Shown here one piece after another: positions 1-64,000 of a stretch of DNA of 64,000 bases (the first letter of the stretch is position 1; every line of letters starts with the position of its first letter). Made by a program: the position numbers and the translations under genes. The stretch lies in the IMG/VR virus record IMGVR_UViG_3300037067_018912, positions 128,001-192,000 of that record; one strand, given 5' to 3'. Source of the stretch: a virus (Duplodnaviria; Caudoviricetes). The notes beneath the pieces are model-generated. The model made no database searches, was not told the origin of the DNA, and saw only the letters and a program-made list of their open reading frames with translations.

Positions 1-1151
1 GCCGGGGCAAGTTGCGGGAATGCGGCGAATTGCCATGTATCCCCCAGGCTGTTTCCGGTGGGGTTAACAAACGACACTTCGATTCCACTGTCGATCACCG
101 TAGTCCCGGTGGTCGCACTTAATGGTGATGACCAAACCCCGTAAGATGAACCGAGATTGATCGACCTTCTCCAAATATATGTATCAGTTATTCCGGTGAT
201 GCTATCAATCTTTACTTGGTACACCCCAATGAAATTCTTGTCATACTTTCCGCTTATTACAAGATTCGCATATGCACTATAAGATGAGCCTGTAATCAAC
301 ACTGGAGGATAATTGATATTATTTGTGACACTATTGACACCGATCCTGCCACTTTCAGACACGGTCAATGTGGACAAGCCGCCCTCTTCATTATACAAGT
401 ACCAGAATTGCCCGTTCTCACACCTGCACGTCTTGGCATGCCATTTCGGATTACCGGATTCCGCCCAAGAAAGTATCTTATCCCCATTAGCAACACCGTC
501 AAGTGTAATACCGTTCCTGTGGCCGAGTTCTGATGTGTCCGTCCCGTACACATGTATGATATCATTAGGAGTTGCAGTCCCGAATCCTGTGAAACCACTA
601 ATAGTATCAATAGTAATTATTGGTGTAATGCCATCGGCTTTATTAACCGTTATTTCAGACGCAGTCCCACCGGACGGTCTGATCTCGTTGACCACAATGC
701 CACCATTAAAACTGCTTTCAACAGTAGTTGTCGCATTAATCTCAGTCACTTCCTGCAGACCCATGTTCGCTGTGATACCTGTGATATCACTTTCTATCGA
801 ATCCAACCTGCTATCGGTTGCTGCTGTGTATGAAACATAGTCAGTGATGTTCAATTTGGTGTCAGTGACAGCGGAAAGGTAGAGCACCTCACCATAATCA
901 GCAAAATCGGTTGTGATTTTCGGGGAAATATGTCTCTCCCAAGAAGCGATCCACGCCTCACTATTCGGCACAAGAACACCCGTGCTACCGCTTATGCCAG
1001 TTGCCTTCCAATAATACAACGGCTGTATTGAAGGAATATAAGAGTTTGAATATATTTCATTCTCGTTCGCCCCCGTCATTCCTGACACCGGACTCTCCCT
1101 TACGACAGTGTTGTCATAATCAATTCTATAAATTAAATATCTGAACACCAT
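1..1151 (-). CDS. Virion structural / tail-fibre-associated protein (partial, runs off the window start)
   Basis: Absent from the ORF track. Manual translation from ATG at 1151 (MVFRYLIYRIDYDNTVVRESPVSG...) stays open to the window edge. Ser/Thr/Gly-rich, with a fibre-like 'FTGFGTATPNDIIHVYG' motif. Confidence 0.65.
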   Translation of the reverse strand, partial: MVFRYLIYRIDYDNTVVRESPVSGMTGANENEIYSNSYIPSIQPLYYWKATGISGSTGVLVPNSEAWIASWERHISPKITTDFADYGEVLYLSAVTDTKLNITDYVSYTAATDSRLDSIESDITGITANMGLQEVTEINATTTVESSFNGGIVVNEIRPSGGTASEITVNKADGITPIITIDTISGFTGFGTATPNDIIHVYGTDTSELGHRNGITLDGVANGDKILSWAESGNPKWHAKTCRCENGQFWYLYNEEGGLSTLTVSESGRIGVNSVTNNINYPPVLITGSSYSAYANLVISGKYDKNFIGVYQVKIDSITGITDTYIWRRSINLGSSYGVWSSPLSATTGTTVIDSGIEVSFVNPTGNSLGDTWQFAAFPQLAP

Positions 1152-1158
1152 TTATTTA

Positions 1159-3153
1159 TTATATTTTATTCATCATTATCCATGACCCATCAGGTTTCGT
1201 CAACATCACCCCGGCATCCCCCATCCGGAAAGCGAATAATTCCACATAATCCCCACTTGACAAGATTGTCCTGTATGTCGGCATTATATTCGTCCCACTC
1301 TTATTCATAATGTTGATCGCAAGTGACGTGCTCGATGTTGGGGTTATATCGATCCCACCATTCTTCCTTACCACAGTTCCAACATTCTTCGAAGACCCAC
1401 TTTGACTATAAACATTCAAGACATAACTGATGCCATATACTCCAGTCTCCGTCACATAAATACGTGATCCCCCGGTGTAATTAAAACTTGAACCCGTATA
1501 TTCCTGCGTCGTCCAATTTATTGACACCCCCGATATAAGATTAGCGTCCGTTCCGCCACTTACATCTTTCAATTGGATCACCTTTTGAACGGTTGATATG
1601 GTGGTCGCCGTATATGCTGTAAATTGTGCAACTGTGGTGAATCCTGTGATCTGGCTCATTGTATAATGAATACCAGTATTACCTGTATGTGACGCAAAAT
1701 CAGATTGAAGAGTCAGATTCGGCTTGCCTGTGATGTCAATCCATGCCACAGTCGATCCACTTGGAACAACCGAATAAATCGTAACAACATTTCCATTTTG
1801 GAATATCTGCGTCCCGCCTGATTCAATAAAAGTGTATCCGGTGAACCCACCAGTACTACCTGTCGGTGTTGGTGAATAAATCGTAACATAATCTCCATTG
1901 ACCGATATCACCGTAGCACCCGATTGAATGAACGTGTGCCCCGTGAAAAGTTCTGGCAAATTAGTTATAGAACCGCCAGTATAACTATGAGTATGCCCGG
2001 TCAGACTGTATTGAGGATGTGTATGTCCCGTACTCGATTTACCCGCAAGATCAGAAACCAAATTGACAACTTGTAATTGGTTGATCGTTATTGCTGATTG
2101 CACATAATGTATAGTCGTATCCCCCGTATGGATAGAAAAATCAGATTGAAGAGTTAGATTCGGCTTACCTGTGATGTCAATCCACGCCACAGTGCTCCCG
2201 CTTGGAACAACCGAATAAATCGTAACAACATTTCCATTTTGGAATATCTGCGTCCCGCCTGATTCAATAAAAGTGTATCCAGTAAATGTCGATCCACTGT
2301 ATGCAGTAAATGCAGATATTGTAAGATATTGGCCATGCGTGTGTCCCGTATTACTCTTACCCGCCAAATCAGATACCAAATTAAGAACCTGACTTTCGGT
2401 TATTGTAATCGCCGATTGTTGGTAATGTATTGCCGTATCACCCGTATGAACAGAGAAATCAGATTGTAAAGTCAGGTTTGGCTTGCTTGTGACATCATTC
2501 CACGTTACACCTGTCAGATATTGACTATGGGTGTGCCCGGTGAGTGAATATTGTGAATGCGTGTGTCCTGTCAGACTGTATTGGTCGTGTTCATGTCCTT
2601 CTTCGAACTGTTGGAGGGTTGTACCTGTCAACCAAGCGGGTTTGCCTGTGAGAGTGCCCCATGTAGCCGTAGAACCCGTCGCCGGGATTGAATATATCGT
2701 AACATAATTCCCATTGACGCTTATCTGTGTCGAACCACTTGCAATAAAAGTATAACCCGTAAAACCCCCTGTAGCACCAGTTGGAGAATAAATGACAACC
2801 GTGTTGCCACTCCCCACACTGATTAACGTACCGCCACTCGGTATGAAAGTATAATAATTAACGATTGTTTGACCGCTATCTCCTTTCGCTCCGGTCGCTC
2901 CACTAACACCAGGAATGCCTTGATCTCCTTGTGCTCCAGTTGCACCACTCGGAGTATAAATGGATATTATTTGGGTCTGGCCGCTGTATGATGTTGTGAC
3001 AACAGTTGGAGACACACCGGAGAACACGGTTAATCCTGAATAGATTACCGTCGTTACTCCCGATGCACCGGGATCACCCTTATCGCCTTTGAGTCCAGAA
3101 AAGGAGAAAATATACTCCTGTCCTGTTAATAAATCCAATGTGAATGTTGCCAT
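1159..3153 (-). CDS. Collagen-like, HxH-repeat fibre protein with probable C-terminal C1q/BclA-like beta domain
   Basis: Gly-X-Y runs (GLKGDKGDPGASG, GAQGDQGIPGVSGATGAKGDSG), repeated GHTHSQY motifs, internal duplications and a beta-rich C-terminus. Confidence 0.7.
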   Translation of the reverse strand: MATFTLDLLTGQEYIFSFSGLKGDKGDPGASGVTTVIYSGLTVFSGVSPTVVTTSYSGQTQIISIYTPSGATGAQGDQGIPGVSGATGAKGDSGQTIVNYYTFIPSGGTLISVGSGNTVVIYSPTGATGGFTGYTFIASGSTQISVNGNYVTIYSIPATGSTATWGTLTGKPAWLTGTTLQQFEEGHEHDQYSLTGHTHSQYSLTGHTHSQYLTGVTWNDVTSKPNLTLQSDFSVHTGDTAIHYQQSAITITESQVLNLVSDLAGKSNTGHTHGQYLTISAFTAYSGSTFTGYTFIESGGTQIFQNGNVVTIYSVVPSGSTVAWIDITGKPNLTLQSDFSIHTGDTTIHYVQSAITINQLQVVNLVSDLAGKSSTGHTHPQYSLTGHTHSYTGGSITNLPELFTGHTFIQSGATVISVNGDYVTIYSPTPTGSTGGFTGYTFIESGGTQIFQNGNVVTIYSVVPSGSTVAWIDITGKPNLTLQSDFASHTGNTGIHYTMSQITGFTTVAQFTAYTATTISTVQKVIQLKDVSGGTDANLISGVSINWTTQEYTGSSFNYTGGSRIYVTETGVYGISYVLNVYSQSGSSKNVGTVVRKNGGIDITPTSSTSLAINIMNKSGTNIMPTYRTILSSGDYVELFAFRMGDAGVMLTKPDGSWIMMNKI
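1696..2280. repeat. Intragenic ~144-bp near-identical direct repeat (1696-1839 and 2137-2280)
   Basis: Both copies encode FTGYTFIESGGTQIFQNGNVVTIYSVVPSGSTVAWIDITGKPNLTLQSDF. The offset is 441 bp, in frame. Confidence 0.85.
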
Positions 3154-3238
3154 TAAATAGACTTTTAGATAAATACTAAAAGAAAGTAAAATAACGGCGG
3201 ATGTAAAATGAAGAAGAGGAAATTTTTAAGAAGAGTGC

Positions 3239-3487
3239 TTACATCTCGTAAATGTACAATGCCCTATCGTCCCACACGAATTCAAAATCTTGGTCACCAT
3301 CCGGGAAGCCAAAATGCCAAACCGTACCATCTTTCCAAATTTTCTTGATCCTCCAATGTGAGGCAGCAGTATTACTTGTATTTTTTGAGACCCCGATGTA
3401 AAATTCTGTAGCCGACACCTCGTCGACCAGCATCACCGGGTCGATTTTGTGCATATCAACGTTTATATCTGAAGTGTAGTAACTCAT
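3239..3487 (-). CDS. Small hypothetical virion-associated protein (82 aa)
   Basis: Clean ORF with its own upstream GTATTTAT motif, located among fibre genes. Confidence 0.6.
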   Translation of the reverse strand: MSYYTSDINVDMHKIDPVMLVDEVSATEFYIGVSKNTSNTAASHWRIKKIWKDGTVWHFGFPDGDQDFEFVWDDRALYIYEM

Positions 3488-3518
3488 GACCTACTTTTTC
3501 TATAAATACTTGAATGTT

Positions 3519-5804
3519 TTAATATGTTATGTTGTACCTAACATATCTGTAATTCAAATTAGTGGAACTGATTTTTGCGTTCTCAATCCAATACACCTTC
3601 TGCTTGGAATCCCAAGGAGTATTCGTTCCCAATCCGTCGTAATCCGTACCAACGGCAAGATTATTTACTTCCTCCTCAGTCAAATCCCAACCCGTTGAAC
3701 TCCCAGAATACGTTCCTAAATCACCAAGGGTTTCCGATGTACCTGTAACGGCTTCACCAATGTTTGAAAAATTTATCGTTACTGTATATATATACGTAAA
3801 ATATTTCCGATACGTAAACAAATAATTAATAAAAGCGTTTGACCCCACAATATTTGGACAATTATAAACATAGAACTGTGCTAAACCACTTGAAAGTGTT
3901 ACCCCCGACAAACTACCCGTCAAATTAGAACAATTATTCATTTGAATCACATATCCCCTCGTTAAAAAATTAAAATCAGTTGCTATGTTGCTATTTATAC
4001 CTGTATTATGAGTATACAAATACTGTACGTTATTATGTTTCAACGCCCCCGTTAATCCGGTACAACTATGAATATCTAAATAATAAATATCATTAACATC
4101 CCAATTAATTAAATTTCCTGTTAAATGTGGATTTGAACTCATAGTCAAATAACTCAATATTGTTGTTCCTGTAATCCAATTAGATATATTACCATACATA
4201 CTACCACAATTATCTATCGCAAGCGAATTCACTTTTGACGGGTTCAAATTCGATAAATCTGCATTAATATTCGTATTCCTCAAATAAACTGTTGACATAT
4301 TATTATCAAAAATTAAATTTGATAAATTTCCTGTAATACCACTAATACTTTCAAAAGAAAAAACGGTTAAATTCTTTGTATGAAAAACGCCGTTATCAAA
4401 ATTAACATACACATCCGTATTAGAAATATAGAAAGTATTTAATGAATTGGGTATTGACATATTAATAATATCGCCACTAATAGGATTAAGTTGTAAATAC
4501 AAAGTTTGGATTACATTGTTAAATGTTATTCCAGAAATGTTCCCGGTTATATCGTTGCTATTGAAATTTATATATGTTGTACCAGTGGGCACTACAAAAT
4601 TTCCAATATCCCCGGTTAAAGAACAATAATACATTTGTATTGTACTCAACTTATTGTTGAAATTAATGGTATTAATATCATCAACCAATAAAGGACAATA
4701 ACCAATATTTATAGAGTTCAAATTAGAATTAAACGTGACACCAGATATGGTTCTTAATGAATTCAAATAAGTAAATGCCATGCTATTCAATAATGGTGTA
4801 GTGGTAAAATCTTGCGGTATTGCTGTTATATTATATAAATGATCAAACCCTATTGAATTTAATGTATTTGGTAAAACCCAATTCGAAGTATCGCCAGAAA
4901 TATTATTATAATTTGAGTAACTGTCTATATATATTGTATCAATCTTAGTATCACTAAAATCCCAATCAGTTATATTACCCGTGAGATATCTATGATATAA
5001 ATAAAAATACGTTAAACCAGTATTAAATGTCCAATCAGTTATCGATCCAGTAATTCCAGGGGTATTATGTATTCTAAAATAAATATAATTTAATTGAGAA
5101 ACATCTAAAGTCGTCGCATTACCTGTGATCAGATTACTATCATACACCATCAAGTTATAAAGATTTGGATTGTTCTCAACAAGATCATTAAGATTACAAT
5201 TCAAATATGAAATTGCACTTAATTGAACCACACCCAAATTCTCAAAATCTATATTAGAAAGATTACCAGTAAAGTCACAATTCGTAAGATACAATCTTTC
5301 CAATTTTTCAAAATTTGTGATTGTATTAATATTACCGTATATTATCGGGTCATTCAGGTTCAATTCCCTTAATTTGCTTGGAAAACTACCATAACTAATA
5401 TTTTGATTGAAATATGACTGATTTATTATAAAACGGTTTAAATTAGGAAATTCATTTATAAGTTTAATGAAATCACCCCGGTAATAATAACCTGTGTATG
5501 GGTTATTGAAATAAAGATAATAAACGGCATTCAAATTGCCAGAAAAATAAAATTTTTTTTGACTGGTTTCGGTTGTTTGGGTATATTGTAAAAGATAACT
5601 TGAACTATTTGTAATAAACGAATTCTTTTGCAACCCCGTCGGTTTTGCAAAATACACTTTCAATGGATTTGTTGTACTCACTCCGCTAAATCCAATATAT
5701 AAATTATGATAATAATATGCATCGTTATTTATATAAGAATTAACAACTTGCGCCCTGAACACCTTGCCGTCATTCCACAAAACCCTGTCGTCGTTCTTTA
5801 ACAT
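3519..5804 (-). CDS. Leucine-rich-repeat protein, possible receptor-binding/adhesin
   Basis: About 22-25 aa repeats of the LxxLxLxxxxLTG(N/D)I type (e.g. LERLYLTNCDFTGNLSNI, LSTIQMYYCSLTGDIGNF). The DNA is visibly AT-richer than its flanks. Confidence 0.75.
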   Translation of the reverse strand: MLKNDDRVLWNDGKVFRAQVVNSYINNDAYYYHNLYIGFSGVSTTNPLKVYFAKPTGLQKNSFITNSSSYLLQYTQTTETSQKKFYFSGNLNAVYYLYFNNPYTGYYYRGDFIKLINEFPNLNRFIINQSYFNQNISYGSFPSKLRELNLNDPIIYGNINTITNFEKLERLYLTNCDFTGNLSNIDFENLGVVQLSAISYLNCNLNDLVENNPNLYNLMVYDSNLITGNATTLDVSQLNYIYFRIHNTPGITGSITDWTFNTGLTYFYLYHRYLTGNITDWDFSDTKIDTIYIDSYSNYNNISGDTSNWVLPNTLNSIGFDHLYNITAIPQDFTTTPLLNSMAFTYLNSLRTISGVTFNSNLNSINIGYCPLLVDDINTINFNNKLSTIQMYYCSLTGDIGNFVVPTGTTYINFNSNDITGNISGITFNNVIQTLYLQLNPISGDIINMSIPNSLNTFYISNTDVYVNFDNGVFHTKNLTVFSFESISGITGNLSNLIFDNNMSTVYLRNTNINADLSNLNPSKVNSLAIDNCGSMYGNISNWITGTTILSYLTMSSNPHLTGNLINWDVNDIYYLDIHSCTGLTGALKHNNVQYLYTHNTGINSNIATDFNFLTRGYVIQMNNCSNLTGSLSGVTLSSGLAQFYVYNCPNIVGSNAFINYLFTYRKYFTYIYTVTINFSNIGEAVTGTSETLGDLGTYSGSSTGWDLTEEEVNNLAVGTDYDGLGTNTPWDSKQKVYWIENAKISSTNLNYRYVRYNITY

Positions 5805-5813
5805 AATGGACTA

Positions 5814-7067
5814 TTAATAAATAAACCCTTCGGTCAATAAATTGGCACATAATGTTGCACACGCCGATGCGGACGATACCCTAAAATAAACCGTGCCTCC
5901 TGCTGTTGCGGGTGTACCTTTCTGAGTCACTTCCAAATCATATGTTTCATTCGTTAACACATTATCAATTACGACCGCTGGTGACAGGTTACAATACGTC
6001 GAAGCGACGTTCCCAACACTCACAGTGAAAGATGTCACCGGAGCATCCTGTCGGATAATCAATTTGAAACGATTGAATAAAACACATTTTCCCGTCGGAA
6101 TAGTCATTATCGCTGTATTTCCCACCGCATTTAATGGAATGTTTTGTGTGTAAACATAATTTGGCACGAGCGTACACACACCCAAATCGGTCATAAACAC
6201 CGATTGTGTAGGATATGCAAATTTTTGCCCGATGTATTGTAGACCAGTTATTGCATCTACCCATTCATCAATCACGGGAACTTCACAGACGCAATTACTT
6301 GTGGCATGTCCAATCCATGTATAACCACTTGTTATCGGCCTGTTGTATGATTCCTTAGACCAATATCCACTATCACAATATCTTAAATATACATCTTCCA
6401 GGCTTAAATTAACATTTATCGCCGTATCAGTACTGTCCTTGAAATTAGTGAATGTATAACTAAACACCCCACCCGCCGTCGGTTCGGGTTTAACCCATTG
6501 ATTCTGTTTCAAGTTTGAGGGTTCTGCTGATGATTGGGTTACTGTGCCTAAAAACCCACCCCCACCGCTTGAATAAATGATAGCAGTTCCCCCACTGTTT
6601 GTAATCGTCGTGCCTCCGCTTCCTAAAAGACTCCTAAATTGAAGCACCGTTCCACTCGTCCCGCTGTACAAACCTGCACCCGATCCGATGTTCTGCGCCG
6701 AAGTCACACTACCAACACCCCCTGTTGAATTGATTATAACAGTTTGGCCACTGGTCGTGACTATAGTGTTCCCACTACCATAAAGACTCCTGAGTTGAAG
6801 TATATTAACGAACTTACTGTCGAAGATTCCTGATCCTGAACCAACATTTTGTGCCGTGCTAACCCCGGTTATAACGCCTCCAGTTACACCGCTGATACGT
6901 ATTTGATCGCCTTGTTCGAACACCCATATACCCTCACCAATGGCACTTATACTTCTAAACCGGAGATTATTTGCTCCAGATTTGTTGATATAAACACCCG
7001 CTCCTCCACCAATATTTTGACCAGTGGTTGTATTGCCTACAAGGCTTATATTTGATCTATTTGTCAT
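5814..7067 (-). CDS. Fibre/virion decoration protein
   Basis: Three copies of the (A/G)QN(I/V)GxGxG(I/L/V)...L(Q/R)(F/L)RS module, which is shared with neighbouring fibre genes. Confidence 0.6.
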   Translation of the reverse strand: MTNRSNISLVGNTTTGQNIGGGAGVYINKSGANNLRFRSISAIGEGIWVFEQGDQIRISGVTGGVITGVSTAQNVGSGSGIFDSKFVNILQLRSLYGSGNTIVTTSGQTVIINSTGGVGSVTSAQNIGSGAGLYSGTSGTVLQFRSLLGSGGTTITNSGGTAIIYSSGGGGFLGTVTQSSAEPSNLKQNQWVKPEPTAGGVFSYTFTNFKDSTDTAINVNLSLEDVYLRYCDSGYWSKESYNRPITSGYTWIGHATSNCVCEVPVIDEWVDAITGLQYIGQKFAYPTQSVFMTDLGVCTLVPNYVYTQNIPLNAVGNTAIMTIPTGKCVLFNRFKLIIRQDAPVTSFTVSVGNVASTYCNLSPAVVIDNVLTNETYDLEVTQKGTPATAGGTVYFRVSSASACATLCANLLTEGFIY

Positions 7068-7083
7068 AATGTTTTAAAAATTT

Positions 7084-7683
7084 TTAACAAGTATAAATGG
7101 TGCAAGTTATTGGTGTTGCTGCTCTACAAAATAATCCTCTTGTCGGCAATACTGAAGTTATACAAACGAATGCACAGGAAATCCCCGTACCACCCGGTAT
7201 TGGATGTATAGAACAGATTTTAACACAAATCGTATCGCCAGCAACAACGGGGAAACTACATGAAAAACTGACCGCACCAAGAATGTTAGGTCTTGTACAA
7301 CTGTATACACCAACACCATTACAACATCCACAAGCAAATGATTGGCTTCCAGTACAAGTATTGGCACACAAACAATGACATATGGTAATAGTATAACATT
7401 GATCCGTGCTCATCGCCGGGTTCGAACAAATGCAATCCGTTCTACAAGTAGTTGCCGTTCCATTCGTACCAGCAACACTTATTTGGTTTAACCCAACTGC
7501 CTTATACGACGTTTCACGGCAGAAACTATAAAATTCGCTCATACAATGAGGTGCAGTTTTTCCTGCAATAATGCTTAAAACCGACAAACACTCCCTATCA
7601 CCGAGAACGGAGGCACAAATGCTTGAACACGTCTGCAATGTATTATTTAATATCGCTATACTACCCGATGCTGGCATTGGCAT
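7084..7683 (-). CDS. Cys-rich small virion protein (possible fibre-tip adhesin)
   Basis: N-terminus MPMPASGSIAI...CMSEFY resembles small phage fibre-associated proteins. Very high Cys content. Confidence 0.5.
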   Translation of the reverse strand: MPMPASGSIAILNNTLQTCSSICASVLGDRECLSVLSIIAGKTAPHCMSEFYSFCRETSYKAVGLNQISVAGTNGTATTCRTDCICSNPAMSTDQCYTITICHCLCANTCTGSQSFACGCCNGVGVYSCTRPNILGAVSFSCSFPVVAGDTICVKICSIHPIPGGTGISCAFVCITSVLPTRGLFCRAATPITCTIYTC

Positions 7684-7705
7684 GATTCATATCCTCCTTT
7701 ATATT

Positions 7706-10700
7706 TTATCCCGTTATTAATATTTTATAATTTATTCCCGTCGATGGTGCTGTATCAAATGTTATACAAACACAATTTGCATTCGTCCTTTGAACATTCG
7801 TATAAACTGTTGCATAAGGTGCGTCCGCTTGAACCAATTGTACCATAACAAATTGTTGATTACAACTGTGTGTCACACTAAACCCAGTCGTCAAACTGTT
7901 ACCACTTATCATATAAACCCCCACACCACCACCAATAGGCGTACTCCAAGAAGCAGTACCGTCAGCAGACGATGTCAACACACATCCTGCGGCAGCACCT
8001 GTTGTTATCTTGATCACAGGTGTCGAAATGTAACTCCCTTGTGGTTGGAAACACAATGGATATTGTGTTGCACCATCAAAAGAACCCGACTGCATGTACA
8101 TGACGCCGCTACCGATAAGACCCATATAAAGGCCATAATTTTCAGCGGCTTTCGAAATGCTGAAAGTGCTTGCTGATGCAGTCAATGTTACCGAATTGGG
8201 AACTCCGATTTTCAAACAACTATTGATTGTTTGTATTGAAGCACTTGTACATTTCAAAAACGTTGCGGGTGCTGTCGTACCCGTGTAGGTGATGAACACC
8301 GTCTTGGCGACATATGTGGCCGGAACGGTAGTGCCTGTGTAAGTATCGAATGCGGTTTTAATAACATATGTTGCAGGTGCAGTAGTACCCGTGTAAGTCG
8401 CCACTGAAGATTGTAAAGCATAAATACCATGCGTGTGACCGCTTGCAGAATAATACAACTTAGAAACGTATTCCGCCACGCCGCTTGCATTAAATGCGGC
8501 AAGCGTATCGTTGTTGCCGAGATGGCCACTGTCTGTCCAAGTCAAATTACTCAAATTGGCATGATTGGTGGTGCTGACACCCGCAACACTCAATGCGGAG
8601 AATTTGCTGCCCACAACATATGTGATGCCGTCCGTCGGTATCACCACCTTACCATAATTGGAATAACTGTTCGATGTTGAATAACTTATGCGAGCATAAA
8701 TCACGTATTCGGCACTCGCCGATGTCAGCGAACCAAGCCTCAATCCCCTCGTATCCTCCGCCTGCGCCCCGGCGAGTGTTGTATACGTCGCCTGCGGCGG
8801 CAGGAAGATCATCCTGTATTTCTGACTGTTGGAATCCGAAGTTGTTGGCACGAGAATCTGATAGGCATTGTAATAACGATTAGCAACACCTGCGGTCAAC
8901 GTTCCTGTCACCGGATCGTTGACATAGATATATGAATCATCTCCTACTGCAAGGAACGGGGCGGTGTTGGAGAACGTATAAACACTCGTGCCCGCACTGA
9001 TTCGCATAACGGTGTATCCACTCGTCTTCGGCCATGAGGCTATTGTCGATGTTAAATCTTCATCATCGAGAGATGCGGCATTAAAACTCGGAGTTATCCC
9101 TGCATTTGTCGCTGTGTTCGCCGTATAACTCCCAGAAGTTGCTTGTCCACCGGATTTCAAATATGTCCCAATGGTATTATGTAAAGTTTCATGAGCCTGC
9201 CAATCAAGCAGACCGTGGGTTTCACGAATTGCAAGCGACGCCGCCTCGGTCGCTTGGTAATAAATACCTGAAACCATTATATGATTAAATTCCCAAACAG
9301 ATTGACTCCACGTGAAACCTAATCCATCTGTCGAATACAAATACCAACGTCCCACTGTTGCCGTATGTGCACTTGAAGTCCAAGGACTCGTCAGAGTCCT
9401 CTTGACGCCTTTCCAATAGTAATCCAATGTGCCAGTCAGGGTTATAGTCCTGTTGGTGTAATTGTATGAAATGTTTATATTGCTTCCGTCCACGAAACCC
9501 GTCGGGTCTTGCATGTCGGTAGCCATTTGGAAAGGCAAGTACTTGCTTGCAAGACATGTGCCGTTTTCAATAAACACCGGACTTGTCGAATATGTGGTCG
9601 CTGATAATATCGGCGAACGCACACAAGTTGACCCTATTATGACCGGACTTATCATACATGTCGAACCACAAACAATCGGCGATGTCACACAAGTTGTACC
9701 ACTTAACAATGGAGATGTCACACAGGTACTTGCACAAATATTCCCCATAACGCCCAATCTTGTACCATTAAAAGTCAAATTGGGTTGTGAACAGATTGTA
9801 TTGGCGTCGATATATGTACCAATACCATTTGCTGTAGTCCCGTTCCATTCAATACCACTTGCATCATTTGCATTAATTGCTATATAATTACCACTGCATG
9901 TGAGGGTTACATTCGTTCCACCACTCAATGTCTTCAAATTCAACTTGTTGTTTGTGGTAGTGGTGTATATTGTGCCATTCCCCGTGCCTAAATTAGTCGC
10001 ACCCGTAATCGTGCCACCCGCAACATAACTTCCCAAATACGATTTATAGACCAAATCACAATCGTTATTTAACGCCACAGCACTGCCATATCTCGCCGTT
10101 CCACCAGAAAGAATAGTCAAAATTGCAGCATTATTCCTTATGAAACAGAAATTCCTGGTTTTATAATCCCCAAGAAATTTAAGGTTTTGTGAACTTGAAC
10201 TCTTACATTCGATCACCTCACAAAAAAATACAGTACCCGATGGATGATTCAATCGTGTTTCTTGTTCATATGACGCTGCACTGTTCTCCGTCTGAATGTG
10301 GAAATTACTGTTTGTAGCACCGAGTATATCACTTAACTTAAATTCAAGATAATTCGTGTCTTCAGAAGCAGCCAATAAAATTTTAGTTGTCGATGTCGGA
10401 AATAAATTAATACCACCATATGCTGTTCCACCACTATTAACCAATAACATATCAAATTCTGGTGCAACGGGATCGTGTTCCAAACGCATACAAGTATAAC
10501 CATTACCATCACAAACACCAAATATTGGTGTTACTGCAATAAGTGAAGATAATGCACTTCCTGTACAACCCAAATTAAATGCATAAGCACCACATATCGT
10601 CGTATTTCCAGTTAGCAAACCACCCAATGCAACATTCGGTCCTGAAAGATGTAAACCACTCTCCGCTCCAGTAACAGTACCTGTGGCCGTAGAGTTAATA

Positions 10701-12232
10701 ACAACATAACTGTCGCCGGATGTTATCGTGATGTTCGTCCCACCACTCAACCTCTTTAACTGAATTAATTGATCTGAGACTGAAGTATAAAGAGCACCAT
10801 TGCCCGCACCCAAATTGGTCACTCCAGTAACGGATTTTAAAAGCACCGTCTGAAGGTCAGTTTGATCGGCAATGCTTCCGGATATATCACCCCAAGCCAC
10901 GCTTGGAGTTACACCCGACGTTATAATATAACCGGGATACGGAAGTACCCATCCGGTTGTAGTTGAATTTGCAATAAGAACCGCTTTACTGATATGATCC
11001 ACCGTAGTTGGTTCGGTGGCGGTCAAAAGACCCGCTGTGGCGTCACTCAAAAAATATGTCGTGTTTATGACGAGTCCTGTCAATCCGGTGACGTAACCCG
11101 CTTGGGTGAGATCGAAATAATTGGCGTTGTGACATTTACTTACAATTCCCAACACTTCACCATCATATGTACCATCAGCAATGGCTTTGTTGTATGTCCC
11201 CCCGCTCCAACCAATAACATCTTGAACAGCAAAACCATGAGAAGTTTTATTAATGCATTTCGTTATTCTTTCACCGGAAGCAATCAACGTTGATATTGAT
11301 GAAGTCAACCCGGTGACATATCCCTTGTCAACAAGTGATCGCAATGTGTAACTGCCACTGTAATCGGCAGCGTACCTAACGCCCCCACCACTATTAACTG
11401 TGAATACAACACCGTTTGTATCCATGCAAAGTCTATCGTTGCTGCACGATGATAAATAAACATCACCATTTAACAACAAAGTTGCGCCACAAGTACACAT
11501 GGCAGTACCTGCACCATTAACCAACATCGCACTGTTTCCGGTATAACATACCATGAATGTTGCAACCGGAGAGGCTAATGACAACGTCGTATTTGTTGCA
11601 CCCAATGTCCCACCGAGACAAACTCTGCGACCTGTCACCCCAATACCGTTCGTCGCCCCTGTGATCATATTAGCAGTTAATCCAGTCACATATCCTTTGT
11701 CAACAAGGGAACGAGAAGTATAATTTGAAGAATAATCACCACCGTATTTAATTCCACCCCCGCTTGCACTTGTGAACGTGGTTGCAACAGGACTCATAAA
11801 CAAACAATCTCCAATATCCGATGAAAGGCTGGCACAGCCATCCTTCAAATATAACGTCGCACCACTTGCATAAACTATCGCACTATCCCCGGTCAAAGCA
11901 ATAAGATTCTCAACACCTGAAACTTGAAACTTGTATGAACAAATTTCAATTTCAGTATCCCCACTCAAAGTACCACCAAGTGCCGCCCGACCTGAATCAC
12001 ACACGGAAAGACCATTATAAACCGGAACATTGCCCCAACTACCACAACCTGTAGCATTTGAAACCAACACCTTGTTCACGCCGGGACTGCTCTCCATTAC
12101 AAAAGTAGCACCACTTTGAAGACGGAACTCTCCATAGTCGTGCACATGTGTGCTGCCCGACAGATGCAGTATTTCACCAGGACGTTGTTCGAATTTACTG
12201 TCGCTCAGATTGGGTTTTGTATCTAATGCCAT
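7706..12232 (-). CDS. Large mosaic tail-fibre protein (1508 aa)
   Basis: Shared N-terminal PNLxxxxFxQ motif, repeated ITGATN(G/L) and YGGDYSxNYTxRSLVDKGYV modules, Thr/Ser/Gly-rich. Confidence 0.7.
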   Translation of the reverse strand: MALDTKPNLSDSKFEQRPGEILHLSGSTHVHDYGEFRLQSGATFVMESSPGVNKVLVSNATGCGSWGNVPVYNGLSVCDSGRAALGGTLSGDTEIEICSYKFQVSGVENLIALTGDSAIVYASGATLYLKDGCASLSSDIGDCLFMSPVATTFTSASGGGIKYGGDYSSNYTSRSLVDKGYVTGLTANMITGATNGIGVTGRRVCLGGTLGATNTTLSLASPVATFMVCYTGNSAMLVNGAGTAMCTCGATLLLNGDVYLSSCSNDRLCMDTNGVVFTVNSGGGVRYAADYSGSYTLRSLVDKGYVTGLTSSISTLIASGERITKCINKTSHGFAVQDVIGWSGGTYNKAIADGTYDGEVLGIVSKCHNANYFDLTQAGYVTGLTGLVINTTYFLSDATAGLLTATEPTTVDHISKAVLIANSTTTGWVLPYPGYIITSGVTPSVAWGDISGSIADQTDLQTVLLKSVTGVTNLGAGNGALYTSVSDQLIQLKRLSGGTNITITSGDSYVVINSTATGTVTGAESGLHLSGPNVALGGLLTGNTTICGAYAFNLGCTGSALSSLIAVTPIFGVCDGNGYTCMRLEHDPVAPEFDMLLVNSGGTAYGGINLFPTSTTKILLAASEDTNYLEFKLSDILGATNSNFHIQTENSAASYEQETRLNHPSGTVFFCEVIECKSSSSQNLKFLGDYKTRNFCFIRNNAAILTILSGGTARYGSAVALNNDCDLVYKSYLGSYVAGGTITGATNLGTGNGTIYTTTTNNKLNLKTLSGGTNVTLTCSGNYIAINANDASGIEWNGTTANGIGTYIDANTICSQPNLTFNGTRLGVMGNICASTCVTSPLLSGTTCVTSPIVCGSTCMISPVIIGSTCVRSPILSATTYSTSPVFIENGTCLASKYLPFQMATDMQDPTGFVDGSNINISYNYTNRTITLTGTLDYYWKGVKRTLTSPWTSSAHTATVGRWYLYSTDGLGFTWSQSVWEFNHIMVSGIYYQATEAASLAIRETHGLLDWQAHETLHNTIGTYLKSGGQATSGSYTANTATNAGITPSFNAASLDDEDLTSTIASWPKTSGYTVMRISAGTSVYTFSNTAPFLAVGDDSYIYVNDPVTGTLTAGVANRYYNAYQILVPTTSDSNSQKYRMIFLPPQATYTTLAGAQAEDTRGLRLGSLTSASAEYVIYARISYSTSNSYSNYGKVVIPTDGITYVVGSKFSALSVAGVSTTNHANLSNLTWTDSGHLGNNDTLAAFNASGVAEYVSKLYYSASGHTHGIYALQSSVATYTGTTAPATYVIKTAFDTYTGTTVPATYVAKTVFITYTGTTAPATFLKCTSASIQTINSCLKIGVPNSVTLTASASTFSISKAAENYGLYMGLIGSGVMYMQSGSFDGATQYPLCFQPQGSYISTPVIKITTGAAAGCVLTSSADGTASWSTPIGGGVGVYMISGNSLTTGFSVTHSCNQQFVMVQLVQADAPYATVYTNVQRTNANCVCITFDTAPSTGINYKILITG

Positions 12233-12303
12233 CTCGAAATTTTAATTGATATGGTTATTTAAGATAAATACTCTGAAACTGACACTTAATTCGATACAGT
12301 AAT

Positions 12304-12335
12304 AAAAAAATAAACCCTCCGAATGGGAGGGTCTA
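12304..12335 (-). terminator. Intrinsic terminator
   Basis: Minus strand GACCCUCC-CAUUC-GGAGGGUU followed by UAUUUUUUU, just downstream of the 12362 stop. Confidence 0.75.
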
Positions 12336-12361
12336 ATATTATTACTGATATTACAATCATT

Positions 12362-15300
12362 TTATGGTGATATTGTATCCTTGGTGACATACACCCCCGT
12401 TTGTCTTATTTGATGTATAAATGACCCCCCGCTGACACCATATCTCCACGTACCGTTGGTATCAGGATCACCAAAATACTGCCATGAAGTGCATTTATAC
12501 ATTGCATCACCACAATCATAATTGAAACAGACTGTCGTTCCTGATTTATTGCCCATCCTCACACCATAACCATCAAACGTGGTGTCGATTATTGATTCAT
12601 CGGCACTCCCATCGCAACATAAACGCATAATACCATTATAATTACGTCCATCATATGATGTAAAACCGCCCGAAACAATAATTTTTTTATCAGGTTGAAC
12701 CCAGATATCGTTTATATATTCAGTATCAAATTTATTGGTTGCAAGAAATGTCTCATCAAGACTTCCATCAGTATTCAAACGAATTATTTGACTTACACTA
12801 ACACCACTATATGAAGTAAATCCACCACTCACCAATATCTTACCATCATAAGGTTGATATGCCAAACCATTAGTTACATATGATCCAAGCGAACCCGTAT
12901 ATGTAAACCCTTGGCTATAAAAAGTTGGATCATATGTACCATTTGAATTCAATCTTACGATATAATTTGCAGTAATGCCACTATATGTATCGAAACGACC
13001 TGTTACAACATATTTACCATCTGATTGCTGTATCACACAAGAGCCATACCAATTAAAACCCGATCCGGTGGTGAATGTGTTATCAATACTACCATTACTG
13101 CATATTCGAACAATATGTCCCCTTGCAATCTCGTTATATTTATTTAATGCTCCTGTAACAATGATCTTACCATCGGATTGAAGCACCGCTTTGGAAGGAC
13201 CTAAACCGGACTCATTAAACCCATTACCAGGATTGAATGTAACATCCCGGCTTCCATTAGTATTCAAACGGATTATTTTCGGAGACGTAACGCCACTATA
13301 TGAAGTAAATCCACCAACCACTATTATCTTACTATCACCAGTCTGAATCATCACATCATCAGGAGCACCATTAAAACTTCCTCCTCCCGGAGATAATGTA
13401 TAATCTATACTACCGTTGGTATTCAGTCGAACTATACGGCATCTCGAAACACCTGAATATTGTGTAAACGCCCCGACTGCAACTAATTTACCGTCCGGTT
13501 GAAATGCCGTACAAGATACCCAATTGTTTATTGGAAAACCAGAACCAACTGAAAATGAAGTGTCTATCGTACCATTATAATTTATTTGAACCATTCCACT
13601 TGACGATAAACCTGAATAACATTGAAACTGTCCAGCAAGATTCATTCTACCGTCAGGATAAGTCAATACACTTGAAGCCTGACCAATGCCAAAACTCCAC
13701 GTTAATCCCAAACCTATAAGGAAATTCCGGGCGTAATTCGTTATTGAAAGAGTGTTGCTGCAAAGATTAATACAAGAATTATTAATCAACGTCCCCCCCA
13801 AACAAACATTTTTTCCACAAACACCCAATCCGTTTGTCGCCCCGGTGATGGGAACATTATCTAAAACCCATTTTTTGGTGACTAAATGGTTATCTCCAAA
13901 TAATGACGTGTTCGGAGTTGCAGTGTAACGAATTCCGCTGCAATCATACCTTAAATACCTGTAACCAGTACCACAATAAACGCAATTTTCAATAAAAGTA
14001 GGACCGACATACACCCCGGCAACACAACCCGTCCCCTCGTTCCCTGCTCTCGTCTCAATATATCCACTCATATCGGCATTCTTGGTCACTTGCAAATAAG
14101 TCGTGTAATTACCATCCCCGACGGTGAGCCTCCTCGATCCTGCCGCCGTACCAAGATTCAAATACGTTTCTGTGGCGGTCAAACTACCACCAAGACAAAC
14201 ATTTTGGCCTGTTGTTCCAATACCGTTCGTCGCCCCAGTGATCCCACCTGTCGTGAAACCACTGATTTGGTTCAATACCCACTCCTTATCAACAAGAGAA
14301 CGATCTGTGTAATTTGCACTATAATCATCACCATATTCAATAACCCCACCGTTAAACATTGATAAATATATGGTTGATGTGCTACCATCCGTATTCAACT
14401 TAATTATACTTTGAGCAGTCTCTCCATTATACGTTATAAAACCACCACCAACCAATATCTTACCGTCATTAAAAATTTTAATTGATGGAATTTGACTACT
14501 ATCAAAACCAGTACCAGTATCAAAAGTATTATCAATACTGCCATTCGTATTCAACCTAATTATGTTAATAGCAGTTACGCCGCTGTATGTTAAGAAATTA
14601 CCACCAACCAATATTTTACCATCATTCTGAATCGCTATTGTAAGAGGTGAATTATTAAAACCAGAGCCTGTACTAAAAGTATTGTCAACGCTACCGTCTG
14701 TGTTCAACCTGATTATGCGATTAGCAGTTACACCGCTATATGAGGTGAAATCACCACCAATAAGTATTTTACCATCATTCTGAATTGCCATCGACCACAC
14801 AGTAGTATCAAAACCAGTACCGCTATTAAAAGTATTATCAATACTACCGTCCGTGTTCAACCTGATTATGTAATTGGCAGTTACACCACTATATGAAGTG
14901 AAATCACCACCAACTAATATTTTACCATCGTTCTGAATTGCTATTGAATAAGTACTCGCACCATTAAAACCAGCACCAATGCTAAAAGTATTATCAATGC
15001 CACCATTCGTATTCAACCTAATTATACGATTAGCAGTTACACCACTGTATGAATTAAAACCACCGCCAACTAATATTTTACCATCGTTCTGAATCGCTAT
15101 CGACCGCACATTGGTATTAAAACCAGTACCACTATTAAAAGTATTATCAATGTTACCATTCGTATTCAACCTGATTATGCGATTGGCAGTTACGCCACTG
15201 TATGAAGTGAATATACCGCCAATAAGTATTTTGTTGTCATTCTGAACCACTATTGAATGAACCTCATTATTAAACCCACCGCCACCATTAAAAGTATTAT

Positions 15301-16657
15301 CAACACTGCCATTCGTATTCAACCTGATTATGCCATTGGCAGTTACACCACTGTATGAATTGAAAGTACCACCAACTAATATTTTACCATCGTTCTGAAT
15401 CGCCGTCGACCACACATTATGATTAAAACCACTACCACTATTAAACTCTACAATAGCATCACTAAATATTAATGTTTTATTGTTTAAATCAATATTAGTA
15501 TTACCATTTAATGCACCACCAAGAGTAACATTATTACCCGAAACGCTCAAACCATTCGTCGCTCCGGTAATACCACCTGAAGTACCTCCACTAATTTGAC
15601 TCAATACCCATCCCTTGTTGACAAGTGAACAATCATTAAAATTAGCACTATAATCATGTCCATAAACTATTCCGGCAAACCCCGTATCACCACTATTATT
15701 TACTAATGAATACATTGACACCAAATCACCAAGCATTTCAAAACGTGTACATCTTACAATATCATTTTGATAATTTATTAGTGAAATGACACCTGATTCG
15801 GCCACCACTGTTGAACATGTAGTATTATTGGTATTTTCAGTAATTAATTCAATACAAGAACAATTAATACGAAAATCCGAACTGTATTTAGTACCATCAT
15901 AATGACAAATAAATGTACCATCGGATCGAAAACTCGCATAATTATTTCCACTTGTATCGGTAAAACAAATACAACCACTATCATAATTAATGCAAGTATC
16001 ACCATTTAATGTACCACCAAGACAAACTATTGTACCATCAGTTGTTAAACCATTCGTCGCCCCAGTGATGGCTGTCGTCAACCTGATTTTCTTGGTCGAC
16101 GGATTCCAAGAAAGTACATCCCCACTACCCGCAGGTGTAGTTAAAATTGCCAAATCAGGAACAACAACAGTATTGGAATAACAATCTTTTTCTACAATGC
16201 AATTATTAACCCCAATAAGGGTCGTGTTAGTATTACCACTGCAAATTATGTTGCCATATCCACCAAAAATATTACCCCCTGCCGAACACGAAACGTTGCC
16301 ACAACCGACAATTGCCGTATAGTTACAAAACGTCTTGGATTCGCTACCTATTGAAATACTTCCCGTCCCGTAAGTGCATGAGCCGCAACCAATACTGGTC
16401 GATGCCGTGCCCATAGCCTTCACCCCCGCTCCAATAGCGGTGGCCGCAGTGCCGCCGGATGCGTTACAACCAATTAAAGTAGTGTTCAATCCTACGCCCG
16501 CACTTAAAAATGTCATGCCGGAAATCCGGTATCCAGTATTAGAACTGATCGTTCCATAAGCACCAACAATACAATTAGTACCTTTCAAATACAGCGTATC
16601 TCCACTGAATTGGTCAAACCTTTGGCAACTGAGGTTTGGTCTATTATCGTAAGCCAT
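12362..16657 (-). CDS. Tail-fibre protein with two delta-60 (DUF5122-type) beta-propeller repeat blocks
   Basis: About 54-aa repeats AIQNDGKILVGGxFTSYSGVTANRIIRLNTNGSIDNTF, in two blocks. N-terminal adhesin-head-like xAIGxGxxA repeats and the shared PNL...FxQ start. Confidence 0.8.
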   Translation of the reverse strand: MAYDNRPNLSCQRFDQFSGDTLYLKGTNCIVGAYGTISSNTGYRISGMTFLSAGVGLNTTLIGCNASGGTAATAIGAGVKAMGTASTSIGCGSCTYGTGSISIGSESKTFCNYTAIVGCGNVSCSAGGNIFGGYGNIICSGNTNTTLIGVNNCIVEKDCYSNTVVVPDLAILTTPAGSGDVLSWNPSTKKIRLTTAITGATNGLTTDGTIVCLGGTLNGDTCINYDSGCICFTDTSGNNYASFRSDGTFICHYDGTKYSSDFRINCSCIELITENTNNTTCSTVVAESGVISLINYQNDIVRCTRFEMLGDLVSMYSLVNNSGDTGFAGIVYGHDYSANFNDCSLVNKGWVLSQISGGTSGGITGATNGLSVSGNNVTLGGALNGNTNIDLNNKTLIFSDAIVEFNSGSGFNHNVWSTAIQNDGKILVGGTFNSYSGVTANGIIRLNTNGSVDNTFNGGGGFNNEVHSIVVQNDNKILIGGIFTSYSGVTANRIIRLNTNGNIDNTFNSGTGFNTNVRSIAIQNDGKILVGGGFNSYSGVTANRIIRLNTNGGIDNTFSIGAGFNGASTYSIAIQNDGKILVGGDFTSYSGVTANYIIRLNTDGSIDNTFNSGTGFDTTVWSMAIQNDGKILIGGDFTSYSGVTANRIIRLNTDGSVDNTFSTGSGFNNSPLTIAIQNDGKILVGGNFLTYSGVTAINIIRLNTNGSIDNTFDTGTGFDSSQIPSIKIFNDGKILVGGGFITYNGETAQSIIKLNTDGSTSTIYLSMFNGGVIEYGDDYSANYTDRSLVDKEWVLNQISGFTTGGITGATNGIGTTGQNVCLGGSLTATETYLNLGTAAGSRRLTVGDGNYTTYLQVTKNADMSGYIETRAGNEGTGCVAGVYVGPTFIENCVYCGTGYRYLRYDCSGIRYTATPNTSLFGDNHLVTKKWVLDNVPITGATNGLGVCGKNVCLGGTLINNSCINLCSNTLSITNYARNFLIGLGLTWSFGIGQASSVLTYPDGRMNLAGQFQCYSGLSSSGMVQINYNGTIDTSFSVGSGFPINNWVSCTAFQPDGKLVAVGAFTQYSGVSRCRIVRLNTNGSIDYTLSPGGGSFNGAPDDVMIQTGDSKIIVVGGFTSYSGVTSPKIIRLNTNGSRDVTFNPGNGFNESGLGPSKAVLQSDGKIIVTGALNKYNEIARGHIVRICSNGSIDNTFTTGSGFNWYGSCVIQQSDGKYVVTGRFDTYSGITANYIVRLNSNGTYDPTFYSQGFTYTGSLGSYVTNGLAYQPYDGKILVSGGFTSYSGVSVSQIIRLNTDGSLDETFLATNKFDTEYINDIWVQPDKKIIVSGGFTSYDGRNYNGIMRLCCDGSADESIIDTTFDGYGVRMGNKSGTTVCFNYDCGDAMYKCTSWQYFGDPDTNGTWRYGVSGGSFIHQIRQTGVYVTKDTISP
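14395..15440. repeat. Tandem ~162-bp delta-60 coding repeats
   Basis: Recurrent DNA unit 'ttattatgcgattggcagttacaccactgtatgaa...ccaactaatattttaccatcgttctgaat' with variants. Confidence 0.8.
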
Positions 16658-16700
16658 ATGTCATAATATTTATCATAAATACTTTAAGGCGATTAATAAA

Positions 16701-16729
16701 TAAAAAAACCCGCCGAAATCGACGGGTTA
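16701..16729 (-). terminator. Intrinsic terminator
   Basis: Minus strand AACCCGUCG-AUUU-CGGCGGGUU followed by a U-run, downstream of the GT9 gene. Confidence 0.7.
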
Positions 16730-16766
16730 AAAATGATAATTACATATAATGATTTACATTCAACCA

Positions 16767-17693
16767 TTATTTTTGCTTGTTCACGGCCTCTATAATCTTG
16801 TTGATATCGAAAACATTCACCGTATCGAAAGGAAATTGCTGAATTTGCCCTGAGATATCAAATTGTTCAAGGTAACTGAATTTATTCAATTCCCTGACAT
16901 AATTGGCGTTCGGAGTAACATTGATATGTTCGGGATATCCAAACACCTCCGGCTTGTTACCGATCCACACAACCGTGCTTTGAAGATCGAGAGCCGCTGC
17001 CACGTGTTGGGAAAAAGAATCAATAAAAAGTCTCTTCTGTGATAATGGAAAAACGGCATATAATTCCCTAAACGGTAAACTGATGGCTTCAACACCCTGC
17101 AAAACGGGTTGCTCCGGTGCTTTAATATGTAAAATCCTATAAGACTTGGCGAAATAATTGACGAGTTTCTGTGCAATTTCGATTGGCATGTCCCTGAACC
17201 ACGATTTCTTCGAATACTGTCCCGTCGGAGAACCCCCATGCGTTTGTAACAGCATGATCGGCCTGTTGTCAGGTTTTATCTTATCCCTTGCAATCTCAAT
17301 TTCACGGGGATTAAGATAAATCTTGGGTTTATATCCATCATAAGGAATGCCGAACATATCACACCAGGTCTGTGTCAAATGTTTGCGTTGAAGGATATGG
17401 TCTTCGCTGTGATATGGTTCGAACCTGAATATCTTGGTGTCGGGTTTGATAAAGTCTGAAAAGAAGTACTGCATTTGTCCGAAAGTGTAGAAACGCCATA
17501 CGTCGGGATTGTAGAAGAACGGACCATCCCAAGCCGTTACCACAACCAATTTTCTATCAGGATATGCTTTCTTTATCGCCCGGCAGACGGCGGTCGCCAT
17601 CACTTGCTTACCATGTCCACCTTCGGTATGAAAAATTATGTATTTGTCATTGTCATTGATCTTGTCATCGGGGATTCTTACCTCATTTGCCAT
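16767..17693 (-). CDS. Glycosyltransferase family 9-like (heptosyltransferase-like, GT-B)
   Basis: N-terminal EGGHGKQVMATAVCRAIKKAYPDRKLVV and C-terminal FIDSFSQHVAAALDLQSTVVW match the GT9 patterns (GxGDxxxxxxxxxxLKxxxP; DSGxxHxAAA). Confidence 0.7.
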   Translation of the reverse strand: MANEVRIPDDKINDNDKYIIFHTEGGHGKQVMATAVCRAIKKAYPDRKLVVVTAWDGPFFYNPDVWRFYTFGQMQYFFSDFIKPDTKIFRFEPYHSEDHILQRKHLTQTWCDMFGIPYDGYKPKIYLNPREIEIARDKIKPDNRPIMLLQTHGGSPTGQYSKKSWFRDMPIEIAQKLVNYFAKSYRILHIKAPEQPVLQGVEAISLPFRELYAVFPLSQKRLFIDSFSQHVAAALDLQSTVVWIGNKPEVFGYPEHINVTPNANYVRELNKFSYLEQFDISGQIQQFPFDTVNVFDINKIIEAVNKQK

Positions 17694-17769
17694 AACATGA
17701 AAATTTTAATTATAAATTTTTATATTTTTTTATAAATACTGTAATAATCTCAAAAATCGGGGTTTGTTG

Positions 17770-17805
17770 AAAAAAAAACGGGAGATTTTTTGTCCCCCGT
17801 TTTTT
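17770..17805. terminator. Intrinsic terminator (A-run/T-run flanked, possibly bidirectional)
   Basis: aaaaaaaaacggga-gattttttg-tcccccgtttttt downstream of the 17841 stop. Confidence 0.6.
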
Positions 17806-17840
17806 CTCGCCATTTTCTCGCCAATTTGGCGATATCATGA

Positions 17841-20807
17841 TTAGTTGATGAATGCCAAACTATACCATGCGCCTCCACTGTACATCAGTTCGAGTGCACC
17901 ATAATTTGTGTTGATCAAAGCATTCGCAGCACCGTCTATCGTGCCCACGATCGAAATATTCGTAGTCAACGCCGTTCCGGCGGCATCCTTGATCTTAAAC
18001 ACTTGACCATCTTGTGCAGGACTCGGCAATGTGATTGTTGCGGGTGCTGTAGCCAAAACGACGTATGAACTTCCGGTTAACAAGGCCACCGTCCCAGTAA
18101 CTGCAGTGTAAGAGTAAATATTGTTATGATCACCAAGAACACTGCCCGCAACCACTTGAATTTGACCCGTGGAATCCCTTACAAGCACTGAATCCGCAGT
18201 CGATCCGGCTGGTGGTACTTGTGTCAATACTATCGACGGACTGTTGAGGTTTATCGCCGAAGTTCCAGTCATGCTCAACGTCGTCACATTGAAGTTCAAT
18301 GCTTGTGCACCACTGATTGTTGTTGTTTCAGTTATTGTACCACCTAATTTAGCACTATGAGCACCTACTTTGGTAAGTCCGTTTGTTACTCCTGTTATTG
18401 CAACAGCAACAATTGCTTGTGTTGCACCTGACCAAACAGCCAAATTATTCACATCGGCTTCAAGGTCATCGATTGCAGTTTGAGTTGTTCCAGACCAAAC
18501 AGCCAAGTTATTCACATCGGCTTCAAGGTCATCGATCGCAGTCTGTGTAGTACCCGACCAAACTGCAAGGTTATATACGTCAGCCTCAAGATCATCAATA
18601 GCAGTCTGTGTAGTACCCGACCAAACAGCCAAATTATTCACATCGGCTTCAAGATTGTTTAATCTCGTATTTGTCGTACCCGACCAAACAGCCAAATTAT
18701 TAACATCCGCTTCAAGATCGTCGATGCGTATATCCAAATTACTTGTCAATCCCGTTACATATTTCGCACTGACAAGAGAATTCGACACAAATGTTGCACT
18801 ATAATCACCACCATACAGGATACCCCTTTTGTTAGTGATCGCCGTGTCGGTGTATGTCAACGTGCAGGTATCACTACCTGTAATCGTAGTCGCACCCGTC
18901 AAAACGCCGCCCAAAGCAACCTTATTGCCTGATGTTACATGCAAACCACTTTCAGCACCCGTCAGAGCACCAACAGCAGCCGTAATATCGGCACAATTAA
19001 TAACAAGTTGGGTATCGCCCGCATTGTATCTTACCGGAATTGAGGATACAGAACCACCACTAATCACATCTGCATTAAGAACGCCTGCAGAATAAGACAA
19101 ACCGTGACCTGCAATATTTGGATCAACACACAAACCACCCACACCTACAGATAAACCGCAGGAAGTTGGTTCAGCACCACCAAGATTAACACAAACTGTG
19201 TGCAAGCCACCGACCTGTGTTATATCGATACCCGCACCACCCTGCATATCAATAACGGTTGCAAATTCTGTAAACGTTATAGTATCACCACTGTCAATCG
19301 GGTTGGGTGATGTTATAACCCATATCGAGTTGTTTTGTGTAGAACCGCTTGTAACCGGGACAAGGTCACCGTTGGTGATTTCACCAGAAGGAGTCCAATC
19401 CATATCAGTTGAACGTGTCCAAGTTGTTGCAGATGCTGTGTAAATACCGTTTTGTGATGCATCAGTTTGGTTTTTAACCAAAATCCTCATGCCATTCGTG
19501 GTGGTGATTCCATCAATCGTTTCAACACCACTCAAATCAAGGTTCTGACCAACCGTCGTCGCAGCACAAACAGAATTATGCACAACCAGTCCGGTTGCAA
19601 TCGTATCAACATATATTTTGCTTACAAGCGAGTTGTTACAGAAACTATTACTATAATCACCGCCGTATATTATACCGTGGGGTGTCGAACACAAATCAGT
19701 GAATGTCGCACCACTTGATGAGATCGATAAAGAACCCGTCGTCACCGCAGCAGCACCGCTTGCACAAACATTAAGCGCATCCAATTTACTCGCCGCTGTG
19801 CCAAGTGTGAAATCCATACCGCCACCGCAAATCACGGTGTCATCACACAACACACCACCAAGTCCAAGATTATAATCCCCAACATCCGTAATACCGTTCG
19901 TACCACCAGTTATTCCACCAAAAGCCGATAACGAAGTCCGTCCGACTTGGCCTGTGATTGTATCAAAGCAAAGCAGGTTGCCCGTGCCCACCATAGGTGC
20001 GATGTAAGTTACACCAGAAAGGCGAATACCCCCTGTATATCCTGTGATATTAACGGTATTGACATTAAAATTCAACGTCTGTGAACCGTATATCGTGGTT
20101 GTTCCTGTCAATTGGCCACCCAATTGTGCACCATGTGCACCAACTTTGGTAAGACCATTGGTGACATTGGTTATTGCATTGGCAATAATTGGTTGTGACG
20201 CTCCCGACCATGCGACTAAATTGTCGACCCTTGTTTCTGTGATCGCAGACCATGCCTCAAGATTGTCGACCCTTGTTTCCGTTGTCCCCGACCAAACAGC
20301 CAAATTGTTGACATCAGCCTCAAGATTGTTTAATCTCGTATTTGTTGTTCCCGACCAAGCAGCCAAATTATCAACATCCGCTTCAAGAGCATCAATCGCA
20401 TTTTGGGTAGTTCCTGACCATGCAGCCAAGTTGTTGACATCCGCTTCAAGAGCATCAATCGCATTTTGGGTAGTTCCTGACCATGCAGCCAAGTTGTTGA
20501 CATCCGCTTCAAGATTATCGACCCTTGTCTCAGTCGTTGCAGACCAAGTTGAAAGGTTGTCAACCCTTGTCTCGGTTATTGCAGACCATGCTTCAAGGAG
20601 GTCAATTCTTCCATCCAAATTGCCTGTCAATCCTGTGACATATGCCACATCAGGAACGGATCGTGCAACATAAGTGCCGCTTTGATTCGAAGTATATTGC
20701 AACGTACCCACATCATGAATCCGGGTGTCGCCTGACAAAGTCAGTAATCCGCCATCCTGTTGGTAGAATTTGGCGTTAATCAGGTTTAATTTTGTGGTGA
20801 GAGCCAT
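17841..20807 (-). CDS. Coiled-coil tail-fibre protein with 21-aa repeats
   Basis: Two blocks of LEADVNNLA(V/A)WSGTT(Q/N)xxI(D) heptad repeats. Fibre motif NGMRILVKNQTDASQNGIY. Shared N-terminal motif. Confidence 0.75.
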   Translation of the reverse strand: MALTTKLNLINAKFYQQDGGLLTLSGDTRIHDVGTLQYTSNQSGTYVARSVPDVAYVTGLTGNLDGRIDLLEAWSAITETRVDNLSTWSATTETRVDNLEADVNNLAAWSGTTQNAIDALEADVNNLAAWSGTTQNAIDALEADVDNLAAWSGTTNTRLNNLEADVNNLAVWSGTTETRVDNLEAWSAITETRVDNLVAWSGASQPIIANAITNVTNGLTKVGAHGAQLGGQLTGTTTIYGSQTLNFNVNTVNITGYTGGIRLSGVTYIAPMVGTGNLLCFDTITGQVGRTSLSAFGGITGGTNGITDVGDYNLGLGGVLCDDTVICGGGMDFTLGTAASKLDALNVCASGAAAVTTGSLSISSSGATFTDLCSTPHGIIYGGDYSNSFCNNSLVSKIYVDTIATGLVVHNSVCAATTVGQNLDLSGVETIDGITTTNGMRILVKNQTDASQNGIYTASATTWTRSTDMDWTPSGEITNGDLVPVTSGSTQNNSIWVITSPNPIDSGDTITFTEFATVIDMQGGAGIDITQVGGLHTVCVNLGGAEPTSCGLSVGVGGLCVDPNIAGHGLSYSAGVLNADVISGGSVSSIPVRYNAGDTQLVINCADITAAVGALTGAESGLHVTSGNKVALGGVLTGATTITGSDTCTLTYTDTAITNKRGILYGGDYSATFVSNSLVSAKYVTGLTSNLDIRIDDLEADVNNLAVWSGTTNTRLNNLEADVNNLAVWSGTTQTAIDDLEADVYNLAVWSGTTQTAIDDLEADVNNLAVWSGTTQTAIDDLEADVNNLAVWSGATQAIVAVAITGVTNGLTKVGAHSAKLGGTITETTTISGAQALNFNVTTLSMTGTSAINLNSPSIVLTQVPPAGSTADSVLVRDSTGQIQVVAGSVLGDHNNIYSYTAVTGTVALLTGSSYVVLATAPATITLPSPAQDGQVFKIKDAAGTALTTNISIVGTIDGAANALINTNYGALELMYSGGAWYSLAFIN
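18425..18735. repeat. 63-bp tandem coding repeats (a second block lies at ~20200-20605)
   Basis: Unit 'ccgaccaaacagccaaattattcacatcggcttcaag...' repeated at 63-bp periodicity. Confidence 0.8.
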
Positions 20808-20912
20808 ATGGTTTTTTTATTAATTTGTTTTATTAATTTTTCCGCTTTTATATAAATAGTTCCCGTTATCAATAAATGTTACAACACATTGAAATATTTC
20901 GTATGATTTTCA

Positions 20913-21902
20913 TTAGTTGACAAAGGCAACCGCACTCCAAAAAATGTTATTATATATAAATGTTATTGATCCAAAATTCGTATTAATCATAGCAGTTCCA
21001 TTGTCATTGATGCATTTGCCATTCCCATCAATATAAATCGGATTTGCCAACGCATCGCCGCAAACATCGGTGATTGTAATTCTTTGACCGTTACTTGGTG
21101 AAGCATATAAGTAAATACACTCTGTCACGCCCGAAACCCCGACGAATCCGATTGCTGCACTACTGATCGTATATGGATCAGCATTTGTGAGAACTGTGCA
21201 AACTGTGTTCAATTTACTCTCAACAAAACTCCTTGTGACGAGCGAACGGCTTGTAAAATTCGCCTCGTAATCACCACCATATGTCGCACCTGAAGGTGCT
21301 GTGATGAACATGTTATTGTTAGTGCAATATAACAGATTCCCGCCTTTTGCGCATGTGGTTATCGTGTTGCCCGTTTTATTGATATCGATAAAAGCACCAT
21401 TTGTGGCATTCACTGTTTCCAACGTAACATAATTTGCATCAACACAAGCATAACTATATGATGTGGGTGTACCAACAAAAGATAATATCTTACCTGTCGT
21501 GCCGGAAAGTGTTAATGTCTTTCCGTCAATATTAATAATCGTGTTCCCCGTCAACGTACCTCCAAGAGAAACAGTCGTCCCACTTACACCGACAAGACTC
21601 AAACCATTGGTAGCACCCGTCAATGTTCCTGCACCCGTACCGCCGCCCAATTTAACCCAACTACCTGCTGTTGTATAATTCACTGCATCACACAACCAAT
21701 ACACACCACTGCCAGCACCGGAAGCAACAACGGTCAGCATACCGTCATACAACGCCATACTGCTGCACACGGGACTGAAGCACCATGTCGCCGGAAGAGT
21801 CAGATCGGCATATGTGCAAACCAACTGACGGGCGTCAATAGGAACTGTCGAACCGCCTTCAAAATTTGCCCCGAATATGAATGTACCTTTGTATCTTGAC
21901 AT
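20913..21902 (-). CDS. Fibre/decoration protein, paralog of 21918-23954
   Basis: N-terminus MSRYKGTFIFGANFEG..PIDARQLVCTYADLTLPATW is nearly identical to that of the adjacent gene. The C-terminal domain resembles that of 17841-20807. Confidence 0.65.
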   Translation of the reverse strand: MSRYKGTFIFGANFEGGSTVPIDARQLVCTYADLTLPATWCFSPVCSSMALYDGMLTVVASGAGSGVYWLCDAVNYTTAGSWVKLGGGTGAGTLTGATNGLSLVGVSGTTVSLGGTLTGNTIINIDGKTLTLSGTTGKILSFVGTPTSYSYACVDANYVTLETVNATNGAFIDINKTGNTITTCAKGGNLLYCTNNNMFITAPSGATYGGDYEANFTSRSLVTRSFVESKLNTVCTVLTNADPYTISSAAIGFVGVSGVTECIYLYASPSNGQRITITDVCGDALANPIYIDGNGKCINDNGTAMINTNFGSITFIYNNIFWSAVAFVN

Positions 21903-21917
21903 ATCTTTGTTTTTTTA

Positions 21918-23954
21918 TTAGAATACTAATCTTATGCAAGTGGTTGTCAACCTGCACGCTCCATTGTATGTATACAAGCAATATGGTGCTGAACCACAAC
22001 AAAGCGTCTCTGATGAAACACTTGGTGTCCATGTAGTCAGTGATGCCGCTCCCGAACCACCTTCCCATTCCCATGCCGATGAAAATGTGTTGTATGTGCA
22101 AATACATTTCAATGGATTTCCAGTCCAAGCATTTGGAATCTCAAATCTATCCTTCAACCCACCACTTTCAGCAACCAATATTAATGTAACTGGAGTTGTA
22201 GTCATAGCCACATACGATTGTTTCGTCATTGTGCCAATTGCTGATGTTGTTGCAAATATTGGATACACACCACAAATCGTTTTTGAATCACTTAATGATC
22301 CTGCAGGACAAGCACTATTAAACGGCGTACCGTTTTGTCCCAACGGTTGAACACCAGCACTATAACATACAGTAATTCCCCAAACTTCAGGAGTGCCAAT
22401 TACAACATAACTTGTAACGGGTTGTGATATCGTGCATGCCGATGTTATATAAGTACCCGCCACTTGAGCACCCGTGTACACATAGCAAGTTGCACATCCA
22501 ACCCTTTTATCTGAAGTACTCATGTATTGTGGGTTGATGCAACCTCTATTGAACGTTCCACAAACACTTAAAGATGGTATTGTACAACCAATTTCATAAT
22601 ATGTCGTTGATGCCGCCAATGTCGTCGAGAAAGATGGTGGTGTCAACACCCCACATAATTCAGGCACTAATATTTCCTGCAATATTTGAATTGCTGTTTT
22701 CCCTGTTAATACTGTACCAACACACATACCGCCAGTGGCACAAATGGACGGCGAAGCCAAATCATAAATCTCCGTACCACCACTTGTGAAAATCACAATT
22801 TCATTTCCAACTTTCGATACTGATGTATTACCACTTCCAATAATCGTGTTTAAAATTATGTTATGTCCACTTGTGCCACTGTAAACCGATTCGCCACCAC
22901 CACTATTCGTTACACCAGTAATCGCAACAGCAAGTGTTGCTTGTGTTGCAGCATTAAGTGATATTATATGTGTTCCGGTTATCGTTGTAACCGTAATTCC
23001 AGTTCCGGCGGTAACGTCCTTAACATGATCATATAATGCAAATGTTAATGTCGAACCTGTAATATCGTGTATGTATACAGGATCGGGTGTTATTAAAACC
23101 CATGATGATTGGGCGTTCGTAAGTCCTGTCAAGACCCACATATAACTTCCAGACATAGTTTCACCCGTCGGAATTCCATCAAAGTCTGTCGAACGTGTCC
23201 AAGTTCCACCACTATTAACAACCCAAATACCATTGGTTTGACCGCTCGGTGTTTGATCCTTAATAAGAACCCTATCACCATTTGAAAGCGGAATCCCGTC
23301 AATCGTCGTCAATCCGGAAAAGGGGTATGAAATATTGGTTGTTGTTGCAACACAAACAGCACCCTTGGGTAGCAGTCCGCTTGCTATAGCATCAACATAT
23401 TGTTTGTCGACAAGGGAATATTCGTTGTAAGGATAATGACCTCCATACGTCAATCCACCGCTACTATCCAAACTAACTGTTGATCCGGCATATGATAGTG
23501 TTATTCCTGCAGGTTCTAATATAATTTCTGTGGTACTTCCACTTGTTGAAACATTAAATCCATCAACATTTGAAAGATTAACATCCCATAAACCAACACC
23601 ATTAATTGTCGTATCACCAGTTAAATCGCCACCCAAGGAAACCAATGTTCCATTATTTACAAGGCTTAAACCATTAGTTGCACCCGTTAATGTTCCACTA
23701 CCACTACCTGCTTTTATCCAACTACTTGCATTCGTATAATTTGCTGAATCACATAGCCAATATATACCACTATTAGCACCCGTAGCAACAGAGACAACAG
23801 CACCATCATATAACCAAATACCACTACTGCCACTCCATGTCGCCGGAAGCGTTAAATCAGCATATGTGCAAACCATTTGACGTGCATCGATAGGTGCTTT
23901 TAAAAGACCTTCGAAGTTTGCCGCAAAATTAAATGTACCTTTATTCCTTGACAT
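21918..23954 (-). CDS. Fibre/decoration protein
   Basis: Contains the NGDRVLIKDQT...TNGIWV fibre motif. The Cys-rich C-terminal domain is shared with 23965-26496. Confidence 0.65.
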   Translation of the reverse strand: MSRNKGTFNFAANFEGLLKAPIDARQMVCTYADLTLPATWSGSSGIWLYDGAVVSVATGANSGIYWLCDSANYTNASSWIKAGSGSGTLTGATNGLSLVNNGTLVSLGGDLTGDTTINGVGLWDVNLSNVDGFNVSTSGSTTEIILEPAGITLSYAGSTVSLDSSGGLTYGGHYPYNEYSLVDKQYVDAIASGLLPKGAVCVATTTNISYPFSGLTTIDGIPLSNGDRVLIKDQTPSGQTNGIWVVNSGGTWTRSTDFDGIPTGETMSGSYMWVLTGLTNAQSSWVLITPDPVYIHDITGSTLTFALYDHVKDVTAGTGITVTTITGTHIISLNAATQATLAVAITGVTNSGGGESVYSGTSGHNIILNTIIGSGNTSVSKVGNEIVIFTSGGTEIYDLASPSICATGGMCVGTVLTGKTAIQILQEILVPELCGVLTPPSFSTTLAASTTYYEIGCTIPSLSVCGTFNRGCINPQYMSTSDKRVGCATCYVYTGAQVAGTYITSACTISQPVTSYVVIGTPEVWGITVCYSAGVQPLGQNGTPFNSACPAGSLSDSKTICGVYPIFATTSAIGTMTKQSYVAMTTTPVTLILVAESGGLKDRFEIPNAWTGNPLKCICTYNTFSSAWEWEGGSGAASLTTWTPSVSSETLCCGSAPYCLYTYNGACRLTTTCIRLVF

Positions 23955-23964
23955 ATTTTATATT

Positions 23965-26496
23965 TTAAAATACCAATCTTATGCATACCGCACTTCTGTC
24001 AGTACTGTTATATGTATATCGGCAGTAACCGATTGAATTTCCTTGCACCGTTTCAGTCACCGGACTTGCTGTCCAAATCGTCAATGAAGTTCCTGCCGAA
24101 CCACCCGGATATTCCCATTGACTTGAAACCGTATTCCATTGACATACTCCAACCAACGGCCTACTTGTCGGAGCACCGAGCCAAGCACATGGAATCTCGA
24201 ATTTCTGTTTATCCGGACTACTATCTGAAACCAAATTAATTTGAATATTATTCGCTGTTGACATATTTTGCAATGTCTGTTTTGTCAATGTAGTAATACC
24301 TACGGTTGTTGCAAACAATGGATACACACCAACAATAGAACCGCTTGCTGCAGATGTACAACCCGAAGGCAGTGCTGCCGAATACTGCGTGCCTTTACTA
24401 CCCAATGCCGGAAATCCTGCATCATATCTTGCACAAACACCCCATGATTGCGTTCCAATAAGAACTATATAACTTGGATTTGTTTGAGATGCTGGCGATG
24501 ATACACATGACTGAAAACCACTTGGCATTCCTGTACCTGTGAAACAATAAGCGTTTACAAAACCGCTCCTGAAAGAAGAAACCGAGCAATATTGGGGACT
24601 TATCGAACCCCTGCTGAATGTTCCTGTAACTGTTTCGGAAACAGTACATCCGATTTCGTAAAGACCCGAAGCACTCAAACCATTGCTTATTGAAGGTGGT
24701 GTTATTGAACCACACAACTCAGGCACTAATAATTCTTCAAATAATTGAAATGAAGTTTTCCCCGTCAATACAGTACCTGAACATATCCCACCAAGGGGTA
24801 TTACTGAAGGAGAACTCAAATTATAAGTCCCGCCTGCACCACCAGTTCCACCACTCGAATAAATGATTATATTGTTGCCCACAGTACTCACAATCGTATT
24901 GCCGCTTCCAACAAGAGTCCTAAATGCAAGCGTATTGCCTGTCATCCCACTAAAAACATGCTGTCCCGTGCCGATGTTTCTACCACCCGTCGCACCCGTT
25001 ATTCCTTGCGCAGTCGTTATGCCAGACAAATAAACAAAATTGTCATCATACGTCACCAAAAGTGAACTCGGACTGTTCGACACTATCGTCCTGAATCGGA
25101 GTTCTTTATATTGTTTATCACTGTAAACCGGACCTCCAAAAACATAAGTGTCACCTGTGTTTAAATTTCCATAAACATCATTGATGGTGGCGTAAGAAAG
25201 GTTGTTATAAACACTTCCAGTGATCCATTCGGTTTGAGTATATGAATTACCCGTATAACCTGTTCCATAATATCTTTGAGTAAATCCAATTGAAGTCTCA
25301 CCAACAAAATTACTGACGTCACCATCAAGGAATATCCACCCAACCTGGCTGAGAGTATCCCCTGTGTATTCATTCCACACCCAAGATTTATGTGTCGGAC
25401 TTGTGATTGGTATTGGTTGCCTCACATATCCACGTCTTAAAACACCGTGGTACGTCGGTGAACCTATTTTAATTTCACCTGTATTATCAATATAATAATA
25501 GTTGTAAAGCGAATTATACGTATGAAGAGTATCTGAATTATACGTATTGGGAACAGTACCCAAAGTTTGAACGTTAAGTCTTTGAATCCCTGTCTTACCG
25601 GAAAAGAACCCAATGTTCGTTGCCCCCGTAACTGCAGCGTCGAGATGTATCTGTGTACTTGCACTGTAATCAAGAAAATCCTGCAAACTAACACCCTCTT
25701 CAGTTCTCGATCTTCCCCAATATTGAAGGACGACCCCCTTACCTGTTTCAGTTGTTACAAGCATCGGTTTCGAAACATCCGTAAGATTCGTTGGTGGAAT
25801 GTGTGATAGTTTACCATCGAAACTCGTATATCCCGTACCAACAAAATTTGGACTGAGATAATAAACCGTGGATGCACTCAATGAATTACCACTGTAATCC
25901 ACCATGCCGTTAGTACTAACATGCCCGGCGAATGTTAAAATAAAAGTATCGCCCGTTACAGTTACAACTCCTAATGGTTCAATCAAAGCAGCCGTTGCTG
26001 AATTAACCCTAACAAAATCATTCCCATCATGTCCAATAACATCACCAAGATCAAAACCATTCGTATTTTGATAGAATTCCTTACTTATCCTTTCGCCAAT
26101 ATCATCATTATCGCCGATGGGAACAATGTGCCAATTGGCATTATCAGTCAACCCACTAACTTTTTGGTAATAAGTGTAGCCATTCCATTCCGCCAAGGTT
26201 ATGTATGTTCCACCACTTGTTTGAGGGTGGAGATGATAATACTCATTTGTCTCCAACACGTGTGCAAGCATTCCAAACCTGCGTTGGCCTATCGAAATAT
26301 CATCATAATTAAGCGGCAGGTTGAGTTGATTCACAGCCAATTCAAATGTTGGTGGAAGGGCATCCCTTTCAGCAAGCGTCTTGAACTCCATATAACCGCC
26401 GACACCAAGAACTGAATGATGAGTGCCGTATGTGTCCCCTGATGAACCCCTCACGATTGGAGAGGCTAACAACGTACCTTTGTAATATTCTGCCAT
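23965..26496 (-). CDS. Fibre/decoration protein
   Basis: Shares the ERISK...GFxxGDVIG module with 7706-12232 and the YxLxSPS...GTVLTGKT...LVPELCG domain with 21918-23954. Confidence 0.65.
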   Translation of the reverse strand: MAEYYKGTLLASPIVRGSSGDTYGTHHSVLGVGGYMEFKTLAERDALPPTFELAVNQLNLPLNYDDISIGQRRFGMLAHVLETNEYYHLHPQTSGGTYITLAEWNGYTYYQKVSGLTDNANWHIVPIGDNDDIGERISKEFYQNTNGFDLGDVIGHDGNDFVRVNSATAALIEPLGVVTVTGDTFILTFAGHVSTNGMVDYSGNSLSASTVYYLSPNFVGTGYTSFDGKLSHIPPTNLTDVSKPMLVTTETGKGVVLQYWGRSRTEEGVSLQDFLDYSASTQIHLDAAVTGATNIGFFSGKTGIQRLNVQTLGTVPNTYNSDTLHTYNSLYNYYYIDNTGEIKIGSPTYHGVLRRGYVRQPIPITSPTHKSWVWNEYTGDTLSQVGWIFLDGDVSNFVGETSIGFTQRYYGTGYTGNSYTQTEWITGSVYNNLSYATINDVYGNLNTGDTYVFGGPVYSDKQYKELRFRTIVSNSPSSLLVTYDDNFVYLSGITTAQGITGATGGRNIGTGQHVFSGMTGNTLAFRTLVGSGNTIVSTVGNNIIIYSSGGTGGAGGTYNLSSPSVIPLGGICSGTVLTGKTSFQLFEELLVPELCGSITPPSISNGLSASGLYEIGCTVSETVTGTFSRGSISPQYCSVSSFRSGFVNAYCFTGTGMPSGFQSCVSSPASQTNPSYIVLIGTQSWGVCARYDAGFPALGSKGTQYSAALPSGCTSAASGSIVGVYPLFATTVGITTLTKQTLQNMSTANNIQINLVSDSSPDKQKFEIPCAWLGAPTSRPLVGVCQWNTVSSQWEYPGGSAGTSLTIWTASPVTETVQGNSIGYCRYTYNSTDRSAVCIRLVF

Positions 26497-26508
26497 GATT
26501 ATTCTTTA

Positions 26509-27537
26509 TTAACTTACAATTATGCTGTAAACCCCCGTTATTCTGCTGTCCGACCTTGCAATATAATATTGATTGGCGTATCCACACTCATTAATGAATG
26601 TTAATGGGAACAGCGTACCCGCCAATAGACTCCCCCAAGCATTGTTTGGTAGACCGTTGATTGTGAACGATGGTGCTCCGAATGACGTGGGATATGCATA
26701 ATAGAAAAATTCATTATTGAATGTCAGCGAACAATTGAACGTCCTGCTTGTCGACAATTGACTTACTGACGAAGTACACATTGCAGCACAAGCGGTAGTG
26801 CAATTGCTTGAATAATAAGCCGTACCTGTTTTGAAATAGTATTTTTTATTCATCCATGTGATTGTTGCAGGATCAATAGCGATTTCATTTGCCGTGGTAG
26901 CAGCACTTAGATAGAATGCAACGCTTGTGGACGACGTACCTGTTGCAGGGGTCGCACCCGTAATATTAAACGTGTATGGTATAAGGCCATTCGTTGTTCC
27001 GGTTGTACCACCGGAGAATATTGTAGTATAGTAAACCCCATCTCCTCCGTCACTCGCCCTGATAACACAAACGTAATTGGTGTTCTTTATAACACTCCAA
27101 CAAAGATTGCCGTAAACACTATCCCCGAATTGCCTCGAATCACCACCAATTGGTGTTGCAATACTCAAACTCACACTCAACGGAATTGCGGGAACTAAGA
27201 TGGTTTGAAGAATACATTCGATCGTACATCCGCTTATAGCACTCCCGGTCGGTAAGCCGCCAACCGTCGTTGTGGTGGGTGACATTCCGTAATACCTACT
27301 GTCGCCAGACGCCGCCGTGGGTTCTAATGCAATTATACCACCACGGTATGTCATGACTTGGCCGTCGCTTGCAGGTGTTGCACCACTCGCTGTGATTATC
27401 ACACTACCGCTTGCCCCGTCGGAAAGGGTTAAACCACTCCACGACGAAATATTTGTCAATCCCGATAAGTTCAACTCACTGCCCGGAAGTTGTTTGAATT
27501 GAACGTCGTCTAAATTGGGTCTTGCGAAAAATGGCAT
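26509..27537 (-). CDS. Fibre/decoration protein; first gene of the fibre cluster
   Basis: Shared N-terminal RPNLxxxxFxQxxGxxLxLSG motif. C-terminal YYAYPTSFG beta domain. Confidence 0.6.
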   Translation of the reverse strand: MPFFARPNLDDVQFKQLPGSELNLSGLTNISSWSGLTLSDGASGSVIITASGATPASDGQVMTYRGGIIALEPTAASGDSRYYGMSPTTTTVGGLPTGSAISGCTIECILQTILVPAIPLSVSLSIATPIGGDSRQFGDSVYGNLCWSVIKNTNYVCVIRASDGGDGVYYTTIFSGGTTGTTNGLIPYTFNITGATPATGTSSTSVAFYLSAATTANEIAIDPATITWMNKKYYFKTGTAYYSSNCTTACAAMCTSSVSQLSTSRTFNCSLTFNNEFFYYAYPTSFGAPSFTINGLPNNAWGSLLAGTLFPLTFINECGYANQYYIARSDSRITGVYSIIVS

Positions 27538-27677
27538 ATTTTCTGATTTAGTTGTATTATATTATTTTCTCAAATCTCTTAACTGCATGACCGTCCAGTT
27601 AGTTACCTAAACCGGAGGTTTCGCTCCGGTTTGATTTATAATAAATACAACACAATCAGATTAAAAACACGTGCAAA

Positions 27678-27710
27678 TAAAAAAACCCGTGAGATTTTTC
27701 TCACGGGTTC
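27678..27710 (-). terminator. Intrinsic terminator of the TROVE-like/ARPP-like operon
   Basis: Minus strand AACCCGUGAGA-AAAA-UCUCACGGGUU followed by UUUUU. Confidence 0.8.
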
Positions 27711-27785
27711 ATATATTCATGACAATCGCAGACTTTACTGCCAAAACGTTTTAATTTACCGTTGAACGGTATATCGTCATTTTAT

Positions 27786-28886
27786 TTACATAGCGAACCT
27801 TTGCTGCCTACGAGCCTTGTTCCTGAGTTCATTCACTTCACGGAGTGCGTTCGGATCGAATCTCTCTCTCTTAACCACACTCACGACATGGTTGAACTCA
27901 TTCTCGGTAATGACCTGACCGATGTACCCCTCGGTTTTGAGGATGTACGACTTCGGTGCTTTACTCGCCGAGGAAGGATTTCCTTCCGCATCAAGGGTCG
28001 CATCGAAGGTCAGTTCGAGCAGTTCTTGGATTTTTTCCTGAACGCTCGCTGTCATCTTCTGCTTCGTCCTTTTCAGAGCGGCCTCAAGCAGGTCTACAAT
28101 GTTGTCACGGTAGTCCTTCTTAATTTCCTCGTATGACTGCGAGAAGTTGTTCATCGTGGACTTATTCTTCAATTCGCTGATTATTGCAAGCGAACCGTAG
28201 CAGTCACGGATCATCAAATCCCACACCTGTTCGGCGTATGTGAAGGACGGGAACTTGTCGATTGCGACGATTTCACCGTCGATCAGCACGACTATACCGA
28301 TCAGATTCTTTGGACGTTCAAAGTGTGCAATGAACTGTTCAAGTTTCTTGTCATACTTATCGAAGTAGACATTAAGATACCTTCCTGCACCGGAATTAGT
28401 ATCATGGCCAAGTTTCTCAATCGCCGGATAAATCCTGCCAAGATTATGCGGTTGGCCGACAGTGTCGAAAACCATTTCACGCATTGTTACAGGAAGCATA
28501 CGGAACTCCTGAGTACCCCTGAACGTACCACCCTGCGAACCCTGAACGCAACCTGCGTCATTGAAGGTCACGCTCGACTTTTGAGCCATGTAACCCGCCT
28601 TGGTCATACCGTGGTTCTGCGCCGACTGCTTAGTTATAACAGCCATTTGCGTGGGCACAATAATCTCCTTGTCCTCCTTGTTAGTGAAGCCAATTTGACC
28701 ATAGTTGTTGTTACCCGCAACAAGTGCAGTCATGGGATTTCCAAAACGTTCGTCCATTGAATACTCCTTATCGGTCGTCAAACAGACGATTTGCATGTTC
28801 AAAATCGATTGAACTATGATGTTGCCGTCAGCGTCCTTGACGGGACGGCATCCTTTCAGCAATTCTACGAATTCTCTCGTGTTCAT
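27786..28886 (-). CDS. ARPP/DUF6569-like protein, translationally adjacent to the TROVE-like gene
   Basis: Motifs KQSAQNH...DAGCVQGSQG and GIVVLIDGEIVAIDKF resemble my recollection of the ARPP (DUF6569) family pattern (QNR...CVExxRW; GxxxxIxGxxxxxDxF). Starts 11 bp after the upstream stop. Confidence 0.5.
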   Translation of the reverse strand: MNTREFVELLKGCRPVKDADGNIIVQSILNMQIVCLTTDKEYSMDERFGNPMTALVAGNNNYGQIGFTNKEDKEIIVPTQMAVITKQSAQNHGMTKAGYMAQKSSVTFNDAGCVQGSQGGTFRGTQEFRMLPVTMREMVFDTVGQPHNLGRIYPAIEKLGHDTNSGAGRYLNVYFDKYDKKLEQFIAHFERPKNLIGIVVLIDGEIVAIDKFPSFTYAEQVWDLMIRDCYGSLAIISELKNKSTMNNFSQSYEEIKKDYRDNIVDLLEAALKRTKQKMTASVQEKIQELLELTFDATLDAEGNPSSASKAPKSYILKTEGYIGQVITENEFNHVVSVVKRERFDPNALREVNELRNKARRQQRFAM

Positions 28887-28897
28887 AACCGTAATTA

Positions 28898-30526
28898 TTA
28901 AGCGTTTACACTAATTTTCTTCAACCTCTTGACGGGTGCTGCTTCAAGAACAGCCACCTGATTTTCAAGCCACCTCTTGGTATCGATTTCAAGCAACCTT
29001 GCGTTGATCTGTGGTTGCAGTGCGACCGGGTTGTTTATCGCCATTGTGACGACTCCAGGACCCAACTTCCTCACATTCGCACCCATTTCAGCACTGACTA
29101 TCGGCGAAATTTGGAACACCGGAATGTCCCTGCCGCTTTCAGCCTTCCAAATCGAGATGACCTCGTTGGTCATGCCGTCATAAGCATTTTCATACCCGTC
29201 AGTCAAGATAAACATCGCATCAAACGGCTTCGAAGGATTCTCCTTCTTTAACAATTCGATGAACGAAGTTGCAAGATCGGTGACCTCATCCTTGGTTCTT
29301 ACAACGATGCTTGAATTCGCAGACCTTGCAAGAACTTTCGACGTAAAGTCGGCAATCGCCCTCGGCGTGTTCTTGGATTCTTGCTTGTGACCCGTCATCG
29401 AGTTGCTCTCGTCGAGCACAACACCGATGTTTTGATAGAAGAACCCTGTGATCTTCTTGCTTTCGGCAAGTTTATCAATCGCCACACCGATTTCACGAGT
29501 GAAACCGTTTTCATACCCCGTCTTGTACAGAGCAAGGAAATCGGTTGCCTTTTCGTAATCAACCGTCTTTTCAACACCCAACTTAGCCGTCGACTTCGTC
29601 TGACGGACTTGCTGGTTGACAGACGTCACTTCGGTAGACTTCCTGATCATTGCCTTGGTCGCCTCCCTTTGGAGTTTGGTCGCCCACATAGAATGATACT
29701 GCGGATGCCTTATGTTCGAGATCAAACCCAAAAGAACTTCTTCCGGGACGGTCTTGACACCTGTAATGTCACGCCTTGCCTTTTCGTATTCACTCAACAG
29801 CGGGAATTCGACTGCACCATAATCAACACCATCATTCCTTTTCATAATAAAGAGGAAGAGTTTGAACACCTTTATTGCTTCGATGTTGGTGTATCTCAAG
29901 ATGTGTTCGTTGACAATCTTTGCTTCCTTCTCGGTGCTTATGCCGGAAGGGTACGTCAACTGCTTGCGTGCGATAGTGACCAATATGGAGGCAGTTTTTC
30001 CACCATACACGTGTCTCAACGCCTTGGCAATCTTGTTACGGTACTTCATAGCATAGAATTCAAGGTTGTCCTGACCCCAAATGTACCCAAGCATGATCTT
30101 CCTCGACCTGTCGTTGTTCACCTTTGCATCTTTCAACGCAACGAACAAACGGAGGATATACGGAAGACCGTTCTCACCGAGGTTATTCAGGGCGCAAAGA
30201 ACCGCCTTGTCGCTCAATCCATTGTCGTACCAATCGATCGGGTTGACAATATGGTTCGCACCGCCCCGTAAAGTGTTTTTAAACTCATTGAGCAACACTT
30301 CGGAGATGAATTGACCTGTAGCACCCTTTTGGTTTGCCACGATCAATGGGAGTTCCTTTGAAAGAGTATACATTTTCTTTATCTGATCCTGTACGGCCTT
30401 CAATTGTTCGTCCTTCTTGTGGTAGTAAGTTGCACTACCCTTCGCAGCACTTGCAATAGTCAATCCTTCAATCAACGATTGTCTGATCGTGCCGAGCGTC
30501 TTTTGTGTCAATACCAAATCTTTCAT
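28898..30526 (-). CDS. Divergent TROVE/Ro60 (Rsr)-like protein with C-terminal vWA domain
   Basis: 542 aa, the size of Ro60. Long helical N-terminal region with an early ATYY motif. vWA MIDAS VVLDESNSM (DxSxS) and FILTDGYEN. Adjacent to Y-RNA-like tRNA mimics. Confidence 0.65.
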   Translation of the reverse strand: MKDLVLTQKTLGTIRQSLIEGLTIASAAKGSATYYHKKDEQLKAVQDQIKKMYTLSKELPLIVANQKGATGQFISEVLLNEFKNTLRGGANHIVNPIDWYDNGLSDKAVLCALNNLGENGLPYILRLFVALKDAKVNNDRSRKIMLGYIWGQDNLEFYAMKYRNKIAKALRHVYGGKTASILVTIARKQLTYPSGISTEKEAKIVNEHILRYTNIEAIKVFKLFLFIMKRNDGVDYGAVEFPLLSEYEKARRDITGVKTVPEEVLLGLISNIRHPQYHSMWATKLQREATKAMIRKSTEVTSVNQQVRQTKSTAKLGVEKTVDYEKATDFLALYKTGYENGFTREIGVAIDKLAESKKITGFFYQNIGVVLDESNSMTGHKQESKNTPRAIADFTSKVLARSANSSIVVRTKDEVTDLATSFIELLKKENPSKPFDAMFILTDGYENAYDGMTNEVISIWKAESGRDIPVFQISPIVSAEMGANVRKLGPGVVTMAINNPVALQPQINARLLEIDTKRWLENQVAVLEAAPVKRLKKISVNA

Positions 30527-30618
30527 CGTACAACAATTTTAATTTACAGTTATTCAAAAATCGCATGGTAAACATACGAATATTTTATTTCAATATCAAT
30601 TAAACCCAAAAAATAAAC

Positions 30619-30673
30619 AAAAAAAATGGGCAGATCGACCGACGCATTGCTGCGCCGATTCCCCCACCCATTT
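30619..30673 (-). terminator. Terminator-like hairpin ending the ncRNA array
   Basis: Minus strand AAAUGGGUGG...GCGCAGCAAUGCGU...CUGCCCAU followed by a U8 run, between the RNA array and the TROVE-like gene. Confidence 0.6.
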
Positions 30674-30704
30674 AATTATAGGAATGTTCTTCTCTTCTTC
30701 GATT

Positions 30705-30805
30705 AAGAAGAAGTGCGGTTGTATTGTCCTGTAAGTTTGCGCCCCCTACTCGAAAGCGGGAACGTTTCATGTTTCAATCTACTGAAAACACAGCCAGTTC
30801 TTCCC
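30705..30805 (-). ncRNA. Module RNA 1 (Y-RNA-like stem enclosing a GC-rich UUCG hairpin)
   Basis: 5' GGAAGAAC-UGGCUGUGUU-UUCAGUAG pairs with 3' AAUACAACC-GCAC-UUCUUCUU. The internal hairpin is CGUUCCC-GCU-UUCG-AGU-A-GGGGGCG. Confidence 0.7.
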
Positions 30806-31000
30806 TATTTTTTGTTTTTTGAAAAAATACAGCACTTCTGCCGTTAAAAACCATTCTTGACCATCAAATGTTAGGCGACGTGCCCCGTTTTTTACTAAAA
30901 ACTCTGACGCCGACAACCAAAAAATTCAAGCGGTGGGGTTTGCTTGTTTGACTTAAATTATAAATCCATTCGTTTTACCCATTTACCGCTTTTATAAAAA

Positions 31001-31141
31001 GGGGAACAGTTTGAAAGTAATTTTTGTTGTATTTGCAAGTTTACGAAACTCGTGCCTTAACCAACTTGGCTATTCGTCCAATTTTGGCGGACAAAGATGG
31101 AGTCGAACCATCGTTTTACTGGAATCACTTTCAGTTTTCCC
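31001..31141 (-). ncRNA. Module RNA 2: circularly permuted tRNA-like RNA (YrlA-like order, anticodon CGU)
   Basis: 5'->3': module strand, T-arm GAUGG-UUCGACU-CCAUC, acceptor 3' strand UUUGUCC-G-CCA, linker AAAUU, acceptor 5' strand GGACGAA, UA, D-arm GCCAAGUUGGUUAAGGC, anticodon arm CGAGU-UUCGUAA-ACUUG, module partner strand. Confidence 0.85.
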
Positions 31142-31147
31142 ATTTTG

Positions 31148-31281
31148 AGGGGAGAGCCGGGATCGAACCGACAATCAATTGTTTAATAGACAATTTGCTT
31201 TACCTTTACTGGAAACACCATTAGTTCTCCTGTTGAGGAGCAATGAGATAGTATTTTTCGTTTTTGATTTGCTATCTCCCC
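31148..31281 (-). ncRNA. Module RNA 3: tRNA-like RNA (anticodon AUU) with the module inserted in the D-loop
   Basis: Acceptor GGGGAGA/UCUCCCC, anticodon arm AUUGU-CUAUUAA-ACAAU, T-arm GUCGG-UUCGAUC-CCGGC. A ~65-nt D-loop insert carries AGGAGAAC-UAAUGGUGUU-UCCAGUAA. Confidence 0.8.
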
Positions 31282-31315
31282 TTGTAATCAATAAAAAAAG
31301 AACTCTTAAAAAATC

Positions 31316-31392
31316 AGAAGAAATTTGTTGGTTTTTGTTTTGTAGATATTGAATTTGCCTCTCAATTTACTGAAAAAACCATCAGTTCTTCC
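31316..31392 (-). ncRNA. Module RNA 4: minimal module with a small hairpin cargo
   Basis: GGAAGAAC-UGAUGGUUUU-UUCAGUAA pairs with AAAAACCAACA-AAU-UUCUUCU. The cargo hairpin is AUUGAG-AGGCAAA-UUCAAU. Confidence 0.7.
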
Positions 31393-31493
31393 TCAATGCC
31401 GATATTGAATGTGGTGTCGGCCTAATTCGGCCTCGATCTTACACTGTCTATCATCAGAACCACTAAACCACTCTCATGATCTCAATATACTTG

Positions 31494-31567
31494 TAGCGGG
31501 AGAGGGATTTGAACCCTCGAACTCTTGGTTATGAGCCAAGCGAGATGCCGGACTTCTCCACCCCGCA
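31494..31567 (-). tRNA. tRNA-Met(CAU), initiator-like; CCA not encoded
   Basis: UGCGGGG-UG-GAGA-AGUCCGGCA-UCUC-G-CUUGG-CUCAUAA-CCAAG-AGUUC-GAGGG-UUCAAAU-CCCUC-UCCCGCU-A. It has a 1:72 mismatch and an A11-U24 pair, as in fMet tRNAs. Confidence 0.85.
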
Positions 31568-31641
31568 ATGTGAAACGTTGATTCGGGTTCAACGTTTAAA
31601 ACCTTTACAAATTCCTTACACAAGGTAAAGAACTAAAATTT

Positions 31642-31771
31642 AAAAAGGATAGTTTGTTTGTTGTCTTGTTTTTAACAAAATCGGACTTGAACCGACAACG
31701 TACTGCTCTGAAGGCAATTCCTCTTCCAATTGAGGTATTTGTTTACTGAAACAACACTCAGTTTCCTTTTT
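31642..31771 (-). ncRNA. Module RNA 5: tRNA cloverleaf (anticodon UCA) with the module extending the acceptor stem
   Basis: AAGGAAAC-UGAGUGUUGU-UUCAGUAA, then acceptor AACAAA/UUUGUU, D-arm CCUC-AAUUGGAA-GAGG, anticodon arm AUUGC-CUUCAGA-GCAGU, T-arm GUCGG-UUCAAGU-CCGAU, then partner strand GACAACA...AACUAUCCUUUUU. Confidence 0.8.
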
Positions 31772-31774
31772 TTG

Positions 31775-31907
31775 TGGGGAGAGTCGGATTTGAACCAACA
31801 ATCAATTGTTTTACGGACAATTTGCTTTACCTATTACTGTAAACACTAATAGTTCTCCTGTTAAGGAGTATGAGATAGTATTTTCGTTTTGTTTTTGCTA
31901 TCTCCCC
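31775..31907 (-). ncRNA. Module RNA 6: paralog of RNA 3 with anticodon GUA
   Basis: Same scaffold as 31148-31281. Anticodon loop CCGUAAA, discriminator A. The D-loop insert carries AGGAGAAC-UAUUAGUGUU-UACAGUAA. Confidence 0.8.
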
Positions 31908-31954
31908 ATGTAAAATTCAAAATTTAAAAGAACTCTTTTGTCATTAAGACGATG

Positions 31955-31986
31955 CAAACATAATTCGAATTTTTTAATTCTCCAAA
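31955..31986 (-). promoter_or_regulatory. Bacteroidota-type housekeeping promoter driving the ncRNA array
   Basis: Minus strand TTTG (31986-31983), 20-nt spacer, TATGTTTG (31962-31955). This matches the -33/-7 consensus TTTG-N19-21-TAnnTTTG. Confidence 0.75.
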
Positions 31987-32036
31987 TGTTTTTGCAAAAA
32001 AATTAAAAAAAATTTTATTCAGTCTATTTCGAACAT

Positions 32037-32044
32037 ATAAATAC
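32037..32044 (-). promoter_or_regulatory. GTATTTAT motif (putative phage late promoter) upstream of the ncRNA array
   Basis: The same octamer precedes ~10 other transcription units in the window. Confidence 0.5.
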
Positions 32045-32082
32045 GTGAAAATTTCAAAAAAGACGCAAAAAACTATAAAATT

Positions 32083-34125
32083 TTATAATTTATTTTCTTT
32101 CTTCTTCATAACGTGTTGATTTGCACCCAATTTCGCAAGCATATCACGGACAATCTTACCATTTCCTTCCGGTTCTTCGGAATCCAACGGCAAGTTGTTG
32201 AAATCAAATTCCACAGTATCGGTGTTTTCAAATGGTTTATAGGTGGGTATCATTCCCCCATTTTGTAATTTTACCTCTTCGGTTTTTTCCTTTGGGGGAC
32301 TTGTTTCTGGGGGTTTCACATCCTCAATCCTCACCTCCGGCGGTTCGACAACATCCGGATTGGTGGTATAAGTCTCCCCTGTCCATCCAAACGGATTATC
32401 TAATTCATTCAACACGTCCTTCACCTTGTCGCTTGCCTCTTCAAGCAATGATTTGGTCTGCACCTCGACCACAATATTCTTTTCCACAGGTACGTTCTCA
32501 TCAAACTCAATCAAAGAATCATCTTCCACAGGTTTCTGTACCTTATTCTCATTCATTTGGGCGTACTTTTCTCCCATTCCGGTCACCAAATCTTCATTCG
32601 CCCTTCCTATAGCACGTGATTCAAAATCCTTGATGGTATCACCATCAGTAACATCACTCACCGCTACATGTATTAAATTTATTTTATCGTCAGATAATAA
32701 TCCCGCTTGCCCCTCAATCCTACCCAATGCCTCATCAGTAGCACCTGGTGGCAATTTCCTTGTGTATTTAAGTGGATATCTCTTATCCTCAATAACGATC
32801 ATCATTTTATCGTTATCGAAAATACAGTCACTAAACGTTTGACCATCACGTGCGAACCTCGCCTTAATAATCTTTATTGTTGCAAGATTGGCCTCCTTTT
32901 GATCGTCTGTCTTGGCCACACTCATGAAGAAATGCGCTTTTTGTAATCTTTTAATGCTTCCACCCGTCTGAAACGCCTCAACTATTTCAGCGTTAAGTCC
33001 GCCACGATTTGTTTGAAGTGCCGTCCAGGCAGGAATGTCCATATCAGACGCCATTGCTTCAAACGATTTAATAATCACCAATTCCGCCTCTGTTCTATCA
33101 GGAGTCTTCTTGTGTGAATCGAGACAATCAAGGTAGTCGAGCACCACAATATCAAACTTGAATCCATATTTCTTTTGATGCCTGTTAATCCACGCCCGGA
33201 CATCCATCATGGTGGTGTTTTCCTGACTCATCTTGATAATGACAAGTCTACCCTTACCTTTCATTTTTTCGGCTTGGGCAACGACTATTTCCTTAACTTT
33301 TTTATTTTCCTCATCCATCTTACTCAATGGTACTCCTGACCAAATCGTAAAATGCTTCCTTTGAATTTGTTCAACAGTATCCTCAAATATGATCTGTAAC
33401 ACATTCTTATTGCATTCATATGCAGTATTGGCAATCTTCGTCAATGCGGTCGTCTTTCCAACCCCCGAAGGTGTCAGAATCACCCCAATCTCACCTTTAC
33501 CAAGACCACCACCCGTTAATGTATCAATCACATCAATGCCTGTTGGTATGGTCTGTCTAAATTCCTTTCTCAACACTCTATCGATGTTCTCAAATACTTC
33601 CGTGCCTTCATCCTCTTCAGCACCAATATGTGCAATTTTTAGAAATTTCTCTTCAATTTGGGCGATAACGTGTTTATTCTTTATTTCACCATTTTTCGTT
33701 TTATCAATAATAAATTCACCAGTCTTCCTATATTCTTGTTGTTTAATGAACATATTCGCCGACCTGCGGACAATTTCCCCATCGTGCAACATTTCCTTGT
33801 TCAAAACCCTATCATTCCACAATTCAATTTGTTGAAGTGCAGAGAACACCGATTCCTCCTCAATCTTGTTGTTCGGTGTCTTAAATTCATTGATTGCCTG
33901 TTGGATGCTGCGGTTTTGAAGATTAGGAACTTTACCATATTCCTTAAAGAACTCGTAGATGATGATGAACATCCTCTTCATGATAGGTTCATCAAAATAA
34001 TCGACAGCCAAATTCGGCAGTATTTTCTCTGCGAATTCGGGTTCGACAAGGAGTTGCCACATCATCTTCCGTTGAAAATCCGGACCGAGATACGATGTGA
34101 AAGTATTTTCAACAGTTTCGCTCAT
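32083..34125 (-). CDS. Replicative DnaB-like (T4 gp41-type) helicase with acidic C-terminal extension
   Basis: IPTGIDVIDTLTGGGLGKGEIGVILTPSGVGKT (Walker A), VVLDYLD (Walker B), WTALQTNR and KARFA. The start is more likely the ATG at 34125 (MSETVEN) than 34176. Confidence 0.9.
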   Translation of the reverse strand: MSETVENTFTSYLGPDFQRKMMWQLLVEPEFAEKILPNLAVDYFDEPIMKRMFIIIYEFFKEYGKVPNLQNRSIQQAINEFKTPNNKIEEESVFSALQQIELWNDRVLNKEMLHDGEIVRRSANMFIKQQEYRKTGEFIIDKTKNGEIKNKHVIAQIEEKFLKIAHIGAEEDEGTEVFENIDRVLRKEFRQTIPTGIDVIDTLTGGGLGKGEIGVILTPSGVGKTTALTKIANTAYECNKNVLQIIFEDTVEQIQRKHFTIWSGVPLSKMDEENKKVKEIVVAQAEKMKGKGRLVIIKMSQENTTMMDVRAWINRHQKKYGFKFDIVVLDYLDCLDSHKKTPDRTEAELVIIKSFEAMASDMDIPAWTALQTNRGGLNAEIVEAFQTGGSIKRLQKAHFFMSVAKTDDQKEANLATIKIIKARFARDGQTFSDCIFDNDKMMIVIEDKRYPLKYTRKLPPGATDEALGRIEGQAGLLSDDKINLIHVAVSDVTDGDTIKDFESRAIGRANEDLVTGMGEKYAQMNENKVQKPVEDDSLIEFDENVPVEKNIVVEVQTKSLLEEASDKVKDVLNELDNPFGWTGETYTTNPDVVEPPEVRIEDVKPPETSPPKEKTEEVKLQNGGMIPTYKPFENTDTVEFDFNNLPLDSEEPEGNGKIVRDMLAKLGANQHVMKKKENKL

Positions 34126-34227
34126 ATAAGTGCGTAAAATGAGGGGGCAGTTGCAGAAAACAACTACAAATAGCAACGGTGAACAATTATTGAAACTAAC
34201 TTTGCAACCGCCCTTATGTTATTATTT

Positions 34228-34863
34228 TTAACTTCGGTAGTTCAATTTCCTCAACAAGTCTTCCCTTTTGGCGGGTGAAAACTCCCTTATTTGATTGATG
34301 GAATACCCTTTGTAATTAATTAATACGTAGTCGTCCCACATATTCCGAATGTCTTTCCTCTTGATCTTTTCGAATATCTGATCAGCGATTTCAATAACAG
34401 CGTAATACACGTCAAGCGACCACCGAGCAACAGGATTGAAACCATCAACATAAAATAACCTTTCAACAATCGGCTTATTGTTGATATAGAACCCGATTTT
34501 ACATTCAACACCTCTTATAACCTTTTCTTCAATGTGTTGAACAATCGGCTGCGGATTGTAATACCCTATCCTTCCGACAGGGGTGTGTATTATAGCCTGA
34601 TAATAATGATAAAGATTATATGAATGGTTGGGCGAATCCTCTTTGTCTGTTTCCTCCCTTCCTACTTCAAAAATCACATCGTAACTCTTCCTTGAAAGGG
34701 TCTTCTGTAGCCTGGTTATGGCTCTCGGCAGTATGTCCCGTATATCGATTGAATATCTTGTAAATGGATTGAATTGATCTGCATCAAATGCTTTTTCACA
34801 CAACAAAACATCCCCCTGATACAACGAGAATTTGAACACGTTGCTGTATCCTTTTTCGCCCAT
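34228..34863 (-). CDS. Hypothetical protein in the replication cluster
   Basis: Clean 211-aa ORF. A TATATTTG -7 box lies at 34899-34906. Confidence 0.6.
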   Translation of the reverse strand: MGEKGYSNVFKFSLYQGDVLLCEKAFDADQFNPFTRYSIDIRDILPRAITRLQKTLSRKSYDVIFEVGREETDKEDSPNHSYNLYHYYQAIIHTPVGRIGYYNPQPIVQHIEEKVIRGVECKIGFYINNKPIVERLFYVDGFNPVARWSLDVYYAVIEIADQIFEKIKRKDIRNMWDDYVLINYKGYSINQIREFSPAKREDLLRKLNYRS

Positions 34864-34935
34864 TTTAATCGATATTATCGTTAGTTAGTAGTCTTATACA
34901 AATATAATCAGATCACCCCGGATTTAAAAGGGTTT

Positions 34936-35988
34936 TTATAAATTACCTTTATTATTTTTTAGATATTCTGTAAGCAATTGTTTTTCATTCATTATCACGG
35001 TGTAAAACGGTTCGACGTAGTTTGCAAAAGTACCTGTATATATTTTTAAGAACTCGTCCTCCTGCATCATTTTAAGAAGATTTTTACTCCCTCTATTTTC
35101 CGGAGATAGCGGTATTTCCAACTGCAACAATCCTTCTTTCGCTTCTTCTGTGAGCATCGGTACTCTCAAATTAACCAATTTGTAATTGGTTTTCAACCTC
35201 TCAATACCCTTCAACAGGTTTTCAAAAGTTTTCAACGGTTTCTTCTTCTCTGCAATCCTGGCCTTATTCATCTCATCCACCTTTTGACAAATCTCCTTTA
35301 CGGTCATGTGCCTAAATTTCATCTCCGGGAAGTGATTGATTAGCGTCTTCTCGCCCCAACCTTGAATTCCTTGAATATTATCTGCATCATCACCACAAAT
35401 GATCTTCAATATCAACGCATTGGTATAATGATGATCAAAGTGCATTATATAATTCGTCTTATTGACAGGCTCGTCGATGCCGGGAATTATCATTGAAATG
35501 TTCAAATCCAATAATTGTGCGAAATCCCTATCGGCAGAATAAAGGAATATCTCCTCTTTGTTGTTATACTGTAAACAATATGCAGCAACCAGATCATCAC
35601 CCTCTACATCGTCGATCTCTATCTGTCTCAAAAAAAGTTCTTCCGCATATGCTTGTATTCTTTTCCTTTGCTTGAGGATGGACTCTTCTTTCTCTTTCTC
35701 TCTTCGTATTTCGGCGGCAGTCATCTCAATCCTCTTGTGCCATTCCTTCGTCTTCCGATTGGCTTTGTACTCGCTATCGATGTAATGCCTTAATATGCCT
35801 CCACCCTCGCCATCCCATACAAGCACAACCTTATTAATCAAATGTTCTTTGATTAATTTACGGACGGTGGTCATAAAAGCATATAATCCGCCAATATGAC
35901 CAAAGTTATTGGTGTGAGTATCTTTTGCGCCGTGGTACGACCTTTTCAAGAGATACGAAGAGTCCACCAGCAAAGTCCTTATTTTCAT
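34936..35988 (-). CDS. 5'-3' exonuclease / flap endonuclease (T4 RNase H / PolA N-terminal type)
   Basis: LLVDSSYL, WDGEGG, YKANR, EGDDLVA, SADRDFAQL and GDDADNIQGIQGWGEKT motifs. Confidence 0.9.
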   Translation of the reverse strand: MKIRTLLVDSSYLLKRSYHGAKDTHTNNFGHIGGLYAFMTTVRKLIKEHLINKVVLVWDGEGGGILRHYIDSEYKANRKTKEWHKRIEMTAAEIRREKEKEESILKQRKRIQAYAEELFLRQIEIDDVEGDDLVAAYCLQYNNKEEIFLYSADRDFAQLLDLNISMIIPGIDEPVNKTNYIMHFDHHYTNALILKIICGDDADNIQGIQGWGEKTLINHFPEMKFRHMTVKEICQKVDEMNKARIAEKKKPLKTFENLLKGIERLKTNYKLVNLRVPMLTEEAKEGLLQLEIPLSPENRGSKNLLKMMQEDEFLKIYTGTFANYVEPFYTVIMNEKQLLTEYLKNNKGNL

Positions 35989-37133
35989 TCCTCCGGTTTT
36001 TCCTCAACCTCCACTCTGCTAATAATTTCATCCTCAAATGAAATCTTACCGTTGGCATCGATGTTCTTCGTCGATAATGTAAGGTCTTCGGCGTTGATGC
36101 TGTCGTCCTCGAACAAATTACGGAAATAGAGTATGTTTTTCTTTTTGAAACCCTCAATATCATCAGGATACACAAAACCAAGCGGTGTGGATATGATCGT
36201 GCCCTGCATTGAAATACCACCCAATGGTCCGTCAATGTGATTCTTAGCAACACTAATCTTGGTTTCAATACCGTAACTCACAGTACGCTTCTTACTGTCA
36301 GCAGTGGCCGCCTTCGTTCCGTGGGTTATAATTCCACCCATATGGAAAATCAATCTTGCGCCGAGATTCCATGTCTCACCACCTTTGTGTTTCACAACAC
36401 CCTTGTTCATATTGTCGATCCAGATTTTCTGTGTTGCGACAACGGTATTGGTGTGTGGCTTATTAATCTTCCTGCTGCTTGGAATCGTATTGTTCAAAAG
36501 GTACATGAATGCTTTCTCATATGCCCCGGCGTTCCACATATTGTTTTGTACATCATCTTTTTCTTGTGCATTGATGGTCTTGATGCAGTTCAACGTGCCG
36601 ATCGAATCAATAGCAAACAACAAATCCACATCAAGCAAACCTGCGGCCTGTTTGTCAAGATAATAATAGAAGCATTTCGCCAAATCCTCAATTGACGCCT
36701 CTTTTCTGTCCTTATCCTGCAACTTCCCGAATTTGTCAAGAATGAAATCGTTGTCAATATAAATATAATTGTCGAAATCGAACCCCAATTCTTTCAAACG
36801 ATAGTTTCCCCGTCTTAAATTGTTTTCAGTGTCGATGAGAATTGGAACGATCCCCATCCTCTGCGCCGACACAAGAGCCTCGCAGATTGCAGTAGATTTT
36901 CCTGTGTTTGTATGACCCCGAACTTGATTGACATAACCTTTGGCGAATCCCGGTAATCCGGTCGCCCTTCTCACACCCGGAGACATTTCTATCCATTCCA
37001 ACGGTTTGTCGGGAATGTTTTCAATACCTTCCTTCTTCTTAAAATCGTCCAATGAAAAAGTCTTTTTTGCTGTAGGTTTCCTTACCACAGGATTATTGGC
37101 AGGTACTTCCTTTTCAGTCACTATTTTCGCCAT
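35985..37133 (-). CDS. RecA/UvsX-like recombinase
   Basis: Walker A GHTNTGKST, IDTEN, FAIDSIG and KGGETW...ARLI. Overlaps the exonuclease gene by ATGA. Confidence 0.8.
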   Translation of the reverse strand: MAKIVTEKEVPANNPVVRKPTAKKTFSLDDFKKKEGIENIPDKPLEWIEMSPGVRRATGLPGFAKGYVNQVRGHTNTGKSTAICEALVSAQRMGIVPILIDTENNLRRGNYRLKELGFDFDNYIYIDNDFILDKFGKLQDKDRKEASIEDLAKCFYYYLDKQAAGLLDVDLLFAIDSIGTLNCIKTINAQEKDDVQNNMWNAGAYEKAFMYLLNNTIPSSRKINKPHTNTVVATQKIWIDNMNKGVVKHKGGETWNLGARLIFHMGGIITHGTKAATADSKKRTVSYGIETKISVAKNHIDGPLGGISMQGTIISTPLGFVYPDDIEGFKKKNILYFRNLFEDDSINAEDLTLSTKNIDANGKISFEDEIISRVEVEEKPEE

Positions 37134-37157
37134 GTTGTTTGAATTTTTACGTAGTTT

Positions 37158-37187
37158 AAAAAGGGGGACGTATAAAATCCCCCCTTA
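37158..37187 (-). terminator. Intrinsic terminator
   Basis: Minus strand AAGGGGGA-UUUUAUACG-UCCCCCUU followed by UUU, downstream of the SSB gene. Confidence 0.6.
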
Positions 37188-37206
37188 TTGTTTTTCAAAT
37201 TACACC

Positions 37207-38448
37207 TTAAAAGGGCAGGTCATCATATGCCCCACTCGTACCTTCTTGACCGGGATCAGGTGCTTCCACATTGGAGGCACTCTGCGCCTGTGAAAGAATA
37301 GTTGCACCCACATCAACCGAATTGTCGACATATGTGCCAACTTTGTCGGGAGTGATGTTACTGATGGTCACACGTGGATATTCCTCATCCTCATCCAAAT
37401 CGGACGCATATTCGAAATTCTCGTCGTCATTACCATCGAGGTCACGATTACGTGTGTTTGCAGCCGTTTCAAGATCAGGACGGCCTGGGAACACCCAATG
37501 CTTGTTATTGGCATCACTGTCATCCCAATATGGGTTTCTTTCCGCTACAATCGCTTCAAGGAATTCGTATGGCGGCATCCCCGGTGCTTGTTTCGGTTTG
37601 AAAACATCCCTCCAAGTAATCTGATCATTGAGCCATTCCGTTACCACAACAGGATCGTTGTGTAATGGTGATTTTCCATCGAACATAATAGCCGATACTT
37701 TCCTGTACTCATGACCATTGAAATCACTGAGAGCAGTAACAATTTTCAAATCCGTCCCGTCGACAGCACTTGAAAAATCGGCTTTTTGAACCGTCATGTA
37801 CTGTTCAAGAACAGGCAGCAACTTGTCCAAAGGACCATCCTTGCGGTAATTGTGTTTGAACCTCCAGAATTTTACACCGTCTTTCACTGCACCTCTGTCG
37901 ATACCACGGACGATATAAAACTTTTTGGCTTCCCACTTACTGGCTTCGGTGAAGATCGCCTTGTTCTTCTCAAAGATCGGCTTTTGTGCGTCGGTGATAT
38001 TCTCTTTCTTAATTCCCCTCAACGAAGGGTCTTGTTTCTTGAGAATTTCCTTTGCCTTTGCACAAAGCGGACAAGGTGCAGGAATCATGATCGGTTGGTT
38101 GTTGGAATCCAACAACGGATTGCCGTTCGCATCCAATTTCTTCACCTTGGGATCGTTATGAGCCGGACAGTAAATGATTGTGTTGAATTTTTTCTTGCCG
38201 CCTGAAATCGTGGTAGTAACAACATGGAAGAATGCTTCTTCGATGTGTTTCTTGCCTGGTTTCGGGGGAAGGATTCGGAAGGTTTCGGAAGGTTGTCGTG
38301 GAACGAAATACTTTTTCAGCATGTCCTCACGTGATTTCCTTCTTCCTGGTTGATTTTCAGACTTTTCTTTAAAGTCTTTGAAGAGTTTTTTCAATTCTGA
38401 CAAATCGCCACCTTGTGCGTTTGCCGCATTCGTACTAACATTTTCCAT
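37207..38448 (-). CDS. Single-stranded DNA-binding protein (T4 gp32-like)
   Basis: FRILPP...FFH...YCPAH...CPLC zinc site, YIVRGIDR...GVKFWRF, GTDLKI and an acidic tail ending DDLPF. Confidence 0.8.
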   Translation of the reverse strand: MENVSTNAANAQGGDLSELKKLFKDFKEKSENQPGRRKSREDMLKKYFVPRQPSETFRILPPKPGKKHIEEAFFHVVTTTISGGKKKFNTIIYCPAHNDPKVKKLDANGNPLLDSNNQPIMIPAPCPLCAKAKEILKKQDPSLRGIKKENITDAQKPIFEKNKAIFTEASKWEAKKFYIVRGIDRGAVKDGVKFWRFKHNYRKDGPLDKLLPVLEQYMTVQKADFSSAVDGTDLKIVTALSDFNGHEYRKVSAIMFDGKSPLHNDPVVVTEWLNDQITWRDVFKPKQAPGMPPYEFLEAIVAERNPYWDDSDANNKHWVFPGRPDLETAANTRNRDLDGNDDENFEYASDLDEDEEYPRVTISNITPDKVGTYVDNSVDVGATILSQAQSASNVEAPDPGQEGTSGAYDDLPF

Positions 38449-38568
38449 TTCAAAAAAATTTACAGTTACAATTATTTTTCAATTCGTAAAAATTGCAATT
38501 CTAAAATTACAATAGGTTTCCTATAAATACAAGAGTTTTTAAAAATAAACCTGAAACTCTCGCAATAT

Positions 38569-39990
38569 TTAAACTTTCAATACATTATCTGAAACAACGG
38601 TGAAATTAAGTGTCTGCTTATTCTCGAAATAACCACCATTCTTCATTCTAATCTGCAATTGATAATCGGCGGGGATCAACCAAGATGTATCAAGATTGAA
38701 CTCATATCCGGTATTTGTCCTGTCTACAGAAGTGAACGGAACTACATCAATCTCGTACTTTTTCCCAACCGTCGTGAACAACCTGTATTCAATGTTCAAA
38801 GGCAGGAAATTATTTTGGTTTGCATACAATTCCTTTATCGTCAATTTGATCTTGCGGACGCCCCCTGTTGTTAGATTTTCCTTTTCCCCGACACCCCAAA
38901 AATAAAAGAAATAATTATCGAGATTTACCGTACATGAATTATCAAAAGTGAAATATCTATCCTGAGAAATCAAATAAAACTCACCTTCATATTCTGTCGT
39001 TCTTCCGTTGATAGTAACGTTCCATACATCCCTGAACAACACTGCATCAGGGTATTCACTTGAAGCAACACTTAAAGTAACCTTGTAAACCCCTTTGCGC
39101 ACATTCACAATTGAAGCACCACTTAAAATATCTATCAGATTGTCCTCATAATCATATATTTCAACGTCATTCACTGTGATATCTTGCGCAAAACCACCAA
39201 CATTGACATAAAGATACAAATCATTTTCCTTGTCAAGGTAGAAATAATTCCTATCGTCAGTTATTGTATCATCTATAATGGTCTCGATATATGGTTCATA
39301 CCAAGTATTTGTGCCTTTTGCGTGGAATGCAACTGCCTGTCTGAATTCGGTTTCAAGTTCCTCATACATCTCAGCGAACTTAATTCCAAGTCCGTAGGAA
39401 TTCCCGGTATACGCCGAAGTCCCGGTGTAACCTGTACCGAATAACCTTTGGTTGACATAATCAGTAATGTCGATTTCAATACTTTCACTCCCTTTCTCGA
39501 ATTCTTGGGACGAAATGATTTGAGTAATACCGCTTTGGTATGAGCCACCGCTTTGTGCCCAAGGAACATTTGTTTTTCGGAAATACCAATTGGAAGCCTG
39601 TTCCATATAGTTCTGCAATGGTATTCCATCACTATACATGAAATCGTAACCACCACCCTCGTCCCAATCCTCGTCGACGTTATACAAATCCAATTGGAAA
39701 CTCGTCGCCCTATCAATATTCAAGGAATAGGACTTCTTTCCAACATATTGCTCTGCATAACTGATGGTATTGGTCATATGAAGTACATGCCTCACAATTC
39801 TATCCGGATTGATGAAGCCTTCTTCTATCCTGTTCCTCAAATCACTCAAGTCGACATCAAATATAAACCTGCTCGGCTCGGCATTGAACGTACCGTAGGA
39901 TATTTCCGTGACTGGGTTTTGGGAATTGTTAAACAGGACACCTTTGACCAGCGTGCTGTTTTTCAGGAAATATGACCGGAATACTGACAT
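38569..39990 (-). CDS. Probable virion structural protein
   Basis: 473 aa, beta-rich, with SRFIFDVDLS and WDEGGGYD motifs. Upstream GTATTTAT motif at 40003-40010. Confidence 0.5.
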   Translation of the reverse strand: MSVFRSYFLKNSTLVKGVLFNNSQNPVTEISYGTFNAEPSRFIFDVDLSDLRNRIEEGFINPDRIVRHVLHMTNTISYAEQYVGKKSYSLNIDRATSFQLDLYNVDEDWDEGGGYDFMYSDGIPLQNYMEQASNWYFRKTNVPWAQSGGSYQSGITQIISSQEFEKGSESIEIDITDYVNQRLFGTGYTGTSAYTGNSYGLGIKFAEMYEELETEFRQAVAFHAKGTNTWYEPYIETIIDDTITDDRNYFYLDKENDLYLYVNVGGFAQDITVNDVEIYDYEDNLIDILSGASIVNVRKGVYKVTLSVASSEYPDAVLFRDVWNVTINGRTTEYEGEFYLISQDRYFTFDNSCTVNLDNYFFYFWGVGEKENLTTGGVRKIKLTIKELYANQNNFLPLNIEYRLFTTVGKKYEIDVVPFTSVDRTNTGYEFNLDTSWLIPADYQLQIRMKNGGYFENKQTLNFTVVSDNVLKV

Positions 39991-40019
39991 TTTAATTTTA
40001 TTATAAATACCTCCATATC

Positions 40020-40051
40020 AAAAAAGGACTATCTTTCGACAGTCCTTTTTT
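40020..40051. terminator. Intrinsic terminator (bidirectional form)
   Basis: aaaaaaggact-atctttcgac-agtccttttttt. Confidence 0.7.
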
Positions 40052-40070
40052 ATCGTCAGGATCATAAAAC

Positions 40071-42527
40071 TTAGGCATTCGTCTCAATCCACTCCATTAT
40101 CTTGCTCGCATAATATGAAGATGTCAGATCATTCAAGAAATTATCGATTTCCATCCCGGCGTTTGGCTCATCAATCATGAAGGATTTTGATTCAATTGGT
40201 TGTTTTGTGTTCCAATCCAATGCTTCGATTTGAATTGCCCTACCTGAGATAACGAGTTTAATAATACCACCCTTGGCATACTCGCCGATCTTGAAAACCT
40301 TAGTTTTCATATTTCCTGCAGCCATTTCATCCATTTTCTCTGGTTCTTCTTCTTCGCCTCCGTCAATTTCATCGCCGACGTTTTTGGGTTTGAAACCAAG
40401 AAGCATATTGGTCATTTCTTTATCTTCTCCATCGGTGGGTTTTTCTTCCGAATCTCCTTCACCACCACCCTTTTCTGACTTGGCTTGGTCTTCCATCTGT
40501 TTCAAACGGGTGTAATAGTCAGGAAATTCTGCGAGATGATCCATAGCAATTTCAAACGCTTTCATTGGATCGTCCGTGTGCTCCATTTCTACATCAACAC
40601 CCATCGCCAATTGATCAAGATTGAACTCCAACGGCGACTTGCCCTCGGCTTTTCCGCCAGGAATTTGTTCGCCCGCCGCTTCCTTGTCTGTCGCCATCTG
40701 TGCGATGTCGTCGCTTTGTTGTTCTTCTGATGGTTGTTCATCATCCATTGAAGGGTTTTCAATATCATTTTCAGGCTGTTCTGGTGTTACACCGTCGATA
40801 GGTTCAGGAGTTTCAACATCATCATTATTCTCAGATTCATCCCCATCCTCCATAAGACCCTTAGATTTCTGCTTGGCCAAATCATCCACCTGTTGACGGA
40901 GTGATTTAACAGTAGTCTGTGGACTTGGCATCTCATCGTATTTGGACGCTGTTTGTATGTTCTTTCTTGCGATTTCCGGGTCTTCCTCTTCTTTTATCTT
41001 GATTTTTTTGGAATATTTTTTTTGTTTTTTGTTGTATTGTTTTTCGGGACTGAATTCCTTACCCAATTCCTTGGGATAATCACTCTTTTCTTCACCTTCG
41101 CCAAGGTAATCGTCCGCCCATGCGGGGTGCACCCTGCTCTTGGCAGGAGGTTGAACACCCGTCAACTTATTGATTTCACCTTTAATCTGTTCCATAGTCG
41201 GTGTTTGAACACCGCTTGCAATCAGATTATCATAAGCCTGGTTGATAATTTGTCTTTTTTCTTCCGGAATTTCCTCCGTTGGTTCAGTGTCCACAGGAAG
41301 TGGATCGTCAATGCCCGGCACTTCCTCCGGCGCATTTTTTTGTTTAAATTTGTTCACAAAATTGACATACTTACCTGCGTCCTCTCCACCTTCGTCACCC
41401 ACTTCTTCGGGCGGCAGGTTGAGATTATCGTCTGCAACTTGAATATCATCCTCGTCGTCCTGTTCATTCATTTTCGACATGTATGCAACAAACATCGCAT
41501 TGGCTACCTTTGCAATCATTTCGGTATACGTCTCAGAATCCATGCTGTAGAATTGTTCGGGAGTGAGTTCACTGGAGATCGCTTCAATGGCTGCATTAAT
41601 ATAACCTTGTTTTCCTTGTGGACTGAGTGATCTGTAATGACCTTGGTGAGCCTTGTTTACAATGGTATCAGCAGTTTTACCGACATTTAAAATATTTTCA
41701 GTCATGGGATTGTTCGCAATTTCTTCGGATTTGTCCCATATCTGTTTTAACTCTTCATCCGGTAACTTATTAAAATCATCGGCAGTATATTTGAAATATT
41801 TTGCAAGTTCAGGATGCCTGCCTTGAACTGCTTGTGCTGTTGGGTCTTTCGACCATGTATTTGCAAAATAATTAACCAAATTGTTTCTTGTTTCCGGCGA
41901 ATACGTCGATTCATTAACAATCTTCTTCAATTCCTCGGCGTCAACCCTCAATTTTGGGTTGGTTGGTTTTTCATCTGCGTATTGGATGGGTTTTACCATA
42001 CCCTCCCGATCTTTTGCACCAAAGGGATATGAGTCAATCTTCTTGGCCGCCTCTTCGTAAATCTCGTCCATTTCTTCCGGCGCACCTTCCTCGGCATCGA
42101 TGTATTTCTGCACAATATCGAAGAGTTCGTTTTTATGCTGCATGTTAAACCTTCTCAAATCGTTCTCAGTCAATTCAACAGTCTCACTGCCGTCGGCAGC
42201 ATCAAACGTAAAACTGATAAGAGCAACTTCATTCACGCTGAAAACACCGTCTTGATCACCTTCGGATAAATTGGCTTTGAATGTAAACGTCAGATTGTCG
42301 TTTTGTTTGTCAATAGCAGTAATTTCAACGAATGTTTGATCGTTATCCGTTTGTGTGTTTGATTGTTCGATATTAAGAACACCATTCTTGAGATCGTTAA
42401 ATGCAACATCCAAAACTCCGGTTTTGGAATAGTTCTGTACAACGGCTTCATCAAGCCTGATTTTATTCACTTTTTGAAATATGTCGAGAAGTCTCTCGCT
42501 GCTGCCTATCTTGTCAAATACTTTCAT
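40071..42527 (-). CDS. Acidic low-complexity protein with DUF5661-like motif; probable internal head protein
   Basis: GVDVEMEHTDDPMKAFEIAMDHLAEFPDYYTRLKQME motif, many hydrophobic-x-E sites, and an N-terminus shared with the next gene. Confidence 0.55.
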   Translation of the reverse strand: MKVFDKIGSSERLLDIFQKVNKIRLDEAVVQNYSKTGVLDVAFNDLKNGVLNIEQSNTQTDNDQTFVEITAIDKQNDNLTFTFKANLSEGDQDGVFSVNEVALISFTFDAADGSETVELTENDLRRFNMQHKNELFDIVQKYIDAEEGAPEEMDEIYEEAAKKIDSYPFGAKDREGMVKPIQYADEKPTNPKLRVDAEELKKIVNESTYSPETRNNLVNYFANTWSKDPTAQAVQGRHPELAKYFKYTADDFNKLPDEELKQIWDKSEEIANNPMTENILNVGKTADTIVNKAHQGHYRSLSPQGKQGYINAAIEAISSELTPEQFYSMDSETYTEMIAKVANAMFVAYMSKMNEQDDEDDIQVADDNLNLPPEEVGDEGGEDAGKYVNFVNKFKQKNAPEEVPGIDDPLPVDTEPTEEIPEEKRQIINQAYDNLIASGVQTPTMEQIKGEINKLTGVQPPAKSRVHPAWADDYLGEGEEKSDYPKELGKEFSPEKQYNKKQKKYSKKIKIKEEEDPEIARKNIQTASKYDEMPSPQTTVKSLRQQVDDLAKQKSKGLMEDGDESENNDDVETPEPIDGVTPEQPENDIENPSMDDEQPSEEQQSDDIAQMATDKEAAGEQIPGGKAEGKSPLEFNLDQLAMGVDVEMEHTDDPMKAFEIAMDHLAEFPDYYTRLKQMEDQAKSEKGGGEGDSEEKPTDGEDKEMTNMLLGFKPKNVGDEIDGGEEEEPEKMDEMAAGNMKTKVFKIGEYAKGGIIKLVISGRAIQIEALDWNTKQPIESKSFMIDEPNAGMEIDNFLNDLTSSYYASKIMEWIETNA

Positions 42528-42538
42528 AATTTTTGTTG

Positions 42539-42991
42539 TTATTCGAAAATTATTGGGTTATTTTTACCGTATTCCCTCATAAACACCCCGGCAAGCGCAT
42601 TTGCTTCATTTTCCACATCGCTCCCCGTTTTGTTCGAACCGGAATCCAACCTTCCGTCTTTTCCTTGTTTATAATGTATACTTTCATGCCCGGTCGTCCG
42701 CAACACGTCTGCAAGATTCCTGTTCACCGCTACAACTCTCAATTCGTTGGTTTCTGGAGTATATTTGCCGAACGACGCCATACTTGCAGCCTCTTCAGGA
42801 TCGTATGAAAGGACTACATTAGGCACGTCCTGTCCCAAACCGAGTTTTTCTGCAATGAATTTCATAAAATCGGCAACGATCTCCTCTTTTTTCTCCTTCG
42901 GCAACACCTGTTCCACAAGAACAACCTTGTTAACCTTCTGAAACATCTCAAGAAGCCGTTCTTTTGAGCCGTATGGGTGGAACGCTTTCAC
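42539..42991 (-). CDS. Small zincin-like metallopeptidase-motif protein
   Basis: LRTTGHESIHYKQ (HExxH) with a downstream ENEANA third-ligand motif. Confidence 0.6.
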   Translation of the reverse strand: MKAFHPYGSKERLLEMFQKVNKVVLVEQVLPKEKKEEIVADFMKFIAEKLGLGQDVPNVVLSYDPEEAASMASFGKYTPETNELRVVAVNRNLADVLRTTGHESIHYKQGKDGRLDSGSNKTGSDVENEANALAGVFMREYGKNNPIIFE

Positions 42992-42993
42992 AA

Positions 42994-43716
42994 TTAAACC
43001 ATGTCGTTAAAACTGTCTTGAACATCCATCTTCGATTTCTGTGGAAGATCGTCGAAATCAGCAACAAACGTGCCGTCCGGCAATTGATTTATCCCCTTTT
43101 CATTATTCGCACTTCTCTGTTGATTGAACCAATTGTCCGACCATAAGTCATTCAGATTGAAGTAATAAGGGTATGAGACCTTAGTCTTGTTCATCAATTT
43201 TTCGGAATTGGTTGGTTCACGAACTTCTTCCACATCAGCGTTCAGAGTGTCAATTTTGCTGTTCAATTGATTGACCGTGCTGCTCAACATTTCCAATTCA
43301 TCGTGAATGCTCTTCATCGCCTCGATGTTGTGTTTAATAATGTCGTTTTGAACGTCATCCACTTCCGGTGCGGGTTCTGTTGGAGGCATTCCCATAGATG
43401 GGTCGTCCATTCCACCCGGAGGTGGCATGGTTTCACCACCCGCTTTATCAAATGCGGGTGTCGGGGGTGCTCCCGGAGCGTCAGCATTCATTGGTTGGTC
43501 ATTCGTCGGTGCAGGAGGCATCTCGCCTCCACCCGGCTTTTCAGCGTCCTCTTGTTCACCCGCCTCGTTTGTCAACACAGGTGCTTGATCAAAGATTTCG
43601 CTGTCGCCAACCAACGGGCGGTAACGTGGCGTCTCACTTATCTGATAGCCAATACGGTGTTTTATCTTCCTGATATGTTCTTCAAGAAGGATATTCCCCT
43701 TTTCATTTTTTTCCAT
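42994..43716 (-). CDS. Pro/acidic-rich coiled-coil protein (scaffold/head-associated, hypothetical)
   Basis: LLEEHIRKIKHRIGY start, Pro-rich linker and heptad segment. Confidence 0.5.
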   Translation of the reverse strand: MEKNEKGNILLEEHIRKIKHRIGYQISETPRYRPLVGDSEIFDQAPVLTNEAGEQEDAEKPGGGEMPPAPTNDQPMNADAPGAPPTPAFDKAGGETMPPPGGMDDPSMGMPPTEPAPEVDDVQNDIIKHNIEAMKSIHDELEMLSSTVNQLNSKIDTLNADVEEVREPTNSEKLMNKTKVSYPYYFNLNDLWSDNWFNQQRSANNEKGINQLPDGTFVADFDDLPQKSKMDVQDSFNDMV

Positions 43717-43728
43717 TGCAAAAGAATG

Positions 43729-43920
43729 TTAGTATCTTTCCCTGAGTAATTGTTTGCCGTCTTTTGTGACAAATACCTTATCAACACGTTCAATCAAACC
43801 CTCCCTCTCGTCGAGGACGACTTTCTTGGCATTGTCTGCTTTCTCCTTTTCCGCCAATTCTTCCTCGGTCAAAGGGGTTTCAATGAAACTGTTGATTGCT
43901 TTTTCAACATTGTCTTCCAT
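43729..43920 (-). CDS. Small hypothetical protein (63 aa)
   Basis: First gene after the GTATTTAT motif at 43942-43949. Packs tightly with the downstream genes. Confidence 0.6.
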   Translation of the reverse strand: MEDNVEKAINSFIETPLTEEELAEKEKADNAKKVVLDEREGLIERVDKVFVTKDGKQLLRERY

Positions 43921-43959
43921 AGCACTTATAATTTATTTATTATAAATACTACAGAGATA

Positions 43960-44595
43960 TCATTTTGTCAGGATGACAACGAGATATCTTTTAAGATGAG
44001 TAAAATTTGGAAAGATTTTATATTGGGTGACATAGAGCATGCCATCTCCATCATTCACGGTTACTGCGGAACGCCCGCACACCCGTTCAATTATAATTGC
44101 AACATTGAATTGGAAGTATTCGTACATCTTGAGATTAACACCCCAAATCTTGTTGTCATTAAGGATGTATAACATCTCATCCTTGAAATTGTAAACCCTG
44201 TCGAAATTCTTCGGAAGAACGGCCATAAGATCATCAATGTCGCTTATTTGGAAGAACACCGGGTCAAGATTGGTGTATGTATATTTCGGTTGGAAGTATA
44301 ACTGAGGTGCTGTGTTGACGAAATTTTGAACACCTTTCACGTGGAACGACTTGCTTTCCTCGTAGGAAAACTCCCAATACAATTCGTTGGTTACAACCTT
44401 TTTTTTAAGGATATCGGCGTTTTGAATAATACTATTACCAGGATTACACTCTTTCATAAATGACCATCCAACATAAAGTGTCGGCAACGAATGGTCGAGC
44501 GTGTCATACGCCGTTGGCTTGTCAATGTAATTAACATATTCAACCGCCGTGTGGTTCACAAGAGGTTTCTCATGTACGACATTTGCAATTTTCAT
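43960..44595 (-). CDS. Hypothetical protein (211 aa)
   Basis: Clean ORF overlapping the end of the upstream nucleotidyltransferase gene. Confidence 0.6.
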   Translation of the reverse strand: MKIANVVHEKPLVNHTAVEYVNYIDKPTAYDTLDHSLPTLYVGWSFMKECNPGNSIIQNADILKKKVVTNELYWEFSYEESKSFHVKGVQNFVNTAPQLYFQPKYTYTNLDPVFFQISDIDDLMAVLPKNFDRVYNFKDEMLYILNDNKIWGVNLKMYEYFQFNVAIIIERVCGRSAVTVNDGDGMLYVTQYKIFPNFTHLKRYLVVILTK

Positions 44596-45028
44596 TCGCC
44601 TTGTATAATTTCAACACCCTTTCAATAATACCCGTCGTCGAACACCAATCTGTAGGATAATAAATCACACCATTCTTGGCAAATTCAGCACCGACAATAA
44701 CCTTATCTTTGTAATGATCTCCAACAACGATATGGTCAATTTCAAACTTTTCAATGAAGTATTTCATTTCTTCATCGTCGTGAAAAACCACCACACTATC
44801 AACCATCTTGAGGTTGCACATAACCTTCATCCTTGTGCCAATACCGTTTATCGGTCTCTTGTCGCCCTTGAGCATCCGAACTCTTTCATCGCCATCCAAT
44901 CCGACGAACAGTTTGTTCTTGTTTAAATACAGCGGAATTGAATTATTTTCGTATAATTTTGCATACCAAAGGAGGTTTATATGCCCTTCGTGCAAAAGAT
45001 CGAAACAACCGCTGACCCAAATGTTCAT
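44570..45028 (-). CDS. HldE/RfaE domain II-like sugar-phosphate nucleotidyltransferase (cytidylyltransferase fold)
   Basis: MNIWVSGCFDLLHEGH (HxGH), LFVGLDGDERVRMLKGDKRPIN, VGDHY and STT. The ATG at 45028 overlaps the kinase stop (ATGA). Confidence 0.85.
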   Translation of the reverse strand: MNIWVSGCFDLLHEGHINLLWYAKLYENNSIPLYLNKNKLFVGLDGDERVRMLKGDKRPINGIGTRMKVMCNLKMVDSVVVFHDDEEMKYFIEKFEIDHIVVGDHYKDKVIVGAEFAKNGVIYYPTDWCSTTGIIERVLKLYKANENCKCRT

Positions 45029-45807
45029 AATCCCACCTTTTTCGTATCGATAACAACTACACCCTTTTGAGTAACCACCCATGCGGCACATTTATTAGCA
45101 AAACGTATTGCTTCACAAATATCGGAATTTTCGAGATATTTTGCAACAAGTGCCGCTAAAAACGTGTCGCCCGCACCGGACAAGTCCCTAACGTCATGCT
45201 CCTCCAAAATTGGAAAAGATTCGTTCTTTATTTCCCCGTCGTCATCATAATATCTCGTCGCTCCCAACCTACCTTCCGTTACAATAAGATCACCCGGATA
45301 ATGATCAATTAAATAACCCTCATTTTGAAGAAACTCCTTTTGATTGATCTTTATGTGTGTAATATAATCACACCACCCATATATCCGTTTTTTTGAATCC
45401 ATAAATGTCAATGAATGGTTATTGGAAATATAAACAATATCCTCTATACTCAAGAACCCCTTGTTGTAATCCGAGATGACAATTGCGTCATAATCGTTCA
45501 AATCCAACTTGTCAAGGTCTTCTCTTTTCATAGGGAAGATGCTGTCTTTTTGATCCACCCGCAAAAGCATTTGGTTGGAGACCTCGTCCACATACCTTGT
45601 TTTGACTGGTCTCAGATCGTTGGTTAGAATATCACATTGGACGCCCAATGCCTTGAGATTTTCATAGACATTGATTGCCATGCCGCCGTTACCAACAGTT
45701 TTCAGTGGGTTAAATATCGGCACAGGTGCTTCCGGGCACAACCTGGAACAATTACCGTAGATGAACATGTCCAAACAACTGTCACCGATCACTAAAACTT
45801 TTTTCAT
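45025..45807 (-). CDS. HldE/RfaE domain I-like heptose-7-phosphate kinase (PfkB family)
   Basis: VLVIGDSCLDMFIYGNCSRLCPEAPVP, GGMAINV, ISDYNKG and DLSGAGDTFLA. Confidence 0.85.
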   Translation of the reverse strand: MKKVLVIGDSCLDMFIYGNCSRLCPEAPVPIFNPLKTVGNGGMAINVYENLKALGVQCDILTNDLRPVKTRYVDEVSNQMLLRVDQKDSIFPMKREDLDKLDLNDYDAIVISDYNKGFLSIEDIVYISNNHSLTFMDSKKRIYGWCDYITHIKINQKEFLQNEGYLIDHYPGDLIVTEGRLGATRYYDDDGEIKNESFPILEEHDVRDLSGAGDTFLAALVAKYLENSDICEAIRFANKCAAWVVTQKGVVVIDTKKVGL

Positions 45808-45810
45808 GTC

Positions 45811-47385
45811 TTAGACCTTTCCTGTGTTATATTTTGTATGATAATATATGATTGCATCCTTCTGCATCTCACGAATTTTTTCTTCACCATATATGCTCTT
45901 GAATGTTGTTCTATGATGATGCGGGATAATCAAATCTTGCACTAATGCCATTGTATAGCCATTATCGAGAAGACGATGACAGTAATCATCATCATCTCCA
46001 AGACCTACACCAAAACTCTCATCGAGAAGTCCAACCTTATCAAAAACCTCCTTCTTAAACATTGCACAAAAAAATGCAAACATCCCCCCGCTTCTAACAA
46101 CATAACCCTTTTGACCTTTCGGATATTTTCCCTGCCAACTATTTGGGGTTGTTGTCAACGGACCCGATAAGCCAATATTTTCATTTTGAATCAATGGTTC
46201 TGATAATTTTTCAAGCCAAGAATCCACCGCCTCAGTATCATTATTCATCAACACTATAAACTTGGCATTACTTGCCGATATCCCCATGTTTGTCGCTTTC
46301 ACGAATCCAAGATTTTCCTTGTTCCTGATAAGTATATGGGGCATGTCTTTCAACACTTTCCGAATTTTATTAAGTTCAGATTTCTCTGATCCATTATCAA
46401 CAAAAACAATTCTATAATTTTCAGAATGTTCCTTGATGCTTAGTAGACAATTAATTACATATTCCGACATATTCCACGATGGTATTACAATATCGTACAA
46501 AGTCTCTGTAATCAAATCATCTCGTCTTCCCAAACCGTTGGCTTTCTTCCGCTGAACCGCAGTCAACGGTTCGTCGATGTGTGTTATTTTCTTGAAATAA
46601 TTATACAAAAATGTTATCACCCGGAAATCACCCAAAGCATATCCTTCCCATTCCGGTTTAATTACCGAATTGAAGCAGAAACATAATGTAGAAATATCAT
46701 AAAGGACTGGTTTACCTAAGAAATTTTCATCTGAAGGTATAATTCTTCCTTTCGGAAATTGCGAACGGTATATTATCAAATCATTCCCATTTTCAATCTC
46801 TTTTGAAATTTTTAACAACGCATCTCTGTCGTTCAACTTGTCATCGTCATCAAGATACATTATATAACCATTCTTTACATATTTATGTAACTCATTAAGA
46901 TATAAATTATATTTAGCGGGTGCACCATATCTTAAATCACCACTTTTCTGCTCAATTTTGACGTCATTAAAATCGTACCTTACTATCGAACATTTATATT
47001 TTTTTACATATTCAAGACTTTCATCGTCATCAACTCCAACGATAATATTGTAATTCTTGTACGTCTGCTCAAACACGGATTCGATACAATTTTTGAAATA
47101 ATTCGGCCTGGCGGAAGTTCTTATTAAAATGTTAATCAACGGTTTCTTCAAACTATTTTTTAGAAGCACAGACCTGTTTTGATCATCCCCTTTTTCAATA
47201 ACAACCGCTTTTTCGTGTGGCTTGATTTCGGTTTTAACTGGCTCAATAACTCTTTGCTTGGGTTCTACCCACGACGGTATATTCCTCGTACTATCACCCT
47301 TTTTCTTGATGAAAACGAGGTTCTTGCGCTTCTCTTCCCTTCTCCTCTTTATTACCGCTTTAATATCGGGACGATCTCTTCTCAT
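45811..47385 (-). CDS. Two-domain GT2 glycosyltransferase with basic N-terminal extension
   Basis: INILIRTSARP...YLDDDD domain followed by a DIVIPSWN...VDNGS...NLGFVKATN...MNNDT domain. Confidence 0.8.
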   Translation of the reverse strand: MRRDRPDIKAVIKRRREEKRKNLVFIKKKGDSTRNIPSWVEPKQRVIEPVKTEIKPHEKAVVIEKGDDQNRSVLLKNSLKKPLINILIRTSARPNYFKNCIESVFEQTYKNYNIIVGVDDDESLEYVKKYKCSIVRYDFNDVKIEQKSGDLRYGAPAKYNLYLNELHKYVKNGYIMYLDDDDKLNDRDALLKISKEIENGNDLIIYRSQFPKGRIIPSDENFLGKPVLYDISTLCFCFNSVIKPEWEGYALGDFRVITFLYNYFKKITHIDEPLTAVQRKKANGLGRRDDLITETLYDIVIPSWNMSEYVINCLLSIKEHSENYRIVFVDNGSEKSELNKIRKVLKDMPHILIRNKENLGFVKATNMGISASNAKFIVLMNNDTEAVDSWLEKLSEPLIQNENIGLSGPLTTTPNSWQGKYPKGQKGYVVRSGGMFAFFCAMFKKEVFDKVGLLDESFGVGLGDDDDYCHRLLDNGYTMALVQDLIIPHHHRTTFKSIYGEEKIREMQKDAIIYYHTKYNTGKV

Positions 47386-47386
47386 T

Positions 47387-48172
47387 TTATTTATCGTAGA
47401 ACTCCTTTAACTCAATTAATTGATCTTTTATTATTGGTGTCTCAAAATCGGGTTCAAGCATTTTGTTCAACGGTTTCTCCATCTCAAATTTATTAATTAT
47501 ATTAGGTTTTGAATAAACTTCTCCAATAATTTTCAATAAATCGTATTTGCTCAACCCCAATGAACCAACTTGGGTTAATATGAATGCCCCTTTCCAATCT
47601 GAAATAATCACCTCTGCAACCTTACACCACTGCAATGTCGTAATACCATTCCAAAAATAATTGGAATACCCCTTCAAAACTTCATCGTCGTCAGTGCCGA
47701 GAAACCAATCCAATAAAGACAGACTCGTAATCAATTCGTGCCCAATAATTGATGTCCTGATGATCTTGGTGTTCTTAAACTCATCAACAATTAATTTCGA
47801 TATCTCCGCTTTACTTTTACCATAGTCGTCTTCTGCATCCCTCCAATCATTCCATTTATACGTCTTCGGATATGCAAGATAACCCGAAAACTCACAGTCA
47901 GTTGATGGATGAACCACCTTCTTGCCTGTCGTTTCCAAGAATTTTGGTAATTCGACGTTCAAAAATTTATAATATTCGGTGTTGTATTTCTTTTGGGGTA
48001 TAGCACCCACGCAATTCACAATGAATTCGGCATCTGAATTCAGAATTCTGTTCTTATATTCGTCAGAGTCCCATCTTGAACCCTCTATCGTTTCAATATC
48101 GCACTTATTGGTGAAATATTTGTGGACTGCGTTTCCAAGCATTCCGTAGTGACCCAATACCAATAATTTCAT
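47387..48172 (-). CDS. RmlD-like NDP-sugar 4-reductase (FnlB/WbjC-type)
   Basis: LVLGHYGMLG Rossmann motif, HPSTDCEFSG, YGKSK and IRTSIIGHE. Confidence 0.8.
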   Translation of the reverse strand: MKLLVLGHYGMLGNAVHKYFTNKCDIETIEGSRWDSDEYKNRILNSDAEFIVNCVGAIPQKKYNTEYYKFLNVELPKFLETTGKKVVHPSTDCEFSGYLAYPKTYKWNDWRDAEDDYGKSKAEISKLIVDEFKNTKIIRTSIIGHELITSLSLLDWFLGTDDDEVLKGYSNYFWNGITTLQWCKVAEVIISDWKGAFILTQVGSLGLSKYDLLKIIGEVYSKPNIINKFEMEKPLNKMLEPDFETPIIKDQLIELKEFYDK

Positions 48173-48194
48173 GTAACATGTTATTTAATACCTA

Positions 48195-49193
48195 TTATTT
48201 TTCGTTTTTCAAAAAACCGCCTTTGTACAACAATTCGTGGAGAAACTCTTTCCCTTTCAAATTATCAGCAGATGAAAACGTTATAAAATCAACCTCTTCG
48301 CAATTACTTAAATGTGAATAGTCCTTATTCATTTTTATTGAAGGCAATATCACATAATAATTTTCATCAAATTTATATGTATTAACCGATTCATGCTCCG
48401 ATACAAGTACTTCATGTATCTTCTCACCTTCTCTGATGCCAATCTCCTCGATCACGGTATTTTCATTACCATAAACATCAATTAGGACTTCCGCCAAATC
48501 CTTGATGTGAAACGACGGCATGTTCATAACGAACGTCTCCCCCCCGACGCTGTTCTCCGCCGCCTCGAAAAGTAAAGATATTGCTTCCGATAACGTCAGG
48601 AAAAACCTGGTCATTGTGCTATCGGTGATGGTCACCTTGTTCTGTGTTTTTATTTGATTAATGAAATGAGGAACAACACTACCATTCGAACCCAACACAT
48701 TACCACCCCTGATGCAAACAAAATCAGTATCATTGGTCAAATTATTGGCTTGTATTGTCAATTTCTCCCCAACGGATTTCGTCATTCCGTACAGATTTGT
48801 AGGAGAGACCGCCTTATCCGTAGATACGTCGATGAATTTTCTCACTTTGTATTTCATCGCCGAATTTATCAGGTTGATCGTGCCGCCAATGTTCGTCTTT
48901 ATCGCTTCCTGCGGCTGGTTTTCACACACCGGAACGTGCTTCAAGGCAGCAAGATGGAAAACATAATCAATACCACGTTGGAACAACCTGTCTACTGCAT
49001 CAGCATCCCTAACGTCTCCAATCACATATTCAATCCTCGAATCGTTAAACTTCCTCTGCATGTTCACTTGTGCGAGTTCCCCACGGGAAAAGACTATTAT
49101 TTTTCGAGGATTCTTTTCCAATAACTGCATGGTTAGTTCATTACCCCACGAACCAGAACCCCCATCAATCAATATTATTTTATCCTTAAACAT
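48195..49193 (-). CDS. UDP-GlcNAc 4,6-dehydratase (FnlA/CapE/PseB family)
   Basis: GGSGSWG, FHLAALKHVP, STDKAVSPTNLYGMTK, RGGNVLGSNGSVVP, MTRF and GIREGEKIHE. Confidence 0.9.
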   Translation of the reverse strand: MFKDKIILIDGGSGSWGNELTMQLLEKNPRKIIVFSRGELAQVNMQRKFNDSRIEYVIGDVRDADAVDRLFQRGIDYVFHLAALKHVPVCENQPQEAIKTNIGGTINLINSAMKYKVRKFIDVSTDKAVSPTNLYGMTKSVGEKLTIQANNLTNDTDFVCIRGGNVLGSNGSVVPHFINQIKTQNKVTITDSTMTRFFLTLSEAISLLFEAAENSVGGETFVMNMPSFHIKDLAEVLIDVYGNENTVIEEIGIREGEKIHEVLVSEHESVNTYKFDENYYVILPSIKMNKDYSHLSNCEEVDFITFSSADNLKGKEFLHELLYKGGFLKNEK

Positions 49194-49208
49194 AACGGCA
49201 TTTATTTA

Positions 49209-49967
49209 TTAGATTTTTTTTAATCTTTCACCACAATTCAAATGATATATAATTGAATCATTTGAAGTAATGTGCTCCACACCCATCAAACTTAATTTAC
49301 TAAAGAATTCAGTATCACCCGTTTTCTTTATTATATCATATTTACCACCATGTAAATTTCCTTCGGGATAATATCCTGCCATTTCTATCGTATATTTGTA
49401 CAACATTACTGGCATAAAAGCATTTCCAATTGAAACCGTATCTGTTCTTAACTCTTCAACCTTTTTAAGAAACGCATTTTCATCGAAACCGTTTATTGTT
49501 GAACCAAACGGACATATTTCACAAAACGACCCGTTTATCGGATTTCTAAATGGTGTTGGTTGTATTATCCTCGACGAAACTACTGTGGTATACGTCAATC
49601 TTTTTTTTAAATTACTTAACCAATTAGAAGAAAAACAATGATCACTATTAATCAACATTATTATTGGATTTTCGGACATCTTGATTCCGTAATTATATCC
49701 CGCATACACCCGATTTATATACTCCGGATATGCAAATCCCATATTAAATAACTCTTGTTCAGTATAACGCTTATTGTTGTTGACAAAATGTGGATAATTT
49801 CTCTCTTTTAAAAAATTCAACACTTCTTCGGTGGCATCATTGGCAATAAAATAAAACTCCGCCTCTCCATTATGAAGTTCCGGCGTATATTTCATAAGAT
49901 TATTATACAGAAATTCAGCAAATTCTGTCGATTGGTATATCAATGATATGATTGATACCTTCTCCAT
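49209..49967 (-). CDS. GT-A (GT2-like) glycosyltransferase
   Basis: VSIISLIY start, IMLINSDHCFSSNWL and C-terminal IIYH. Confidence 0.6.
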   Translation of the reverse strand: MEKVSIISLIYQSTEFAEFLYNNLMKYTPELHNGEAEFYFIANDATEEVLNFLKERNYPHFVNNNKRYTEQELFNMGFAYPEYINRVYAGYNYGIKMSENPIIMLINSDHCFSSNWLSNLKKRLTYTTVVSSRIIQPTPFRNPINGSFCEICPFGSTINGFDENAFLKKVEELRTDTVSIGNAFMPVMLYKYTIEMAGYYPEGNLHGGKYDIIKKTGDTEFFSKLSLMGVEHITSNDSIIYHLNCGERLKKI

Positions 49968-49969
49968 TC

Positions 49970-50602
49970 CTACTTTTTTTTTATTGCAACGAACACCTTA
50001 CCTATAAGGAAAATTTCATAACCTAACTTCTTATAAACCTCCGGATTTAATCCTATTTTGTGTTCCTCATTTGAATTACCCGATTTACGCACATGAAATG
50101 TATTATCATGATATCCAACCGGACCACCCAAAACAGCATATTTCGTAAACGTCTTTTCAATATTCTCCAATACTTTGTCGTGTTCCTCTTGGGTTAGATG
50201 CTCCAAAACGTGGTGACAAATTACCACATCATATTTTTCATTAAAATCATATTTCGTAATATCGACTTGTTCATAAACCCCTTTAGGTCCAAATTCATTT
50301 CTCCAATCAATATTTGGTTTGAATATATCCAATCCTTTAATTTCCTTATCGCCGAATATATTCAACAATATATCCTGCACCTTATAATCAAATTTAGAAT
50401 CAAGAAAAGAACCACACCCCAAATCCAATACAGTACGCACCTGAGAAAGGTTCATTCCTCGTCTTAGAATTTTCATCACATCTAAATTAGTCACCGTTTG
50501 TTGATTAATGTTTGATGTGGGTTTCATCCCTTTTGGCGTCAAAATCTCCTTAGTGGGACTATAATTCTTACCATATGCTCTTATTTTATCCCCGTCTTTC
50601 AT
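49970..50602 (-). CDS. Class I SAM-dependent methyltransferase
   Basis: VLDLGCG, GLDIF and YDVVICHHVLEHL. Confidence 0.8.
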   Translation of the reverse strand: MKDGDKIRAYGKNYSPTKEILTPKGMKPTSNINQQTVTNLDVMKILRRGMNLSQVRTVLDLGCGSFLDSKFDYKVQDILLNIFGDKEIKGLDIFKPNIDWRNEFGPKGVYEQVDITKYDFNEKYDVVICHHVLEHLTQEEHDKVLENIEKTFTKYAVLGGPVGYHDNTFHVRKSGNSNEEHKIGLNPEVYKKLGYEIFLIGKVFVAIKKK

Positions 50603-50606
50603 TTCT

Positions 50607-51440
50607 TTATTTGCTGTTTACATAATCCTCCCACAACTTCTTGCCTGCAATTCTGTCCCACTTGTGTTCAAAAATCGCATCCCTTGGGTTGTCACCTACC
50701 TCGAAATCCTTTTCAATGTTGACGATTTTTCTCTGTTTGAGATTACACGACATTCCCTCGTACTCGACGATATAATACGGTCTTAATAGGCTTGCAGACA
50801 ACTGAAAATCAGCCAAGTTCATTAATTCAGCCATTTTTTGTTGGTTCACCAAGACGTGCTGTTGGCAATATCCAATAAAACTACCTTGCGACGGATACCA
50901 CACAATGATCCAATAAATATTCGGATTCTCGTTTGCATATTTTTGAAAATTCTGTATACCTTTCATTGGATGCATTGTCCCGCACCAAAATCCAACTTCT
51001 TTATCCAACGGCACATTGTATTTCAATTTCAATTTATATTTCTCCTCGTCAGAATATGGTTTGAATAGGTCGGTGTTCACACCGATAGGCAGGATGTCGA
51101 CCTTACCAAACTGTTCATAAAACGGTATGGAGAATTTTGATGCGACTGTGATCCTATCAGAATGTTTGGCAGTTTCATATGTTTTTTGAATGAAACCGTC
51201 CCATTGATTTCCACCCAAAACTTTTTTCATTTCAGGATACAACTCCCAACACAACGCAATAACATTTGCGGGTTTAGCATTTAACGCCCCACATGTTGAA
51301 TATCTCAACACAACGTCATCATCATTATATTTCGGCGGAAGACTGAAAGATATGTTGTTGAAATTTCTTTCAAACCATACCCAAAAAGTCTCTTCCCCAT
51401 ATGCGCATTTCAGTCCATTGACTGGTGATAAGTATATCAT
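50607..51440 (-). CDS. GT-B (GT4-like) glycosyltransferase
   Basis: ITVASKFS, ILPIGVNTDLFKP, GTMHPMKG and ELMNLAD...VEYEGMSCN. Confidence 0.7.
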   Translation of the reverse strand: MIYLSPVNGLKCAYGEETFWVWFERNFNNISFSLPPKYNDDDVVLRYSTCGALNAKPANVIALCWELYPEMKKVLGGNQWDGFIQKTYETAKHSDRITVASKFSIPFYEQFGKVDILPIGVNTDLFKPYSDEEKYKLKLKYNVPLDKEVGFWCGTMHPMKGIQNFQKYANENPNIYWIIVWYPSQGSFIGYCQQHVLVNQQKMAELMNLADFQLSASLLRPYYIVEYEGMSCNLKQRKIVNIEKDFEVGDNPRDAIFEHKWDRIAGKKLWEDYVNSK

Positions 51441-51976
51441 TTCTTTAAAAATTTAAGTACCCTTCTATCATTTTTCCTCGTTACAATTGTTATTCCGGCA
51501 ACCCCGACGGGAAGTGTGATATAATTCAACTCCGGATGTGTTTCATCCAACCATTCGTGAATTTTATAAGAATCGCCACAAAAGTATTGATCGACATATT
51601 TTTCCTCATAAGGATCGGTGTCGTGTAAAAAGATGATGCCGTGCTCGTTCAAACATTTCAATGAATTCTCGAAATCCTTTTTCACTTGTTCAAAATGATG
51701 ATCAGCATCTATAAAAACAACATCCACTCTTTCAGTGAAATTTTGGAAAAATCCATCAGTGGTCGTCTTATGAAACTCAAAATCTTTAAACAGCAAGTTG
51801 TCGTTGACATCAACACCGATGCACCTTCTACAAAACCTCCTGACCTCCCTGATGTTCAATCCTTGCAACACCCCCAATTCCAAATATGTTTCACACCCAG
51901 TCACTTCCACGATTTTTGAAATGAGTGTGGGGTGCAACTCGAACTTTGAATAAATATATGCAAACCTGTCTGTCAT
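51437..51976 (-). CDS. Methyltransferase (Methyltransf_24-like)
   Basis: YLELGV, VFIDADHHFEQVKKDF and GIIFLHD. Confidence 0.8.
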   Translation of the reverse strand: MTDRFAYIYSKFELHPTLISKIVEVTGCETYLELGVLQGLNIREVRRFCRRCIGVDVNDNLLFKDFEFHKTTTDGFFQNFTERVDVVFIDADHHFEQVKKDFENSLKCLNEHGIIFLHDTDPYEEKYVDQYFCGDSYKIHEWLDETHPELNYITLPVGVAGITIVTRKNDRRVLKFLKK

Positions 51977-53079
51977 ACCTTTCCCAATAATATATTAATC
52001 ACCGTATCCGACACATTACAAACCTGATAATCATCAGGAACACTCCAAATATTGCTTCTTTTCATTGTTGTATTGAATGCTTCAACAATATTCCAAGTCT
52101 TCGTGCCACACAATACATTCGATCCGCATTCGATGGTCTCCTGCCTCTCAGTGCTCTCTCTTATCGTCAAAGCCGGAACACCTAAAATGCAACACTCCTC
52201 CTGCACTGTCCCACTGTCCGTGATGACACATCTCGCTGATCTCTCTAAACTTATAAAATCAAAAAAACCGAGAGGTTGTGAAACCGTCACCTTGTCACCC
52301 AATTTTAAACTAAATAGTTCTATTTTACTTTTCGTCCTTGGGTGCAAGGAAACCACAACCTCAATGTTATTTGAAATCAAATTCAATGCATCAACAATGT
52401 TTCTTAAAACATCAACATCATCAACATTCTCACAACGATGTGCGGTTACAAGAACAAAATCTTTGATTTTTTTTGTTTTTATGTCCTGCAATCCCCATTC
52501 GAATAACATTATACTATCATCGATCTGTGGCTTGTATTTGTTCATCACTTCGTAAATCGGATTACCCGTCTTGAACACAAAATTCTTATGAAAACCTTCA
52601 TTCAAGAGATTCTGTTTACTGTTCTCAGTGTACGGAAGGTTATATTTCGACACAGAATCGATTATTTTTCTGTTTGTCTCCTCTGGCAGCCTACTGTCGT
52701 AACACCGATTTCCCGCTTCCATATGATACACAGGGATTTTATGTTTTTCGGCCACGATCGACAACAACCCCGAATTGGTATCGCCCAAAACCAATATCTT
52801 ATTAGGTTTTTCGAATAATAAAATATTTTCAAATTCAATAACTGCATTACCGAAAAATTCACCAAACGTCCCACCTCCCCTTTTAAAATAATAATCGGGT
52901 TTTCTTATCTTCAAGTCTTGAAAGAATTTCGTACTTAAATTATAATCATAATTCTGATTAGTATATACCAAGACGTGGTCAACCAATGCATCCAATTTTT
53001 CGATTATGATACTCAACCTAATCAACTCAGGTCTCGTCCCGGTTATTGTAAGCACTTTCATTGTTTTATTATATATCAT
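51973..53079 (-). CDS. Non-hydrolysing UDP-sugar 2-epimerase (WecB family, FnlC/WbjD-like)
   Basis: GTRPELIRL, LGDTNS, HMEAGNRCYD..LPEETNR, TDSGTVQEE and TERQE. Confidence 0.9.
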   Translation of the reverse strand: MIYNKTMKVLTITGTRPELIRLSIIIEKLDALVDHVLVYTNQNYDYNLSTKFFQDLKIRKPDYYFKRGGGTFGEFFGNAVIEFENILLFEKPNKILVLGDTNSGLLSIVAEKHKIPVYHMEAGNRCYDSRLPEETNRKIIDSVSKYNLPYTENSKQNLLNEGFHKNFVFKTGNPIYEVMNKYKPQIDDSIMLFEWGLQDIKTKKIKDFVLVTAHRCENVDDVDVLRNIVDALNLISNNIEVVVSLHPRTKSKIELFSLKLGDKVTVSQPLGFFDFISLERSARCVITDSGTVQEECCILGVPALTIRESTERQETIECGSNVLCGTKTWNIVEAFNTTMKRSNIWSVPDDYQVCNVSDTVINILLGKV

Positions 53080-53884
53080 TCTTTATCACCAAGTTATTTT
53101 CTGCGTAAATCTTATTCTCTTTTGAAGTTACATTGAAAAATAACTGCTTATTCCTCTCATGCAACGCATGTGCATTTGGAATTTGATAACTGACCCCTGT
53201 ATGATATTGATGAAGTGCGGTTAATTCATCAATTATTTTTATATTCATCTTGTTTCTTCCAATCCTGGTGATAAAATCATTATCGTCGTATGCCACTCCT
53301 TTTGCGAATCTTTCATCAAACCCATTCAGTCCGTCGAGTTTCTTCTTATGCATCGCAGAGCAGAAATGATATGCCACTGGCCTGTATCTTGTATGATTAT
53401 ACCAACCCGGAATTCCTTCCTGACGGAACACAGACTCCACATAAGGCAAAACCACTTTCTTACATTCTTCAATTATGTTATTGTAATTCAAACCATTCAT
53501 TGCATCAGTCTGTGCCTTTGTCAAAGCATATACAGAAAATGAAAAATAATCATTCTCCCTTAAATTGTCTTTCACATACGACAACACATCCCCAAAATGA
53601 AAACATTCCGGATTTTGAATTACAACAATCTCCCCGGCGGCTTTCTTAAAACCAATATTAAATGGAATACATGGATTTACATACCACCTATCCGCTTTTT
53701 CCAAACGAACCACTTGAAGAAAAGGAAATTCATTTATCAAATCCTCGATCCTTTGATTCTCTGAACTACAATCATCAACAGCAATTACCTCAAAATCTTT
53801 AAAATTCGATAATGAAATGGATTTCAATGTTCTCCTGAACAAATCCTTCCTGTTAAAATATGCTGTTACAATTGAAATTTTCAT
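53069..53884 (-). CDS. GT2 glycosyltransferase
   Basis: ISIVTAYFNR, EVIAVDDCS and GFDERF..G.AYDDNDF. Confidence 0.8.
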   Translation of the reverse strand: MKISIVTAYFNRKDLFRRTLKSISLSNFKDFEVIAVDDCSSENQRIEDLINEFPFLQVVRLEKADRWYVNPCIPFNIGFKKAAGEIVVIQNPECFHFGDVLSYVKDNLRENDYFSFSVYALTKAQTDAMNGLNYNNIIEECKKVVLPYVESVFRQEGIPGWYNHTRYRPVAYHFCSAMHKKKLDGLNGFDERFAKGVAYDDNDFITRIGRNKMNIKIIDELTALHQYHTGVSYQIPNAHALHERNKQLFFNVTSKENKIYAENNLVIKNDI

Positions 53885-54906
53885 TCGTCAATAAAATTGA
53901 TGGTTTTCATATCGCTATCTTTAGGATCAATGTTGTTGACACCCCCGTGCATTTTCGATTCGTTCAAGCCTATGTTTTTCACATACGAAAATGGTGTCCT
54001 GTATATCATACAACCCATCACATTTATCTTCGTGGTCATTTGTTGCCACACCCCGGCACTAATGTTCTTATTATGTTGCCACCTCGATTTATCGATTGCA
54101 TCTATCTTATAATCAATCAATTTAATAAACTCAATGTCATACAACCCACCTCCATCAACCCACTGCTTATATCCCCAAACAAAAACATTGTCATTCAAGT
54201 AGTCCTTCTTATAATGATGATAGGAAACACACAACACTTTGTTATTCTCCGTCTTCACCCGATAGTACTCAGTCATCAACCTGTCAAGGAAATCCTTACA
54301 AAGCATGAAATCATCATCAATTTGAAGGATCGAATTGGTGGAATATTTCCTCACTTCCTCAAGACCTTTCGTAATTGTCCGCCAATACCCCCCTTTACCA
54401 TAATTTTCCTCGTTCTTGAGATGAACCAATTCTGGAAATATTGTTGTTAAAGCATCATATCTCTCGTCAGACGAATAATCATCAACCAAAACAACCTTGA
54501 ACTTATATTCTGTCTTCTGCCTGTATAATTGTACCAATAATTCATACACCATATCGAACCTGTCATACGAAGTCACCATTACCACGGTGTCGTAATCAAC
54601 ATTCATGTTCCTCTCGTATGGTTTTGTAAATAGTTTGGCAACCGCTTCCCATAACCTATAATATTTTGGAAGTATGACTCCACTCCGCCTTTCCTCACGT
54701 GTCATCGGCCTATTCCCATCATCAACAATCCGGTACATCTGTTCATTAGCCACCACCGGAGGTTTACCACCACTTCCCAAAACCCTTTTCCAATCCCTCT
54801 TATTCATTGATCCAGTTTCTTTAAACACCAATTCCTGCCGCTTGTTACGATTAATCTCGATTCTTTTTTTTATCGCTTTCTTTATGTCGACACCCCTTCG
54901 TTTCAT
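53881..54906 (-). CDS. GT2-like glycosyltransferase with basic N-terminal extension
   Basis: VMVTSYDR, LVDDYS, ENYGKGG and LQIDDD. Confidence 0.7.
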   Translation of the reverse strand: MKRRGVDIKKAIKKRIEINRNKRQELVFKETGSMNKRDWKRVLGSGGKPPVVANEQMYRIVDDGNRPMTREERRSGVILPKYYRLWEAVAKLFTKPYERNMNVDYDTVVMVTSYDRFDMVYELLVQLYRQKTEYKFKVVLVDDYSSDERYDALTTIFPELVHLKNEENYGKGGYWRTITKGLEEVRKYSTNSILQIDDDFMLCKDFLDRLMTEYYRVKTENNKVLCVSYHHYKKDYLNDNVFVWGYKQWVDGGGLYDIEFIKLIDYKIDAIDKSRWQHNKNISAGVWQQMTTKINVMGCMIYRTPFSYVKNIGLNESKMHGGVNNIDPKDSDMKTINFIDE

Positions 54907-54907
54907 A

Positions 54908-55594
54908 TTAATAATTCAACACAGTGTAATTGATATTCTTACGTTCTCTGAAATACTTCGGAAACTTCTTGTATTGAATCGTATCATGCTCGACCGTAAT
55001 ATTTTCTATCTTTTTTAAGAAGAATCCGTTCTCCCTCATCCTCTTATTTAATTCAAAATCCCAATACACATTCGAAGTTGGGTCTTCCACCCAAAAATTT
55101 ATCTTGTCTACGACACTCCTCCTTTGCATATTGACACACGTCACCATACGGGCGTCCCCGAAGATAACCCCATTGTGTTCCTGTTTATTTATTATATCGA
55201 TCACCGTACCCACACCAATTCTCTTGAGCATCAACTGCCCGATTATTGGGAACACATCCATTATCTCCACCATTTTAGCAAGGAAATCTTGTGTCATTGG
55301 AGTACAATCGTTGTCCCATTGCATAGTATAGATACAATCCTCGTCAAGATTCTCATATCCAAGTTTTGTACCACCAAAATCGCCGAGATTCACATCAGAA
55401 AACAACGGTTTGATCTTGTAATACCCTTCAATCTCTAAAGATTTTAACCACTGTCTTGTACCATCACTGCTTGCGTTGTCTATAACGATCAATTTATAAT
55501 CGTCATATCCTGCCAAACGATCGATCTCCCTAATAGTATGAACCGTATATTCCAAACGATTGAACGCTCTTATTATGATATTTACCTTTGCCAT
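54908..55594 (-). CDS. GT2 glycosyltransferase
   Basis: IIIRAFNR, VIDNASSDGT, NLG and QWDND. Confidence 0.8.
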   Translation of the reverse strand: MAKVNIIIRAFNRLEYTVHTIREIDRLAGYDDYKLIVIDNASSDGTRQWLKSLEIEGYYKIKPLFSDVNLGDFGGTKLGYENLDEDCIYTMQWDNDCTPMTQDFLAKMVEIMDVFPIIGQLMLKRIGVGTVIDIINKQEHNGVIFGDARMVTCVNMQRRSVVDKINFWVEDPTSNVYWDFELNKRMRENGFFLKKIENITVEHDTIQYKKFPKYFRERKNINYTVLNY

Positions 55595-55628
55595 ATGATT
55601 TTACCTTAAATACTTACCCGTCTTCTTT

Positions 55629-56306
55629 TTATGCGAATTTTATTGTATTCATCAAGTCAGTCTGAACCTTATCGTTGAACTTGAACTCATCAAAGATTGT
55701 TTTCTCCCCGACCTCGGCTTGATATGTTAAATAATTCGATTTGTGTTCAAGGCAAACAATTCTTATACCCTTTTCATTAGCAAATTTTGCCAACCAAATG
55801 TCTGCCATATTAGGGTGCTTGATGTCCTTATGTGAAAATTTTAAGAGATTGGTGTGAAACATGGCAACCCCGCTCCCGCCGAGATGAACAAAAACGTCCT
55901 TATCAACATTCCCCAAACAATGATAATTGTAATGCGGCGATCTGTAATATGATGCAACCGGATATCCTGTGAATGACCTTCCATGTAAGGACACAATATA
56001 TTGACCACCATATAAATGAAATTTGGCAATCATATATTCTGCATAATTGGGAGGATAAACGAGATCGTCGTCGATGGTAAAGTAATATCCGTCAGAATCT
56101 TCTAATTTCAAGAACTTGAAGCCATCCCCGATTGAATTATCGGTGATGAAACAATTTATTTTGGAATCATTTACAAACCTGTCGGGAATTCTATCATGGG
56201 AATTCAATGCAATATTGATCTCATCGGCCTGATTGTAAATTGAATCAATTGTTTTAAATAAACACTCATCCCTTTTGTAAGTGGCGACATTAAAAATCCT
56301 TTTCAT
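55629..56306 (-). CDS. GT-A glycosyltransferase
   Basis: NVATYKR, YYFTIDDDLVYP, GGSG and MADIW. Confidence 0.7.
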   Translation of the reverse strand: MKRIFNVATYKRDECLFKTIDSIYNQADEINIALNSHDRIPDRFVNDSKINCFITDNSIGDGFKFLKLEDSDGYYFTIDDDLVYPPNYAEYMIAKFHLYGGQYIVSLHGRSFTGYPVASYYRSPHYNYHCLGNVDKDVFVHLGGSGVAMFHTNLLKFSHKDIKHPNMADIWLAKFANEKGIRIVCLEHKSNYLTYQAEVGEKTIFDEFKFNDKVQTDLMNTIKFA

Positions 56307-56312
56307 CTAACA

Positions 56313-57611
56313 TTAAACGTTCAACGGCGACCTCCCATTGTTTGCCATGCCCTGCGTCCGGGTAAGCACCAAGTTGATCCACCTCTGCTGTAATTTTTTA
56401 ACGAGTTTACTTATAACCCTATAATCCCCATAACTCCACGAACCCCAATCAACCGGGAGGTGCTTGCTATGAAACATAAAACCGATCCCAGAGATATTGC
56501 CCGGCACTACTTTGCCGAAATTGGCATCGCTTGGAACGATCCACCCATTGTTAATGTCCACCCTCCAAAAAATGATTTGATCTTCGTGTTCGATGTGATT
56601 CACGATGATTTTCAAGGAATTTTGATGCACGAACTTATCGTCGTCGTCCAAATACATCACCCACCCTTCCTTCACACACGTCCCCAATTCATTCAAATGT
56701 AAATTCCAAGGAGCAGGATACGTGCCAATGTCTGGTTTGGGGTGTTGAACCTCCTTGGGTGTGAGCCTGATGCAATTGTAATAATCACAATCCACGTCAG
56801 TGCCCACGATATGATTGATTTTTTTATATGTTTGATCAAGCACTGACTGCCTACAAACCTTGAAAAATTCCGGCCTTTCGTGCGTCCTTGTTAGGATATT
56901 CACAAGAACGTCGTTGTTATCCTCATATTCCGAATAAAAAATTGGCAGTTCGGCCTTATATTTTTCTGCAAACTGTAAACGATTTGCTTCCCACTGTTGG
57001 TTAGTCATACCAACCGACTGATGCAACACTCTAATATCGGTCGTGACACCTATATTGCAACCATCAAGATAATTCGGAACACAGAAACTCAAATCATAGA
57101 AATGAAATCCTTTAAAATCTTCGTCAAATTGATGAGTAACGCTATTACAATCGGCGGCCATAAAGACCCCATCAACAAGTATAACCGGAGTTGTCTTTCC
57201 TTTCATCGGGGGAGCGTACTCGCTCGTCCAAACAGTGTATCCGTCGGTGTGCTCCACAACTCCAAACATTTTCGACCTATCTTCCCACCACCTACCATTA
57301 TCATGTAGATAGGTCGTCCCGGCAACCCCAATGATTTGAAAATCAGAATTGTTAAATTTCGACAACAACAGTCTACCCCAATTTTGGGTTTTGATTGTGA
57401 TGTCGTTATGGCAAAATACAAATATGGCTGTGTCGTTGTTATGTTCCCGGATCGCTTGGTTGTAAACTTGCGGCAGGGAATATTGATTGAAATTCGGATA
57501 GCAGACGGTTATATGTTTTGCGCCTATCGTGTCGTCAATATGCTTAATAAATTTGTTGTTCTCCCCCTCCGTCCGGTGGGAGGAGAACACCACAACAATG
57601 TTGTCTTTCAT
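56313..57611 (-). CDS. Two-domain GT-A glycosyltransferase
   Basis: N-domain with YNQAI, FCHND, VDGVF and FHFYD. C-domain VNILTRT..RP...YLDDDD is paralogous to the first domain of 45811-47385. Start reassigned to ATG 57611 because a promoter overlaps the longer ORF start. Confidence 0.75.
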   Translation of the reverse strand: MKDNIVVVFSSHRTEGENNKFIKHIDDTIGAKHITVCYPNFNQYSLPQVYNQAIREHNNDTAIFVFCHNDITIKTQNWGRLLLSKFNNSDFQIIGVAGTTYLHDNGRWWEDRSKMFGVVEHTDGYTVWTSEYAPPMKGKTTPVILVDGVFMAADCNSVTHQFDEDFKGFHFYDLSFCVPNYLDGCNIGVTTDIRVLHQSVGMTNQQWEANRLQFAEKYKAELPIFYSEYEDNNDVLVNILTRTHERPEFFKVCRQSVLDQTYKKINHIVGTDVDCDYYNCIRLTPKEVQHPKPDIGTYPAPWNLHLNELGTCVKEGWVMYLDDDDKFVHQNSLKIIVNHIEHEDQIIFWRVDINNGWIVPSDANFGKVVPGNISGIGFMFHSKHLPVDWGSWSYGDYRVISKLVKKLQQRWINLVLTRTQGMANNGRSPLNV

Positions 57612-57632
57612 AAATCTGCATTTTACCAATAA

Positions 57633-57664
57633 CAAATCTAACACATAAAAACCAAAATGTCAAG
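57633..57664 (-). promoter_or_regulatory. Bacteroidota-type promoter for the glycosylation island
   Basis: Minus strand CTTG (57664-57661), 20-nt spacer, TAGATTTG (57640-57633). Confidence 0.55.
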
Positions 57665-57666
57665 GA

Positions 57667-57981
57667 TTATTGATTTTTGTAGGCAGTTATCATCGCCTCA
57701 TAATCCGCCTTAACTTTTGAGAGGGGAAAAGGTATTCTGATCTGTGCTCCATCGGGGATATCAAACTCGTTGAGATATTCCGGATTCGCAAGCATTATAA
57801 GGAAGTCGTAGAACGGATTTCCATAATATTTACGGCTCAACCTATCCATCCTGTTGAAGGTGCTGTTCCAAATCTCAGACTTGTCGCTTGCATTTCTCGG
57901 CAGCGGGGTGAACGGAGTCATGCTCGTCGTCCCGTCGGGATTCTTCAATAACGCATATCTCTTATAATCAGTCTGTGGCAT
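57667..57981 (-). CDS. Baseplate wedge LysM-like protein (T4 gp53 / tail-X-like)
   Basis: RMDRLSRKYYGNPFYDFLIMLANP...IPDGAQIRIP pattern. Confidence 0.7.
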   Translation of the reverse strand: MPQTDYKRYALLKNPDGTTSMTPFTPLPRNASDKSEIWNSTFNRMDRLSRKYYGNPFYDFLIMLANPEYLNEFDIPDGAQIRIPFPLSKVKADYEAMITAYKNQ

Positions 57982-57986
57982 ATCAA

Positions 57987-60900
57987 TTATTTGTTATTTA
58001 CCGTATTTGTAGTGTTCGCCGCTTTGGCTGCCGCCGTCGATGCGTCCGCAGCCTGCCGTTCCTTGTTTTTCGTCTCAAGTTCATTATTCATGGCTTGAAC
58101 TTTGGTAGCGAGGATTCCTTTCATGTATTCTTCCTGCTTGGTTTCGGTATCAATTTGCTTTGTGTAGAATTCCCTGTTCGAATACGTCGAATTTGCATAA
58201 TAATGAGCAGAAACGGCGTTCTGAAGCGCATCAATCGGTCCTTTGAGCGACTGACCGCCTATTATCTTGATATTAAGAGTTACGTTCGCTAACATCGGTT
58301 GCATCCCGAACCCTTCCGGGTTCATATCCCATGTGGTATCACTGTAATCAATATTGAGACTTTCAATGATCACCTTCGTGTAATAAAAGTCCCCGACCCT
58401 CAAAATGCATATCGGCTGACGCCCAAACACAGAGTTCCTTGCCCTATACTCACCGTTTTCTTCTGCAGTACTATACCTCTTAGCAGCACCCTGCCTCATG
58501 CATTGGTGTAGGAATGTCAGACGCTTGTGAAAATCCTCCGGCGTTTGGGAGTGGAAGACAGGTTGGTAGTAATTCTTACCGATTATCTCCGCACCGTCCA
58601 TTAATCCAGAATTTATCGTCTTCTCCACGAAAATACTTGTTTCGTCAATTGTTCCTTCCGTAAACGTCAAATTCCTCTGCTCTTCCGGAGTTGGTTCGGT
58701 CTTAACCTTACCTGGAGGTGTGTACGGCTTAGTATTTCTTTTTATAAGAATTTTACCGAAGCGTTCCTTTTTTGTATCCTCCTCCGGTATTGCAACTGCG
58801 GTTGCATTCTCATCGCTCGCCACCCTGTCGCCGTCAGTTCCAGTGAGTTTATTGCCTGACAAATCTTTCCCATAATATTCCTCATTCAATTTAACCACAA
58901 TCTTACTTGCAACGGCATTGCCAAACAAGGCTTTCAATCTTTCTTCGACAAGTTTTTTAACAGCCAATCCACGGCGGTGTCCAAGTTTTAAATTATAATC
59001 AGCACCCTTGGCAGTGTCTTTGATGTTCTTCTCAGTATAGAGTTTTGATGCCCCACCCCAAACAAGAATTTCATAATAATCCCTTGTCTCCTCGTTACTA
59101 AAATAATCCAATAAAATATTATTCAATTTAACCTTACCGAAATAATCTTCAATTTGATTATTATTATATTGTGTGAAATCCCCCGGTATTGAAACAGTAT
59201 CAAGATACATAGTCTTACCAGACACTTCAACCGGGAAATTAACAATATATTTTCTTACATAGACGTCTTGATTTATGCCGAAAGTCTTGTCTCCATTTTT
59301 CGTTAGACACTTTTCATGAACCTCATATGCCATATCTTTATACATTGTGTCGAAAATCACATTCTCCCGCCCTTCCTTGGGTTCGTCATTTGGAAAAGAT
59401 AGTGTCATATCTGTATCAGGAGGGAATTTCGGTTCTGGTGGTGTAGGTGGTGTTTCAACCTTAGATTCTTCCTTTTTCCGGGGTTTTGGGGTGTAGGGGT
59501 CGCCACCAAATGCAAAAAATTCGGCGATCCTTTTCTTTTGATCACTACCTTTATAATAATTCTTCAATTGTTCCGGGTAGTCGACAAGTAGGATAAATGA
59601 AAGTGTCGCACTCCTTTCTGAATTCTGATACGAATATATTGGCTCGTTCCTGCCGACAAGCATCGTCGATTCAAATCTCGCCGTCGCCGTCTCCTGTATG
59701 TTCAAACCATATGGAGGAAACCACATAATCCTACCGTTGAACGGTCCGACCTCACATAACGGAACGGCTGTGCCTTCCTCATCATCCATGATAGCGTAAC
59801 CCTCCTTAGAATCATTTGCAAACACACCAACAGCAAGATTCTCAATACTGAACATAAGGTTCTTATTGTTGACATAACTCATATTGTCGACCGTTTCAAT
59901 GGTTGGATGTATCCTTGGCATAACAGATTTATAGGTCACAGAATTAGCATTACCATCATAATGTTCACTACCAAGAAACCTTATCGCTTTCGCAAATCTG
60001 TCATATTGATCCAATACACTATGCTGACGAACACCCGTCTCGCCAGCAGTCTCGCTTTTAATGGCATATTTACTATCATTTGCCTTCCATAACGGAGAAC
60101 CATTAAATCCTACCAATTTTTTGTTGTTGAGGAAAACCTTCTTTGTCAAATCCCCAATACCACCCTCTGTGGCGTTCACAAGATTCTTAGTGTATTCCAA
60201 AAGACCCGTCCTGACACCGAATTTTGTAAGTGAAGCGTCTCGAACTTCCACAACTTCGACCTTGTCTTTTGAATTGGCGTCGTTGAAACTACCTCTCTGT
60301 TTTTGAGAAACGTTATTAGTCTCATTACTAATCTGACTAACACCCCACGAAATTCTGGATTTCGAAACATCAGTATCAATATTTCCAATCCAATCATTCT
60401 GTGCACTCTCGCTCCAATCGTATCCAACAAGACCATTCCTGCCGAAATCTGACAAGACCTCACCATATTCGTCCCTACCATTCACGACCGAATTGATCAT
60501 GTTGGCGTTAGCACCAACTATAGAATTTGAATCATTCTTGATTTCACCTAAAACTGTGGTTGATATATACGGATTGAAAATCCCGTCAAAAATAAAAAAC
60601 TTCTTATCGTCTTTTCCCGTCCCGATCTTTTTGTCCTTACCGCCGAACACCGTCTGTGGGGAAGTGAGTTCAGGTTTAATATTTTTTGATTTGTCGTGAT
60701 AGATATTACCCTCCTTACTTGTATCTTTCGACGGCTTGAAGACGTTTTTATTTAACAGTTTAAATAAGATACTTAATTGTCCTGATCCTGTATTATTTAT
60801 ATAATCTTTATTTGTTGGATCATCATTGAAAGGATAATCATCCTTTGGATACCAAAACTTCAACCTGTCAATATAGTTGGCAAAAGTGCCTGGGTCTTTT

Positions 60901-61334
60901 TTCGTCGTCACTCGATAGTCGGAGTTCTTCGTAAAGAGTTTCGTATCCGGATTACCATCGAACAAATTGGACACCTTAATCACCGGAAGGGTTTGTTGGG
61001 AGATGTGTGACGACGCATTGTAAGCCAATTGTGTGCCCAACATTGCCAAACCAATCTCGGTTAATGGTGTTGGTGTGGTTACAAGCCTGCCATAGACGGT
61101 ATTTCTCAAATCATATGCTTTGAACGGCTGTATAGTATTAACGATTGAATTAATTGCGTCAACCATTTTTGATTCTGTGGACGGTTTTGAAATAGAGTAC
61201 TCATCGCCTGGAGTGTAGAGGTTGCGTGTTGCCAAAGCCTCCCTGAAATTCGTAGAATTAACGAGAAGCCTTGAACTTGTAACTCCTTGCATGTTACTGT
61301 TTCCATTCACACTGTCAGCAAAATTCGTCGCCAT
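57987..61334 (-). CDS. Baseplate/tail-tube-initiator-like protein with an OmpA-like insertion
   Basis: Tube-initiator-like segments (GRNEPIYSYQNSERSATLSF; PICILRVGDFYYTKVIIESLNIDY...W) flank an OmpA-C-like segment (GGAS...YNLKLGHRRGLAV). Confidence 0.55.
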   Translation of the reverse strand: MATNFADSVNGNSNMQGVTSSRLLVNSTNFREALATRNLYTPGDEYSISKPSTESKMVDAINSIVNTIQPFKAYDLRNTVYGRLVTTPTPLTEIGLAMLGTQLAYNASSHISQQTLPVIKVSNLFDGNPDTKLFTKNSDYRVTTKKDPGTFANYIDRLKFWYPKDDYPFNDDPTNKDYINNTGSGQLSILFKLLNKNVFKPSKDTSKEGNIYHDKSKNIKPELTSPQTVFGGKDKKIGTGKDDKKFFIFDGIFNPYISTTVLGEIKNDSNSIVGANANMINSVVNGRDEYGEVLSDFGRNGLVGYDWSESAQNDWIGNIDTDVSKSRISWGVSQISNETNNVSQKQRGSFNDANSKDKVEVVEVRDASLTKFGVRTGLLEYTKNLVNATEGGIGDLTKKVFLNNKKLVGFNGSPLWKANDSKYAIKSETAGETGVRQHSVLDQYDRFAKAIRFLGSEHYDGNANSVTYKSVMPRIHPTIETVDNMSYVNNKNLMFSIENLAVGVFANDSKEGYAIMDDEEGTAVPLCEVGPFNGRIMWFPPYGLNIQETATARFESTMLVGRNEPIYSYQNSERSATLSFILLVDYPEQLKNYYKGSDQKKRIAEFFAFGGDPYTPKPRKKEESKVETPPTPPEPKFPPDTDMTLSFPNDEPKEGRENVIFDTMYKDMAYEVHEKCLTKNGDKTFGINQDVYVRKYIVNFPVEVSGKTMYLDTVSIPGDFTQYNNNQIEDYFGKVKLNNILLDYFSNEETRDYYEILVWGGASKLYTEKNIKDTAKGADYNLKLGHRRGLAVKKLVEERLKALFGNAVASKIVVKLNEEYYGKDLSGNKLTGTDGDRVASDENATAVAIPEEDTKKERFGKILIKRNTKPYTPPGKVKTEPTPEEQRNLTFTEGTIDETSIFVEKTINSGLMDGAEIIGKNYYQPVFHSQTPEDFHKRLTFLHQCMRQGAAKRYSTAEENGEYRARNSVFGRQPICILRVGDFYYTKVIIESLNIDYSDTTWDMNPEGFGMQPMLANVTLNIKIIGGQSLKGPIDALQNAVSAHYYANSTYSNREFYTKQIDTETKQEEYMKGILATKVQAMNNELETKNKERQAADASTAAAKAANTTNTVNNK

Positions 61335-61732
61335 TAATGAAGATTTTTAAATAAATACTTGCCGTTTCGTTTTATATTATGTAGTTTTACATTGGAGAAA
61401 ACTGTCCCATCCAACCGGGACGGGTGTCATACTCTTTTTATCAAATATTATTGGGTTCTATGGAAAAGTTCTTTATATTGTGAACATGTTGATAAGATAT
61501 TTCATTTCCGTTCGGAAATGAAAATAGATATCCTGTGATGTCGAGTTTTTATCAAATCCGAAGGAATTGAGAACAAACTTTGTAAGTTCGTTCTTTGATT
61601 CCGCAGGAGCGAAGAAAAAGTTTGCAAGCGGAGTTAAAGTCCTGTCCTGCGGACAGACCGCTTAAAGGCAAGCGGAAAAACTTGTCGAAGTTACAAAAAA
61701 TTTTTTTAAGATACAAGGGTTTTAAAAAATTC

Positions 61733-64000
61733 TTAGACGTTTTGATCTCCCTTGCCCTCAAACAGGCTTCTGGATTTCTTTATTATAACAGGTGCTTTAA
61801 TAGCCTTGGTTGTAAATCTTTCGCCATCAATATTTAATGTAATATTACTGATCATATCCAATTGTTTATCAGCAAATTCGACTTTTAATGGTTTATTCAT
61901 AATATTGGTAAGGTCTGCGAAGAAACCACCGCCTTTGATATTAGATTTGGAAATTGATTCGATCGCCCTTTGCACTGCAATGAAATCATCTTTGCTTCCG
62001 GATAATACTGCTTTAATATTTGCAAACGAATCACCAATTGTTGCCAATGCAGGTGCGGATTTTTGTAACATTTTCATTGTTCCTGCGAAAACGAGGAATC
62101 CTGCAGCACCTGCGGTGAAACCCATCATCGATGCTGCCACAAATGCAATTCCTTTACCAGTCTGCAACATTGCCGGACCTGCATCTTTGCCTGCCATAAC
62201 AAGTTCAGTCAATCCTTTACTCATAATTCCAATCCCTTTGGCTGCCAGATTTATACCAAATCCGACACCCACCACCGCTGCACCCAAGGCGAGTAATCCA
62301 ATAGCACCTGTCGTAGCAGCACCTGCTACAAGACCAATTCCAATTGCCGCTGCCGGGAATGTTATTGCAAGAGTCATTGCAATTTTTTGTAATGATTCTG
62401 CCTGTTCTGGTGTTAATTTAGCCATCGAGTCGGCAAGTTTACTGATGCCTTCCGCCGCAAGTCCGACGCCTGCACCCAAACCGACTGCTGCAGCACCAAT
62501 GCCCGCACCCTTGCCAAGTGCTTTCATTCCTTGGCCTGCGGCCAAACCGCCTGCACCTTTCCTAATTGCACCCCCTTTGGTTATAAAGTCAGTTCCTCCC
62601 GCTACTCCACCTCTGCCTGCTGCGGGAGACTTGCTGAAAATGTTTAATAATTTGGACTTACTGACGAAATTATCAAGCATTTTCCCAAAGAAAATCCCCG
62701 ACGCTTTAAACGCAACCGCTGTGGTAAGAAATAATGCGCCTACCTTCAACCATGCGCCAGGACCTTTAGTCATAATTTCAGTTAATTTAATAACTGTCGG
62801 TCTTATTGCCGTTAACGTTCCATTAACGAAATTTAATATCGGTAATAATGCGGCTTTCAGTTCATTTATCGTGGCTTTGAATGCTTCATCGAAAGTTTGT
62901 GCTTCCAACGCCCTGTCTTGTAATGATTTACTTTCCTTGGCAAATGATCTGGCTTGTGCCTCCGTTAATTTGGAGATATCACGCATCTGTCCACCCAATT
63001 TCGCTTCGAATTTCCCAGTTTCTTGGTTAAAGACAGCAGCACCCTCAATTAATTCTTTTTCCTTGTCTGAGAGACCCATACCTGCCATTTGCTGACGCAT
63101 TTTTTGTATCTCGGCTTGTCTCTCGGCGATTTGTGTGAGTTCACTTGCTTCCATTCCAAGGGATTTGGCTACTGATGCAAGTCTGTCACGGTCTGCCGGA
63201 CTGATAAATTTTTCAAACGAACCATCCGCCATTCTTCTGAATGAAACAATTCCTTTAGTCATGTCGGCGATCTTTTCAGTGAATTTCGCCGGGTCATTAC
63301 GTGAAAGGAATAACATCTCAAACGGGTCGGTCTTTGCAAACTCTCCGCCCATAACCTGCAGGTTCGCTGCAAGGTCGACAGCACCCTCAAGGCTTCTTGC
63401 TACATCGGCAGCGTTCAAGGCTTGACCAATGTCAATCCTGAATTTCTCAGCGTACATTGCCATTTGTGCAAATCCCTTAACGCCTTGTTGGAAAGTATAT
63501 GTATTTAATCTTTTAAAATTATCTGAAACATTTTTGAGTACCTTGGTGGTGTTGACACCCATTCTTTCACTTGTGTCAACGACGCCTTGCACATATTCCA
63601 TAGTTCCTTTGGCGTCATAACCCATTAATTCAAACTGTGCACCAAGTTTGGTTGCCTGCTCAACACCTAATCCTGTACCTTTACCAATAGCAGTGATGTC
63701 TGTAACCATTTCCGCTGATAATGAACGTGCCCTTCCGGTTTCATCAGCATAACCCTGCATTATTGTTTGAATGTCTTCAAGGTTACCACCCATCCTTGCA
63801 ACAAGACCTGCCGACTCTTCAAAACTTCCCCTCATCTCAGCGGCTTTTGCACCGGACATTCCGAGACTCAGTATGGTACTCTTTATGACTTTATCTTGCA
63901 GTTGTAAAAATTTCCATCCTTCTTTAACGCTGTTAACCATTGCCCTTGCGATGTCAACACCTGCCTGCCTTGCGTTGAGACCTGTCTTGAGTTCCTTATT
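61733..64000 (-). CDS. Tape measure protein (partial, 5' end beyond the window)
   Basis: Long Ala/Gly-rich helical protein with hydrophobic segments, upstream of baseplate genes. The frame stays open from 63940 to the window end. Confidence 0.75.
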   Translation of the reverse strand, partial: NKELKTGLNARQAGVDIARAMVNSVKEGWKFLQLQDKVIKSTILSLGMSGAKAAEMRGSFEESAGLVARMGGNLEDIQTIMQGYADETGRARSLSAEMVTDITAIGKGTGLGVEQATKLGAQFELMGYDAKGTMEYVQGVVDTSERMGVNTTKVLKNVSDNFKRLNTYTFQQGVKGFAQMAMYAEKFRIDIGQALNAADVARSLEGAVDLAANLQVMGGEFAKTDPFEMLFLSRNDPAKFTEKIADMTKGIVSFRRMADGSFEKFISPADRDRLASVAKSLGMEASELTQIAERQAEIQKMRQQMAGMGLSDKEKELIEGAAVFNQETGKFEAKLGGQMRDISKLTEAQARSFAKESKSLQDRALEAQTFDEAFKATINELKAALLPILNFVNGTLTAIRPTVIKLTEIMTKGPGAWLKVGALFLTTAVAFKASGIFFGKMLDNFVSKSKLLNIFSKSPAAGRGGVAGGTDFITKGGAIRKGAGGLAAGQGMKALGKGAGIGAAAVGLGAGVGLAAEGISKLADSMAKLTPEQAESLQKIAMTLAITFPAAAIGIGLVAGAATTGAIGLLALGAAVVGVGFGINLAAKGIGIMSKGLTELVMAGKDAGPAMLQTGKGIAFVAASMMGFTAGAAGFLVFAGTMKMLQKSAPALATIGDSFANIKAVLSGSKDDFIAVQRAIESISKSNIKGGGFFADLTNIMNKPLKVEFADKQLDMISNITLNIDGERFTTKAIKAPVIIKKSRSLFEGKGDQNV

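What the first reader, a model, noticed from the sequence alone, without database searches (positions are those of the whole stretch)
30705..31907. Six copies of a fixed-geometry RNA module with covarying stems
Minus-strand 5' arms align with exact spacing: GGAAGAAC-UGGCUGUGUU-UUCAGUAG (30779-30804), GGGAAAAC-UGAAAGUGAU-UCCAGUAA (31116-31141), AGGAGAAC-UAAUGGUGUU-UCCAGUAA (31206-31231), GGAAGAAC-UGAUGGUUUU-UUCAGUAA (31367-31392), AAGGAAAC-UGAGUGUUGU-UUCAGUAA (31743-31768), AGGAGAAC-UAUUAGUGUU-UACAGUAA (31834-31859). The central 10 nt differ between copies, yet each has its own complementary strand: AAUACAACC, AUUACUUUCA, AAAUACUAU, AAAAACCAACA, GACAACA, AAAUACUA. AAC-U and CAGUA are invariant and apparently unpaired. 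This pattern fits a protein-recognised helix-internal loop-helix element.
Basis: seen in the sequence. Interest (0 to 1): 0.85.

Follow-up and report, generated by a model that had tools for sequence, protein, structure and literature searches.

The report
Docking handle on phage Y-like RNAs
Six small RNAs in a 357-kb phage share one stem-bulge-stem "handle" grafted onto tRNA look-alikes and lie just upstream of a divergent Ro60-type RNA-binding ring protein, so they are most likely an undescribed variant of the Ro60/Y-RNA particles known from animals, bacteria and a few phages.

Summary
Six exact copies of RAAC-N12-CAGUA lie on the minus strand at the stated coordinates (0 of 100 shuffles reach the count), and each pairs with its own partner strand.

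In 73 related phage loci the motif recurs 2-8 times, always on the same strand upstream of one gene. The spacing is fixed: 199 distinct contexts at 12 nt, none on the other strand.

Covariation supports two helices:
- a 5-bp helix 1;
- a helix 2 of 7-10 bp, with an invariant G-C/U-A core and a conserved G.U wobble.
AAC and UWCAGUAA stay unpaired.

The handle is attached in three ways: across the ends of a whole tRNA body, across a circularly permuted tRNA or a small hairpin, or as a hairpin inside a tRNA D-loop.

The gene just downstream (542 aa, no Pfam hit) models with high confidence as Ro60 (Z 18.7 over 410 residues) and is followed by an ARPP-1 gene. In a motif-first scan, 39 of 56 arrays precede this gene, 16 are cut by the end of the fetched locus and 1 is spurious. 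Homologues at 27-38% identity keep AAC...CAG handles.

Best reading (0.65): the handle is the docking site for the Ro60-like protein, and the RNAs are Y-RNA-like tRNA mimics. Binding itself is untested.

This is a new variant of a known kind. Earlier notes of this scan describe similar handles beside Ro60-like genes in other phages.

The parts
31775..31907 (-). RNA D1: tRNA-like body (acceptor GGGGAGA/UCUCCCC, anticodon arm, T arm) with the handle inserted as a hairpin in the D-loop. 5' arm 31834-31859, helix-2 partner 31876-31882, helix-1 partner 31864-31868, UAAC loop.
   Evidence: (partial tRNA hit, 21 bits). In class D the acceptor is 100% paired with 6 covarying pairs, helix 2 is 98.4% paired and helix 1 is 99.3% paired.
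31645..31768 (-). RNA C: the handle closes around a whole tRNA body (31672-31744, anticodon UCA). 5' arm 31743-31768, helix-2 partner 31655-31664, loop AACUA, helix-1 partner 31645-31649.
   Evidence: (tRNA, 53 bits). Orthologues carry many different anticodons.
31494..31567 (-). Ordinary initiator-like tRNA-Met without a handle, lying inside the array. Context only, not part of the module.
   Evidence: 56.5 bits.
31316..31392 (-). RNA H: the handle closes around a short hairpin cargo. 5' arm 31367-31392, helix-2 partner 31326-31335, helix-1 partner 31316-31320.
   Evidence: (the minimum-energy fold recovers both helices).
31148..31281 (-). RNA D2: paralogue of D1 with a different anticodon loop. 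5' arm 31206-31231, helix-2 partner 31249-31255, helix-1 partner 31236-31240.
   Evidence: (20.6 bits).
31002..31141 (-). RNA P: the handle closes around a circularly permuted tRNA (T arm, acceptor closed by a GCCAAAAUU loop, D arm, anticodon arm CGU). 5' arm 31116-31141, helix-2 partner 31012-31021, helix-1 partner 31002-31006.
   Evidence: (tRNA 24.8 bits, YrlA 18.3 bits).
30709..30804 (-). RNA X: the handle closes around a G+C-rich hairpin cargo; last RNA before the protein gene. 5' arm 30779-30804, helix-2 partner 30716-30725, helix-1 partner 30709-30713.
   Evidence: An alternative closure is seen.
30625..30672 (-). Long G+C-rich hairpin followed by a run of eight U: likely terminator of the RNA array.
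   Evidence: Read directly. The simple scan did not list it.
28898..30526 (-). 542-aa Ro60-like protein (helical ring 1-356, vWA 360-530 with DxSxS): proposed partner of the handle.
   Evidence: no Pfam hit; D372, S374 and S376 conserved; pLDDT 91.4; top 13 PDB hits are all Ro60; Z 18.7, 410 residues aligned.
27786..28886 (-). 366-aa ARPP-1 protein, 11 nt after the Ro60-like gene. A terminator follows at 27683-27710.
   Evidence: PF20208, 43.4 bits; homologue P0266 fuses the two proteins; same gene pair at 38% identity.

Best explanation
The six elements are one portable RNA 'handle'. It consists of:
- helix 1 (5 bp);
- an internal loop with an invariant AAC on the 5' strand;
- helix 2 (7-10 bp, with an invariant G-C/U-A core and a G.U wobble);
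- an unpaired UWCAGUAA on the 5' strand facing an A/C-rich linker on the 3' strand.

I read it as the docking site for the Ro60-like ring protein encoded immediately downstream. That makes the six RNAs Y-RNA-like molecules: a protein-binding handle plus a variable cargo, mostly tRNA mimics.

AAC and CAGUA lie 12 nt apart, about one helical turn. They would therefore face the same side of helix 2 and could be read together by one protein surface. The stems need only to pair.

The cargo would then be displayed on the ring to tether, sequester or sense a tRNA-binding factor, with the vWA domain and the ARPP-1 protein acting as the effector side.

Shown: the motif, its structure, its fixed geometry, the Ro60 fold of the neighbouring protein, and the genomic coupling of the two. 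Inferred: that they bind each other, and what the particle does.
For: - Motif and chance: six exact copies; with one mismatch allowed, 10 matches against 2.3 expected.
- Recurrence: 2-8 copies upstream of the same gene, on the same strand, in nearly all of 73 related loci. These give 197 distinct 31-mers.
- Geometry: a spacing of exactly 12 nt in 199 distinct contexts, at most 14 at any other spacing, and 0 at that spacing on the reverse strand.
- Structure: covariation in three independent MAFFT alignments. Across 139 distinct haplotypes an RNA's own arms form 13.5 of 15 pairs, against 10.5 for swapped arms (maximum 11.1 in 1000 trials). Helix 1 shows G-C/A-U swaps at every position.
- Partner protein: the AlphaFold model has pLDDT 91.4. 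The top 13 Foldseek hits are all Ro60. VIA-align gives Z 18.7 over 410 residues spanning both domains. The MIDAS DxSxS motif is conserved.
- Coupling, starting from the motif: of 56 arrays found in IMG/VR by the motif alone, 39 are followed by the Ro60-like gene on the same strand, 16 are cut by the end of the fetched locus and 1 is spurious.
- Coupling at depth: homologues at 38, 31, 30 and 27% identity also have AAC...CAG handles on tRNA-like RNAs upstream.
- Precedent: Y RNAs lie beside Ro60 genes, carry a stem-bulge-stem binding site formed by their ends and conserved mainly on the 5' strand, and often mimic circularly permuted tRNAs (PMC4201824; 10.1101/312249). A phage Ro60 binds two such RNAs encoded upstream of its gene (PMC12135203).
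- RNA P has the YrlA topology, with its acceptor closed by a loop.
Against: - No binding experiment exists, and no RNA-seq run holding this DNA was found, so neither expression nor RNA ends are known.
- The handle lacks the CGAA / GNCGAAN0-1G motif of known bacterial and phage Y RNAs, and the RNAs do not reach the Rfam YrlA threshold (18.3 against 69 bits).
- The protein is not recognised by the Pfam TROVE model. Its Ro60 assignment rests on a predicted fold.
- Co-location would equally fit binding by ARPP-1 or by a host factor.
- In one distant lineage (L083) two of three RNAs carry a different 5' word.
Confidence: 0.65

Rival explanations
1. The handle is a docking site, but for a protein other than the Ro60-like ring: ARPP-1, another phage protein or a host RNA-binding factor. 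The Ro60-like protein would then act on other RNAs.
For: ARPP-1 is as tightly linked to the array as the Ro60-like gene and is fused to it in one homologue. The handle does not carry the CGAA word of known Ro60 sites (PMC4201824, PMC12135203).
Against: ARPP-1 has no known RNA-binding activity; it is proposed to act on ribose or ADP-ribose moieties (PMC9503650). Ro60 proteins have a documented habit of binding stem-bulge-stem RNAs encoded next to them. At least one distant locus keeps the Ro60-like gene beside handle-bearing RNAs with no ARPP gene inside the fetched stretch (L085), although that stretch ends about 100 nt after the gene.
Confidence: 0.12
2. The handle is an RNA processing or stability element. 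Paired leader-trailer stems would mark cleavage sites, for example for RNase III or RNase E, that cut the array into single RNAs or protect their ends, with no dedicated protein partner.
For: In four of the six RNAs the handle joins the 5' and 3' flanks. U-rich tracts follow helix 1. The array looks polycistronic, with few terminator-like sites.
Against: - Invariant unpaired AAC and CAGUA at an exact 12-nt spacing are not needed for double-strand-specific nucleases.
- The same handle also occurs as an internal hairpin inside a D-loop, where it cannot be a leader-trailer stem.
- The strict coupling to one protein family across 27-90% identity would be left unexplained.
Confidence: 0.1
3. The handle is a cut-and-rejoin signal. 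It would bring the two halves of interrupted (D-loop insert) or circularly permuted tRNA genes together for excision and ligation, giving functional tRNAs, as the bulge-helix-bulge motif does in archaea and some algae.
For: The handle always sits so that CAGUAA directly precedes a tRNA segment and the partner strand follows one. The phage encodes an RtcB ligase. YrlA authors raised the same possibility for permuted-tRNA-like Y RNAs (10.1101/312249).
Against: - No tRNA splicing endonuclease is found in the phage.
- Two cargo classes are not tRNAs at all.
- In class P the acceptor is closed by loops of 4-25 nt, and several lack CCA.
- Removing the D-class insert would leave a D stem of only two Watson-Crick pairs.
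- Orthologous bodies carry many different anticodons, which is unlike decoding tRNAs.
- The whole tRNA in RNA C needs no splicing.
Confidence: 0.07
4. The handle is a small self-cleaving ribozyme, or a pair of them, that releases the cargos.
For: It has a compact conserved core with unpaired invariant nucleotides beside helices. RtcB is present and could rejoin ribozyme-type ends.
Against: No known ribozyme family matches at E up to 10. The conserved core of about 12 positions is small. The D-loop-inserted and terminal forms share no obvious common cleavage product. Coupling to a Ro60-like gene has no ribozyme rationale.
Confidence: 0.03
5. The repeats act as double-stranded DNA sites, such as operators or recombination sites, rather than as RNA.
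For: The copies are repeated and have fixed spacing.
Against: The copies are strictly on one strand (199 against 0 at the 12-nt spacing). Distant partner strands covary. A G.U wobble is conserved in 75 of 139 haplotypes, which only makes sense in RNA.
Confidence: 0.01

Closest known systems
Bacterial and phage Y RNAs of the YrlA type with Ro60/Rsr (Chen et al. 2014, PMC4201824; Rfam RF02553; structure 10.1101/312249)
   Same: The RNAs are encoded next to a Ro60-type gene, often in several copies. They are modular, with a stem-bulge-stem handle conserved mainly on the 5' strand plus a tRNA-like domain. RNA P has the same circularly permuted layout as YrlA, with its acceptor closed by a loop.
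   Different: - The handle word is AAC...GU...CAGUA, not GNCGAAN0-1G.
- The anticodon arm is kept, whereas YrlA lacks its loop.
- The handle is also found across the acceptor ends of a complete tRNA body and inside a D-loop.
- Cargos include non-tRNA hairpins.
- Rfam score is 18.3 against the 69-bit threshold.
- The protein is too divergent for the Pfam TROVE model and is paired with ARPP-1 rather than RtcB or PNPase.
Thermus phage phiLo Ro60 with Yrl1/Yrl2 (PMC12135203; PDB 9KOP, 9L5Y)
   Same: It is a phage-encoded Ro60 with partner RNAs directly upstream of its gene. Binding there goes through a stem-bulge-stem, and helices alpha8-alpha10 contact the RNA. The nearly invariant residues R140, Y162, K165 and H172 of the present family fall in the 8th to 10th helices of the model. 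This is suggestive only.
   Different: The phiLo RNAs use the CGAA bulge and are simple hairpins without tRNA bodies. The fold match is weaker (Z 14.9).
Ro60-like gp130 of Felix O1-type phage Bas63 (10.1101/2024.10.10.617714)
   Same: It is a Ro60-like protein recognised only by structure and located beside a tRNA gene array. The authors suggest that some of the 'tRNAs' are Y RNAs. It gives a functional precedent: gp130 counters the ppl defence system.
   Different: No homologue of the present protein was found by tblastn in cultured phages; the single hit is an uncultured 462-kb phage at 27% identity. The Bas63 RNAs have not been described.
Circularly permuted and intron-bearing tRNA genes of archaea and algae (bulge-helix-bulge processing; cited in 10.1101/312249)
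   Same: Leader and trailer pair next to a permuted tRNA, and an insert lies at a non-canonical position (the D-loop).
   Different: There is no 3-4-3 bulge-helix-bulge, and no splicing endonuclease in the phage. The handle also encloses intact tRNA bodies and non-tRNA hairpins.
Class I RNAs of dictyostelid amoebae (PMC7919456)
   Same: A short terminal stem is followed on the 5' strand by an unpaired conserved word. The paper gives near-invariant U, C, C, A, A at positions 3, 6, 9, 10 and 11. The word here (UUACAGUAA) fits four of those five positions if aligned with the published motif as I recall it.
   Different: Position 9 is U here, not C. There is no AAC bulge or second helix in Class I RNAs. 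The known partner there is an RRM protein. The resemblance covers about 9 nt and may be chance. The alignment rests on my memory of the motif, not on a tool result.

Membership tests
Y RNA / YrlA (Rfam RF02553) | Encoded within a few kb of a Ro60/Rsr gene | tested here: met
   The array ends about 180 nt upstream of a protein with the Ro60 fold. Of 56 motif arrays, 39 are followed by that gene and 16 are truncated.
Y RNA / YrlA (Rfam RF02553) | A stem with a bulge or internal loop that carries the protein-binding site, conserved mainly on the 5' strand | tested here: met
   Two covarying helices flank the AAC loop. The invariant positions lie on the 5' strand. In RNAs D1 and D2 the stem is an internal hairpin rather than the RNA ends.
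Y RNA / YrlA (Rfam RF02553) | Conserved GNCGAAN0-1G / CGAA word in the binding stem (PMC4201824, PMC12135203) | tested here: not met
   The consensus is RRRAR-AAC-U-N4-GUKUU-UW-CAGUA. No CGAA is conserved.
Y RNA / YrlA (Rfam RF02553) | Score at or above the family's gathering threshold | tested here: not met
   The best YrlA match scores 18.3 bits against a threshold of 69 and covers only the tRNA-like core of RNA P. Nothing appears at gathering level.
Y RNA / YrlA (Rfam RF02553) | tRNA-like effector domain with T arm, loop-closed acceptor and D arm | tested here: met
   In class P all four tRNA helices are 98.6-100% paired with many double changes, and the acceptor is closed by a 4-25 nt loop.
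Y RNA / YrlA (Rfam RF02553) | Physical binding to Ro60 | not testable with these tools
   The complex predictor takes no RNA chains, and no RNA-seq or pull-down data are available.
Ro60 / TROVE proteins | HEAT-repeat ring followed by a vWA domain with a MIDAS motif | tested here: met
   The model has pLDDT 91.4. Z is 18.7 with 410 residues aligned to Xenopus Ro60 across both domains. D372-x-S374-x-S376 is conserved.
Ro60 / TROVE proteins | Match to the Pfam TROVE model | tested here: not met
   There is no Pfam family at E up to 0.1 for the window protein. Ten remote homologues gave no TROVE match at E up to 0.01, only weak vWA hits.
Permuted or split tRNA genes processed at a bulge-helix-bulge | 3-nt bulges separated by a 4-bp helix, and a splicing endonuclease | tested here: not met
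   The loop is AAC opposite 2-9 nt, next to a 7-10 bp helix. PF01974 is absent from the complete phage genome. The host is unknown and was not tested.
Known self-cleaving ribozymes (Rfam) | Match to any ribozyme covariance model | tested here: not met
   No ribozyme family matches at E up to 10 in 30500-32100.

The most novel reading that the evidence does not exclude
The handle is not only a docking site. It would guide a protein-assisted cut-and-rejoin reaction (Ro60-like ring plus the phage RtcB ligase) that converts D-loop-interrupted and circularly permuted tRNA genes into working tRNAs with rapidly changing anticodons. That would be the first such tRNA gene architecture and maturation pathway in the bacterial/phage world.
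Probability: 0.06. Interest if true: 0.9.

Novelty: new variant of a known kind. Interest (0 to 1): 0.65.

Why it matters
Ro60/Y-RNA particles are conserved from bacteria to humans, yet how Ro60 recognises its RNAs outside animals, and what the tRNA-like halves of bacterial Y RNAs do, remain open questions.

This family offers about 200 natural sequence variants of one handle with a fixed geometry. The handle is attached to tRNA bodies at three different positions and is tied to a Ro60-like protein that sequence models miss. That makes a ready-made mutational map for binding studies.

It is also a portable RNA tag for a ring protein. It shows that many 'odd tRNAs' in large phages are probably not decoding tRNAs.

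The hypervariable anticodon loops on otherwise conserved bodies hint at an arms-race role, for example as baits or decoys for host enzymes that attack anticodon loops. A published result that another phage Ro60-like protein counters a defence system points the same way (10.1101/2024.10.10.617714).

Tried and rejected
- My first pattern had the wrong spacing (10 N) and found none of the copies. It was corrected.
- A naive search for the best complementary partner, with G-U allowed, did not separate real arms from swapped arms in this A/U-rich DNA. RNAduplex energies separated them only modestly (-12.6 against -10.8 kcal/mol, 79% of cases). I therefore relied on class-wise MAFFT alignments instead.
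- Rfam at gathering and at E up to 10 gave only tRNA hits and sub-threshold noise.
- blastn of the array against GenBank phages matched only the tRNA-Met.
- PHROGs and Pfam gave nothing for the 542-aa protein. A profile search of PDB sequences gave only a marginal vWA hit.
- Sequencing runs: no RNA holder was listed.
- A loop E / sarcin-ricin reading of CAGUA opposite GAA was considered and dropped. A GAA on the opposite strand is present only in some class D RNAs.
- A local ACUG/CAGU hairpin was considered and dropped. It needs UG at the first two helix-2 positions, and G at the second is present in only about half of the copies.
- Hammerhead and hairpin-ribozyme likenesses recalled from memory were not borne out by Rfam.
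- About half of the single hits in the motif-first scan have no Ro60-like gene nearby. By my own rough estimate (the pattern's 16 fixed bases against an assumed size of the collection), roughly that many chance hits would be expected. Only arrays of three or more copies were therefore used for the coupling test.
- Complex prediction was not used, because it takes no RNA.
Full report
**Setting.** The window is bases 128001-192000 of a complete 357-kb phage genome with direct terminal repeats. All long reading frames lie on the minus strand. The finding lies in a 1.3-kb non-coding stretch between a DnaB-like helicase gene (32083-34176) and a two-gene operon (28898-30526 and 27786-28886). ARAGORN and Rfam see only two ordinary tRNAs there: tRNA-Met at 31494-31567, and a tRNA with anticodon UCA at 31672-31744.

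**The observation.** RAAC-U-N9-U-N-CAGUA matches six times without mismatch, all in this stretch and on this strand. With one mismatch allowed the window gives 10 matches against 2.3 expected, and no shuffle out of 100 reaches 10. The rest of the genome has one more match, on the other strand.

**The common layout.**
- Helix 1 is 5 bp.
- An internal loop follows, with AAC on the 5' strand and 2-9 nt on the 3' strand.
- Helix 2 comes next.
- Beyond helix 2, an unpaired UWCAGUAA on the 5' strand faces an A/C-rich linker of about 10-15 nt on the 3' strand.
- The cargo lies beyond that.

**What the handle is attached to.**
- In RNA C it closes around a complete tRNA body.
- In RNA P it closes around a circularly permuted tRNA: T arm, acceptor closed by a loop containing CCA, D arm, anticodon arm.
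- In RNAs H and X it closes around small hairpins.
- In RNAs D1 and D2 it is an internal hairpin inserted in the D-loop of a tRNA-like body whose own ends form a normal acceptor stem.
- The orientation is always the same. CAGUAA leads into the cargo, and the cargo's 3' side leads through the A/C-rich linker into the partner strand of helix 2.

**Relatives.**
- The 542-aa protein downstream has hundreds of close homologues on contigs of 300-360 kb.
- Fetching 73 loci through this protein showed the motif 2-8 times upstream of the gene in nearly all, almost never on the other strand.
- This gave 197 distinct 31-mers. G and U in the middle of the 10-mer, and the U two bases before CAGUA, are also nearly invariant.
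- The RAAC-to-CAGUA spacing is 12 nt in 199 distinct contexts, at most 14 at any other spacing from 6 to 19, and 0 at 12 on the reverse strand. The 'fixed geometry' is therefore a property of the family, not of six paralogues.
- The RNAs fall into orthologous classes by cargo: P, C, D, H and X.

**Structure.** All alignments were made by MAFFT, without reference to pairing.

| Class | Overall pairing and covariation | Handle helices |
|---|---|---|
| P (44 sequences) | 97.0% of cells paired; 23 of 35 pairs change on both sides; 0 of 500 shuffles; slid controls 39-56% | helix 2: 91% paired, four covarying pairs |
| D (36 sequences) | 97.2% of cells paired; 16 pairs change on both sides | helix 1: 99.3% paired, 3 of 4 pairs covary; helix 2: 98.4% paired |
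| X (39 sequences) | 91.7% of cells paired | helix 2: 85% paired, five covarying pairs |

Pooling 139 distinct handle haplotypes from all five classes:
- Helix 1 is 92-100% paired at every position, with G-C and A-U interchanging.
- Helix 2 positions 4-10 are 86-100% paired; positions 1-3 only 63-69%.
- Position 8 is G.U in 75 haplotypes and U-A in 42.
- An RNA's own arms form 13.5 of 15 pairs, against 10.5 when arms are swapped between RNAs (maximum 11.1 in 1000 permutations).
- The wobble and the strand bias exclude a DNA-level reading.

AAC and CAGUA have no conserved partner. A local ACUG/CAGU hairpin is possible in only about half of the copies.

**The neighbouring protein.**
- The 542-aa protein has no Pfam or PHROG match.
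- An exhaustive search found 322 relatives. These are mostly 500-550 aa with weak vWA signals. One is fused to ARPP-1.
- An alignment of 74 of them conserves a DxSxS MIDAS motif and gave a confident model: pLDDT 91.4, a helical domain at 1-356 and an alpha/beta domain at 360-530.
- Against the PDB, the 13 best Foldseek hits are all Ro60. They include frog and human Ro60, Deinococcus Rsr and the Ro60 of Thermus phage phiLo.
- VIA-align gives Z 18.7 with 410 residues aligned across both domains. The next unrelated folds match only the vWA part, at Z about 10.
- The protein is therefore a divergent Ro60-like ring. This lead came from an earlier first-stage note and was tested here.

**Coupling of handle and protein.**
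- Starting from the RNA: a scan of IMG/VR for a strict form of the motif gave 113 stretches. Among the 109 new loci it brought in, single hits without the gene are about as many as I would expect by chance; that expectation is my own rough estimate, not a tool result. There were 56 arrays of three or more copies. Of these, 39 are followed within 3 kb by the Ro60-like gene on the same strand, 16 run into the end of the fetched locus and 1 is a spurious cluster inside the gene itself.
- Starting from distant proteins: loci of homologues at 38, 31 and 30% identity, and an uncultured 462-kb phage at 27%, carry tRNA-like RNAs upstream with AAC, 12-13 nt, then CAG.
- One of these distant loci has the handle inside the variable region of a tRNA that is not permuted.
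- In one lineage (L083) two of the three RNAs have a changed 5' word, as expected if handle and protein drift together. I did not test co-evolution formally.

**Interpretation.**
- Ro60 proteins bind Y RNAs through a stem-bulge-stem formed near the RNA ends and conserved mainly on the 5' strand.
- The genes for these RNAs lie next to the Ro60 gene, often in several copies.
- The other half of bacterial Y RNAs is a tRNA mimic with a loop-closed acceptor (PMC4201824; 10.1101/312249).
- A phage Ro60 binds two RNAs encoded just upstream of its gene through a CGAA bulge (PMC12135203).

The present locus matches this logic point by point, so I read the handle as the Ro60-like docking site (confidence 0.65). 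It is not a member of the described YrlA family. The CGAA word is absent, the Rfam score is far below threshold, the anticodon arm is retained, and the handle is used at three or four attachment points.

What the particle does is inference. The cargos look like displayed tRNA mimics rather than decoding tRNAs:
- Acceptor ends are closed or A/U-rich and lack CCA.
- The D-class D stem has only two Watson-Crick pairs.
- Orthologous bodies carry many different anticodon triplets: 24 different 7-nt loops in 44 class P RNAs.

The vWA domain and the tightly linked ARPP-1, which is fused in P0266, are the likely effector side. ARPP is proposed to act on ribose or ADP-ribose moieties (PMC9503650). Another phage Ro60-like protein counters a host defence system (10.1101/2024.10.10.617714).

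**Rivals.**
- A cut-and-rejoin (permuted or intron tRNA) signal cannot be excluded, because the phage encodes RtcB. It is made unlikely by the non-tRNA cargos, the intact tRNA cargo, the absence of a splicing endonuclease and the variable acceptor loops.
- A plain nuclease-processing stem does not explain the invariant unpaired words, the exact spacing, the D-loop form or the coupling to one protein family.
- No known ribozyme matches.
- Binding by ARPP-1 or a host factor instead of the ring remains the most serious alternative.

**Novelty.** I found no paper or Rfam family describing this handle or this Ro60-like/ARPP-1 family. The kind of system (Ro60 with adjacent Y-like tRNA mimics, including in phages) is known, so I class it as a new variant of a known kind.

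Earlier notes of this scan are unchecked AI notes:
- Some describe the same gene pair with RNA arrays in other genomes.
- Others describe a similar 'closing stem plus unpaired ACAGCAA' handle beside Ro60-like genes in other phages, with a likeness to Dictyostelium Class I RNAs.
- The word here, ACAGUAA, differs by one base. The Class I paper's near-invariant positions fit four of five (PMC7919456).
- I treat this as a lead, not as evidence.

Noticed in passing
window 31002-31141, 31645-31768, 31148-31281, 31775-31907 (-); alignments A2, A3: The anticodon loops of the tRNA-like cargos are hypervariable among otherwise conserved orthologous RNAs. Class P has 24 distinct 7-nt loops and 15 triplets in 44 sequences. 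Class C has UCA, UGA, GUC, UAA, UCU, UUA and others on one body. This suggests diversifying selection on a bait or decoy loop rather than decoding.
   Followed up: partly
window 30640-30804 (-); class X in L008-L080: In the last RNA before the Ro60-like gene, the 5' arm including AAC (RGAAGAAC) is also complementary to GUUWUUCY about 25-30 nt beyond the helix-1 partner. In 34 of 40 cases at least 7 of 8 bases pair, with a G-C to A-U swap at position 1; a reversed-arm control gives 18 of 44. The window copy itself pairs only partly. The helix-1 partner also overlaps a covarying local hairpin (CUUCUC/GAGAAG). This is a possible alternative fold and autoregulatory switch next to the terminator.
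   Followed up: partly
window 31245-31281 and 31872-31907 (-); alignment A3: In the D-loop-insert RNAs the acceptor 5' strand plus UAG (GAGAUAG) can pair with CUAUCUC inside the insert. This excludes both the acceptor stem and part of helix 2. The pairing is 88.5% kept with 3 covarying pairs, weaker than the cloverleaf (100%).
   Followed up: partly
window 31926-31934, 31626-31634, 31296-31304 (-): An AGTTCTTTW box lies 23-67 nt upstream of the starts of RNA D1, tRNA-Met and RNA D2. There are 11 copies in the window against 2.7 expected, and similar boxes precede RNAs in relatives. It is a candidate phage promoter or processing box.
   Followed up: no
window 30829-31000 and 31400-31490 (-): Two structured non-coding stretches inside the array have no handle. 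The first has a long hairpin (AAGCGGU...ACCGCUU) and a terminator-like site at 30829-30844, and its start is conserved after class P RNAs in relatives. Their function is unknown.
   Followed up: no
G000:C1:348880-349941 (-), outside the window: The phage encodes an RtcB RNA ligase about 190 kb from the array. No Rnl2-type ligase and no tRNA splicing endonuclease were found. RtcB is the usual operon partner of Rsr/YrlA in Salmonella.
   Followed up: partly
relatives L011, L037, L038, L039, L053, L073 (upstream regions): Another conserved small hairpin RNA without the handle (UUCCCGGUUGUCCCUGUGGCAACACAAACUUCCGGGUA) recurs between handle RNAs in several related phages. I did not see it in this window.
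   Followed up: no
L085 (ENA contig, 30% identical Ro60-like gene): Handle-bearing RNAs and the Ro60-like gene sit next to an Omp85 gene and other cellular-looking genes. The system may therefore also occur in bacterial chromosomes or prophages.
   Followed up: no

Follow-up and report, generated by a model that had tools for sequence, protein, structure and literature searches.

Ro60 and Y RNAs are conserved from bacteria to humans, and the role of the 'effector' half of the RNA is largely open. In bacteria and phages Y RNAs are encoded beside Ro60, and the YrlA type mimics tRNA (PMC4201824); in Thermus phage phiLo, two Y-like RNAs encoded upstream are bound by the phage's Ro60 (PMC12135203), and in Salmonella RtcB is encoded in one operon with rsr and yrlA (PMC7790460). 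Here we describe two tRNA-shaped RNAs in the window (the whole 64,000-nucleotide stretch of giant-phage DNA that was analysed) which, together with four other RNAs of the same array, carry a common stem and lie upstream of a gene for a 542-aa protein with a predicted Ro60-like fold. We consider it probable, at roughly 60%, that both are Y-RNA-style tRNA mimics for this protein, and neither decoding nor broken tRNAs. The locus is laid out as follows:

31775..31907 (31907->31775), minus strand: copy 2, a 133-nt paralog of copy 1 with anticodon loop CCGUAAA and discriminator A; covariance model score 165.6 bits
30755..31770, minus strand: the other four stem-carrying RNAs
~31642-31770, minus strand: tRNA(UCA)-in-stem RNA
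31493-31567: ordinary tRNA-Met, among the array RNAs
~31300-31395, minus strand: small-hairpin RNA
31148..31281 (31281->31148), minus strand: copy 1, a tRNA-shaped RNA of 134 nt whose D loop carries an insert; anticodon loop CUAUUAA, discriminator U; covariance model score 168 bits
31001-31141, minus strand: permuted tRNA-Thr(CGU)-like RNA
~30755-30806, minus strand: stem-only RNA
28898..30526, minus strand: 542-aa Ro60-like protein, with a predicted helical TROVE-like ring and a vWA domain with a DxSxS MIDAS motif

Copy 2 is the first RNA of the array and directly precedes the tRNA(UCA)-in-stem RNA, and copy 1 directly precedes the permuted tRNA-like RNA.

The YrlA-type Y RNAs (RF02553; Chen et al. 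2014, PMC4201824; bioRxiv 10.1101/312249) are likewise small RNAs beside a Ro60-family gene, with examples in phages too, and they likewise join a protein-binding stem to a tRNA-like domain with a T arm, D-loop GG and acceptor stem. The two differ in topology, since the ends of YrlA form the Ro-binding stem and its acceptor is closed by a loop, whereas here the ends lie in the acceptor stem and it is the other stem that is capped, within the D loop. The phage RNAs also differ from YrlA in keeping a full anticodon arm, in having no GNCGAAN0-1G motif (or GGUCCGA) in an end-formed stem, and in having a neighbour protein with no detectable TROVE sequence signature. The YrlA model RF02553 matches neither copy; its sole match in the array, at 18.3 bits against a threshold of 69, is on the neighbouring permuted RNA, and sub-threshold scores at least as high, up to 26.8 bits, occur in the ordinary tRNA cluster of the phage. 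The phiLo system (Ro60 with Yrl1 and Yrl2; PMC12135203; PDB 9KOP, 9L5Y) is similar in that a phage Ro60 has Y-like RNAs directly upstream, but the phiLo RNAs are plain stem-bulge-stem structures with CGAA and are not tRNA-shaped, whereas the six RNAs here have other conserved motifs (AACU, GUGUUU, CAGUA).

Architecture of the two RNAs and their D-loop stem

The original prediction took 31148-31281 and 31775-31907 to be near-duplicates with intact acceptor, anticodon and T stems, which is borne out by 115 identical columns of 135 aligned (85%) and by a 7-bp acceptor stem (GGGGAGA/UCUCCCC in both copies), a 5-6-bp anticodon stem (AAUUGU/ACAAUU in both) and a 5-bp T stem in each. The T stems, GUCGG/CCGGC and GUUGG/CCGAC, differ by a compensated C-G to U-A change, so that pairing is preserved as had been claimed. 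The D stem is also as short as described, with only the two pairs G10-C25 and C11-G24 possible, and the loops and discriminators read as stated. Both copies fold better than their shuffled counterparts (z -2.5 and -3.5). The anticodon loops are:

31183..31189, minus strand: anticodon loop of copy 1, CUAUUAA (A34 U35 U36)
31810..31816, minus strand: anticodon loop of copy 2, CCGUAAA (C33; G34 U35 A36)

The D-loop insert, predicted at about 60-65 nt, measures 62-63 nt and spans nt 15-77 in copy 1 and nt 15-76 in copy 2. Its parts are:

31205..31267, minus strand: insert of copy 1, RNA nt 15-77, in which RNAfold finds both H1 and H2
31257-31267, minus strand: A-rich linker
31248-31256, minus strand: H1, 5' strand
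31241-31247, minus strand: internal loop
31227-31240, minus strand: H2 hairpin
31223-31226, minus strand: AACU
31213-31221, minus strand: H1, 3' strand
31205-31212, minus strand: CCAGUAAA
31832..31893, minus strand: insert of copy 2, RNA nt 15-76
31884-31893, minus strand: linker
31875-31883, minus strand: H1, 5' strand
31869-31874, minus strand: internal loop
31855-31868, minus strand: H2 hairpin
31851-31854, minus strand: AACU
31841-31849, minus strand: H1, 3' strand
31832-31840, minus strand: ACAGUAAUA

The insert folds as an irregular stem, in which H1 leads through an internal loop with AACU to H2, and the stem is followed by CAGUA. It had been described as a sequence module in permuted order, closed by a CUCCU-YAAC-AGGAG hairpin; that hairpin is present, but the module does not form a hairpin on its own. 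It supplies the 3' strand of a longer stem, and the matching 5' strand (AAAUACUAU) comes at an earlier point of the insert. A stand-alone ACUG/CAGU hairpin was rejected as the fold of the module, because covariation favours GUGUUU paired with the upstream AAAUAC. The module pattern has six matches, against 0.21 expected, both in the window and in the entire 357-kb genome, and all six are on one strand within the 1.4-kb array. The insert-type stem is also found in the four other array RNAs, in other topologies, with the partner strand downstream at fixed geometry or with the stem as a capped hairpin, and it shows compensatory changes across the array RNAs, such as GUGAUU/AAUUAC against GUGUUU/AAAUAC. 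For these four classes an ungapped search for the partner strand has low power in A/U-rich sequence, where shuffles reach 12-13 of 14 pairs, and only the consistent geometry and the individual compensatory changes are taken from it as evidence.

Conservation and covariation in related phages

Searched with a covariance model, the 73 related phage contigs, all of which were fetched through the downstream 542-aa gene, yield 78 strong copies, 57 of them distinct, on 62 contigs. Across 55 distinct sequences, 97.8% of the pair cells are paired and 22 of the 30 pairs show changes on both sides; none of 500 shuffles reaches the observed pairing and covariation, and slid controls are about 50% paired. 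All seven acceptor pairs form in 54 of the 57 distinct sequences, and the T and anticodon stems are complete (5/5) in nearly all. The nucleotides that hold the tertiary structure of a tRNA are likewise kept, namely U8 (55/55), A14 (54/55), G18 (52/55), U55 (54/55), C56 (54/55) and A58 (53/55), and with the acceptor, anticodon and T stems the family has the U8, A14, G18G19, U54U55C56 and A58 of a canonical tRNA. It departs from the canonical D stem of 3-4 bp and D loop of 7-11 nt, in that its D stem has 2 bp (3 in type 2) and its D loop holds the 62-63-nt insert. The most invariant bases sit in the insert, where AAC, CAG, U81, U84 and U85 are each present in 55 of 55 sequences. The two elements are real, conserved small-RNA genes under strong structural selection. 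Searches outside this phage group found neither the module nor the RNA: in prokaryote genomes the module pattern gave more than 120 single matches, about what chance predicts for 16 fixed bases, and the RNA was present at none of the 80 loci checked.

That tRNA finders make no call on these RNAs could suggest decaying tRNA pseudogenes disrupted by a repeat: neither copy scores as the 70-95-nt cloverleaf of a canonical tRNA, since ARAGORN calls neither and the Rfam tRNA model (RF00005), whose cut-off is 29 bits, matches them only partially, at 20.6 and 21.0 bits. Stems decaying at random among homologs, which by the terms of the original prediction would have refuted it, are clearly not what is seen; all five helices are kept by compensatory change in the 55 distinct sequences at a level matched by none of the 500 shuffles, and the pseudogene explanation is refuted. 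The nearest of the phage's ordinary tRNAs agrees at 47 of 71 positions, and no specific parent stands out.

The next array RNA begins within 5-10 nt after each copy, and tRNA-like elements are known processing signals, so these RNAs might serve mainly in processing or expression, as a tRNA-shaped punctuation at which recruited RNase P and RNase Z would cut the neighbouring RNAs free of a long precursor, with no function of their own. We regard this as very improbable: it leaves the conserved 62-nt insert, the invariant motifs and the retained anticodon arm unexplained, 31 of the 57 distinct copies do not precede another module RNA, and a candidate promoter element suggests that the RNAs have promoters of their own:

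31297..31303, minus strand: GTTCTTT box upstream of copy 1, candidate promoter element
31927-31933, minus strand: its twin upstream of copy 2

The box is kept upstream of most family members. As a genome-wide promoter motif GTTCTTT is not supported, with 17 sites against 5-12 in shuffles. Pairing of the box with the module GAGAAC as RNA was also considered and rejected, since the two do not covary and the box stays GTTCT where the module reads AAAAC.

Anticodon loops, decoding and the fate of the insert

Comparison of the anticodons of homologs in related phages, which had been proposed as a check, reveals highly variable loops. U33 is absent in 19 of the 57 distinct copies, including copy 2 (C33), and from all eight GUA loops. 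At least 15 different anticodons, among them UGA (Ser) with no long variable arm, sit on one nearly constant body type, in place of the U33 and the body-matched anticodon of a canonical tRNA. No part of the RNA varies more than loop positions 32-36 (1.2-1.6 bits), A37 is kept in 55 of 57 copies, and the loop is nearly always 7 nt long.

These RNAs could nonetheless be working tRNAs in which the insert is either tolerated or excised, with the halves then joined, perhaps by the RtcB ligase that the phage encodes; the resulting tRNAs of about 71 nt would have unusual anticodon loops with which they escape host anticodon nucleases. Anticodon-loop changes by which phage tRNAs evade nucleases have been reported. 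Here the acceptor, T and anticodon arms are all intact, as are the elbow nucleotides, the loop length and A37 are nearly constant, and removal of the insert leaves 71 nt. Because the RNA ends in the acceptor stem, and not in the protein-binding stem as described Y RNAs do, it could still be CCA-tailed and charged. Against a decoding role stand the missing U33, the many anticodons on one body, a D stem of 2-3 bp even when the insert is disregarded, and the apparent lack of an anticodon arm in one lineage (L059). Nor is such a role needed, since a separate cluster of the phage genome supplies about 58 ordinary tRNAs and a tmRNA, and this full normal tRNA set includes two Tyr-GUA and two Asn-GUU. 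We judge that working tRNAs are an improbable explanation.

Intron-containing, split or permuted tRNA genes are known from archaea and from red and green algae, and yield normal tRNAs by means of a bulge-helix-bulge motif and a splicing endonuclease. The phage RNAs resemble them in having a non-canonical interruption, in the D loop, and in having a circularly permuted tRNA-like gene next door, but the likeness does not extend to the means of removal. The splicing endonuclease (PF01974) is absent from the genome, Rfam shows no intron or ribozyme family at E<=10, which leads us to reject a self-cleaving ribozyme or intron in the insert (HDV-like, hammerhead or group I), and neither a bulge-helix-bulge nor any helix joins the two insert junctions, the 5' junction lying in an unpaired A-rich linker. 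The stem with AACU and CAGUA is, furthermore, the most conserved part of the RNA and recurs in RNAs with nothing to splice. For these reasons the original alternative of a removable, intron-like insert is disfavoured, while its suggestion of mimics rather than decoders is supported by the structural selection, the variable loops and the vestigial D stem, and further by the separate set of normal tRNAs and the linkage to the Ro60-like gene.

tmRNA offers another comparison, since it too has a tRNA-like domain of acceptor and T arm with free ends, a large insertion and a reduced D region; however, in tmRNA pseudoknots and an ORF replace the anticodon arm, whereas here the arm is intact and a 62-nt stem sits in the D loop. 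Within the array tmRNA is matched once, partially and with 7 bits, at 31096-31113, outside both copies.

A Ro60-like protein and a possible Y-RNA role

The 542-aa protein downstream of the array is Ro60-like by its predicted fold only, with no sequence-family match: as a single protein and as a profile it has no match in Pfam (TROVE PF05731), NCBIfam, PHROGs or PDB sequences. In the predicted model (pLDDT 76) a helical ring is followed by a C-terminal vWA domain with a MIDAS motif, as in Ro60/TROVE proteins, and the DxSxS of that motif (D372, S374, S376) is invariant. The top 13 Foldseek hits of the model are all Ro60, Rsr or TROVE proteins, with TM-scores of only 0.3-0.4; the top 10 by VIA are Ro60/TROVE as well, with Z 11.7-15.9 over about 400 aa that span residues 16-528 and both domains, the best being the Ro60 of Thermus phage phiLo (Z 15.9). 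In 62 of the 73 contigs at least one RNA copy lies 0.4-2.8 kb upstream of the 542-aa gene on the same strand, a linkage that is partly by construction, related loci having been fetched through this protein. Like Y RNAs, then, these RNAs lie beside a gene of this kind, in their case one whose product is Ro60-like by predicted fold only.

On the reading that we favour, each copy would be a stable non-coding RNA made of two modules. The first is a near-complete tRNA body with a free 5'/3' acceptor stem, T arm, anticodon arm and elbow nucleotides (U8, A14, G18-G19, U54-U55-C56-A58); the second is an irregular stem of about 45 nt grafted into the variable part of the D loop, in the order H2, internal loop with invariant AACU, H1 with GUGUUU, and invariant CAGUA. 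We infer that the stem common to the six array RNAs is the docking site for the divergent Ro60-like protein of the phage, which would make these RNAs analogues of Y RNAs. The stem would bind the Ro60-like ring, and the tRNA-shaped part, whose anticodon loop changes fast, would make contact with tRNA-recognising proteins. These might be nucleases that attack tRNA, or enzymes of repair and processing, for instance the phage RtcB, and the RNA may tether, sequester or present them. A bacterial Y RNA tethers PNPase to Rsr in a comparable manner. As counterpoints, the stem has none of the known Ro/Rsr-binding motifs (GGUCCGA; GNCGAAN0-1G/CGAA), CGAA occurring only in the non-conserved linker of a few copies, and the ends of the RNA, in contrast to those of all Y RNAs described, are in the acceptor stem.

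The variable loops at positions 32-36 would also suit tRNA decoys or competitive inhibitors that act independently of the Ro60-like protein, the stem binding some other factor or stabilising or marking the RNA while the loop baits a host enzyme that cleaves or modifies tRNA. RNAs in the first array slot keep C-N-G-U-A-A-A, a tRNA-Tyr loop in which A, C or G stands in for U33, and they do so on two body types; many loops resemble real anticodon loops altered at position 33 or 34. Such decoys would leave unexplained why the stem is common to six RNAs beside a Ro60-like gene at all 62 copy-bearing loci; among close sequence pairs, in addition, loop changes are not over-represented (2 of 29 differences), and the decoys come with no identified nuclease partner. 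We think this explanation unlikely.

A more specific form of the Y-RNA-style reading, which we put forward tentatively and consider rather doubtful, is a programmable tRNA-bait system in which the Ro60-like ring is loaded, via the common stem, with a set of tRNA look-alikes that capture and neutralise host tRNA-cleaving defence nucleases or hand damaged tRNAs to RtcB. The loops would then copy those of host tRNAs (Tyr-, Asn/His-, Glu-, Gln- and Ser-like) in forms made uncleavable or non-decoding at position 33 or 34, and the set of loops would shift with the defences that a given host has.

This phage group has one predicted protein-binding stem placed on tRNA scaffolds in several topologies, among them a complete tRNA whose acceptor end is free and whose anticodon loop changes fast. 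If binding is confirmed, the definition of Y RNAs and of RNA recognition by Ro60 would widen, the insert would show where in its D loop a tRNA naturally tolerates an insertion, and Ro60 particles would acquire a testable link to the tRNA-centred arms race between phages and bacteria.

Two further interactions within the RNA were considered. A kissing contact between the anticodon loop and UUUNC of the module was rejected: full complementarity occurs in 6 of 52 cases against a shuffled mean of 2.8, a comparison confounded by relatedness in which 40 of 2000 shuffles do as well, and the register is inconsistent. The second is an alternative 5' hairpin formed by the following segment:

31245..31251, minus strand: CUAUCUC in copy 1, complementary to GAGAUAG at RNA nt 4-10
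31872-31878, minus strand: its twin in copy 2

Pairing of CUAUCUC with nt 4-10 is mutually exclusive with the acceptor stem and with part of H1.

Two tRNA-shaped RNA genes and their relatives

The two paralogous tRNA-shaped RNAs with a D-loop insert (D-insert RNAs) lie in a 1.55-kb gap (30527-32082) that has no credible ORF. The window covers 128001-192000 of the phage genome, which measures 357 kb and has direct terminal repeats. The minus strand carries every large ORF of the window.

Features in and around the gap (window coordinates)
27786-28886, minus: ARPP-1-domain gene (PF20208, E 3.5e-11), next after the 542-aa gene
28898-30526, minus: 542-aa gene, flanking the gap
31148-31281, minus: copy 1
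31297-31303, minus: GTTCTTT box upstream of copy 1
31493-31567, minus: ordinary-looking Met-CAU tRNA (ARAGORN and Rfam)
31671-31745, minus: ordinary-looking UCA tRNA (ARAGORN and Rfam)
31775-31907, minus: copy 2
31927-31933, minus: GTTCTTT box upstream of copy 2
32083-34176, minus: DnaB-like helicase gene, flanking the gap on the side opposite the 542-aa gene

Copy 1 (134 nt, 31281 to 31148) and copy 2 (133 nt, 31907 to 31775) are identical in 115 of 135 aligned columns, and the stems, insert, loops, discriminators and T-stem changes described in the original prediction are all present. Both have the acceptor stem GGGGAGA/UCUCCCC, the U8-A14 segment UAGCAAA, an insert of 62-63 nt, the segment GGUAAAGC that contains G18 G19 and the 3' strand of a 2-bp D stem, and the anticodon stem AAUUGU/ACAAUU. 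They differ in the anticodon loop (CUAUUAA in copy 1 vs CCGUAAA in copy 2), the T arm (GUCGG-UUCGAUC-CCGGC vs GUUGG-UUCAAAU-CCGAC) and the discriminator (U vs A). D-insert RNAs have no encoded CCA, the 3' flank being mostly CAAA. Rfam gives only partial tRNA matches for the two copies (~21 bits vs a 29-bit threshold), and between them ARAGORN and Rfam call only the Met-CAU and UCA tRNAs.

A covariance model built from both copies was run on 73 related viral loci retrieved through the 542-aa protein (59-90% identity). It returned 78 matches (59-168 bits; 57 distinct sequences), every one of them upstream of the 542-aa gene on its strand, with 1-3 copies in 62 of the 73 loci at a distance of 0.4-2.8 kb. 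Alignment of 55 distinct sequences with MAFFT, followed by RNAalifold, yields five helices.

Consensus helices of the D-insert RNAs (RNAalifold, 55 sequences)
Acceptor stem: 7 bp
H1: 9 bp, AAAUACUAU with NNNGUGUUU
H2 hairpin: CUCC/GGAG
Anticodon stem: 5 bp
T stem: 5 bp

In this alignment 97.8% of paired cells are complementary and 22 of 30 pairs show changes on both sides; these values were reached by 0 of 500 shuffles, and slid controls were ~50% paired. The homologs therefore do not show the random stem decay that the original prediction had named as evidence against itself. Retention of the elbow nucleotides (U8 55/55, A14 54/55, G18 52/55, G19 48/55, U55 54/55, C56 54/55, A58 53/55) makes it very probable that the body adopts the L-shaped tRNA fold, with the insert exiting the D loop where it is exposed. 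We conclude that the copies are genuine small-RNA genes under selection, tRNA-shaped and bearing a Y-RNA-like stem within the D loop.

Within the gap, tRNA-like fragments (GUGGUUUAGUGGUU ... GGCCGAAUUAGGCC ... ACCAC) at 31400-31492 (minus), from tRNA-Met to the next module RNA, may be a degraded copy; the related locus L007 holds a third D-insert RNA (L007:1918-2045) at the equivalent position.

A stem probably shared by the module RNAs

The module, AACU-N11-CAGUA, has six occurrences in the whole genome (0.21 expected); all six are in the window, on the minus strand and inside the array. Outside these loci, the exact pattern gave no more than chance single matches in representative prokaryote genomes (RNA in 0 of 80 loci checked), and among viral contigs it gave four further fragments of the same phage group, each ending before the expected position of the protein gene. 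In the two copies the module does not form a free hairpin: the central GUGUUU is the 3' strand of H1 and the preceding GGAG that of H2. AACU is part of the internal loop that separates the helices, and CAGUA comes after H1, where the insert meets the tRNA body. No variation is seen in AAC, CAG or three U's of H1 (55/55 sequences).

In the window's four other module RNAs, a partner strand further downstream allows the same stem to form. An RNA resembling tRNA-Thr(CGU) at 31001-31141 (minus; folding z -4.1) pairs GAAAGUGAUU with AAUUACUUUC and GGGAA with UUCCC. It is circularly permuted, running from module strand through T arm, acceptor 3' strand, G-CCA-AAAUU loop, acceptor 5' strand, D arm and anticodon arm to the module-stem partner strand; the YrlA model gives it a weak 18-bit match, not above that model's sub-threshold matches in the ordinary tRNA cluster. 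At ~31642-31770 (minus) the module stem (AAAAAGG ... CCUUUUU) encloses the UCA tRNA, whose acceptor stem is weak, A/U-rich and mismatched at A1-A72; its equivalents in related phages bear many different anticodons. Of the remaining two, one has a small hairpin only and the other consists of nothing but the stem.

Across relatives the order of RNA classes is conserved, the partner strand lies at a fixed distance that is specific to each class, and the stem shows compensatory changes (e.g. GUGAUU/AAUUAC vs GUGUUU/AAAUAC). We regard this cross-class evidence as supportive rather than conclusive, because the ungapped statistic discriminates poorly where the sequence is A/U-rich.

The most frequent body type could form an alternative 5' hairpin between nt 4-10 (GAGAUAG) and the complementary CUAUCUC of the insert, a segment that overlaps H1. 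In this register 79.5% of alignment cells pair and overall covariation is weak; three lineages nevertheless have acceptor 5' strand and insert segment changed in a matched way (L022, GAGUUAG/CUAACUC; L078, GGAAUAG/CUAUUCC; and L052). A second body type (GGGGAAGUAUGCGA...) has a different 5' hairpin, AUGCGA/UCGUAU. The alternative 5' hairpin is possibly a folding intermediate or conformational switch. Most family members also have a GTTCTTT box 9-25 nt upstream, which may be a dedicated promoter element; this is likelier than a role as RNA partner of the module, which is disfavoured, since the box shows neither genome-wide enrichment nor covariation with the module.

Decoding, splicing or mimicry

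Five points favour mimics over decoders, as originally proposed. The phage has a separate plus-strand cluster of ~58 ordinary tRNAs and a tmRNA outside the window (249256-~278000 of the whole genome, G000), including Tyr-GUA x2, Asn-GUU x2 and Ser-UGA, none with the module; one ARAGORN call there has a four-base anticodon (gcgc). Among the 57 sequences, 15 or more anticodons are found on one body that hardly changes (UGA 26, GUA 8, AUG 4, UUG 3, UUA 3, UUC 3), with a non-U at position 33 in 19/57 and A37 kept in 55/57. Loop positions 32-36 have entropies of 1.2-1.6 bits, matched only by the H2 loop. Copies preceding the tRNA-in-stem RNA mostly have the loop C-N-G-U-A-A-A, that of tRNA-Tyr with U33 changed to A, C or G; its occurrence on two different body types, copy 2 being one case, suggests that the loop sequence is under selection and that U33 is avoided. 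Finally, a shortened relative of ~95 nt (L059:3076-3170), in which the T arm directly follows the module, seemingly lacks both the anticodon arm and the D region's 3' half. It counts against strong diversifying selection that differences between closely related sequences are not concentrated in the loop (2/29 differences).

That the D-insert RNAs are decoding or spliced tRNAs is improbable. The phage does encode an RtcB RNA ligase (G000 348880-349941, minus, 153 bits; outside the window and far from the array), and RtcB is able to ligate tRNA halves. However, a splicing endonuclease could not be detected in the genome, Rfam gives no match to intron or ribozyme families, and no helix joins the insert junctions, since the RNAalifold consensus places the 5' junction within an A-rich linker that is unpaired. 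The insert is moreover the best-conserved part of the RNA, and the suggestion that it is a removable intron-like element is thus disfavoured.

A Ro60-like protein downstream of the array

The 542-aa protein, alone or as a 31-sequence profile, has no match in Pfam, NCBIfam, PHROGs or PDB sequences, and Pfam TROVE matches nowhere in the genome. Its AlphaFold2 model (31-sequence alignment; pLDDT 76, pTM 0.72) combines an N-terminal part of ~360 residues, which is helical, with a C-terminal domain of alpha/beta type. The best 13 Foldseek matches in the PDB are all Ro60/Rsr/TROVE, at full length (E 9e-6 to 1e-3). VIA-align gives Z 11.7-15.9 over ~400 aligned residues across both domains, with Ro60 of Thermus phage phiLo at rank 1 and vWA-domain-only matches lower, and the MIDAS motif DxSxS is invariant in the protein alignment. 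On this model we accept the protein as very divergent and Ro60-like by fold, with modest TM-scores of 0.3-0.4.

In bacteria and phages, Y RNAs typically adjoin Ro60 genes, and the YrlA subclass mimics tRNA (PMC4201824); phage phiLo has two genes for Y-like RNAs immediately ahead of its Ro60 gene, and its Ro60 binds both RNAs (PMC12135203). In Y RNAs, variable bodies are joined to a common stem that has a conserved sequence and an internal loop, a design that the module RNAs share. We consider it probable (roughly 0.6) that the D-insert RNAs are partners of the phage's Ro60-like protein. They are not members of YrlA, because their ends lie in an acceptor stem, they retain an anticodon arm, and they show neither the known Ro-binding motif nor the signature of RF02553; relative to the literature searched, they are a new variation on the theme of Ro60, Y RNA and tRNA mimic.

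The ARPP-1 domain encoded by the next gene belongs to a predicted enzyme thought to target ribose or ADP-ribose moieties (PMC9503650). The interval that separates the last module RNA from the start of the Ro60-like gene contains a structured, G+C-rich element with a U run after it (30557-30700, minus) and terminator-like hairpins at 30829-30844 and 30561-30579.
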